Below are positions 1-64,000 of a DNA stretch of 64,000 nt, piece by piece. The number at the start of each line of letters is the position of its first letter. The stretch's first letter is position 1. A program made the position numbers and the translations under genes. The DNA comes from Haliotis cracherodii (taxonomy: Eukaryota), in NCBI RefSeq assembly GCF_022045235.1, contig NW_027266268.1, positions 12,028,001-12,092,000 on the forward strand, written 5' to 3'. The notes under the pieces are model-generated. The model searched no databases. It was not told the origin of the DNA and saw only the letters and a list, made by a program, of their open reading frames with translations.

Positions 1-1528
1 AGATCATTGAAATCATCAGTTAAATAGTTGAGCTATCAAAGTTTGAGATGATAAATATATGGAAAGCTGAATTGTCAAAAGATACACGGAACACTACGAC
101 ATCAAGTGTCAACCATCCCCAGGAAAATTGTACAACTTCATTGCCAGAACATTATATTACTCGCCACAACGATCCCTACTTTTCAAACAAACGAATTAAA
201 ACATCTTTCTCTCTAACTTTCTCACGTCTATATGTCTGTTACTGAAGACTGGCTGACACCCTCGGTAATCCGGTTTCATGACAATTGGCGCAACCGATTA
301 TAAATTCGAATCACATTCTTTCCGAAAACGAATATTAAATTCCGAATTTGTTGATTTAGGATATTTCAGATGAACAGTTGACTTTCCTTTGCATGTGTTT
401 ATGGCGGATGTCACCGATGGGACAGGATACGCTCACCTATACACGTAAAGTACCTGGTATCATGACTGTGATTCCTATCATCACAGTGATTCATAAACAC
501 ATTCTCGATATCTTATCGGAATCTACAATCTTATGAATATGGAAAGGGTTTTGTTACTTTTATTTATATAACATTAAAAACATTTCTCCGACGTTTTAGT
601 TAAAAAAGTAAACTCTCGGGATTGGATCCTTCATGTTTACATTTTCAACCAAAAACTTTCTCAACGCTTTTTCTCATTAACTCACGGTCAGTCCGGCGTC
701 TTTATGTCTCTGCTAACAATTTATACCCAAGGCATGTCCTCCAGAGCAGCAGGATATATGTATCATGAGAAGAACCAAGAGAAAGCCCGATGTTAAATTG
801 TTTTCATTTCTAGCCGTGTGTTTGCACCCCATGTATCCGATAAATAGATATAGTGATAAACCCGTTTACAACTAAACGTTTATCACAGTGTGTATTCAGT
901 CACAAATCAATTTACAAATTGCCACGTCCACAAACATCACATCATTAATTTTGTGTTACACATCTCTGTCTGAAGTAGGTAGCATAGTAAATCGTCATTC
1001 ACAACTGATAAAAATAGCATGTGTATAATTATGAAATATATTTTGCAAACATGTCTGTATTCAAATATAATACAGTCTGCACACCAAATAGGGATGACAA
1101 GATACGATCTTCTTTAACGCAATAATGAGCATGCTTGTAGAGCTTACTTTTATTCAACATACGGGATTGTCATAACATTAATATTCGTCTTCGGACCACA
1201 CTGTCTTATAGATTTAATTACGTATACTTTTTTTCTTGTAAACAAAAGCGACAAAATCCTTTCCATATTCGTAAGAAATCTTTGCTAAAAGCAGAGTCGA
1301 TCGTACGATTCCGAATGTATCATGAGCATGTATCAATGAGTGATGATACCAGGTGTTCGCGAAAAAATGAGTCTATCCTGCCAGTCTAACCTCGTTACAC
1401 GTACATGCAAAGGCAAGTCAACTGTTTTCCTGAACAAACAGGGGAACTTGTGGTACAAGTAGAAATAGAGAATTGCATCGGACATTATTTTGTCACTTAT
1501 GCGTCAAATGTGTATTGTAACATAAATG

Positions 1529-3591
1529 TAGGTATGTTCCCTGATCTGATTGGTTAAAAAGTGTTGTCGAATGAGCATAACATCGCTGAATTTTTGGGGT
1601 CTCATCACCGTGTATGTATACATTAATTAATGGAACTATTTTTGAAATCATCAACATGGAGGAACAGATGGAAATTTACCCTGACTTCCACATCGGAGAT
1701 TTCGATGAAATATTGAGTGAATGGGGCGACGAGACATTTTCTGAGATAATACAAGAATTTGAAGGTAAATGAAATTTACCTTTTTCCATTAATTACAAAA
1801 TCATAATCATAAATAATGTAATTTTCTTGGGCTTGGCCAAAGGAAAAAACAAAACAAAATCAATTTTTAACAGAGTAAAAAACATTTATTGCAACTCAAT
1901 AATGACTTTCATACATCCACCTAATTTTGTTCTTATTATAACCCACAAAAAGCTGTTGAAGCTGAAAACCGTTCTGAGATGGCCCCCGAACTAGGAAATA
2001 CAGCCAGCGTTTCCGTAGAGCCCAAAGTTCAAGCGTCCAGTCACCGCTTCGCGTCCCTTGATACAAAAGCAGTACAGGACATCGTGGATAGGAACCTCTC
2101 CAAATCTACTGGGAGTTAAAATATTTCGACGTAAGCCATTGAAACATAAAAGAATACATAAACAAATAAAAAAAAATTCCTACGAGAGTTACCTCCCTTA
2201 CACCATTGCCATAATAGCAATGTAAAGCGTGACCAATGTGTCATCGTAAAAATTGGCAATAATATAACGAGATTGACCAAAATCTTAAAATAAATTAAAT
2301 ATTTCGTTTTGTAAGATTTGAGATATGTTATACTAAATGGATATACGGAAATTTCATTTAAACACGACACCGTAATAATAACGAAATACTCCCACTTACC
2401 GTCACATTTGTACCCTGAACACGGCAATCTTTTCACTTCCAGAATGGCTTGGTTTCCGAGGTTTTGAACCCACGTTCGAAGAGCTTCCTGCTTTTCAACT
2501 GAATGAGAGACTGAGGTTCTTTTATGCCGAAGTCAGAAATGCTGAGGGAGAACTTTACTCAAAATCGAGTTTTGTTGGGTTGCGTGCTGCCATACACAGG
2601 CACATCAGGGGGCCGCCATTTGAGCGCAGCATAAACATTATCCAAGACTGGGAATTTCACACTGCAAACTGCCGTCACTTTACTCTCAAACGCAGGTATT
2701 GAATCGCGAGATTTGCAGAATTACCGGCCACAAATCCGATGAATCGTTGAAGTCGTATTCCATTGACTCGTGCTCGTCTCAAAAACGACATTATTCGAAC
2801 ATTTTTCAGAGACAGGAGCAGCTCGCTAACGAACGTAATTTGGTACCTGTCATAGATACAAATATCCTGCCACTGTCCACTGCTCCCGTGAGTAATTTCC
2901 AGGTTAATTCTTCTGCTAATTTCCACGGCCTCTCACATATGTTATTCCACTGTAACAGTAAACAACTTTTTCAATCCCAGCTAAGCTGCATGTCTGAAAT
3001 TTCGCACGTTTGACGTCTCTTGTCACCACCTCAGTTTCAGACGAGTTGACACTATCTTGTACAGGGGCCAAACAGTATGTACGTCTTTTCTAATTTTGAT
3101 TATTTGTATTTCATAGTTACGCATAACTACAAATTACAAGTAAGATGAGGAACTGTGATAAAGAATTGAATTTGTGATATTTCCTGTTGTTTGTTTATTT
3201 CCTGAGAAATGAGCTTGAACATGTGACCACCCCTTTCGTAAAATGGACCCTCATTATTGGAGTACCTCGAAACCATTGATCGGTTTCGCAGCACCCCATA
3301 TCATGCATCTTTTCGAAGGTGAGCACGAGGAGACGTATTACTAACGACAGTTTTGTTGTGTCATGCGCTCAGTAAATTAGTTCCTCCTAAATATCGATTT
3401 AATTAACGTTCATGTTACAATGTCGATAAATATTTCGTTTTGTAAGATTTGCGTGATGTTATGCTGAATGGATGTACGGAAATTTTTCATTTGAACACTC
3501 CGCCTTACGGCGTCGTGTTCAAATGAAATTTCCGTACATCCATTCAGCATAACATCACGCAAATCTTACAAAACGAAATATTTATCTCCTA
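1529..3591 (+). mobile_element. Internally deleted Crypton-like (DUF3504 / tyrosine recombinase) DNA transposon; ends approximate
   Basis: Exon-like pieces: 1656-1764 (MEEQMEIYPDF..), 1953-2130 (..HRFASLD..NLSKST/GVKIFR, frameshifted) and 2443 onward (WLGFRGFEPTFEELPAFQLNERLRFFYAEVRNAEGELYSKSSFVGLRAAIHRHI..INIIQDWEF). The last piece is fused directly to AVTLLSNAGI/REICRITGHKSDESLKSY. It has a terminal palindrome and interrupts a Penelope-like relic. Confidence 0.75.
3425..3586. repeat. Near-perfect 162-bp palindrome at the end of the Crypton-like element; another copy of the arm at 2297-2368
   Basis: gataaatatttcgttttgtaagatttgcgtgatgttatgctgaatggatgtacggaaat..gaacac is the reverse complement of the arm ending at 3586. 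Confidence 0.95.
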
Positions 3592-4778
3592 AACAGTTAA
3601 TATCATCCACGAGTCCACCACACAACTTTTGATAGCTTTGCTGAAGCCTTGACTGATTTAACCTTGATCAGCAACTCGTATGACGCACTTTAGGTGGAAA
3701 GAGCATACACGATTGTACCTCAAAAGTTGTGAAATGTAAAAATCAAAGGCTGGAGCTCCATGAATATTTCTCGACATAAAAGGAAAATTTGGTTATTGTA
3801 AAGTTGAAGTCATGACTCTATCCTTGTGGATTCCGGGTAAGACATTAGCTCACGAACAAACTAATCTTGCCGAAAGAGGCGATTAACTAGATTGGGGAGT
3901 CAGATTCGGTGGCTTTGTTGACTGCATGTCACCGTATCACAATTGTGTGGATCGATGTTTATGATGTCGTTCACTGGGTTGTTTACAAACCGCCGTCATA
4001 ATGCTAGAATATTGCTTAGTGGGGCGTTATACAGCAAACAAGTTGTAATTGTTCATTTTCCTATATGTATGCTACTAAAGTTGATCACATCACATCAGAG
4101 TGATTCTTTTAGTCAATCAATTTATTCCTAGTCGGGGGCACCGGTGTTCAGACGTCTAAGGTGCAACATAATCGCTGTGCAGTGTGGCGTCCTTTGTGCA
4201 CGCCAGAAATCTATGATTGTGGGTTCAATCCCGGCTCCCCACGATAAGGGTTCTACCTTTCTCAGCACCATACCCGTCCTCGTGTCTTTCACCAAAGTGG
4301 TGTAAACGTCTCAGACCTGAGTCACTTTAGGTTTTCCTCCCACGTTAAGCTTGATATAACTGGAATACTGTTCAAAGCGTCGTTGATCTATTTTACAACT
4401 TACACCTTATAAAAACGGGAAATCGTTCACTGACAAGAAAGGCATGAAACAATCATATTCATTATGTGATAAACAACTGTAAAGTTAGAACTATGAGGGT
4501 GGTTAACATATAATTGTAACACGTCTTTTTGAGAGTTAACTGCTTTTCTCATAATACAATTACCTAAATACCCTTAACACAAGTAAATGGAAAAAATCGC
4601 ACTGTGTTCATGTGCTGAAGCAGTGTGTGGTTTGTCTTTCTTGCCCTTACATTCTGTAACCTTTACAAATGTATGTTCGCTCTCGCAAGCAGCTATGCTT
4701 AATTTCTAATCAATAATGTGTATTGACTAGACAGAACAAAGATATTGATCGGAATAAGATTTATTTCTGACTTTATTT

Positions 4779-7079
<2,301 letters not shown>

Positions 7080-7139
7080 GTTGCAGGAAGAAGGAGAGGG
7101 TAAATCCTTTTTATCGTTTCTGTCAAGCTGGGCACTTGA

Positions 7140-7245
7140 GTTGTTTCTGACCAGAACAAGGCGGACACAGTTTATATATGATCCTCGTGTTGCATGCTTG
7201 TTTCTCATTGGCTGACGGTTGCCCTGCAGGTAACAACCAACATAA
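7140..7245 (-). promoter_or_regulatory. Proximal promoter of tubulin copy 1
   Basis: On the minus strand: GTTGGTTGTTAC..GGCAAC, CCAAT (7207-7211), TATATAAA (7171-7178). Same order as in the other copies. Confidence 0.7.
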
Positions 7246-8074
7246 TTGAGCTAAATCACCACATAATCTCAAAATTAACTGCATTGTAATAGAAGGGTAT
7301 CTCGTCATGTTGCGCTCACTTGAAGACAATTTCTGATATCCTTGTTGAGATATTATAATAGGTCCTACAAGCCTATCAACATGGATATGTAGACTCAATT
7401 TAACAGTGATGAAGTAATATCATTATACATTCTACATGCATTTTATGGTTATCGAATTTGAAACGTGGTATGAAACCAAAGATGACAAGACTACATGTAA
7501 TAACCTCTCATAACGTGATGTTTGTTTGACGGAAATTTACTTTGTTGGTTGTCTCGAAACCCGGATAATTCGAATCTCTTTCCTGGTCCCTATGAGTGCG
7601 ACACAACGAGGTTCCACTGAATGTGTTATCAAGTGCCGACAGAGATAGGGGCAGAACCATTGTACATTTGCGTTTAGTCTGAATAATTGATAAAAGGATA
7701 TATAAGAAATATAAAAGAACAAGAAATAAACATCTAATGCGAAATCGGATTACACGACAACAAAGGAAGAACATGTCGCGGATTTAAAAGACAAAAGGCT
7801 AAATAAATTAGAAATATAACTTAGAAGACAAAATACGAAATGATAGCTGTGTGTGTAAGGATTTGTTTCGATAATGCACTGATCCATAAACAGCGGGTTG
7901 AAAGAATGGGATTCGCCTAATATACGGATGGAGAGTAACAAGCTTGAAACATATCATCCGATTTATTTTGCCCATACTACTATCCCTTACTTTTTTTAAT
8001 AAAAGTAAAAGTAGGGACGTTTTTCCATATCACAGTCCATCATGGGAGCAAATACAGCGACAGCAAGGGTTTTG

Positions 8075-8900
8075 CAGGGCGGGGATAGGCGGATGTGGGG
8101 ATAGAGGGATGGTGGGGCATAGGGCATCGAGATAGAGTTGGGGCAGGGATAAAGTGTGCCGGGGATAGAGGGATGCTGGGGCATAGAGGGATGCTGGGGA
8201 TAGGGCATAAAGATGGAGCTCGGGCAGGGATAGAGTCTGCCGGGGATAGAGGGATGCTGGGGCATAGGGCTCAAAGATAGAGCTGGGGCAGGGATAGAGT
8301 GTGCAGGGGATAGAGGGATGCTGGGGCATAGGGCATAGAGATAGAGCTGGGGCAGGGATAAAGTGTGCCGGGGATAGAGGGATGCTGGGGCATAGGGCAT
8401 AGAGATAGAGCTCAGGCGGGGATAGAGTGTGTCGGGGATAGAGGGATGCCGGGGCATAGGGCATAGAGATAGAGCTGGGGCAGGGATAGAGTGTGTCGGG
8501 AATAGAGGGATGCCGGGGTATAGGGCATAGAGATAGAGCTGGGGCAGGGATAGAGTCTGACAGGGATAGAGTGTGTCGGGGATAGAGGAATGCCGGGGCA
8601 TAGAGATAGAGCTGGGGCAGGGATAGAGTGTGCAGGGGATAGAGGGATGCCGGGGCATAGGGCATAGAGATAGAGCTGGGGCAGGGATAAAGTCTGCCGG
8701 GGATAGAGGGATGCCGGGGCATAGGGCATAGAGATAGAGCTGGGGCAGGGATAGAGTGTGTCGGGGATAGAGGGATGCCGGGGCATAGGGCATAGAGATA
8801 GAGCTGGGGCAGGGATAAAGTCTGCCGGGGATAGAGGGATGCCGGGGCATAAGGCATAGAGATAGAGCTGGGGCAGGGATAGAGTGTGTCGGGGATAGAG
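8075..8900. repeat. G-rich minisatellite, unit about 64 bp, about 13 copies
   Basis: Repeats of gggatagagtgtgtcggggatagagggatgccggggcatagggcatagagatagagctggggca with partial units. Confidence 0.95.
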
Positions 8901-10084
8901 TTAAAGACTAGGGGAGGGTTTCACAATGAAACGAACGTGACGAACAAATGTTGTTCAAGATAACTATAGACCTTTCGTTTAATTCATTCAGTAGGTTCAA
9001 AAACAAAATGATAAATGTTGACATTGGCGTTACATTCTGTCCCTTTTAATTTACCCAAAAGACATAAATGTTTATATGTTAGGGAGTGTTCAGTGTGTGC
9101 TTCAATATCTCACCAGAAATCTTACGAGGGTTCGAATTCCGGTCCGCCCGGATTATGTGTCTAGGTCTGAGACTTGCATCACATCGTGCTTTTCTCCCAG
9201 ATTAAGCTAACACGCCGTGATAACTGGAATACTGTTATGGGCGTTAAGCACATTACATTCACCCACTCACTCACTAAAAAGATGTTGAGAAATTCATAAG
9301 CCCTAATTGTTAGAGAAAAGACATCTACAACTCTTTTCTTGTCAAACTGATTTTGTCAAGTGTTGTCAAACACCATATCATCAGATATCAAATTAATAGC
9401 GTTAGGGTATATGTATTTCAAATGTTGACAAATGTTTGACAACTGCTAATATAAACTCTCTTCCTTATGTGCATCACTTCCAAATGCCTTATCAAAGACT
9501 TAATGTATATTTAGATGATAAAGACACTCATAAGCTGCCAAGCAAAATAAAGTATACGCCCATGTCTGATGGTGGCTAACATTGAAACAAACATGACATG
9601 GTCACTCGATTATGGTGTATTTGATACAGGTGTACAATGCGACATAACGTGTGACATGTCAATGACTATCTCACAACAGGCGACTGTTTTCAGCCAGGTA
9701 ACATTTGTATTGTTAGGTCAAATTCAAGTTTTAAGTGTATGTCTTCTTTAGTCCGGCAGTTTACTTCAAACGTTTAGTGCATATTTGGCCTTGTCTAGCC
9801 GTGGCTATGCTTAACGTAATTGGAGAGTTAATGCGAGATTTTCGGAGGATTACTCTGTGGGATAATTACACATCGTTTCAGGAATTCAACGAGCGTGATA
9901 ATCACCTATTGAGGTGTGGCGTTAATAAACAATTTCTCCATAACAGACACATAGAACTGGTAATCACATATTATATGTTTTATGAACTACAATTAAGACA
10001 TTAGAATAGCTTTGATTAGATGAAATCAATTATTTTGTGTGAGGGGACACAATAGCAGATTCATGTTGACAATGAGGCTAATCG

Positions 10085-10235
10085 GGATTATCCAATACCG
10101 ATAACAAGGGATTAAAATTAGCTACTGGATGTTGGTAGTTACAGGCAGGGCAACCGCCAGCCAGTCAGGAACAAGATTACAACTCGGGGTTATATAAACC
10201 GCCTCTACTGGCTTGTGTTCAGTGACAACTCAAGT
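10085..10235 (+). promoter_or_regulatory. Proximal promoter of tubulin copy 2
   Basis: GGATTA at 10085 and 10109, GTTGGTAGTTAC at 10131, GGCAAC at 10149, TATATAAA at 10191, TCAGT initiator-like site about 30 nt later. Confidence 0.72.
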
Positions 10236-10297
10236 GCCAAGCTTGTATTCAACAGCAAAAAGGACTAACCGTCTATTTCCTTCCTCCAACATTCAAC

Positions 10298-12487
<2,190 letters not shown>

Positions 12488-12786
12488 CTCTGCAATGCTT
12501 TTATTTGTATATTCAGAAATAAATCTGAACCCGATCAATATATTTATTTCTGTTTTACAATACAGATAGTGTATACACAGCTGCGTTGAGGATACAATGC
12601 AGGAATGGAAAAATGAAAGTAGAGATAAAGATTCCTTTAAATGTACGAGTAACTACGTACTTCACTTTCGAAAACGCGCAGCGTAGCCGATATTGTAACC
12701 AATTAATAATACCTTCTCATTAATTATCAAGTGTTTCTATACCTTGTTTATGTTTCTTTACCCTGTTTACGGATGCTGCAATAAGA

Positions 12787-12910
12787 GTGAGTGAGTGAAT
12801 GAACATTGTTTTACGCCGCTTTTAGCAATGGACTTTACCACAGGCAGGAATCGAACCCTGGCCTTCGGCGTGACGAGCGAACGCTTAAACACTAAGCTAC
12901 ATTACCGCCC
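12787..12910 (-). mobile_element. SINE family A (tRNA head, (ACTC)n tail), internally deleted
   Basis: Matches the 31111 copy on the reverse strand. Target-site duplication gctgcaataaga / gctgtaataaga. Confidence 0.8.
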
Positions 12911-13740
12911 GCTGTAATAAGAATACGAAGGTCAACTTCTGTATGGAAGTACTGGATTCCATGAAGTGCTCTTAGGAACACTTAATTTGGAAGTTACAAC
13001 TGCAAGGATTTATTCCCGGGTGAATGTAAAAAACGCAACTTGTTTGCAGCAGCACTTTTTCATGAGTTACTCAATCATGCATCGACGTTTAACGTAAATT
13101 CCACCATGACTGTGAGAATAAGTCGACACTGATTGGTCAGTCAGAGGTATAATAATAATAATAACCATATCTGATGAAAACAGTCGGCTGACCGGTCACC
13201 GCGAAAAGTTAAACACAAAGAAAAGTACTTCTTTCTCAGTCACTGATGGTTGGCACTTTGAAATAACTATATTTACATTTATAAACTATAAAATGAGGAT
13301 TTGCGGTTAATAAATAAGCAAAGAATATGTGGCAATAGATTTGGTCGAAAACACGATAACAATCGACTAAGAAAGTGTATTTCAAGCTTTAGGGAGACCA
13401 GAGAGCTTGTAATTTTACGCTTTTCAATATCAGATTATGACGTCCCAGTGAGCGGTGTGACGCCATACTCGTGACGTGCGGCTTGGAAGCAATCTCACAA
13501 TGCCTGCTTCACGCTTTATGTGCCTATCAGAAATGAGCAGGAAATCAGAGTAAAGTATAGTGCCATATGCAAATAATGTCGGCAAAGAAAGCTCCATACG
13601 TTGTTTAAAGGTTATTATCGGCATTTCCGTTATTCAGACACGCAACCGACTCGAAACACTGGACTCAATCAATGCCGCTTCAGTCAATATCTTCCCTGAA
13701 CACCTGAATGTTCGCAGTAAAATATGTCATGGCAGAATGG

Positions 13741-14005
13741 TTGGTTGGTTTGTTGTTTAACGCCGCACTCAGCAATATTCCAGCTATATGACGGCGGTCT
13801 GTAAATAATCGAGTCTGAACCAGACAATCCAGTGATTAATATCATGAGCATCGATCTACGCAAATGGGATCGATGACATGCCTCCACCAAGTCAGGGAGC
13901 CTGACCACCCGATGCCGTTAGTCGCCTCTTATATTACGACAAGCAAAGTTGTCTTTTACGGCAAGCATGGGTTGCTGAAGACCTATTCTACCTCAGATCT
14001 TCACG
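13741..14005 (-). mobile_element. SINE-like family B ((AAAC)n tail)
   Basis: Shares tcttcagcaacccatgc..aggcgactaacgg..ggtcaggctc..gctggaatattgctgagtgcggcgttaaac with other copies. Confidence 0.82.
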
Positions 14006-14579
14006 TGTCGCAGAATGGAGATAACAAGCTACGCGTTCGGTTTGAAATTCAATTTATCGAGGTTATATCTACAGCAAACCCAGTTCTGCTTTGAAAACAC
14101 AGTATCTCCTAAATATGACTGTAAATTAATGCTTTGCCCGGGCATGTGCATAAAAGGAGGTATTGTCAAAAAGGCTTGAAAGAATTTTGACCTGATCTGG
14201 GCGAGGATGGGTCAAGCCGATGGTCCGGGTTTGGTGCCCCATTTGGATACGGAATGTGTGAAGGGAATTTCCTGTGTCCGCTGCCATGGTATTCAACGAA
14301 TATTGCTGAATGCGGCGTATAACAGAACTCACTCACTCGTCTTATCACGTCGGTGATAATATTTCTACTCGTGTATGTACGTTTTCCTGTGTTATAGATG
14401 CTACTGTCTCTTCGGTAATGGGCCAGTTTCAATTCCAATTGTATTGTAGCTGGGAGCATACTATTCAAGATACATGCTAGGCATACAGAAGTATTGAGGA
14501 GCCTGGTAGAGGGGATAGCAATAGTAGGTTTTGAGGGAGACATGGAAAGAGGGGATGGGATAGACATGAACAGTATAAA

Positions 14580-15460
14580 AGGGGCAAGGGAGGCGCGCGG
14601 GGGGGATGGGGGGAGGGGGGGTGGGGGGAGGGGGGGAGGAGAGTGGATGAAGTGGTGGATGAGGAGTAGGGTTATGAGGAGGCAGAGCAGGCCGCGGAAT
14701 AGAACCTGAATGAGGATAGGGAAACAGAGGTTGAGGAGTGGAGGCTGGGTAACAGTATTTAGTCGAGGCCGGGAGACAGAATTTAGTGGAGGCAAGGAAA
14801 CGGGTTGAGTTGAGGCAAGGAAACAGCATAGGTGAAGACTGGTAGACTGGGTTGAGTGGAGGTTGGGTAACAGGATTAAGTCGAGGCCGGGAAACAGAAT
14901 TTAGTGGAGGCAAGGAAACGGGTTGAGTTGAGGCAAGGGAACAGCGTGCGTGAAGACTGGTAGACTGGGTTGAGTTGAAGTTGGGAAGCTGGTTGAGTGG
15001 TGGTTGAGAAACAGGGTTTAATGGAGGTTGGGAAACTGGTTGAGTGGAGGATGAGAAACAGGGTTTATTAGAGGTTGTGAAACTGGTTGAGTGGTCGTTG
15101 AGAAACAGGGTTTAATGGAGGTTTGGAAACTGGTTGAGTGGAGGTTGAGAAACAGGGCTTAATGGAGGTTGGGAAACTGGTTGAGTGGAGGATGAGAAAC
15201 AGGGTTTAATGGAGGTTGGGAAACTGGTTGAGTGGAGGTTGAGAAACAGGGTTTAATGGAGGTTGGGAAACTGGTTGAGTGGAGGTTGAGAAACTGGGTT
15301 TAATGGAGGTTGGGAAACTGGTTGAGTGGAGGATGAGAAACAGGGTTTAATGGAGGCTGGGAAACTAGTTGAGTGGAGGATGAGAAACAGGGTTTAATAG
15401 ACGCTGGGAAACAGGGGTTGAGTAAAGCAAGAAAGCACGAGTTGAGTGGAGGCAGGGAAA
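14580..15460. repeat. G-run tract followed by a minisatellite (about 47-bp unit built from two 23-24 bp subunits)
   Basis: Repeated gggtttaatggaggttgggaaactggttgagtggaggttgagaaaca, degenerate at the edges; poly-G tract at 14581-14640. Confidence 0.9.
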
Positions 15461-17312
15461 AGGAACTTGATTGGAGATGCGCAAAGTGAGCCTTGATTAG
15501 AGGCGGAGAAAACATATTTGGTGGAGGCAAGGAAAAGATCAACTGTTGGCTGTTGGGATCTTGGAAAAAAGTAATTAACATGAATCAAACATTTTTGTGG
15601 ACCAAATGTGGGGTGGGTGTCGTTAGATTATACAAGAGCTATATGTCGTAACCCGATTGACATGTGACATAAAAAAAAATCCTGTCAAATAAAACACTGC
15701 CTAAACATCCATCCAGAATAAAATAGAATTACAGAATACACATTAGGATGGACACACGCTGTGGGTATAACAGGGGCAATTTAATGATGTTTTATTGTCC
15801 CTTAAACTAGAGTCATTACTGGCGTGTTTTGTCATAATCTGAAATAGAAAATATTGTTACATTTCCATGTTGTATTTAGTGAGATCCGTATGTGCAAACA
15901 TGCATCTTATGCAAATATGAATCGTTGAAAGTGAAATGCATTTGATAGATTTTAAAAATGATAAAAAACATGTTAATATAAAGGTTCTAGTTAATGTATT
16001 CCACTTTGTGTATTCATTTCAAAATTGTAAGAACACCCTTTACACATATATTTACTTTTGCAGGACCAGCATCGATTTCCAGCATTTTCTGAGATGAATT
16101 GAGTTTCATCTATTTGCGTACTGATTAACGCTGCACTCAGCAATATTCCAATCAAATGACGGTCTGAAAATAATCGAGTCAATCCATCAGACAATCCTCT
16201 GATTGACATAATCATCATAGATCTATGCAATTGGTATACGATTGCATGCACCAACCAAGTCAATGTACTTATCAGACTGAAAGAGTACACTCGAATCTCG
16301 TTAAATAGATATTTGATACCCCAAAAACATAGTACCTTGTTTTGGGTCCCGACTGTCTCCTATATTTATCAGCATTTGAAACCAGATGACTTAACTAGTC
16401 TGAGTAGAAATATAACCTGTCAACGCCAGAGAATAATCAGTCTCAGTCTCCGATTCCATTGATATAAAAAGCAAAATAGTGAAGAAAATCATATGAATGG
16501 ATGAGTGAAAATCAGTGATGATACCCGGCGTTCGCGAAAAGGGTAAGCATGTCCTGCCCCACAGGTAGAACCCGACACTCACACAATTTGCATTAAAAAA
16601 CCAAAATGTTTCTTTGTTGCAAAACGCCGCACCCAGCAACAACCGCGTAGCTATAACAATTCCATCGTTGAACTAAACAGAATTTTTTTTTTTGCAAACA
16701 CTGAATTTAGGGATGTTAGCCCACGTTCGAGAGACAATGCTATTATTTCACTAACACTGCTAGGAATTTGGCCATCATTACTTACAGTGAAAACCACTGA
16801 TTACTATGATATTCTCATTGCAAATGGTGTTTACCAAATGTACGTGATAAAACGATTTGGGCTCCGTTCCATGATTTGTCACTTAACTCTATTCCAAAAA
16901 CAGGAAACACAAGCGCACAATCGTAAAACTTAATCATTTACATGTATGACGTAATGGTTCAAATAGGGAAACAGAGGTCCTTACATTATGGGGAAAAATC
17001 ATTCTTATGTGTGAACATTTCATCACATGAGGACATTACAGAAATGTCATCTCCAAGAGTGTCCCCTTACGATGGCGGCTGATAGAAGAACAGGGTGGTC
17101 TGGTTGTCGCAATGTGTGACCAAGCTGATAACGTGTCATCTAACCCTGCCTGTTGAACTTTGCTCATACCATCAACCGGTAGCTTACCATGGTTTACCAT
17201 ATACTATATGGCCGTCCTAATACACCTGTCATATTTGCTGACGGTTGTATTTAGGCGGGTTCACTCGTGAAAGTATGAAACATTATGCGTATAACAGCTT
17301 CTATAAGAGGGG

Positions 17313-17478
17313 AGGGGGGTCGGGTTGCCTAGTGCTTAAAGCGTTCGCTCGACACGCCGAAGACCCGGGTTCGATTCCCGACATGGGTACAATGTGTGAA
17401 GCCCATTTATGGTGTCCCCCGCCGTGATATTGCTGGAACATTGCTAAAAGCGGCGTAAAACCATACTCACTCACTCAC
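17313..17478 (+). mobile_element. SINE family A, full length
   Basis: A-box/B-box head (cctagtgc..ggttcgattccc), body nearly identical to 31111 and 59063, ACTC tail. Confidence 0.88.
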
Positions 17479-18451
17479 GCTAAAGAGGGGAATGTCCGAA
17501 TGACTCTCCATACATTACAAATGATGGACCCGAGGTCCGATATTATAAGGAATGGATAGTAACACGTACATTCTCCTACTTGTATTACGGACGTGTGATA
17601 TCATTCTGTTGTTAAAACGCACCATTTGTTTTCACAAATGAACAGTTAGTTGTTAAATATTCATTTTATTGAACCAACATTTCAGTTAAATTACACTTCG
17701 AATTAGCAGAACTATATCTTTTTAATTTTTACACTAATGTGGATGATTTTAAAGTCGGAAAATGTCGGAAAACATGTGTCGCCCCCGACCAAGAACTGTA
17801 TTATTTGATGACGTGTAAAAGGTCATAGCGACACATGGCTATGGCAGTACGGTGTAAAATGAACTATTAAATATTTTCAGATTTATATATAACTTTGTGT
17901 TACATCAGTTCACCTAAAACGATGTTTATGTTAAAACAATTGAATAAACCTTTGACTAGAAACACTAAAAATCTGATAAACATATGAATCCTTATTCATG
18001 GCACTATATATCCTATAGTCCCTGTCAGCATCCTTTTAAAATTGTAACCGATTGAAAAGAAACTCGATTGGTACTCCACGAAACTTTTAAGAGACGCGTA
18101 CCATGTAGTGTAGAGATCATCTCGCAAAGGAGCAACAGTACCCGAAAACAGAGTGCACGTGCGTCACACAGTATAAATACAGGTTACAGAGAGTTCTGGT
18201 GTTTTTCAAATATTTCAACCAGAGAATGCTTTGTCGTGGTGTAAATGTTGAGATGTGTTTTATAAATTATTGTTAGTGTTCTGCCAGTTTCTAAATTCAA
18301 GTTCATGACAACAATCGATACCCTTTACTCGCCTGATCACATCTTTTTGCCACTGGGCACATGCAGACAGATCTTGAAAGGATCTAACTCATATTAGGCT
18401 ACTATAATAATAAATGTAGAGATTCGGAAGAAACGGACACCTGGCAAGGTC

Positions 18452-18610
18452 GCTAATCTGTTGGTTATACAACGACGATTACAAGGGATTAAGATTACAT
18501 TTGTTGGTAGTTACCTGCAACGCAACCGTCAGCCAATCAGCAAGAGGACTAGATCCTGGCGATGATATATAAACAGCTGCCTTCTTGTTTTGGTCAGCAA
18601 CAACTCAAGT
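18452..18610 (+). promoter_or_regulatory. Proximal promoter of tubulin copy 3
   Basis: GGATTAAGATTA at 18486, GTTGGTAGTTAC at 18503, CCAAT at 18533, TATATAAA at 18566. Confidence 0.72.
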
Positions 18611-18653
18611 GCAATAAGGATTTCCTCTCACCTTCCTTCCTCCAACATTCAAC

Positions 18654-21078
<2,425 letters not shown>

Positions 21079-21294
21079 AATACTGGTCCTCAAATAAACA
21101 AACGGAAATAAATCTTTAAAGAAATGTTCTTTTAAATGTTTTTTGTTAGACACTTTCCAGAAGTACCTTACTCTTCCGAAACAATCATGGTTCTTTACAT
21201 TTCAACGCAGTATGAAGGATAGCCAATCACGTGAGGAAGGTCGAAACAATCCCGATACGGTTGACTGTGATAACCAACGTCTGGTTATAAGCAG

Positions 21295-21523
21295 TTTATT
21301 TGTTTATTGTTTAACGTCATACTCAGCTTATTCCAGCTATATGACGGCGGTCTGTAAAGAATCGAGTCTGGACCAGACAATCCAGTGATTGATATCATGA
21401 GCATCAATCTACCAATTGGGATATGCACCAACCAAGTAAGCGAGTATGACCACCCGATCCCGTTAGTCGCCTCTTGCGGCAAGCATGGTTGCTGAAGACC
21501 TATTCTAACCCGGATCTTCACTG
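21295..21523 (-). mobile_element. SINE-like family B
   Basis: Collinear with the 13741 and 36688 copies. Confidence 0.8.
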
Positions 21524-24500
21524 GTCTCGCATGCAGTATGCGGATGGGGTAATACAAATAACACTGATACTACTACAACTACTACAACTCCTATCACCAC
21601 GACCCCAAACACTACCATCAGCTCCACCACCACAACTAATACAACTACCGAGTCCATATATAATGCACCATTCCTCTCAAGCGAATATTCATGGCGCTAC
21701 ATTTTGTATTAATAAAACCGATGAAACGCTTTCCGTATTGATAAGAAATATCCGTCAAAAGCAGAGTCGACTGCACGATTCCGACGATACAATAAGCATG
21801 TGTTTAAGAATCACTGACAAATAGTGATGATACCCTGGTCAATGGATCAATGCACTCGATTTTTATTTCAACTCCCTTAGGGGTATACACCCCAAGCTGC
21901 CCGTGATTGGGTGCTAGGGGGTTAACAGTCACATTACCATCTCATCTTGTTGCTTCATGCTTTCATTATATCCGCCTGTAAATAAATATGTTTTGGGCCA
22001 GGCTAATTAATCAGTTGCTGATAGTATAAATAAACTGCCAAGGAATTGTCCATCCATTGCAAATACCACTGGTCGGATGGCGTTATATCGATACAGAGAT
22101 CTACGAAAGATATGGGATATGACTGAGGATCAATGAATGTGTGTCTGACTTTTAAATAGTTACATGTACATAAAAAATCGATCACGTTGTCCGTCAAAGA
22201 CTGGTCATGATACACTACTCAATTAAAATACTGTTCTTCATTAGCTTTGTAAAACAAGGGTACACACGTACGTTATGTATCACCTGTGTTCCAGACTAGA
22301 CATGTAAGCTTCTGTGGGATGTTGGGTCAGAATTGGTCCCCAATAATCTATGCTTGTTGTAAGAACCAACTGAACTGGATGAGGTAGTCAAGCTCAGTGA
22401 ATTTTGCATGGCATCGTACTACAACGAAATGATACTTTTCTCATAACATCAACCGGTTGTTTTCATGGTTTTGTCACAGATATGTACATGTCGCCATTCA
22501 ATTTCTGGAATGTTATGTTTGTTGATTCAAATACCATTTTCGCATCCCCAGACGTATACAACAAGTTATTTATTATCTTTGACAATCAATAATTCGTTTA
22601 ATTCGGTTATTGCACAGATAAAATATATTTACGGAGTTGTAGCTGGTAATGAATACGTTTAAATGCAATACGTCTGCAAATACATGTAACTGTTTAAATT
22701 AGTGTTTCAAACTGTGGTAATTCATACCGATTCTAAAATCCAATACGAGCGCAAATATATTTAAAAAACTATAAATAAAACTATGAAAGAACTTTACTAT
22801 ATTTAATTGAGATCTCTGATGTCTGTTGAGCTAATGTTCTTCACATTGTGCCTGTGTTGTTATTCTGAATCAAAATATCAACGCCAGGGGAGAATCAGTC
22901 TAAAGCCGTTTCCCTCACATGAGATCTGGGCGTGTGATGATTTCGAATTTGAATTTGCTTTATATGATGCAAAAACACAGCGAAACATAGCGAAATAGCC
23001 AGCTGTCAAATCAATGGCCACATGAATCTCGCGTGGAACTGTTGTCCACTTGAATATTTCCGATCACACCATTACTTCACAAGAAGAGCTGAATGTGAAG
23101 ATTAACTGTGCAGCGCTTGATACAGCTATATATGAACGATGCCATAGAATATCTTAAAGTAATATTAAAAATATTAAAAAGTATTAATGACAACAGAACT
23201 GTTTTATGGTTATCCTTCCAAAACGACGTTTTAGTAGACACGCCAGGACCTTTATCAAGCAAGTTATCATACACATGGATACCCAACTAACACAAACATT
23301 GGTGACAAATTATGAGAGTGGATAACGCCTGGAGAGGCCTGAAACGACTGAACTGAATGACACTCAGGCCACAGTCGGTGGCACAACAGAATATATCAAT
23401 GCAATTTGAAATATACTGTACACTCAAAATATATGTACATATCTGTGGTGACAAATATACATACACGAAATACATACAGAACATAGAGTAATAATGTGTT
23501 TACCTTACGTACAATTTATTCTATTATTTCATTCCATCACTGGGACAACGTCCTTCGTGTTCCTAAATTTGAGTTAACAATTTTTCATTTGGTTGAACAT
23601 GTAAATATTTATGAACAGAACATTGTACTATCATTTCCAAATGCTTGACATGCATGTAGATAGTGTAATTCATCTCCGACTTCATTGAGATTGCATTTCC
23701 GATTAAATAGGGCGCTATTTTTCCATCTCCCGGTATCAGTCACAAGGTAATTTGAGTGCAATATGTAACTACAGTGTGCAGTTTCATCCGCTGTCACAAC
23801 TATTTGTTGTTATCCGTGTATCGCGTCACGTCATCTCCGTGCGCTGGGATTTAATCGAAAATACTAAATTGTTCCCTAAAATTCTTGAAAAAAAAAAATT
23901 ATGCTTCATATAGTTGAAAAACAAAAAATTCCTGTCACCATAATGACATTGATGCAATGCGGTTTTATTACAGAAAAAAAAGTACTTTGGCTGATAATTT
24001 TATTTTTGTTAAAAACGCATCTATTTGCCGACTGTAGCTTTAAAAATATCTTGCCTCAATATAAGATCCCACCCCCTCCCTAAATATCAAATGGTCTCTA
24101 CCTTAAACTTTATCAGGGGTGGATGAATATCGTTCATTACTTCTGTAAAGTTGAAAACAGGACAGAGTTCCCTCCTTTGCATATATTTGTTAATTATGTG
24201 TTCATCGGCTTCTTTCTATACATCAAAGCAACAAAACTCTTTTCACATTTATTAGTCATAAGAGTCCATTGTGCGATTTCGACTATATCATAAGGATGTG
24301 TGTTGTGATTCACTGTCAAATACTAATGATACCAGGTGTTCGTGAAAAGGTGAGCGTATCCATCGGTGGCACCAGCCACAAACACATACTAAAGCAAGTC
24401 AATAATTATTATTGTTTACCTGGGATAAAAACACGAGACCATATGGTACAAGTCAAAATAGGCAGATACGTTTTTGACACTGATGCGTCAAATTTTGAAA

Positions 24501-25296
24501 GGTCTTCGATGTCTCCACCATAAAACTTTCTGAAGCCTTTTTAAAGCTTGACTAAAGCCTTCCATGTTGTAACCCTGATCAAAGGAAAGTTGACTATGGG
24601 GAAGTTGAAGTCATCCCTTTTGCATGGATATTATTTTATCCCTGTGAAGCTTTATGCACAGATCTAAATGTGAAACAGGCGAGGTGGTAACAGACATACA
24701 AACAGAAAGACAGACACTGTATAACATAATTTACCATGCATTATGCCTAGATCTAAACGCGAAACATATTAAGTTATTTCAGTGTCCCGTTTATTCTAAC
24801 TAAGCTGGATAAATCAGTGGAAGGGAAAGACATGCAATTAATATAACAATTTACCATCCATCCATTCATACATTCATACTTCATACATTTCATACATACA
24901 GACAGAGAGACATGTATTTCAATTGAGTCTCACTTTGTGTATACACTTGTATTTACAGTACATGTAACATAATATTTTATAATACATAAGTGACATACGA
25001 AATATAACAGGTTTGTAAAATATGAAAACAGGTCTTAGCTTATGTTAAACACATTAATTGTTCTGAAAGCGGTAAATTATAAAATGATGCGTTTATGTAC
25101 AATACACGTTGAAACAGTTAAAAACGTAAATAGTCATAAATCAGACAACACATTAATTAATTACCACACTCAATGAGTGAATGTGCACTACAAAAACACC
25201 AATTAGGACATTTTACACACTTTAATTAATTATAGAGAAAGTCAACAGTGTTTGAACAATGACAATATGTGATGATCAGAGTAATGACCCAAAATC

Positions 25297-25445
25297 GGAT
25301 TATTCAACGACGACCAGAGCGGATTAAGATTACAATGTTGTTAGTAACACACACCAAGGCAACCACCTGCCAATCAGTAACAAGAATACAACACGAGTTG
25401 TATAAAAGCAGTCCCCATCTCGTTCTGGTCAGTAACACATCAAGT
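25297..25445 (+). promoter_or_regulatory. Proximal promoter of tubulin copy 4
   Basis: GGATTA at 25297 and 25321, GTTGTTAGTAAC at 25337, GGCAAC at 25358, CCAAT at 25370, TATAAAA at 25401. Confidence 0.72.
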
Positions 25446-25495
25446 CTGCTACAGTAATAAGGACTTCTCTTTCCTTCCTTCCTCCAACATTCAAC

Positions 25496-27975
<2,480 letters not shown>

Positions 27976-29010
27976 AAAACTGGTCCTCAAATGTATATTC
28001 AGAAATAAATCTTCACAAAAATATGTTTCCTTTATATGCTTTATTGTAAACCACATCAGTTGTTATAACAACACATCTTAGAAATGCGTAAAAGAATGAG
28101 TTGACATGCTACAGTAAGGATAGAATCACGTCCTTTTTCAAACAACCGCTTCCATGGTTTAGTGGTAGAGCCTCCGCCAGGAGAGCGGAAGCTCCGGGGT
28201 ACGTTCCCCGTCCGCGTCATACCAGAAACAAGCACCTGCTCGGAATATACTGTGTCTGAGTGCGTCAAACTGCGGCATGGTATCTCAGTGTGCTTTAAAT
28301 CAGCGTCAGTCCGGACTAGCAGCCACACACACGGGTGCATGCACGTCGCTATATTAGTGCAATGATCTTGTACGCGACGTTAAACCCCATTTCACCTCAC
28401 CTCGCCTATTTCAAACAACCTCTTTAATATTGGAGACCATGTGTGGCTAGAATACCAACCTATGGTCCCGACTAATATGTGGATGGGAGAATAATGCTTG
28501 TCCACGCAATAATACATCCAAAACTTTGAAAGGCACTTAGAAGTTGTACACATAAGGAAGAGAATTTGTGGATGTCAACTTCATTGTTTAGAAGTTGTAA
28601 TCCATAAATTTTCTTCCTTAATAAATAAGTCCGTCCGCAAATAATAAGTTCTGGACCAGGCAAACCTGTGGCTGATAGCATAAGCAACGAGAATGTTCAT
28701 CTATTGCCAACATGCTTGGTCAAATAGTGATATATCGATGACCAGTTATAGTTACTATAAATAGGTGACATCGATACTGTGCTTTATAATTTAGGAGCAA
28801 TTGCTGTGTATGTGGCTGTTACATCGTTAAATGAAATTCATCAGTCAGTTGTCAAGGACTACACAATATACACAATACATTACTCTTCATGACTAGCCAT
28901 GTCAAGCATGGGTGAACATGAATGTTACACCAACATTCCACGAGACTAGATGTGTTAGCTATGTGGAGATACAGGGGTAGAGTTGGTCCTGATTAACCTA
29001 TGTCGGTCCA

Positions 29011-29500
29011 ATCTCATTAAAATCAGATCTGAGTGCGGGCTACCGCTAAACAAAGATCTAAGGACATTCTATTTCGGGTCACGTCAGACTGACCTTTCGC
29101 GAACTGTGACCCGCCAATGGAATAACTGACAAGATCCCGACATTAGCCAATAAGAATGCAGCCTTCTCGTGCTTTGCGGCGACTGCGCTTCGAAACATAT
29201 TTTGACAAGTTATCGTTTACAAATTTGAAAACTGAACAGCAGAACATTCTGGAACGGCTAATTGATGGCCCAGATTGTATGGGTTCAGTCATAAAGCCCG
29301 TAACTGTCGTTCGGAATACCCCGTGCTAAATTGTTCGAGGTTGCATGATTAGGAACAAACTCTCCGACTGTCACTTTCATGATCTGGTAATCGACGCTCT
29401 GATTGGTCGGATGTAAGGTCGTTCTAACGTGACCAGTAATGGGATGTCCTCAGATCTTTGTTTAGCTGTAGCAAGAACTAAGATCAAATGTTAATGGGAT
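29011..29500. mobile_element. MITE-like element with degenerate inverted termini of about 78 bp
   Basis: gctaccgctaaacaaagatctaaggacat..ggtcacgtcaga versus tctaacgtgacc..atgtcctcagatctttgtttagctgtagc. Confidence 0.75.
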
Positions 29501-29744
29501 CGTACATTTCCTGGAATGTCGTGATCTCGATTTCAAACAGCATTAAGCAATCCTTTGATGTGTAAAGGAGGTTAAAGGTTTGAGACAACCACAAAAACGT
29601 TTCATCCTCCTATTGCGCAGTCAAAATTTGTGTATAGAGATAAACACAAGAGTAGATAATTAATCATTTCTGTAATGAAATATGTCTACACGTAGTTTAT
29701 TGTGCAATTCTGAATATAATATCATAATCATGTGCTTAAGAAAC

Positions 29745-30075
29745 ACTGTCAAATTGTGATGAAACAGATGTTCACGAAACACTGCTGGCACCCGACACAA
29801 ACACAATCAAAGGCAAGTCAGTTATTCACATTTACAAGTCAAAATCAGTCAGCATTTTTGTCACTGTTGCGTCAAATTTTGAAATGTCTTCCACATGTCT
29901 ATCATAACACTTTTTTGAAAGATATACAAATGCCTTGAATGTTGTAACCCTGATCAAACAACTTTCAAGCAACACTGATATGACACTCTTTGAAATCTTG
30001 GTAACATAAGGGTAAAATGTAGACACTGAAGGCTGGAACTGCTGGAATATTGCTCGACGTAAAGGGAACTTGGAC
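29745..30075 (-). mobile_element. Penelope-like retroelement RT C-terminal relic; related fragments near 370-530, 1240-1513 plus 3592-3800, 16440-16580, 21700-21840, 24230-24610, 37690-37810, 38768-39040, 49835-50090, 50345-50480, 51870-52000
   Basis: Degenerate translations KFP/SSNIPAVPAFSVYI, LFDQGYNIQG../CYDRHVEDISKFD, NFPFMSRNIHGAPAF (near 3750-3790) and FKSYGRLVENISKYD (near 50040-50090) resemble the FPFLSSNIP..PAYGVY and QGY..FKKFYGRH motifs of Penelope-like RTs. Most copies share gatgataccaggtgttcgcgaaaa. Confidence 0.65.
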
Positions 30076-31110
30076 TACTGATATTCAACAATCCGTGTCA
30101 TTGCGAAAACGTTATTTACGGTTAAACAAAAGCGTATTATTAACACCTTATAGCCAAACGATCAGTGTATGCTATTCATATTAAAGAAACTGTGGTGTGA
30201 GTATCATGCTCCCACCAAACGCGCATCCAAATCGTGCGTCGTGTGCACATTGTGAAATACGACCTTAAATTTGAGGAGATTGCAATTGTGTCATTTCTAA
30301 ATAAATGTATTTTTTATTGAACTCTATATGAAGTACGGTTTCATTTTTCACTTCTTACAGTTCTTATACGTTCTTACAATTTTACAAAGATACCAACAAC
30401 GTATCTTGGCAAGTTTAAGACGTGGTACTTTACAATACTCTGGACATTGAGATGGGAAGGTTCACTGAAACCTTAACGTTAGAGTACTAATTACATGTAT
30501 ATTATTTTGTTTTTGTTCTTCATCAATTATGACTACTATTCAGACTTAACACTAATAATTAGTAGTATCCCTCGTCGCTTCACTAATGTTATGTTGAAAA
30601 GTGACTTCTCCGTCAGAACACTAGTATGTGTGTACCATTAATAAAATTACATTTTTAAAATATTGTATCTGATTCCCTCTTGAAGTGGCTTTAATATATA
30701 TTATACTCCAAATAGGTGTCAGACTTATATATGTTCAAAGGCAACATAATGAAGCTGAGTGGGGAAAATTAATGATCCAGTCATCTCCATTGAGCCCTTA
30801 ATTAGGCGCTACTAGATGTGTATGTGTATCTTATGAATCCCAACCTGTTCATATTTTGGTATTTAAGCAGGCGTTCAAGGGTGATCGGCCAATACGTAGA
30901 TTCTATCTTTTGGTGATTTGCAATAGTATGCAAATACATTGATAAATGCTTGAGTGAGTAACAATATAAAGTTGTACGGCAATATCTTCTTTGTATGGCA
31001 ACGAAGTGAAAGTAAACGGTAACTTACCAATTATCAGACATCTTATACCGGGATTAGACAAGGTTGACTGCACTGGTAATTACTTGTTTACCTTAGTCTA
31101 AAGTGGAACA

Positions 31111-31276
31111 GGGGCGGTCGGGTAGCCTAGTGCTTAAAGCGTTCGCTCGACACGCCGAAGACCCGGGTTCGATTCCCGACATGGGTACAATGTGTGAAGC
31201 CCATTTCTGGTGTCCCCCGCCGTGATATTGCTGGAATATTGCTAAAAGCGGCGTAAAACCATACTCACTCACTCAC
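31111..31276 (+). mobile_element. SINE family A, full length and young
   Basis: Perfect 14-bp flanking duplication ctaaagtggaacag (31098-31111 and 31276-31289). Confidence 0.92.
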
Positions 31277-31860
31277 TAAAGTGGAACAGCCCCTCAGAAA
31301 CATCTAACCGAGGAAAGGGAGTTAACTGACTTTGAAAGTTCAGTTTCCACCATTGCCTCGGGAAGATGTAGACAAATGACCAAAATGAGTACCAAAATAT
31401 GAGTTATGTGGAGGATATGTTTATTATGTAATTATTTATATCAATAACAAATATAAACATAGCATAGAATATGTGTCATTAATGTTAGAGAATTTTGATA
31501 TTATCATAGCTAGCATATCATTATCAACATGATATCACTATGTATGCATAAAAAATCCGTCCATAGCAATTTCAATCATTTGATAAGAATGCAAATTAAA
31601 CTCTGACGTCAAACGAGTTTATTTTCCCATAGTTTTATAGTTCCATGTTCTAAATCACTCAAATAACTACTCCAAAGGTGTGTTTATATCACACAATCAA
31701 CCGGGCACAGATGAAACATAACTTATAAACACAATCATAATCTAGTTTATCTGTATCACAGATATAAGATATAAAGTTCGTAAAATATCTATATTTTCAG
31801 ATTGGTCATGACCAATCGCATAGCGATTTATGACAGACAATAACCATATACATGTATATA

Positions 31861-32005
31861 NNNNNNNNNNNNNNNNNNNNNNNNNNNNNNNNNNNNNNNN
31901 NNNNNNNNNNNNNNNNNNNNNNNNNNNNNNNNNNNNNNNNNNNNNNNNNNNNNNNNNNNNNNNNNNNNNNNNNNNNNNNNNNNNNNNNNNNNNNNNNNNN
32001 NNNNN
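31861..32005. other. Assembly gap
   Basis: Run of N. Confidence 1.
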
Positions 32006-32841
32006 CACACTTCTTATCTTATATATACAATAGCTCTTATTTTGAGTAAAATGTCATGTTCTCGCGATGTAAAGGGTGAGAGTTTTGTTTGAAAAAATAC
32101 ACACGTCCTTTCTGTTAAGGTCTTAAAACAACACATGGTTGTATAAATTTCTTTCTAGTATAGGTATGTGAAGGACATAACAATAAAACATGCATTTCAT
32201 CTTCGACGCAGTTAAAACAGATGTAACATGTTCTCTTTATTACCTACCTACCTACCTGTAACTTTACATACGTGCATGTGTGCCTACCTACATACCTGCA
32301 TACATTCCTACATACCTACATACATACTCTGAGCAAAATGAATACGAAACAAGAAGACTATGAACAACATACACGTATCTATAATAGAAAGGTAAATAAA
32401 GTTTTCATTGAATTTACCTATGTCTCAAAATGAAACTAAATTAATCTCTTGTCAGGTATAAAAATATTGAAGTACTCGATGCCATCATTGTGACTACGAT
32501 TTGTTCTATCTTACACTACTTGTGCTTAAAATGCACAGAAACATTTACATTTTTTTCCAAAACAAATACAAAAATACACGGTCTTGTCATCGATAAAATG
32601 TTAATCAAAATTTATTTTACAACTAATGCGTTGAACTAAACCAAAGTTCATACACAAACACACACGCATTCAGCTTGTGTGCGCTACAAAAACATAAATT
32701 AAGACACTGAAAAGACGCAAGACACTGAAACTAATTATATGAAAGGCAGTCTAATTTAATTGGCAACATTGTCTTGACAATGACAATAAGTGATGATTGA
32801 AGGAAAGATACATAAGGTTATTATCCAATGGCGACCCAGAA

Positions 32842-32970
32842 GGATTACGATTTACTATGTTGTTAGTTACACACGCCTGGGCAACCACCAGCCAATCAGA
32901 AACAAGGATACAACGCGAGTGGTCGTATAAAACAGCCTCTATTTCGTTCTGGTTAGCAACACATCAAGTC
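32842..32970 (+). promoter_or_regulatory. Proximal promoter of tubulin copy 5
   Basis: GGATTA at 32842, GTTGTTAGTTAC at 32859, GGCAAC at 32880, CCAAT at 32892, TATAAAA at 32926. Confidence 0.72.
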
Positions 32971-33019
32971 TTCTACAGTAACAAGGACTTCTCTTTCCTT
33001 CCTTCCTCCAACATTCAAC

Positions 33020-35535
<2,516 letters not shown>

Positions 35536-36687
35536 ATTCTTTATTGAATACATAAATAAATTTGAAACAATACCAAATATTTTGGATTTTTGCAATTATT
35601 ATATTTTATTGAACTAAAGAACCAGGTGAAATTATATTGTTACAGTTAACAATAAGATAACATAAAACTATTCTGCTTCAGGTATAAACCACATGCCTGA
35701 CGAATGCCCAGTTGAAAATAAAGCTTTGAAAATATCGATCTCCATTTGTGTAAATGTTGTAGCGATTACGGGAAATTGTAGACACTTCAAGAGTAACACA
35801 CATGGATGGGGAAAATACAGAGAAAAACGCAGCTCTTACCTAAGAAATGCCCAAACCTTTCGTTCAAGTAATCTGTTTAAAAGTGAGACAATATTAAAGC
35901 TCAGTTACCATCAGCTACTATGGCCCCAAGGTGAGGTCACCTGACGTGGGTGAGAGCGGGGATATTGGTTAGTCCCGCAGGCAACCATGAAAATTAGGAT
36001 GAATGTTGAGGCAATGCAGCTCATTTGGTTTTTATGAGGTTCAAATACTTCGAACTTTTGCCTTCAGTTCTATTTACTCGTTATTTTGGGTATATAAGGT
36101 CAAACTAGTCATAAATCATGGGTACAATGTGTGAAGCCAATTTCGAGTGTCCGTCGTGATTTTGCTGGAATGGTGCTAAAAGTGGCCTAAAACCATATAT
36201 ACTCTCACACTAGATATAAATACATCAAAAGAAATTTCACTTTCAAAGGACAATGTATTTGGAAACGAAAATGCAATGCCAATCACATCTTACATGAAAG
36301 AAATTCCAGTGAATTCATTACTTCTGATTGTGTATATTGTAATTGTGTCTTGGTGGGACTGATTTCAGGCCATCATATATTGTGAGGTTGAATTGGTTTC
36401 AGTGTCGTTAACATATGCACTACACAATAACTCCAATTACATATAAAGAATGACAGTATTGCAAGTATATGTATATGTAAATGTAAGTTTCTAACTGTCA
36501 CTGTCAGATGCAATATCAGGGCACCTCACTCACTGTTGTTATGTTATATTCAATTTGGCATTTGAATCGTGGGGATTTTAGGTAAGAATACACGTCCAAA
36601 GCAACCTATACTTGTCGTAAGAAGCTACCAATTGGATTGGCTGGTCAGACTTCTTGGTAACTTGTTTGATTGCATTTAATCGTTCAG

Positions 36688-36955
36688 TTTTTTTTTGTTT
36701 TTTTTTGTTTAACACAGCACTCTGCAATATTCATGCCTTATGACGGCAGTCTGTAAATAATTGAGTCATGACCAGACAATACAGTGATTGATATCATGAG
36801 CATCAATCCACGCAATCGGGATACGATGACATGTATCAACTAAGTCAGCGAGCCTGACCACCCGATCCCGTTAGTCGCCTCCTTCGACAAGCATAGTCAC
36901 CTTTTACAGCAAGCATGGGTTGCTGAAGACCTATTCTACCCTGGATCTTCACGGG
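36688..36955 (-). mobile_element. SINE-like family B nested in an older, oppositely oriented family B copy (about 36590-37065)
   Basis: 13-bp target-site duplication tttaatcgttcag at 36675-36687 and 36956-36968. Confidence 0.88.
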
Positions 36956-37435
36956 TTTAATCGTTCAGAATTGGGTGGCTCGTTAATTATGATATCAATC
37001 ACTGGATTGTGTGGTAACAGATCGCCGTCAAATAGCTGGACATTTGCTGAGTGCGATGTTAAGTACTAGATATACAATAATATACAATAAACACCATGTT
37101 CATGGTCCACACCCAATAGAGATCCCGGGACGGAACGAGAGTTGACTAATGACGGCTTTGTCTTGTATTGCCATGGCCACCTTCAAACAGATGCATCATG
37201 ATGTTAAACAGCATTTACTTATTTACTTCTGATTCTCTTTGAATAAGTATAAAATGAATCCCCGTTAATCCAGACGATACCGTTTTCACTGTAATCGTCC
37301 GGATAATCCATAACAAACCATGGTTTAGAGTTATGCCCTTCTAATCCGACATCGCATCTTCAAACAGATAATCCTGAAGGATGACTTGACAATTTAGGTA
37401 ACGAGTTCTCGTTACACATGGACTGTTTTTATTTC

Positions 37436-37643
37436 AGAATCCTATGATTGTGGGTTCGAATCCCGGTTCGCCCAAATTATGTTTCTAGGTTTGTCAGTAC
37501 CATGCCCGTACTCGTGGGTTTCACCGAAGTGGTAAACGTCTGAAACCTGCATCACTTCGGGCTTTCCTCCCACATTAAGCTGACACGCCGCGATATGACT
37601 GGAATACTGTTCAAAGCGGCGTTAAACCCAACTCACTCACTCA
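37436..37643 (+). mobile_element. SINE family D; related copies near 4135-4390, 9110-9275, 43540-43690 (-), 44420-44580, 57170-57325, 63890-63990
   Basis: B-box gggttcgaatccc, shared gggtttcaccgaagtggtaaacgtctga..ttcctcccac..actggaatactgttcaaagcggcgttaaac, ACTC tail. Confidence 0.75.
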
Positions 37644-38147
37644 AGCAAATACTTACTGCTCTATGCAGATTATATGAGTGGTGACCGCCCCCGGTAGAGA
37701 AGACCATGTTTGCCCTTTTCGTGAACACCTGCTGTCATCACTGATTTTCAGTAATCCGTTCATATAATTGTGTCTTTCACGTCCGATGGAATCTGTTTTG
37801 GTGAATAATCGAGAGTGATTATGTTTTGACGTTCCAAATAAATGACTATATATTCCACCTATGTGTTCTCTGCCCATCACGTTGTTACAGTATTATCTTT
37901 CTGTTGTCATTACTTACATACGCTATCCCAGTCAAGCATGCAATTGTTGTTACTGTTATTCTCTACTGTAAATCCCCCACCACTATATATATTCTGTACA
38001 ATGTTCCTCATTCAGTATTGCTTGACAACGGTATTAGGACTTAAACCGAAATGTCGTCTTTATCGTATTAAAGAAGTTGTTATCCATTAATTGTGTCTAC
38101 TTTGTAATGACTATATATACACGTTTTATATAAGATAGTTAAGTCAA

Positions 38148-38294
38148 NNNNNNNNNNNNNNNNNNNNNNNNNNNNNNNNNNNNNNNNNNNNNNNNNNNNN
38201 NNNNNNNNNNNNNNNNNNNNNNNNNNNNNNNNNNNNNNNNNNNNNNNNNNNNNNNNNNNNNNNNNNNNNNNNNNNNNNNNNNNNNNNNNNNNNN
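38148..38294. other. Assembly gap
   Basis: Run of N. Confidence 1.
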
Positions 38295-39827
38295 CCTATG
38301 ATGTAATAGTGACAATAGAGGGAGAAGTAAAACGTAGTCCTAGGCAACAGCCAAAGTTGTGCTTTTGACGTCATAAAGCATATCACGTCATAGCTAGTGA
38401 TGTTTTTTCTATATTCAATTATATTTAATACTTATACACCTGATGTAATCACTTGTATATATATATTTTACGACAACAGTTAGAAAAGCAAAGTCAATGT
38501 GCAGATTTGCTATAAGCCCATTACTATTGAAGGCGATCTGGGCTATCATTGATCTTCATCAACACAGAGCTGGGCTATTGCTGAGTCCGGCGTTAAACAG
38601 TAAACAAACAAATATACAAATAATTGGAAGCTTGAACCAGGCATTTACGAAGATGAACATTCACACAATGAAACACAGTTGCTCTGGACCCTTTAGATAC
38701 ATACGCAAAATATGTAACTATATGAAATGGGTATTTGTGTGTAGACAGACAGACAGACTATCAAATATTGATGATACCAGGTGTTAGCGTGAAGGTAAGC
38801 GTATGTGGCCACACCAGTCACAAACATATGCAAATGCAAGTCCAGAGTTAACCTGAAAAACACACAGGTACAAGTCATAATAAGGAATTGCATCTGACGT
38901 CCTTTCTTCATTGATGCATCAAATTAGGAAATGTATTCCACATGTCTGCCATAAAATGTTTTGAATGTTTTGCTTAGGCCTTGAATGTTTTTAACCTAAT
39001 CGAACAACTTTTACGATAGGGTGTGACGCTCTTGGAATATGTCATCCATTCAAACCGATGTCCTCAACCAGTGTTCTTCTCTACACGTATATCTACCTAC
39101 CCAACGATGGTCAAACTAATTATTCTCCACAACTATTTACAAGACCCACATGTAAGAAGGGGCTGTAGCGTAGCCTAGTGGTTAAAGAGTGGGCTTGTCG
39201 TGCTTCAAGTCCCGGTTTGATTCACCAAATGGGCACATGGTGTAAAGTCGTGATATTGACGGAATATTGCTAAAAGTGGCGTAAAACCAAACTCTCTCAC
39301 ATGCAGATTGTTAAGCGAATCAAACCGTGTACTATAATCTCTGTTCCGATTGTGTACGCAATGGAAAAGAACTTTATATCCAAATCTTTACAGTTGTGTG
39401 GGTTTTTTTAAACGTTAGGGTTTCACCGTATTAAAACAAAAGGTATTGACCAAGCACCACGTCCAACATTTCCGTGTTTCATGTTTCTCTGGGAACTTAT
39501 CGAAAAATCAACAAAACAGATTATCTAGCATGGGCTGCCACGACAAATGTGATCAACGCTTGTATTATAAATAAAGAGCTACAAAACCATTTCCGTAATT
39601 AAAACAAATATCTTATAAGAGGAAAGCGTACGATACCGACTTATCAAAATCACGATTTATGAGTCAATATTTTTGAAAGCCCTGTTGAGGCTTTGAATAT
39701 TGTAGCCTTTGTCAAACAACTTTTGAGCTCTTTGAAATTTTCATAGAAAAAGCTCAATTGTACCCAAACATTTTCAGAATTTAAATCTGCCTAAATATAT
39801 CAGTTCATCCGTAAAGATGTAGTTAAC

Positions 39828-39990
39828 GGATTATCACGGATGAGTGAGTACTGTAACCTTGGATTAGGATTAACCGTGTTTGTAGCGACTAAGAACCCAG
39901 CGACAGTTAACCAATCATTTGTAAGAGGCCAATAATCCATAACAATATAAAAACAGCGACCGGTACTTCTGGTCAGTTACAACTCAAGTG
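39828..39990 (+). promoter_or_regulatory. Proximal promoter of tubulin copy 6
   Basis: GGATTA at 39828, 39861 and 39867, GTTTGTAGCGAC at 39878, CCAAT at 39911 and 39929, TAATCC at 39933, TATAAAA at 39946. Confidence 0.7.
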
Positions 39991-40050
39991 CCCAGCTTGT
40001 ATTCCACAGTAACAAGGACTTTCGTCTCCGTTCTTCCCCCAACATTCAAC

Positions 40051-43436
<3,386 letters not shown>

Positions 43437-43939
43437 ACTTGCTATTGCCCTGTACAGTCAGAAATAAATCTGAATCCAATCAGCAATTTTGTTTCTATTT
43501 ATATTCAATAATTCATACGAGTATCGAAACGTGAGATAGTGATTTGGGTTTAACTACGCTTTTAACAGTATTCGAGTTATATTAACACAACGTGTCACCT
43601 TAATGGAAAACCGTAAGTGATGCAGGGCTCAGACGTTTATCAATTTGGCGAAACCCACAAGCACGGGTAGGGACCTGACAAATGTAAAAACATAACTGGT
43701 GCGGCGTTTGTCAAAGAAAACATGTTAATCGAAAATATTGAAGATACAATTATCTGCCATGTGCCACTTTAGAAACAAGAATTATTTTGAACGCGACGCC
43801 AAACGAAATTTCACCTCACCTTAGCAACAAGAAACGACATCACAATATATATATACATACACTTACTATCTTTTTTTTAAATATTGAACTCTAAACGAAC
43901 AGTTACATTGTCTAAAAGGTTGTTATCCATAAAAAGTCT

Positions 43940-44053
43940 GAGGCCGAGCCAAACATGAACGACTTGGTGTCCGAGTGCCAGCAGTGCCAGGACGCTACCG
44001 CCGAGGAAGAAGTAGAGTTTGATGAGGAAGAAGGAGAAGCTGAAGAAGCTTAA
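43940..44053 (+). pseudogene. Degenerate beta-tubulin 3' fragment (last 37 codons plus stop)
   Basis: Translates [37 protein letters not shown]. No upstream tubulin sequence; AATAAA at 44076-44081. Confidence 0.9.
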
Positions 44054-45699
44054 CATGACAAACTGTACCTTCTGGAATAAAATATGACTTTATTTACATC
44101 TATATTTTTATATAATTCTTTTATATCTTACCCCATCTACTATCTGGTTGTCCTTCTCTCTAGTTTGAAAACAAAATTGGTTCAACAGAATTATGCACTT
44201 AAGATATAACAAGAATCTTCAGCACATGGATTACACCACATTTTTAAAGTCTTCCTATTTTCAAAACAGTGAGTGACAGAAAAGGCCGAATTGAACAGGA
44301 TTCTGTTGAACCATGGCGAGTCATCTTATTGTGGATTGAAAGTCGGACGTGATGCAGGTCACAGGCGTTTTACCACTAACACACAATTCCACAAAACTAT
44401 CTTAGCGCTAAGACGTGATTCCTTTGTCAGCACCATACCTGTGCTAGTGGGTTTCACCAAAGTGGCAAACGTCTGAGACCTGCATCATAAGTTAGAGTTT
44501 TCCTCCCAAGTAAAGCTTTTATGCCGTGATATATCTGGACTACTGTTCCTCGAGGCGTTACCCCTCACTCACTCATTCACTGCTTCAGTGGGAGGGTCAA
44601 GGTAATCCCTCTATTGATCTACCCCTGAGTGACATTATCACGCAAACTAGAATGAATTTGGAAATTATTCGTTCTGACTGGCAGTCTAACGTCTTGATAG
44701 TTACGTGCGGAGCAGAATGAAACCTTACGAGGCTTAGTTGATTTTCTTTAGGGGTTTCAAGAATGCTTCAAATTGTATAGCGACATGCATTCACGTGTGT
44801 ATATGACCGCTTGCATGAGTCCGGACTTATGTCGGTTTTATTGTGTTAGCCCACTGAGATACCATGCTACATGGATATCCCACTCAGACACATAACACAC
44901 CGACTCCGATCCGGCCAGTCCTTGTTTTATCCCCTTTGTACCAAGATTCAGCCAGCGCAACAACGATCTTGTAACGTCTTGTGATATGACGAGGTCATGG
45001 GATCGAACCACCGACCTTCCGCTCTTCGGACAGACGCACTATCCACTACACCACGGAAGCCGTGTTATATTTAAGAACATATGATAGGACTGACTGAGTG
45101 TATTATGTTTAAAGCCTCTTGGATGGTATTTCTGATATGGCTGCTGTAACGTAGAATTTGGTTCCCGTAGAAATGAGTACATACATGTAGGTCCAACAAT
45201 TCTTCGTGTCGCCCCATGGTGCTTGGTGCCGCGTTTTACGGGTGTTGATCTCGTATTGTACATAGACTAGGTACATCGTTCTACGATGGACTGTTTTCCC
45301 TTACACCGACTCTCAGCTTTTGGAGATATACATGTATATTCTGTCAAGTGTCAAGCAGAAAGAAATGATAACGTTTTAGGAAATGCGAATATCACCATCA
45401 ACGATTGACACCGGGTTTTCTTTCCTTATTCAAGCGAATGAAACGGATTCTATGTATAATATGATACCAAGGCCCGTTTTTATTTGGTATGAGTCTTTAT
45501 TTTATTTGTAAGATATTCCATACAAAATAACTGATCTTTTCAAATGTTCCTTCCCCTAGCCATTGCTCACTATAAATATATTAAACTGTAAACACGTTAA
45601 AAAACTTACATTAATAATTTACCCCGGTACCACTCCTGAGTGTGAACTGTACATTTCGAAATCACAACCTGTACAATAAAAAAAAGAGAGAAAAAAGTG

Positions 45700-46240
45700 C
45701 GAGTTTTTCTTCGCCTCCATCTTCTTTTCCTACACTTCCTCATTTTTCTTTAATATTCCTACTTCCCCATCGTTGTCCTACGCCTCGTTCCGCTCTTCAT
45801 CTTCTTCGGCTTTTTTACTTCCTCTCCTACATCTAATACTTCTACAGCCTTTTTTTATACATGCTGTCCCTCCCATCCTGCTTTTCACCTTGTCTCATCC
45901 TGCTCTTATTTCTCATATTTTCGCTCATTTTATCTTCTCATCTTCCTTCGTCGCCTTCTCATCTCCCTTCGGGTCCTTTATTGTCTTCTTCTCATCCTTG
46001 TTTCTTGTCGCCTTCCCTCGTCTTAATGTTCTACTTCCTGTCTTGCTCGTCCTTTTTTTTATCTTAATAAGCCCCCCTAAGAATTCTTTTGTCTTTCTAC
46101 TTCTACTTCATCTCCTCGCACTTCTTTACTTCTTTCTACTCTTGTTTCTTTTTGCGTCTTCTTTTCCTCTGTTCCCCTTCAGCTATTCCTCCTCTCACTG
46201 CTCTTTCCTCTCTTGTCCTCCTCATCTCAGTCCTTTCTAA
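45700..46240. repeat. Pyrimidine-rich low-complexity tract
   Basis: Strongly C/T-biased plus strand with no regular unit. Confidence 0.85.
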
Positions 46241-47760
46241 ATTGTCTGCATATTCTCATGCGTGTGATTCTTCTTCGTCTGATATAGAAGCACCTCTCTC
46301 ATAGCTCTAGGCCTGCCTTTTTAAAGATTATGTTTGTTTCACATTATTTGTATCCCATTTCAAATTTCAGTAGTTCTGCCAAACAATATTTGATTATTCA
46401 CACACGTTACGGTGAAATGTCTGACTTTCTTCATGTCCTATTTGGGAGATAAACTAAGGGGCAAAGTATACCAATATTGTTTTAATGTAATTTGAAAGAA
46501 CTGTTGTAAAATTTTATTGTATCTATTTAACATCACTCAATCCAGCAACAGTTTGTAGAATGTAACCTGTGGCTGGGTAATGTTGTGTAGAAAAAATATG
46601 GTTCAATGAAGGCTGGGATAAAAAATGAATATGCAACCACATGACCTCTACCATGTTTGGAAGCAAGTCTATGTTTTTGCAAAGATACGCTGACTAATAG
46701 TATGATACCCATCAGCAGTTGTGTAATTATGCGAATCATTTCGAAGTATTAAATGTTGAATTTAATTATAGTTTAGACAAAAAACGTGTAGAAGTATCTT
46801 TTGAGTGCTGACTTAGCGACATTACAGTTCATGTTTTACATTTAACATAGCTATCTGAAGATATTTTCAAATGAATATCAACTATATGATAAAATCATCT
46901 GAGAGGTATAGTTTCTTTTGCCCCTCAACTAAAAGTGAACAACAACAAAACAACTGACTCACTACCTCGAAATAATGTTTTGTAATTAAAATAATTATGA
47001 TAAGAGTCGTTTGTTGAAGCGCACATATAATATAACGAGTTAACCATGATCGTCTCATAATCGATACTGGCTGTAATATTTGTCGGCAAGACCCACAGAC
47101 ATTGCTGCTTTTCGCCCGTCTTCTAATTAAAAAGCCGAATTATTTAATTGCAATTATTTCACAAATTACATATCCGTTAACGATATGTCCTCAAACTTAA
47201 GCTATTCTATCATTTAGTGTGTTTTTGACATTGGCTCAGCTTCAGAAAATGTAAAGAAAACAAAGAGAGTACTGGCTTTGGTTGAGAATAAAATTAAAAC
47301 TGAGCATGACAAAGAGACTATTGTTTAAGACATGTGCTCAAAATGTTCTCAAAGATTCACAAAGTGCTCTGTTTGAAGTGAAGCTGTGGCTGTATCGGTT
47401 ACATGGCAGCGCCTGATAAATAATGTGTGAGTTTTGCATGCCGATATAAATCATGACTAAAGGAATTCTCATAGCATGCACACATTGATGTGATTATTAT
47501 AAATTCTGCTTCTCGTTTATTCAATTTAACAGATAGCGGAATTAATCTGCTCCATAATGATGATACGCAAGACTTTTAGGCCCATCCCAGAAAGTCCATG
47601 TAATATATATATACATTAATCATTTGAACTTTTGGAACATATTCAGTAATAAATGTTTAAACTGAATTTATTTTCAAGACACTATGACTCGTACATGTAC
47701 TTCCATCCAATTTGCTGAACATCCCTTACAAATTCAATGTAATATCATGATGGGCCTAGT

Positions 47761-47916
47761 AGTGAGTGAGTATGGTTTTCTGCCGTTTTCAGCAATATTA
47801 CAGCAATATCACGGAGGGGGCAATGGGTTTCACACATTGTACAAATAAAGGGAGACGAACCCGGGCCTTCGGCGTGACGAGCGAACGCTTTAACCACGAG
47901 GCTACCCCGACGCCCC
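47761..47916 (-). mobile_element. SINE family A in the probable 3' UTR of the monooxygenase
   Basis: Reverse-complement match to family A, lying between the stop codon (47999) and a candidate AATAAA (47667-47672). Confidence 0.82.
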
Positions 47917-47998
47917 TAAATAGACCTAGCAGACTTTCGTATATAAATATTATGCAGATACAGTTTACAACAGTGGAAACAAAAACACAGGGAGTTGT

Positions 47999-50900
47999 CT
48001 ACAAAAGTAAGACTGTGCAGAATGCAAGGACAACCGTTGACACAAGAGCGTCAACAGATGCTGTTCCACCAGTGTGAGTTGGGAAGCCACCGTTGTCGTC
48101 GTCCTTCTTGCATGAGCAGGATCCAAGGGCAGCTACAAATTTGGTTGTTTTGAGATCTGGGTTTCGGGACCTCAAGGTCAACAGATAGTCTTGTATTACG
48201 CCCTTGGCAAGACAAGGATGCTTCTCGGCCTCAGCAATAGCTGCAGGACATTCCTGGCGACATCCACCGAAGGGATTACAGTTGTCCAACACCTGAAAAA
48301 TAAAACGTCTCTAATGCAACAAGTCAATGTCTTTAGTACTCCAAAGAGGAATAACTTCCGTAGTAAAGTTTCTAAGGAGAAATCATTTCATTTTCAGTTG
48401 GTAGTGTGGGGTAATTATTGTTGGAGTTCATCATTTTTAATGTAGTGTCCAACAGGATCAAAATGTGTTCAATTTTGTTTTTTTCTTAATGTAACCAACT
48501 GCATTCTCTAGACACGTAAAGATAATGTGCAAAAAGGGCACATTATTACTTTTTCTACAATAAGAGATACATGCAAGTTTATTCAGTAATTCACATGTTG
48601 GATCTTGAACACACTCCCGTCTCCCCATTCCCTCCTGGAATTCAATGGATGCTCCCCAAGTTTGCAGCGGACCTTTTGATTCAACTTGAAATTAATTAGT
48701 AATAAAAATTACTTTCAGATTATTTGGGTCTTTGACGATCTTTACTGATTTTATACATGCATGCATCAGTAGGAATAATTCCTGACGGCAGAATATTCAT
48801 TATTACCAACAATACTTGATTAATTTTCATGTTTCTGATCAAGTGAAGGTAATGAGTTCTAAAACCAATCGTATAATTTTGAATATTGCGTAATTTATTG
48901 TTGTTGATGTCATACGTTATGTTGTGAATAGTTGCGTATAACATTAAACCAAACCGGTACATGTTGTAGTTTTAGCTTTAGATGCATATGTTCAGTCTAG
49001 GCAGTTGATGCAGGAAGTGTGCAGATGATTATTGTTGGTGGCAGCAGATTGAAACGCACGTAAAATGTTCTGATGACCTATTGTGAAACTTCCACGTGAG
49101 CTCGCTAATAAGAGTGACATTCCTCAGTCCAAGTTCCACCTTCGTTATCTTCCCGGTATAGAGAGTTCATCAGTGAGGAGCTTGTTTCAAACATTCATTC
49201 ACTTCCGACATACTCCTTCATTTGAGATGCCTCGCGAGGTAACAGTTTCTAGAAGGCTGACTGTACACAAGAGCGAGACGAGGCATATTCGAGGCCGTCT
49301 ATAACTAGACTTGCAATTGCAACATATCTACTTGCCCTGTGTGGAAAGGATACCTTTCGAAAAGCCTCAACTCTTTTGGCAGCTTCCAACACTATTTCCT
49401 CGATTCAAGAACGAGGCACAAGCCTCATGCTAGGCGTTCGACTGTGGCAAGTTCTGAACATTCATGCGTGAACTGACATATGTGATAAGGCCGATTATAT
49501 ATTGCCGTTGCCACATTTCTGAACCACTGTATTGTCTTTTATAACTGTAATCCTAATCCGGTTTCAATATAAGTTGTTGGTTGTTCACTTATCTTCCGTG
49601 TTTATTTATTGATTTCACAATATAGTTCTGTACGTACCGTTCTGAGTTAGCCTTCGCTTTTAAACTTTGTGTTCAAGTCGTATCAACGTTGAACGAAATG
49701 TCTTTCTGACAAATTAAGTATTTTCTTCCAGTTCAAGTACATTTTAACATACCAAGACATTACAACTGAAACAAAGTATGACTAGCCTCCTCAGTTCATG
49801 TTTAATAAGTGAAAACTTTTCAATGAGCAGAGCTCAGTGTTCGATTCCGACTCGACTATGGTCATGTATTTATGAATCACTATTAAAAAAGTGATGAAAT
49901 TGGTGGTTCGCGAAAGTGTGGGCGTATCCTGCCATACCGGTGGCATCTTCCACAAACACACGCAAAGACAAGTTAGCAGTTCATCTGCGAAAACACGGGA
50001 ACATATTGTACAAGTCAAAATATGGAATTGCAATTTTGATGCGTCATATTTGGAAATGTTCTCCACAAGTCTACCATAAGATTTAAACAACAGAACTGCA
50101 GCTCTGCAACAAAGGGCAATTCCTTGAAGTTGTTATCATTAGTACGGGCTGAATGAACTTGTACATCACCATACCTCAGGTCTCAATACGAGCTCACAAA
50201 TGGCAAAGACATATATTTGGTGAATTTCTTGTGCCCGCCACTGGACTTTCAGTGAGGTAATGTTGACGTGACAATTTTGCAAGGAAGTGACGTTACGTCA
50301 ACATTATAACGTTATGATATACGAATAGGCCAACTTGCATGGGTTTCACCAGACGGCGACTGGCCGGACATTCTTACCCTTTTCGCGAACACCTGGCATC
50401 ATCACTGATTTGTGATCCATTCATATAATTTCTATTACCATTTTGCCTTCTTCGCCAAATGGAATCGTTTCGGCAGATAACTGAGACTTATTTTTCTCTG
50501 GCGTTGATGATTTGAATGTGTTTTATTAAGACATATGTGGCTGTTTGGTGAGTTATATAGCTTACCTTGTCCATAACCATTTTAGTGTCAGGGTGTGAGT
50601 TGTTGAAGAACTCGGCAATCCTACAACCCATTATTGCTCCCCCTTCTACATCACAGTTGTTGATGGTCTTCCAAGTAACACAATTGCTATTGCTGCTGGC
50701 CCTTTTGGGGTAGTAAGTGAAGGTGCCATAACACATCTCGTTACTTATGGAAAAACCGTAGAAGGTGGTCTTTGTAGCAGACAGAGATTGGTATACACAA
50801 GTCGTCTTCAAGGAATCGCCACGGCGAATAGCCACTGGCGGATCATACCTGTGGGATAGAAAGTGGATTGCGGCATTTTCTTTTCGTCGAATAGATGAAT

Positions 50901-53900
50901 GAAAACGTTAGTGAGTATACAAAATGAAATCCTACATTTAAACTACGAACTTCGGTGGACTTTCCTTATATCTACAAGTCAAGGTTACGTGAGTGTATAT
51001 ATTTGAGGTGTCTTGTGCTAATGTCATCGAATAGTAATATCAGTCAATATGTCATACAAATACATGAACAACGAGTTATGAATAGCAAATACTGACCTTG
51101 GTAGCAGCTCCTATGACCCCCTACCTACGCTTAGGGTTTAACAACTACCGCCTGGCTCAGCCGTTATTATTTATAATACGTCAGGGAAAGCGAGGTTGCC
51201 AAGTTAACGAGGTTTTACTGTAGTTACTTCCCGAAATTAACGAGCGATAACGTTTGTTCAAATTCATGTTTCCCACATGTGTAACTACAATTCTGATAAT
51301 TGTTGAAGAGCCTTACGTCATGCTTTTTGGGTTGTCGTAGCTGTAGTTCAGCTGTTTAGTGAGATACTGCCTCTCGCCTCCACTGAAGAGTTCCACCGTC
51401 TGTGCTACACCTGGAGGAACAATATTCAAGGTAATATAAGGGTAACGATCTTTTTCAGGGCATTATCATTTGCAGAAGCCCGAGGTCTTCCATTAACTGC
51501 CCGACGAAGGAGGGCATTTGAAAGACTGAGGGCTTCTACAAATGAAGAGAAAAAGAGCGTTACCGTTATTATAGCTAAAATGTTTGGAATTTGTTATCAA
51601 ATACAAAGAAACAACAATATCGGTTTTGAAACATTCACTGCAATCAACACAAATGTCACTGACCCACTTTACAAACATGGAAACGTCATAGAACAAACCA
51701 GATGACGTCTCTTTTGAACATGACGTCACCTATCCCTACCCCAAGACCGTCGTCAAGCAATATGCGGGCATTATCAAGTTACAGTGGCCCGCTTATTTCT
51801 GATAACACGCGGGCGGTTGAATGACAATTCTATCCATTTTAGCTATAAATTCAGTTATGATATATATGAATATAAAAAGTCAAAGCCAAATGATAGTCAG
51901 TCTCTCAATGATTATCTGCCGAAACAGATTCCATCAGGCGTAAAAAGCAATAGTGGTGAAACTCAGTGACGACACTAGGTGTTCGCAGAAGGGGAAAGCG
52001 GTACAGGGAAATACGACTCCTACGACCACAAGGCTTTGTTCAGCCCATGCACAAACCATGTGACATTAGCTGATATGTGGTGCTATCAAACATAATCAAG
52101 GTGAATCATGGAATCGAAACAACAGATCGGTGGCCTATGCAACACGGGGAACAACGAATGGCTGTCCCTCCTGCATGAATAACTTACCTCTGTAATGCAT
52201 ATGGTTGAATCCCCCTATGATATATATGGTGTCGCTCAGGATCTTGTTTGTGCAGCGTGCGGGACACATGGATTCGACCACGGTCCTGCTCCGTCCAGGC
52301 GGGATAACAAGGTTGGTTTCTCCTGTCCAAAATAGTCCCGCGTCGTTGGGGCGAAGGTTGGACGTGTAGTAGATGCTAAGGCCAGAACCATCCATCTTGC
52401 CAGCTGTTTTTTCAGGGTTGTTCCAGTGAAACTGAAGCAAAAACACATACGTAAAATGAGATATCCAATATAACAGGGCGGTGGGGTAGCCTAGTTGTTA
52501 AAGCATTCGCTGGTCACGACGAAGGGTGTCCCCCGGCGTGATATTGCTGGAAATTACAAAAGGCGTCGTAAAACCATACCTGCACGCTCACTCCAATGTA
52601 GTATGACGTCTATGCCGTTACGTAACCAGACAACAGAGTAACTAGTGGGTGATAGCATGAACACCAATCCATGCCATTTTGGTACGATGGTCTCACATTG
52701 TCCCAACCCATTGTTCACTTGTCGGTTGTTCTCTATGACAACAAGTCGGTGTTGGGCATTCTAATTTCCTAAAAACCCAAAGGGTGCTTACAGCTTTCAT
52801 ATGTGTTCCTTTGATTTTTTGCGCCTCAGTTGTTAATGGCAATGAGGTGAGGTGATGGGAAATAAGGTTTGAAGTCGCCTTCATGTTTATTGCACTTATA
52901 TAGCGACTGATCCGGACATAACCTGGTCCGGGTTTACCCGGTTAAAAGTGCACTGATCCACGAGATGACTTCCCACTCCTACACAGTACACTTACTCCGA
53001 GCCGATCAGTCCTTGTTTTATCCTCTTAGTGCCGAGCGCCAGGCAGGTAACTTTTTTTGGTGACGCGGCCGTCCAAGATGCGAACTTGTACGCATAACAA
53101 TATGATAGTTTCTTAAACAACTCTTTTCCAGAGAAGGGAATAAAGATAACGAACAGCAGATATTGTTGGGTACGGGGAATTCATTGCCGTATACCGTATT
53201 GACATTTAATAGACTATTCCCGATTGTAAGTTATTTTGCGATTCATGGATCTCATTTGGAGCCAAACGGACTGTAAATGACAGTGAGTTTATGATGATAA
53301 CCTACTGACGATCATTGACTGACGTTCAGGGTGCACATCTGAGAAGGGATATCGGTCGAGTTATATTCTTCTCCACGTTATAACTATTCCGGATCATACA
53401 GCTGGCTCACCAATCATGGGTTTTATGCACAAGGCTACCACACCGCATCTAGACCGGGGAGATGGCTAATAGTAGATATCAACTACATGAATACTCTTAC
53501 AAGTACCCGGCGGGGATTCCGGGTTAGTATTTATATGTCTGTCATACGAGGCGACCAAATGGATCGGGTGGTCAGGCCTGGTGTCCCACTATGTTCCGAC
53601 GTTGCACATAATATCCATCTCTGGTTTAACTGGTTCAGACTCGATGACGTACAGGCCGCCGTCATATAGCTTGGAAAATATATAGCGTTAAACAACAAAC
53701 TCAAACTCTTAGATGTTAACCGGAATGAGTAGAAATGGTTTCACTTGCATAATTACGTTATGAATAAGAGTAGGCCGCCTCCGTGGTCTAGGGGCAGAGC
53801 GTTCGCCCTGAGGGGGGAAGGTTTGGGGTTCGATCTCCGGCCGCGTCGTACCAAAAGACGTTAAAAGATGGTACTTGTTGTTACCCTGTCTGGCACTCGG

Positions 53901-55424
53901 CATTAAGGGGCTAAAACAAGGACTGGTCGGCTCGGAGTCAGTATACTGTCTGAGTGTCTGAGTGGGGTATTCATGTTAAACTGCGGCATAGTATCTCAGT
54001 ATGCTAGTACTATAGATCGGCATCAGTNNNNNNNNNNNNNNNNNNNNNNNNNNNNNNNNNNNNNNNNNNNNNNNNNNNNNNNNNNNNNNNNNNNNNNNNN
54101 NNNNNNNNNNNNNNNNNNNNNNNNNNNNNNNNNNNNNNNNNNNNNNNNNNNNNNNNNNNNNNNNNNNNNNAAAGTGCAATAAAAACCAATTTCACCTCAC
54201 CTCACCTATGAATAAGAGTAAGTATTTTGTGTACCTGAAGGAGAACCCTCTTGTAGCCAGTTTTGCCAATTCTAAAGCCAGCTTCTTTATGGAGACACTG
54301 ACCAGGCATACCAACCGTCCAGAACCCAATGCCTTCCTGGCATGCAGGCATAGACTGTCCGCACTCTTGTGGACTTGTGATCACAGGCGCTGCAAGGACG
54401 GAAACTATACATATGAACCCAACTTGATACGGGTATTTTGTTTACTAGCTTCAAAACTTGTCCAAGTGGTACATAATTCAGCATTTGTCAGATATCATTT
54501 GTGGATAAAGTGAAACCATTACTGTCCATGTGCAATCCCCTAAACCTTCAGCAGGTATTTTGATACGCGTAAGAGATCGAGCAGCGGATTACGGCGACTT
54601 TGACGGTTGCCTCCAACACCTCCTCAAGAGGACTATAATTGGATATTTGTGTATGAAACTTCCAATTTGGAATTTTACTGCTCGGGAAGAGCAATAAGTA
54701 CCGGTACCCCTTGTCAAGACGGGCGATACACAAGTTCACTCAGTCGTCACAGAATTACACGCCAGTCGTATTTAACATTTTATATGTATTACTGGGCATA
54801 AATATATAAAGAAAATTATTTGGTAAAACGGGAATAAATAGTTTAAAATCATTAATATTTACCATTATCACCACATCCGTAAAGTATGATATGGTGCACG
54901 ACGTTAACGTTGTCTATTTCCGGTTCTGTGGCAATCAGGTGGTAATCCTGTGATTGGTCCAGGTCAAAGGTCATGCACATATAAGTGGTTTCCTTGTCAG
55001 GTACTGCTGTTCGTGGAATCTTCATAATCTGTTTTTGGACTCCTGCAAGGGGAAAAGGATTATGCAAACGCAAAGGCTAGAATTTCATAATCCTCCTCCT
55101 CTTCTCCCTATTATGTTCTGTCTGTATCTCTCTGTCGCTCTCTTCTCTCACACATACTCTTTCTGTCTCTCTCCCTCTCTGTGTCTCTCTCCCTCTCACT
55201 GTGGGATGTTCTGTGACAATATATTATCAAGTACCTGTTTCTGTAGTTGCTGTACAGTTGAATTTAGAACACTCTCTTCTCTCACACACACTCTTTCAGC
55301 CTCACTCCCTCTCTCTGTCTCTCTGTCTCTCTCTCTCTGGGATGTTCTGTGACAATATCTTATCACGTACCTGTTTCTGTAGTTGCTGTACAGTTGAATT
55401 TAGAACACTCTCTTCTCTCACACA

Positions 55425-55492
<68 letters not shown>

Positions 55493-58221
55493 GCTGGAAT
55501 ATTGCTAAAAGCGCCGTAAAACCATACTCACTCACTCACTCTCTCTCTGGGATGTTCTGTGAAAATATGTTATCACGTACCTGTTTCTGTAGTTCCTGTA
55601 CAGTTGAATTTAGAACTTGTACACGGAGCTGTGATGAGTCCAGCACACGTCTGACTTGAAGAGGTATCACAAAAACCTGAAATGAATTCTCTGGTCAATA
55701 CATGACGCTCGTTATAAATTATCATTTCTAAATTTTGACGTATATTAGATGTTATACTTTCTGGAGGACAGCCCACAACAGCATCCAAGCCCAGCGTGAC
55801 CTGAACATGCACTGTCTCAAAATCACTTGATTGTCTGATCCAGACTCGATTGTTTACAGGTCGAGACGCCATCATGAATATTGTCGACTGCAGCTTTAAT
55901 CAACAAACAAACAAATAATAACATAGGAATATGTGTACGTATGGTCACCACAACATAAATATATTCTTGGATATCGATAGTTTCATTTATCTATGCTTTC
56001 CACAAATGTAAACGAGATCCTACCATGGGTATATCGCGTCAAGTATATTCCTCGAGTAGTGGTTCCTAAAACGATATCCCTCATGTTCATTTGATTAGTG
56101 TCAGAGTATTAATTTCACAATAACAAGATCCGGGGTAGAAAAGATCTTCAGCAACCCATGCTTTCCGTAAAAGGCGACTATACTTGTTGTAAAAGGCGAC
56201 TGACGGGATCGGATGGTCAGGCTCGCTGACTTGGTTGATGCATGTCATCGATCCCAATTGCGTGGATCGATGCTCATGATGTCAATCCCTGGATTGTCAT
56301 GTCCAGACTCGGTTATTTACAGACCGCCGTCATATAGCTGGAATATTGCTGAGTGCGGCGTTAAACAACAAACAAACAAACACAATAACAAAATAGAGTT
56401 TTCTTGGTTCCTTGGACTGTGATAGCAGGCCTTGGCGAAGATTACAACTAAACATACACAATGTAGCAAGATAACTGTCATCAACAACGTTATTTTGGGA
56501 TAACATATTGTTTGGATATACAGTATGTTAATTAGAAAAATGTTCTGAGTGGCGAATGACTAGATTGTTATCTAACCACTGATCAGGATAAATCGCTACT
56601 GAAAGAAGTTTTAGCCTGATTGAATTTTTACCAACAAAGAGACCACCTCTGTGGTCTAGTGGTTAAAGCGTTGACCTGAGAGTGGAAGGTCGGTGGTTCG
56701 ATATCACTACCTCACCCATAGAAACCAAGAGAAGTCTACTATCACGTTTCATTGTACATGAGTACCTACCTGGGTGTGTATAATATATATTGTTATCGAA
56801 CCACTGATCAGTTTAAATTGGGTAAACTGTTAGAAGAAAAACCGAACTGTGTTATAACCGTCAGAGATGAATAAACACTAACAAAGAGAGCCCAGACTCC
56901 TATCAAGTTCCATCGTTGTACCTACCTGGGTGTGTGAGTCCAGTTGTCCTTGCGGGCGTGGCTCCTCTTGTCCACATGCACTGTGGGTCACCCAGCTCTT
57001 GACCATTGGTCATCCCATCACCATCAGAGTCCATATTACACACATTCGCCCACTGTGTGGCCAGGAAAGTGTTTGATTAAAAAATGTTTGCGAATATGTT
57101 GGCATTGATGGTCTAATCGTCTAAATCATGGCAAATTGCCAAGTAGGGTTGGGTCCCGTAGGAGTAGCATGATCCGATGATCGTGAGTTCGAAGGCTAAA
57201 TGCCTGATAATGATCCTTTCGTTAGTTGTTACGTACATTTTATCCGTCTTTTTCCCCACAAGCTGACGTGCCGTAATATAAATCAATTCCTGTTCAAAGC
57301 GGTGTTAAAAACAAGTCACTCACTCTCTTACGTTACGTCTGTTCGCGTTCGACCTCACCAGACAGACTTTATCGTTCACGTGAAAACATGAAGATGCAAA
57401 CAGTGATATAAAAATCAACACATGGGAACAAATGGGAAACGCGGAGCAATGTATATCGGGAAATGATCATGAATATCAACATTCACAGGTTAGTGTGTTC
57501 AGCGTTCATGCTCTCGTTAACACTTTATCTTACAAAAAAATCCTCAGTTATATATTCTCACCGTTCTGCCCTGGTTTGCAAAATCAATGCCGAACTGATT
57601 TGTGTCACCTCCACCCCCGGGATTCAGATGCCCCACCCCATGCCACAGCTCCCCCGTCACACAAGGGTTGGGCAGGGTGTAGCCATTGGGTATCATGTCC
57701 CTGTACCCGCTATGGCCATAGATCACCCCAATGCATGTGAAGAAAGCGGCAAATCTGGACAAACATAAACAGGAACTTAACTTAAATGGTTCACAAGTAC
57801 AGTACAGTGTAGCAGCATTGATAGCATGAAACTTATTGTTACGAATGCTTTGAAACCTTCCAACACAGATCAGCTGGGCCCCGTTCCAAAAAGCGATCTT
57901 AGCGCTACGAGTATCGTAAGCCAGTGTTAAAGTAAGGGAGTTATGATCACCTATGCGCTAAGATAGCTTTGTGAAACGGGGCTCAGGTGTTGTTCTGAAA
58001 CAAACTATCTCTTACAACCGTTTAAGGAAAAGTAAACACGACGAGAGGTTTCGCTTCGTAAAACCCGCTATTGACACATGTACCTCATATTATCGATATA
58101 ATACATCACCTACCGATACGAAACTCATATCGCGGGACATGGTATCGCGATATGTGATTATCGTGCTTGCAAGGTTATAAAATGTCCAAACGGTCATTCT
58201 CGCCTACCTTACGGTAAACAT
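47999..58221 (-). CDS. Temptin-domain copper type II ascorbate-dependent monooxygenase (DBH/TBH/MOXD1-like), 559 aa; exons 58221-58208, 57754-57562, 57052-56926, 55676-55581, 55042-54863, 54389-54235, 52431-52188, 51410-51317, 50848-50566, 48292-47999
   Basis: Ten GT-AG-bounded exons sum to 1680 nt with matching phases. Signal peptide MFTVRFAAFFTCIGVIYG. Temptin motifs IPNG..PNPC..WHGVGH..GGG..NQFGIDF and CNMDSDGDGMTNGQELGDPQCMW. Copper-ligand motifs VVHH, QFHW, NHMH and NEMC. Hydrophobic C-terminus. The 14-nt first exon is the least certain. Confidence 0.88.
53772..54206 (+). mobile_element. SINE family E ((CACCT)n tail; central part resembles the Meta domain from memory), spans an N gap; copies near 28145-28405, 44800-45060 (-), 52840-53070 (-), 56642-56705, 58540-58815 (-)
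   Basis: tRNA-like head (gtggtctag..ggttcgatctcc), gtcgtaccaaaagacgttaaaagatggtacttgttg..ggcattaag, tail ttcacctcacctcacc. Confidence 0.72.
54028..54170. other. Assembly gap
   Basis: Run of N inside a family E SINE. Confidence 1.
55201..55616. repeat. Three tandem copies of an ~70-bp unit (3' end of monooxygenase exon 4 plus its donor site) separated by (CT)n
   Basis: gggatgttctgtga..tatca(a/c)gtacctgtttctgtagtt(g/c)ctgtacagttgaatttagaac near 55203, 55339 and 55549. Confidence 0.92.
56127..56380 (+). mobile_element. SINE-like family B; further copies near 3820-4040, 16100-16290, 22310-22540, 40650-40880, 53500-53705, 60936-61172, 62800-62995
   Basis: 11-bp target-site duplication cacaataacaa (56116-56126 and 56381-56391). 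Confidence 0.88.
57874..57986. mobile_element. Small palindromic MITE (Harbinger-like ends) in monooxygenase intron 1
   Basis: ctgggccccgttccaaaaagcgatcttagcgc ... gcgctaagatagctttgtgaaacggggctcag. Confidence 0.7.
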
Positions 58222-59062
58222 GTTGATCAATGTCAAGCTATACCCGCAAGCTTTTCTGCCTTCTGTTGATGGTGCGATTGATTCTAAGGTTCACTCAATA
58301 TCAACACTGTATATATGAAATAGGAGCAACCTTTGAACTTATGTAGTGAATCCCAACTCTTATGCAAGCTCGATGACAGTGCAGTAAAAGTAGGTCAGGA
58401 TCTTTCAATGCAAATACGTTGTCAGGGTTTGGCTCAGCAGTGAATTTATAACAACACTTTCTCACATACCAAATAACAACCCAATCTTTTCACAGTTTGA
58501 AAGAGTCGATGACCTTGTATGCTGAATATTGCACCTGAATAGGCGAGGTGAGGTGCAATTGGGGTTTAACGTGACGTTCAGGTTTATTGCAATTATATAG
58601 CGACGTGCATTCATTTGTAAGCGTGGCTGCTTGCACTTGTCCGTGTAATGTTGATTTTGTAGTGCTAGCCCAATGAGATACATGAACCACTACCGCTGTT
58701 TGACATTGCTACCCCTCTCAGGCACAGTAAACTGACTCCGTGCCAACCTGTCTTTGTTTAACCCTCTTAATGCCGAACGCCAGACAGGGTAACAACAAGT
58801 ACCATATTTTAAGGTATTTTGGAAACTGGTGTATGGTTTCATTCAGAAATAAATTTTAAAAGACGCGATACCTGTTTATGTTTGAACTTGCCGTTAACTT
58901 AAAGATGTAGACGTGTTTAGTTGTACCAAGCAGGGAGTGCGTCTCTAACTAGATAAGTATCGCTTTAGATACATCTGCACGTTTCGTGTTCTTTCAGCTC
59001 GTGCTGGTAATGGACGCACGCTGCACGTCCTGCTGAACACAGCCGCTCACAGACACCAAAAA

Positions 59063-59250
59063 GGGGCGGTCGGGTAGCCTAGTGGTTAAAGCGTTCGCAC
59101 GCCACGCCGAAGACCCGGGGTCGATTCCCGACATGGGTACAATGTGTGAAGCCCATTTCTGGTGTCCCCCGTCGTGATATTGCTGGAATATTGCTAAAAG
59201 CGTCGTAAAACCATACTCACTCACTCACTCACTCACTCACTCACTCACTC
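59063..59250 (+). mobile_element. SINE family A, full length; partial copies near 36117-36210, 39159-39300, 52476-52592, 55493-55540, 63547-63700
   Basis: Target-site duplication agacaccaaa (59051-59060 and 59253-59262); long ACTC tail. Confidence 0.9.
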
Positions 59251-59397
59251 AGAGACACCAAACTGCAGACCCTTTATTTTAACCCGGATTATAACCACGT
59301 GTTCAAAATTCAATGATGATGTTTATCCCTTGCAAACTGGATATTTCTTGAAAAGCGCACTTTGCGATTCTTGTCATGTCTGTAAAATTCATTAATT

Positions 59398-59695
59398 GCA
59401 TGTTTTCACTTCACAAATATTACAACACACGCAATTATCTTCGTTGAATAATGGCGATACTTCGTGGTTCTATTTCGAGTGGCGAGGACATTAATACAAA
59501 GAGCAACACACACGCACACACTCTCTCTCTCTCTTTCTCTCTCTCTTTCTTTCTCTCTCTCTCTCTCTCGTCGCATGTTTTCACTTCACAAATATTAGAA
59601 CACACGCAATTATCTTCGTTGAATAATGGCGATACTTCGTGGTTCTATTTCGAGTGGCGTGGACATTAGTACAAAGAGCAACACACACGCACACA

Positions 59696-59758
<63 letters not shown>
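59398..59758. repeat. Tandem duplication with a 175-bp period, each unit ending in (CT)n
   Basis: gcatgttttcacttcacaaatatta..gagcaacacacacgcacacactctc at 59398 and 59573. Confidence 0.93.
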
Positions 59759-59770
<12 letters not shown>

Positions 59771-61548
59771 GTACACCCGTGCGCGCGCTCGACGTTAAAC
59801 TCTATGTCCCCTCACCCAACACCATTCATTTAAACACGGTTTTCAAAATATTCCTGCCATGATATAGTACGTAATTACTGTTTACTGACATTCCTATTCC
59901 ACTTCAGATCAACTTGCATTGTGTCCAGTGTCGTGTTTAAATCTACGTGCATATTGTCCTGGCATAAATAGTTGTTTGATAAATACTACTGTGATGTATG
60001 TACGTGTAAGTGCGTTATTAGACACATCTACATCAATGTCAATGCTTTGTAACTTAAAATCAAATATTAACTATAGATCTCTCTTTATGGTTCACACACT
60101 GTATGTGTCATTTTGATATAGCAATATCACTTAGTAAAAACTCGCAATAACTACATTTAAAGAAATTTTATGTTTTGGTAATTCCACGAGCATTGTGTTT
60201 CAATTCTATCACAGAGAGAATAGTTGACTCTAAATAGAAAAACAGCAGAAATTATTATTCCAAACTGTAATAGATATACATGTATGTTATAATGTTGTAA
60301 ACATAATAGATATTAACACACAATGCCATTTAGAAAGTGGTCAAATGTAACAAATGTTAACGTTATATTTGGGATAACACTTTCTTAGTAAAGTACAGAT
60401 TCTCATACTTTCTTTGGTTTAGTCCTGTCCGGAATTCGAACAAACATTGCCAGAGTGAGGCACCTAATCGCCAAATGAAGTCAGCGATTTATCCCACACA
60501 GCCACCGATGCTCCCACAAAAATGAAAGTCCGACAACTGGTTGTCTAGATCACGTACTCTGTCGGACTTTCACTTTTGTGGGAGCAAAAACTGTCACTCA
60601 ATGCCCTCAACGTGCTTGTCAACGTTTACAAAACGATCTTTCAGCACACTGTCACTTGATTGAGTGAACGTCTAAAAGTTGTGATCCTGTCATCACAATT
60701 TTTTCATCGCTACCTTTGACTTGCGCCAATTTCAGCTCAATGGCTTTCAATTCTGAGTGTTTTGGGGTGGACAAAGAAGATGGCATCCATTTACCTCCCC
60801 AATCTTATCAGTAGTATACACAGCCTTAGACTTATCGGCTGTGATATGAGTGTACAACACAGGGTTAGTTGTTGTCCCAGGGTAGGATATGTTTATTTGG
60901 TTCAACCAAGTCTGGTGTACTCACTGTCGATGATACCCGCGAAGATGCAGGTAAGAATTGATCTTCAGCAACCTATGATTGTCGTTAGGGGATCTAAAGG
61001 AATCGCGTTGTCAGGCTCGCTGACCTGGTTGATACACTTCATCGTATCCCAATAGCGTAGATCGGTGCTCATGATGTTAATCACTGGATTGTCTAGTCCA
61101 AACTCGATTATTTACAGACCGCTGTGGTATAGCTTGAATAGTGCTGAGTGCGGCATTAAACAACAAACAAACATTCAAATCTTGACATATGAACAATGTT
61201 ATGCACAATTGATTTGCACCTAAACTTCATAGTGCTTTACACAGTGGTGTAAACGAGTGGTATCACAGACACAGGTGATAACAAACTCCAAATACACTGA
61301 GGTGTTTTCTCACGTAGAACTTTACCTTGAGGTTATTGTTCAATATAAACCAGCTATGTGTTGGTGCGGAGATGCACTTATAATTATCCCCATCAAATTT
61401 GATGCTGTGATACTCCACCAATAAATGAAAAGTTGAGTGAATCTTTTGATATGTATTGTCCCTTTGATCGAAATTCAATGTAACTGTATCTCAGTGTATA
61501 CGGAGTGACTAACAATTTTAGAAAAAAACTCTCAGAGCCCATTTTGTC

Positions 61549-62079
61549 CATCTTCCAGGGGCAAGGGCGTTAACTAACTTTAAAAGTCCAGTTTCCACCC
61601 TTACCGAACTAAGCTGGAATTTCAAGGCTCGATCGTAGCGCAACCAGTGGCATTGCGAGTTATGCCCCTTCTATGTCCCTGCAACTGACCAATCAGGTTC
61701 CCCCTCGCATATCACTTGCATCTGCTTCAAACAAAATGGCGGCACCCTGTGAAGACGATCTGATCGATAATCAAGATCTATAATGTAATAAGTCGGGTCT
61801 TACCTCTTGAAGTGCATGAAACCACTTGAGCGCCATGATTAAAAACGTGAAAAGATTTGCAAAATATCTGTCAACGCCGAGTTAGTGGTGCACATTCTTT
61901 GAAAATCAAGCAGTCTACGAAATCTGCACGTTGATATCAATATTGTTCGCGAACCAGATGTCTAGTTCGTCCCGCGATTTTGATTGGACAAAGCATAAAC
62001 TCCGACATACGAGCCTAGTTCGGCAAGGGTGGAAACTGGACTTTTATAGTCAGTTTAACGCCCTTGCCTCGGGAAGATG
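61549..62079. mobile_element. MITE with about 67-bp terminal inverted repeats (CATCTTCC...GGAAGATG)
   Basis: catcttccaggggcaagggcgttaactaactttaaaagtccagtttccacccttaccgaacta matches the reverse complement of the right end. Flanks attttgtc / atttactc may be a decayed 8-bp duplication. Confidence 0.85.
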
Positions 62080-63068
62080 ATTTACTCTTGAATACACACT
62101 GTCGTTCGGCCGTGAGCAAGCAGAGTCTATTTGAAGGTGTCGGCCTACTTTACAGGGGACTCCATGTTCCATTTCACTCTACCGCCCAAAACCTGAATAA
62201 ACAGTTATGCGGGTGTGGACAAACCAGACTGGCGCGCCTAAATTATTCAATATTTGCTGTTGGCAAATACCACCTTTTTCTTGTGGTTGGGATAGGCCTT
62301 TACAGTCTTAGTGAGATCCCTCTAATAACAGGAAGTATTAACCAATGTAAACACAGTAATTTGTTGAATTCTGTTCCAAAGTAACTGGCCGTAATAGTAA
62401 GTGACAGCATGTTTTGTACAAGTCGCTGGAAAATGAAGTTAGGTTATATCTTGATATACTTATGATACTGTTCACAGCATCGATGAGTACAACTACCTCC
62501 CATACTAACATGTGGAAATCATGCTATTTGTAATAAAACTCGTATGATGCTGTCGTTTGTTGAAGCACACGTATAATACCAGTAGTTCACCATATAGACT
62601 GTCCCGTAAATCGATACCTCCTGAAATATTTTATCGAAAAGTCCCACAGATAATGTTGATTTTCATCTGATTTCTTTCAAACACCTAATTAGTTATTTGC
62701 CAAACGTTCGCAATGTTTTTATCCATCAAGGATATCTGCTCAACCTTAAGCTACAATTCATATCATTTAATGTGTTTATCTTGGCGTAAAGAATTGTATG
62801 CGCATCGTTAGAGGCGACTAACGAGAACGGGTGGTCAGGCTCGATGGCTTGGTTGATACATGTCATCCTATCCTAGTTATGTAGGTCGATGCTCATGCTG
62901 TCACTGGCTTGTCTTGTCCAGCCTCCATTATCTACAGACCGCCGCCATATAGCTGGAATATTGCTGGGTGCAAGGTTAAACAACAAACAAACAAAACAAT
63001 AATAAAACTATCTTGGTTCAACTTCAGAGGGAGTAATCGGTTGAAACGGTGATTTTTGTTTGTTTAAG

Positions 63069-63167
63069 TATCTCCTACGTAGGAGATAGGAAGTCCTACG
63101 TAGGAAATACTAAGTCCTACGTAGGAGATAGTGATTCTAGGCCATAGTAAGTCCTACGTAGGAGATG
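63069..63167. repeat. Four copies of the palindrome tcctacgtagga
   Basis: The first copy extends to the perfect 20-bp palindrome tatctcctacgtaggagata. Confidence 0.85.
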
Positions 63168-64000
63168 CTTGGACAAAAAAGATTTTACCGTTGCCCTACT
63201 GTGCTTCCGCAAGACTACAACTGGATAAGAGACTTTTTTCAAGATATATGTGTTCAAGTGGTTCACCAAGTGAAGATGTTGCTGTTTAAATGTTTAGTTT
63301 TGTTTATGAAAGCTGATGGTTCCATAGAAGAATAAAAACTATTCGGCAAAGGTATCTCCCTATTATGAATATTCTCACGATACGGCGCGGCTTATATAAA
63401 TTGTCTCACCAGAGGCAGGGGATAGAAATACAAGCAAGCGAATGGGCAGATAATTTGAAAGAATGTATTTTGTAAGGGTGCATATAAGGATGGCCTACTG
63501 GTGATCATTATAAAAACCCTGCCTCCGTGGTATCTATGGCTGTTAAGGCGCGATGGGGTAGGCTAGTGGGTACACCGTTCGCAAGTCACGCCGAAAACCA
63601 TCGTTTGTTCCTCACACCATGTACCAAGCCTATTTCTGGTGTGCCCCGCTGTAATATTGCTGAAATATTGCTGAAAGCGGCGTAAAACTATATTCACTTG
63701 CTATGGCGGTTAACAAATCAAACGAAGCGCTTCGACTGCTGTAACATTTGTCATGCATCACGTGAATCGCACAACATAGATTAATAACGTTGAATACTGT
63801 CTCTGGTTTGTCATGTTATTGATTGTTATATACAATATTAATGGGACAAGTACATGGGCACCGTAAGCACTAAGTGGGCCGGGCAAAAAACCTATGATCA
63901 ACGTTTCGAATCCCAGATCCACACTGATCATATTTCTGGGTTTGCCTGCACCATGACCGTGCTCGTAGTTTCACCAAAGGGATAAACGTGTACCTTAGTT

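What the first reader, a model, noticed from the sequence alone, without database searches (positions are those of the whole stretch)
47999..58221. Temptin domain fused to an intact DBH-type copper monooxygenase with a GPI-like tail
Seen: ten exons join into one frame encoding signal peptide, temptin domain, Cys-rich linker, both monooxygenase subdomains with all six expected copper ligands (HH, H in QFHW, HMH, M in NEMC), a Cys-rich domain, and a polar spacer with a terminal hydrophobic run and no cytosolic tail. Known: temptin was described as a small secreted protein of the Aplysia waterborne pheromone complex, and DBH/TBH/MOXD1 carry an N-terminal DOMON domain, which is absent here. Inference: a cell-surface copper hydroxylase in which temptin replaces DOMON, possibly making or degrading a chemical signal; free temptin could derive from such an enzyme. 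The architecture may already exist in mollusc annotations under DBH-like names, but I know of no characterised substrate.
Basis: partly seen in the sequence, partly recalled or inferred. Interest (0 to 1): 0.75.

Follow-up and report, generated by a model that had tools for sequence, protein, structure and literature searches.

The report
Temptin-copper monooxygenase gene, already described
This is a real, expressed abalone-type gene for a secreted copper hydroxylase that carries a temptin domain where its vertebrate relatives carry a DOMON domain, but this hybrid was described in 2009 and its substrate is still unknown.

Summary
Ten minus-strand exons (58221-47999) with AG/GT borders give a 559-codon frame. 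Pfam matches exon by exon, in order: Temptin_C, Cu2_monooxygen, Cu2_monoox_C, and no DOMON. All six copper ligands align to human DBH His262/263/333 and His412/414/Met487.

The N gap lies in intron 6. One spliced 1947-nt contig of run X1 joins exons 1 to 7 exactly as modelled.

The architecture is not new. Takahashi et al. 2009 (PMC2762978) described the temptin/mono-oxygenase hybrid. Hundreds of public proteins carry it under DBH-, TBH- or MOXD1-like names. Public protein P0302 is this gene's product minus 24 N-terminal residues.

This genome holds at least 22 such fused loci. The scan noted the paralogue 44 kb upstream before (s1-826231).

What this work adds:
- The public model lacks the signal peptide.
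- The hybrid also occurs in the sponge Sycon.
- The temptin domain is also fused to cytochrome b561 and ferric reductases, the same partners as DOMON.

Substrate and GPI anchoring remain inferred.

The parts
58208..58221 (-). Coding part of exon 1: ATG plus 11 nt (M F T V, first two bases of R). This is the start of the signal peptide. The 5' UTR continues upstream.
   Evidence: One search gives the frame and the GT donor; contig 1 of run X1 lies on 58208-58299 and then goes on at 57754; there is no in-frame ATG upstream before an in-frame TGA 24 codons up.
57562..57754 (-). Exon 2: the rest of the hydrophobic leader (FAAFFTCIGVIYG) and the first half of the temptin domain (YRDMIPNG, WHGVGH).
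   Evidence: Temptin_C 3-52 of 98, E 2.4e-12. X1 piece 57562-57754. IPNG and GH are invariant in all 13 aligned temptin domains.
56926..57052 (-). Exon 3: the second half of the temptin domain, with the DSDGDGMTNGQELGDP loop and the closing THPG.
   Evidence: Temptin_C 57-96, E 3.7e-16, and a weak TSP3_bac match. D53, D55, D57, G58, N61, E64, G66 and D67 are invariant in 149 sequences. X1 piece.
55581..55676 (-). Exon 4: a phase 1-1 linker exon with four conserved cysteines.
   Evidence: Searches show the four Cys columns conserved in 98 family members. X1 piece 55580-55674. No Pfam match.
54863..55042 (-). Exon 5: the start of the CuH domain, with the HH ligand pair.
   Evidence: Cu2_monooxygen 4-56, E 2.7e-12; the alignment to DBH and PHM. 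X1 piece.
54235..54389 (-). Exon 6: the rest of the CuH domain up to ...VLLQ.
   Evidence: Cu2_monooxygen 69-115. X1 and X5 pieces 54235-54389, joined directly to 52431.
54028..54170 (.). Assembly gap (N). It lies inside intron 6 and is not part of the transcript.
   Evidence: Its letters were neither filled nor looked up.
52188..52431 (-). Exon 7: FHW (the third CuH histidine), the start of the CuM domain, and the HMH ligand pair.
   Evidence: Cu2_monoox_C 2-55; the alignment to DBH 294-375; pieces 52300-52431.
51317..51410 (-). Exon 8: the middle of the CuM domain.
   Evidence: 100% identical to P0302 residues 314-343. Cu2_monoox_C runs unbroken over 261-401 of P0302.
50566..50848 (-). Exon 9: the end of the CuM domain with the Met ligand (NEMC), then a Cys-rich stretch.
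   Evidence: Cu2_monoox_C 94-145, E 1.9e-11. M aligns to DBH index 448, which is Met487.
47999..48292 (-). Exon 10: a Cys-rich helical C-terminal region with a CSC motif, a polar spacer, a 16-residue hydrophobic end and the stop codon.
   Evidence: helices at 421-494 of P0302, low confidence at 509-517, tail helix at 518-534; no significant match to any solved chain; hydrophobic score 2.55 at the very end.

Best explanation
The region holds one ten-exon gene that is transcribed and spliced as modelled.

What the product is. It belongs to the temptin/mono-oxygenase hybrid family, a clade of type II copper, ascorbate-dependent monooxygenases. In these proteins a roughly 100-residue disulfide-bonded temptin domain with an invariant DxDxDG-type acidic loop sits where DBH, TBH and MOXD1/2 carry DOMON. 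A hydrophobic leader sends the protein into the secretory pathway. A terminal hydrophobic run with no residues after it most likely acts as a GPI-attachment signal. The enzyme would then sit on the outer face of the cell or be shed into the extracellular matrix.

How it works. The mechanism is that of DBH and PHM. The CuH site (His, His, His) takes single electrons from ascorbate. The CuM site (His, His, Met) binds O2 and hydroxylates a C-H bond of the substrate.

Shown here: the gene model, the single transcript, the domain order, the absence of DOMON, the six ligands, the DBH/PHM fold, membership in a large conserved family, and a local expansion of that family.

Inferred: signal peptide cleavage, the GPI anchor, catalytic activity, and the site of action. 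For the site of action my best guess is mantle or shell-forming epithelium, because relatives are nacre-matrix and mantle-specific proteins. The substrate is unknown.
For: Gene model and frame.

Transcript: contig 1 of run X1 is 1947 nt long. It lies on 58208-58299, 57562-57754, 56924-57052, 55580-55674, 54863-55041, 54235-54389 and 52300-52431, at record positions 65-1048 without a break. DNA runs X15 and X16, under the same organism label, show unspliced contigs across the same borders.

Public protein: P0302 (535 aa) is 100% identical to E2 (from its residue 20) through E10, in order.

Domains. DOMON scan of the whole genome: 32 matches, none in the window and none beside a fused locus.

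Ligands. All six are kept in 91 of 98 full-length family members.

Fold: the AlphaFold2 model has pLDDT 93.0 and pTM 0.85. Foldseek finds DBH 4zel at E 8.9e-29 and PHM at about 1e-23. VIA-align gives DBH Z 27.3, PHM Z 26.8 and the next unrelated chain Z 8.1.

Tail: 63 of 98 family members end in a hydrophobic run with at most 6 residues after it. MOXD2 is a DOMON-type relative with a predicted GPI signal.

Family: 116 of the 120 listed rows, and all 120, carry PF24784, PF01082 and PF03712.

Matrix link: a 'tyramine beta-hydroxylase/temptin' protein is a major nacre protein of Haliotis laevigata. Temptin-like genes are among the most mantle-specific in Dreissena.
Against: No activity, copper content, substrate, tissue or localisation was measured.

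X1 is only guessed to be an RNA run. Its RNA nature rests on the spliced contig itself. Contigs cannot show expression level.

They rest on P0302 and on the contig length: 165 + 1666 + 116 = 1947.

The signal peptide and the GPI signal were judged by eye, without a predictor. 26 of 98 relatives have no hydrophobic tail and 9 have residues after it, so anchoring varies within the family.

The nacre and mantle proteins in the papers were not matched to this paralogue. Their sequences are in supplements that I could not open.
Confidence: 0.7

Rival explanations
1. It is the animal's tyramine or dopamine beta-hydroxylase, as the public name 'tyramine beta-hydroxylase-like' says, and makes octopamine or noradrenaline in neurons.
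For: NCBI names for P0302 and its relatives. The ligands and fold are those of DBH. E7 matches DBH but no PHM chain at E up to 1.
Against: The same genome has three classical loci with DOMON upstream of Cu2_monooxygen and Cu2_monoox_C (C5:7.27 Mb, C5:7.29-7.30 Mb, C19:1.46-1.52 Mb). These can fill the neurotransmitter role.

There are at least 22 fused loci, far more than a neurotransmitter pathway needs.

The 35 animal temptin-type cores sit on one side of a branch with SH-aLRT 97, apart from 12 DOMON-type cores (quick tree).

Relatives are found in nacre and mantle.
Confidence: 0.07
2. It is a non-catalytic extracellular matrix or adhesion protein that keeps the monooxygenase fold only as a scaffold.
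For: A relative is a bulk nacre protein. The family is large and diverges fast: paralogues are about 50% identical. The temptin domain of Aplysia is described as a protein-binding 'glue' (title cited).
Against: All six ligands are intact here, and in 91 of 98 relatives from sponge to mollusc. That is hard to explain without selection for copper binding.
Confidence: 0.12
3. It is a precursor that is cleaved to release free temptin as a waterborne signal.
For: The domain is the same as in Aplysia temptin. Free temptin is secreted by snails (passages).
Against: There is no dibasic or furin-like site between temptin and the linker. The linker has four conserved cysteines. A pTM of 0.85 suggests a fixed multi-domain body. 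About 10 temptin-only loci exist as separate genes.
Confidence: 0.05
4. The fusion is an artefact: two neighbouring genes or a mis-assembly across the N gap.
For: An assembly gap lies inside the locus.
Against: One contig joins exons 1 to 7, and the gap is intronic. 22 colinear loci exist in this genome. Hundreds of fused proteins occur in other species.
Confidence: 0.01

Closest known systems
[quoted passage not shown] 2009, PMC2762978)
   Same: The same architecture: an N-terminal temptin domain, then PF01082 and PF03712, and no DOMON (passages read).
   Different: Nothing in kind; this gene is a member. New relative to that paper: the hybrid is also in the sponge Sycon ciliatum, in a bryozoan, an annelid and a flatworm, and probably in protists. 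The paper found it only in Lophotrochozoa. This genome has at least 22 loci.
MOXD2 (monooxygenase DBH-like 2)
   Same: A signal peptide, a two-copper monooxygenase core, a C-terminal GPI signal and an unknown substrate (passages of PMC4125168).
   Different: MOXD2 has DOMON at the N-terminus; this protein has temptin. The temptin-type cores form their own group in the tree.
Human dopamine beta-hydroxylase (PDB 4zel)
   Same: The best structural and sequence match: six ligands aligned, Z 27.3, 304 residues aligned. A helical Cys-containing region follows the core. DBH has a dimerisation domain with Cys528 and Cys530, and this protein has a CSC motif.
   Different: There is no DOMON. The C-terminal region has no detectable sequence similarity to DBH, so the CxC parallel is by eye only. 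DBH is vesicular, while this protein has a GPI-like tail.
Peptidylglycine alpha-hydroxylating monooxygenase (PHM)
   Same: The same two-domain copper core (Z 26.8, 281 residues aligned).
   Different: After the Met ligand PHM reads MCNLY, whereas this protein reads MCYGT. By recall, PHM's substrate-binding residues are N316, Y318 and R240, and they are not matched here. E7 finds no PHM chain. The protein has no lyase domain.
Aplysia temptin (waterborne pheromone component)
   Same: The same domain (Pfam Temptin_C), with the conserved cysteines and the acidic loop.
   Different: Temptin is a small free protein. Here the domain is the N-terminal module of a 559-residue enzyme.
DOMON-cytochrome b561 proteins (CYBDOM) and DOMON ferric-chelate reductases
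   Same: The temptin domain appears in the same fusion partnerships as DOMON: a copper monooxygenase, cytochrome b561 and ferric reductase. CYBDOM was seen as a listing and abstract.
   Different: The folds and sizes differ. No cofactor is known for temptin. The window's own protein has no b561 part.

Membership tests
Type II copper, ascorbate-dependent monooxygenases (DBH/PHM superfamily) | Both Pfam domains, Cu2_monooxygen and Cu2_monoox_C, in order | tested here: met
   on P0302: E 7.5e-23 (residues 127-240) and E 3.3e-22 (residues 261-401), both above the curated cut-offs. The exon-by-exon scan agrees.
Type II copper, ascorbate-dependent monooxygenases (DBH/PHM superfamily) | CuH ligands (3 His) and CuM ligands (2 His + Met) | tested here: met
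   Searches align them to DBH His262, 263, 333, 412, 414 and Met487, which names as the ligands.
Type II copper, ascorbate-dependent monooxygenases (DBH/PHM superfamily) | Two-jelly-roll catalytic fold | tested here: met
   DBH Z 27.3 and PHM Z 26.8, against Z 8.1 for the next chain.
Type II copper, ascorbate-dependent monooxygenases (DBH/PHM superfamily) | Ascorbate- and O2-dependent hydroxylation | not testable with these tools
   Needs an enzyme assay.
DBH/TBH/MOXD1/MOXD2 subfamily | N-terminal DOMON domain | tested here: not met
   No PF03351 match on P0302. None in the window among 32 genome-wide DOMON matches at E up to 1. The 1947-nt transcript contig has no room for one.
Temptin/mono-oxygenase hybrid family | Temptin domain N-terminal to the monooxygenase core on one polypeptide | tested here: met
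Temptin/mono-oxygenase hybrid family | Groups with other temptin-type cores rather than with DOMON-type cores | tested here: met
   35 animal temptin-type rows lie on one side of a branch (SH-aLRT 97). Caveats: quick tree, 12 DOMON-type rows from 7 proteins, no PHM root, and one partial protist row fell on the other side.
GPI-anchored proteins | Cleavable N-terminal signal peptide | tested here: inconclusive
   The leader MFTVRFAAFFTCIGVIYG was read by eye. It aligns with the leaders of relatives. No predictor was run.
GPI-anchored proteins | C-terminal hydrophobic run at the very end, preceded by a polar spacer with small residues | tested here: met
   hydrophobic score 2.55 with 0 residues after the run; disordered at 509-517, then a helix at 518-534.
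GPI-anchored proteins | Omega-site prediction; release by PI-PLC | not testable with these tools
   No GPI predictor and no bench work.
Temptin (free pheromone protein) | Small secreted protein consisting of the temptin domain alone | tested here: not met
   The product has 559 residues, with the domain at 1-95 of P0302.

The most novel reading that the evidence does not exclude
Temptin is not at root a pheromone. It is an old extracellular accessory module of ascorbate- and cytochrome-b561-driven redox enzymes, and it is interchangeable with DOMON.

Evidence from domain partnerships. The temptin domain sits N-terminal to copper monooxygenases from sponge to mollusc. It also sits N-terminal to cytochrome b561 (P0360, P0363) and to ferric reductases (P0361, P0362). 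In one protist transcript (P0358) it is joined to a monooxygenase plus b561 in a single chain.

Evidence from conservation. Two histidines (in GH and in HPG) and the acidic loop are invariant in all 13 aligned domains across these contexts.

What would follow. If this is true, the domain binds a metal or relays electrons or substrate to the catalytic partner. The hybrid would predate bilaterians, and Aplysia's free temptin would be a derived offshoot.

Literature. No paper in the searched library holds both 'temptin' and 'b561' (0 papers).
Probability: 0.3. Interest if true: 0.6.

Novelty: already known. Interest (0 to 1): 0.3.

Why it matters
The gene itself is an annotated member of a family described in 2009, so the finding adds no new kind of thing. 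It still marks a real gap. This is a conserved and often greatly expanded family of apparently active extracellular copper hydroxylases, present in molluscs and other spiralians. No substrate is known for it. It is routinely mislabelled as neurotransmitter-synthesis enzymes, which can mislead pathway inference. One probable example is a Pinctada microarray study that filed 'temptin' unigenes under tyrosine metabolism. Relatives are found in nacre and mantle, which suggests a role in shell-matrix chemistry. The shared fusion partners of temptin and DOMON give a testable idea of what the temptin domain does.

Tried and rejected
Ideas and searches that led nowhere:

1. Histidine-brace idea. I asked whether the mature N-terminal His (G|HSGY) together with WHGVGH forms a copper site like that of LPMOs. 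I rejected this as a family feature: the residue after the leader is Tyr or Phe in most relatives, and His only here. The two invariant histidines (GH, HPG) remain unexplained.

2. Atlas search with exon 2 alone gave no usable hit. With residues 1-95 of P0302 it gave only temptin-domain clusters, one of them automatically named 'Ferric-chelate reductase'.

3. Exon 10 against solved chains gave nothing significant; the best hit was E 0.087, to designed proteins. The likeness of its CSC motif to the DBH dimerisation cysteines is therefore by eye only.

4. Cytochrome b561 scan of this genome gave 3 matches, none beside a temptin-only locus. The b561 fusions are therefore not seen in this animal.

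5. The wide structural search with the whole model barely tested residues 1-115 and 408-535. The fold of the temptin domain was not placed, and I had no stand-alone temptin protein to fold.

6. Other copies inside the window: a tblastn of the exon translations found only the gene itself.

7. Tree. It used 37 temptin-type proteins that I picked for taxonomic spread, out of about 178 full-length ones held. It also used all 12 cores of 7 DOMON-type proteins. It has no PHM outgroup and was built by the quick method. The partial MMETSP row (217 aa, long branch) fell on the DOMON side.

8. Paper searches. The word_start search for 'temptin' matched 'tempting' and the 'anywhere' search matched 'attempting'. 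Both were useless and were repeated as whole_word searches.

What I saw of each paper:
- Passages read by the find mode only: PMC2762978, PMC6003135, PMC4846438, PMC4125168, PMC9210306, PMC4445274, PMC8696127, PMC5824581, PMC11464482, PMC12665527, PMC5685644. For PMC3091767 only a reference-list entry matched.
- Listing and abstract only: the CYBDOM papers.
- Seen only as citations: Peng et al. 2021 and Cummins et al. 2004 and 2007.

Supplements are closed. The sequences of the H. laevigata nacre entry and the Dreissena temptin figures could show which paralogue is meant.
Full report
THE SEQUENCE. On the minus strand, ten exons run from 58221 to 47999. Their coordinates are 58221-58208, 57754-57562, 57052-56926, 55676-55581, 55042-54863, 54389-54235, 52431-52188, 51410-51317, 50848-50566 and 48292-47999. 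Every intron begins with GT and ends with AG. The phases fit, and the sum is 1680 nt, which is 559 codons and a stop. The ATG at 58221 is the first in its frame after an in-frame TGA 24 codons upstream.

DOMAINS, SEARCHED EXON BY EXON. Pfam matched, in order:
- Temptin_C on E2 (profile 3-52 of 98, E 2.4e-12) and on E3 (57-96, E 3.7e-16).
- Cu2_monooxygen on E5 (4-56 of 130, E 2.7e-12) and on E6 (69-115, E 4.2e-4).
- Cu2_monoox_C on E7 (2-55 of 157, E 2.5e-5) and on E9 (94-145, E 1.9e-11).
- E4, E8 and E10 matched nothing.

A tblastn of the exon translations against the window found no second copy there.

COPPER LIGANDS. Aligned to human DBH (4zel_A), the HH of E5 falls on chain indices 223/224. 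The H of FHW falls on 294, the HMH of E7 on 373/375, and the M of NEMC on 448. With the chain's offset of 39 these are His262, His263, His333, His412, His414 and Met487. The DBH structure paper names these as the CuH and CuM ligands (passages of PMC4846438). PHM aligns at the HH pair and at the Met as well. E7 found DBH but no PHM chain.

THE ASSEMBLY GAP. The Ns at 54028-54170 lie in intron 6, between 54235 and 52431. Three results show that nothing coding is hidden there:
- Transcript contigs pass from 54235 straight to 52431.
- In homologous proteins the matches to E6 and E7 abut.
- On the public protein, Cu2_monooxygen runs to profile position 129 and Cu2_monoox_C starts at position 2 twenty residues later.

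TRANSCRIPT. I searched for runs with exon 10 plus 149 nt downstream. 20 of the 24 listed runs hold part of it, in 7 studies, and none is on record as RNA. I laid four of them on 52300-58299.

In run X1, one contig of 1947 nt lies on 58208-58299, 57562-57754, 56924-57052, 55580-55674, 54863-55041, 54235-54389 and 52300-52431. Its record positions are 65-165, 166-358, 359-487, 488-582, 583-761, 762-916 and 917-1048, with no break. The offsets of one or two bases are the G or GT shared by an exon start and an intron start. Exons 1 to 7 are therefore joined exactly as modelled, with temptin and monooxygenase on one molecule.

The contig length fits the whole model: 165 + 1666 + 116 = 1947. That leaves no room for a DOMON exon.

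Run X5, under another organism label, has a contig that joins E6 to E7 and another that lies on E2. Runs X15 and X16 show unspliced contigs across exon borders, for example 56794-58299 and 54171-54936, so they are genomic DNA.

Limits: these are contigs, not reads. X1 is only guessed to be RNA.

PUBLIC RECORD OF THIS GENE. A full-length relative found with exon 9 served as a query and led to many relatives. One of them, P0302 (535 aa), is named by NCBI 'tyramine beta-hydroxylase-like [Haliotis cracherodii]'. It is 100% identical to E2 from residue 20 onward and to E3 through E10, in order.

The public model starts at the internal Met of YRDMIPNG. It therefore lacks the hydrophobic leader and the first residues of the temptin domain. 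So do the closest relatives: P0295 (83% identical) and P0294 (79% identical) both extend N-terminal of P0302's start, and P0295 begins with a similar leader ending ...GVIYG.

On P0302, Pfam gives Temptin_C at E 1e-31, Cu2_monooxygen at E 7.5e-23 and Cu2_monoox_C at E 3.3e-22, and no DOMON.

NO DOMON. A whole-genome scan with PF03351 at E up to 1 gave 32 matches. None lies in the window or next to a fused locus. Three classical loci serve as positive controls: DOMON lies upstream of the monooxygenase exons at C5:7.27 Mb, C5:7.29-7.30 Mb and C19:1.46-1.52 Mb.

A LARGE FAMILY IN THIS GENOME. Scans with the three families gave 59, 25 and 32 exon matches. I paired the coordinates by hand. 22 loci have two Temptin_C exons followed on the same strand by Cu2_monoox_C, and 19 of these also have a Cu2_monooxygen match. 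21 of the 22 are on contig C5 and one is on C4. They form clusters at 11.96-12.18 Mb (seven loci, this one included) and at 17.07-17.24 Mb (six loci). About 10 further loci have temptin exons only. These counts are lower bounds, and some copies may be pseudogenes.

My scans show temptin and both monooxygenase matches there, at C5:11976297-11984156.

ALREADY DESCRIBED. Takahashi et al. [quoted passage not shown] They noted that DBH-like enzymes carry DOMON in that position. They called this a 'Temptin/mono-oxygenase hybrid' and a lophotrochozoan synapomorphy.

In the protein collection, 116 of the 120 listed rows, and all 120, carry the three families. NCBI names them DBH-, TBH-, MOXD1- or PAM-like, and UniRef often names them 'Temptin'. 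The species include bivalves, gastropods, a chiton, Lingula, Macrostomum, Owenia and Watersipora.

Beyond the 2009 paper, the sponge Sycon ciliatum has at least three such NCBI proteins. Pfam was confirmed on P0251.

FAMILY FEATURES. I aligned 98 full-length members, chosen for a length of 500-640 aa, a starting Met and matches to E2, E3, E5, E7 and E9.
- 91 of the 98 keep all six ligands.
- The four linker cysteines are conserved.
- 63 end in a hydrophobic run with at most six residues after it, 9 have a run followed by more residues, and 26 have none.

In 149 sequences the acidic loop of temptin (D53, D55, D57, G58, N61, E64, G66, D67 of P0302) is invariant. Among DOMON-type relatives, MOXD2 is already known to have a signal peptide plus a GPI signal.

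STRUCTURE. The AlphaFold2 model of P0302, built with alignment A1, has pLDDT 93.0 and pTM 0.85. A low-confidence stretch at 509-517 precedes a terminal helix at 518-534. Foldseek finds DBH at E 8.9e-29 and PHM at about 1e-23. VIA-align gives DBH Z 27.3 (304 aligned), PHM Z 26.8 (281 aligned) and then Z 8.1. The temptin and C-terminal parts were barely tested by these searches.

TREE. A quick maximum-likelihood tree was built from 49 catalytic cores. It puts the 35 animal temptin-type rows on one side of a branch with SH-aLRT 97, apart from 12 DOMON-type cores. The window's protein sits with P0295 (support 100), inside a group made up of vetigastropod (Haliotis, Gigantopelta) and Patella proteins. 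One partial protist row fell on the DOMON side. There is no PHM root, so this shows a separate group, not the direction of the domain swap.

WHAT IT PROBABLY DOES. The protein is a secreted two-copper hydroxylase, most likely GPI-anchored, that works like DBH. The public names suggest neurotransmitter synthesis. Three things argue against that: the classical DOMON-type genes in the same genome, the 22 loci, and the separate clade.

The papers point to shell-forming tissue instead. [quoted passage not shown] Temptin-like genes are among the most mantle-specific genes of Dreissena. 'Temptin' unigenes were filed under tyrosine metabolism in Pinctada larvae; I infer that this is because they are such hybrids. 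None of these proteins was matched to this paralogue. The substrate is unknown.

A LEAD ON THE TEMPTIN DOMAIN. The search with the sponge protein also returned other architectures that carry the domain (Pfam confirmed):
- Temptin_C N-terminal to cytochrome b561 (P0360, P0363).
- Temptin_C N-terminal to ferric-reductase FAD and NAD domains (P0361, P0362).
- In a protist transcript (P0358, 781 aa), Temptin_C with both monooxygenase domains plus a b561 match that is just above the cut-off (23.3 against 23 bits).

These are the partners of DOMON: DBH, CYBDOM proteins and ferric-chelate reductases. IPNG, GH, the acidic loop and HPG are invariant in all 13 aligned domains across these contexts. No paper in the searched library holds both 'temptin' and 'b561'. 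The 6 papers that hold 'temptin' and 'reductase' do not, by their titles, concern domain architecture (listing only). In this genome no b561 match lies beside a temptin-only locus.

VERDICT. Its functional suggestions are untested, or, for the idea that free temptin derives from such an enzyme, not supported.

Noticed in passing
window 4779-43436: A tandem array of tubulin genes. Six near-identical last-exon ORFs ending ...[16 protein letters not shown] lie at 4779-5618 (-), 11669-12487, 20260-21078, 27157-27975, 34753-35535 and 42618-43436 (+), spaced about 7-8.6 kb apart. Pfam Tubulin_C (E 2e-44) and Tubulin (E 1.2e-36) were confirmed on the copy at 11060-12484. By recall, the acidic tail looks like that of beta-tubulin.
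   Followed up: partly
window 55138-55474 (intron 4): A 136-bp unit repeated 2.5 times (90% matches) beside a (CT)42 microsatellite. Each unit carries a copy of the last ~37 nt of exon 4 plus its GT donor. These are possible decoy donor sites; the X1 contig uses the first one.
   Followed up: partly
window 58208-58221 and 57697-57754 versus public protein P0302: The public protein model for this gene starts at an internal Met. It lacks the 24 N-terminal residues that form the signal peptide and the start of the temptin domain.
   Followed up: yes
window 7996-8857 (-) and 14166-14795 (-): Long proline- and serine-rich repetitive ORFs lie in stretches with strong GC skew (0.33 and 0.47 in the 2-kb windows at 8-10 kb and 14-16 kb). 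There is no Pfam match for 7999-8850. They are probably low-complexity repeats between the tubulin copies.
   Followed up: partly
window 53700-54099, 55500-55699, 56100-56499 (introns): Very high summed contig depth in all four runs, with many joints and loose ends, marks dispersed repeats inside introns 3, 4 and 6. The element that carries the motif ...GCAATATTCCAGC... recurs several times in the locus.
   Followed up: no
G000:C5:11.96-12.18 Mb and 17.07-17.24 Mb: Clusters of seven and six temptin-monooxygenase loci lie on one contig. At least 22 fused loci occur genome-wide, plus about 10 temptin-only loci on C80, C1 and C5.
   Followed up: partly
proteins P0358, P0360-P0363 (not in the window): The Temptin_C domain is fused to cytochrome b561, to ferric-reductase domains, and in one chain to a monooxygenase plus b561. 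The sources are unnamed metagenome and protist-transcriptome records.
   Followed up: partly
window 31861-32005 and 38148-38294: Two further assembly gaps lie inside the tubulin array. They were not examined.
   Followed up: no
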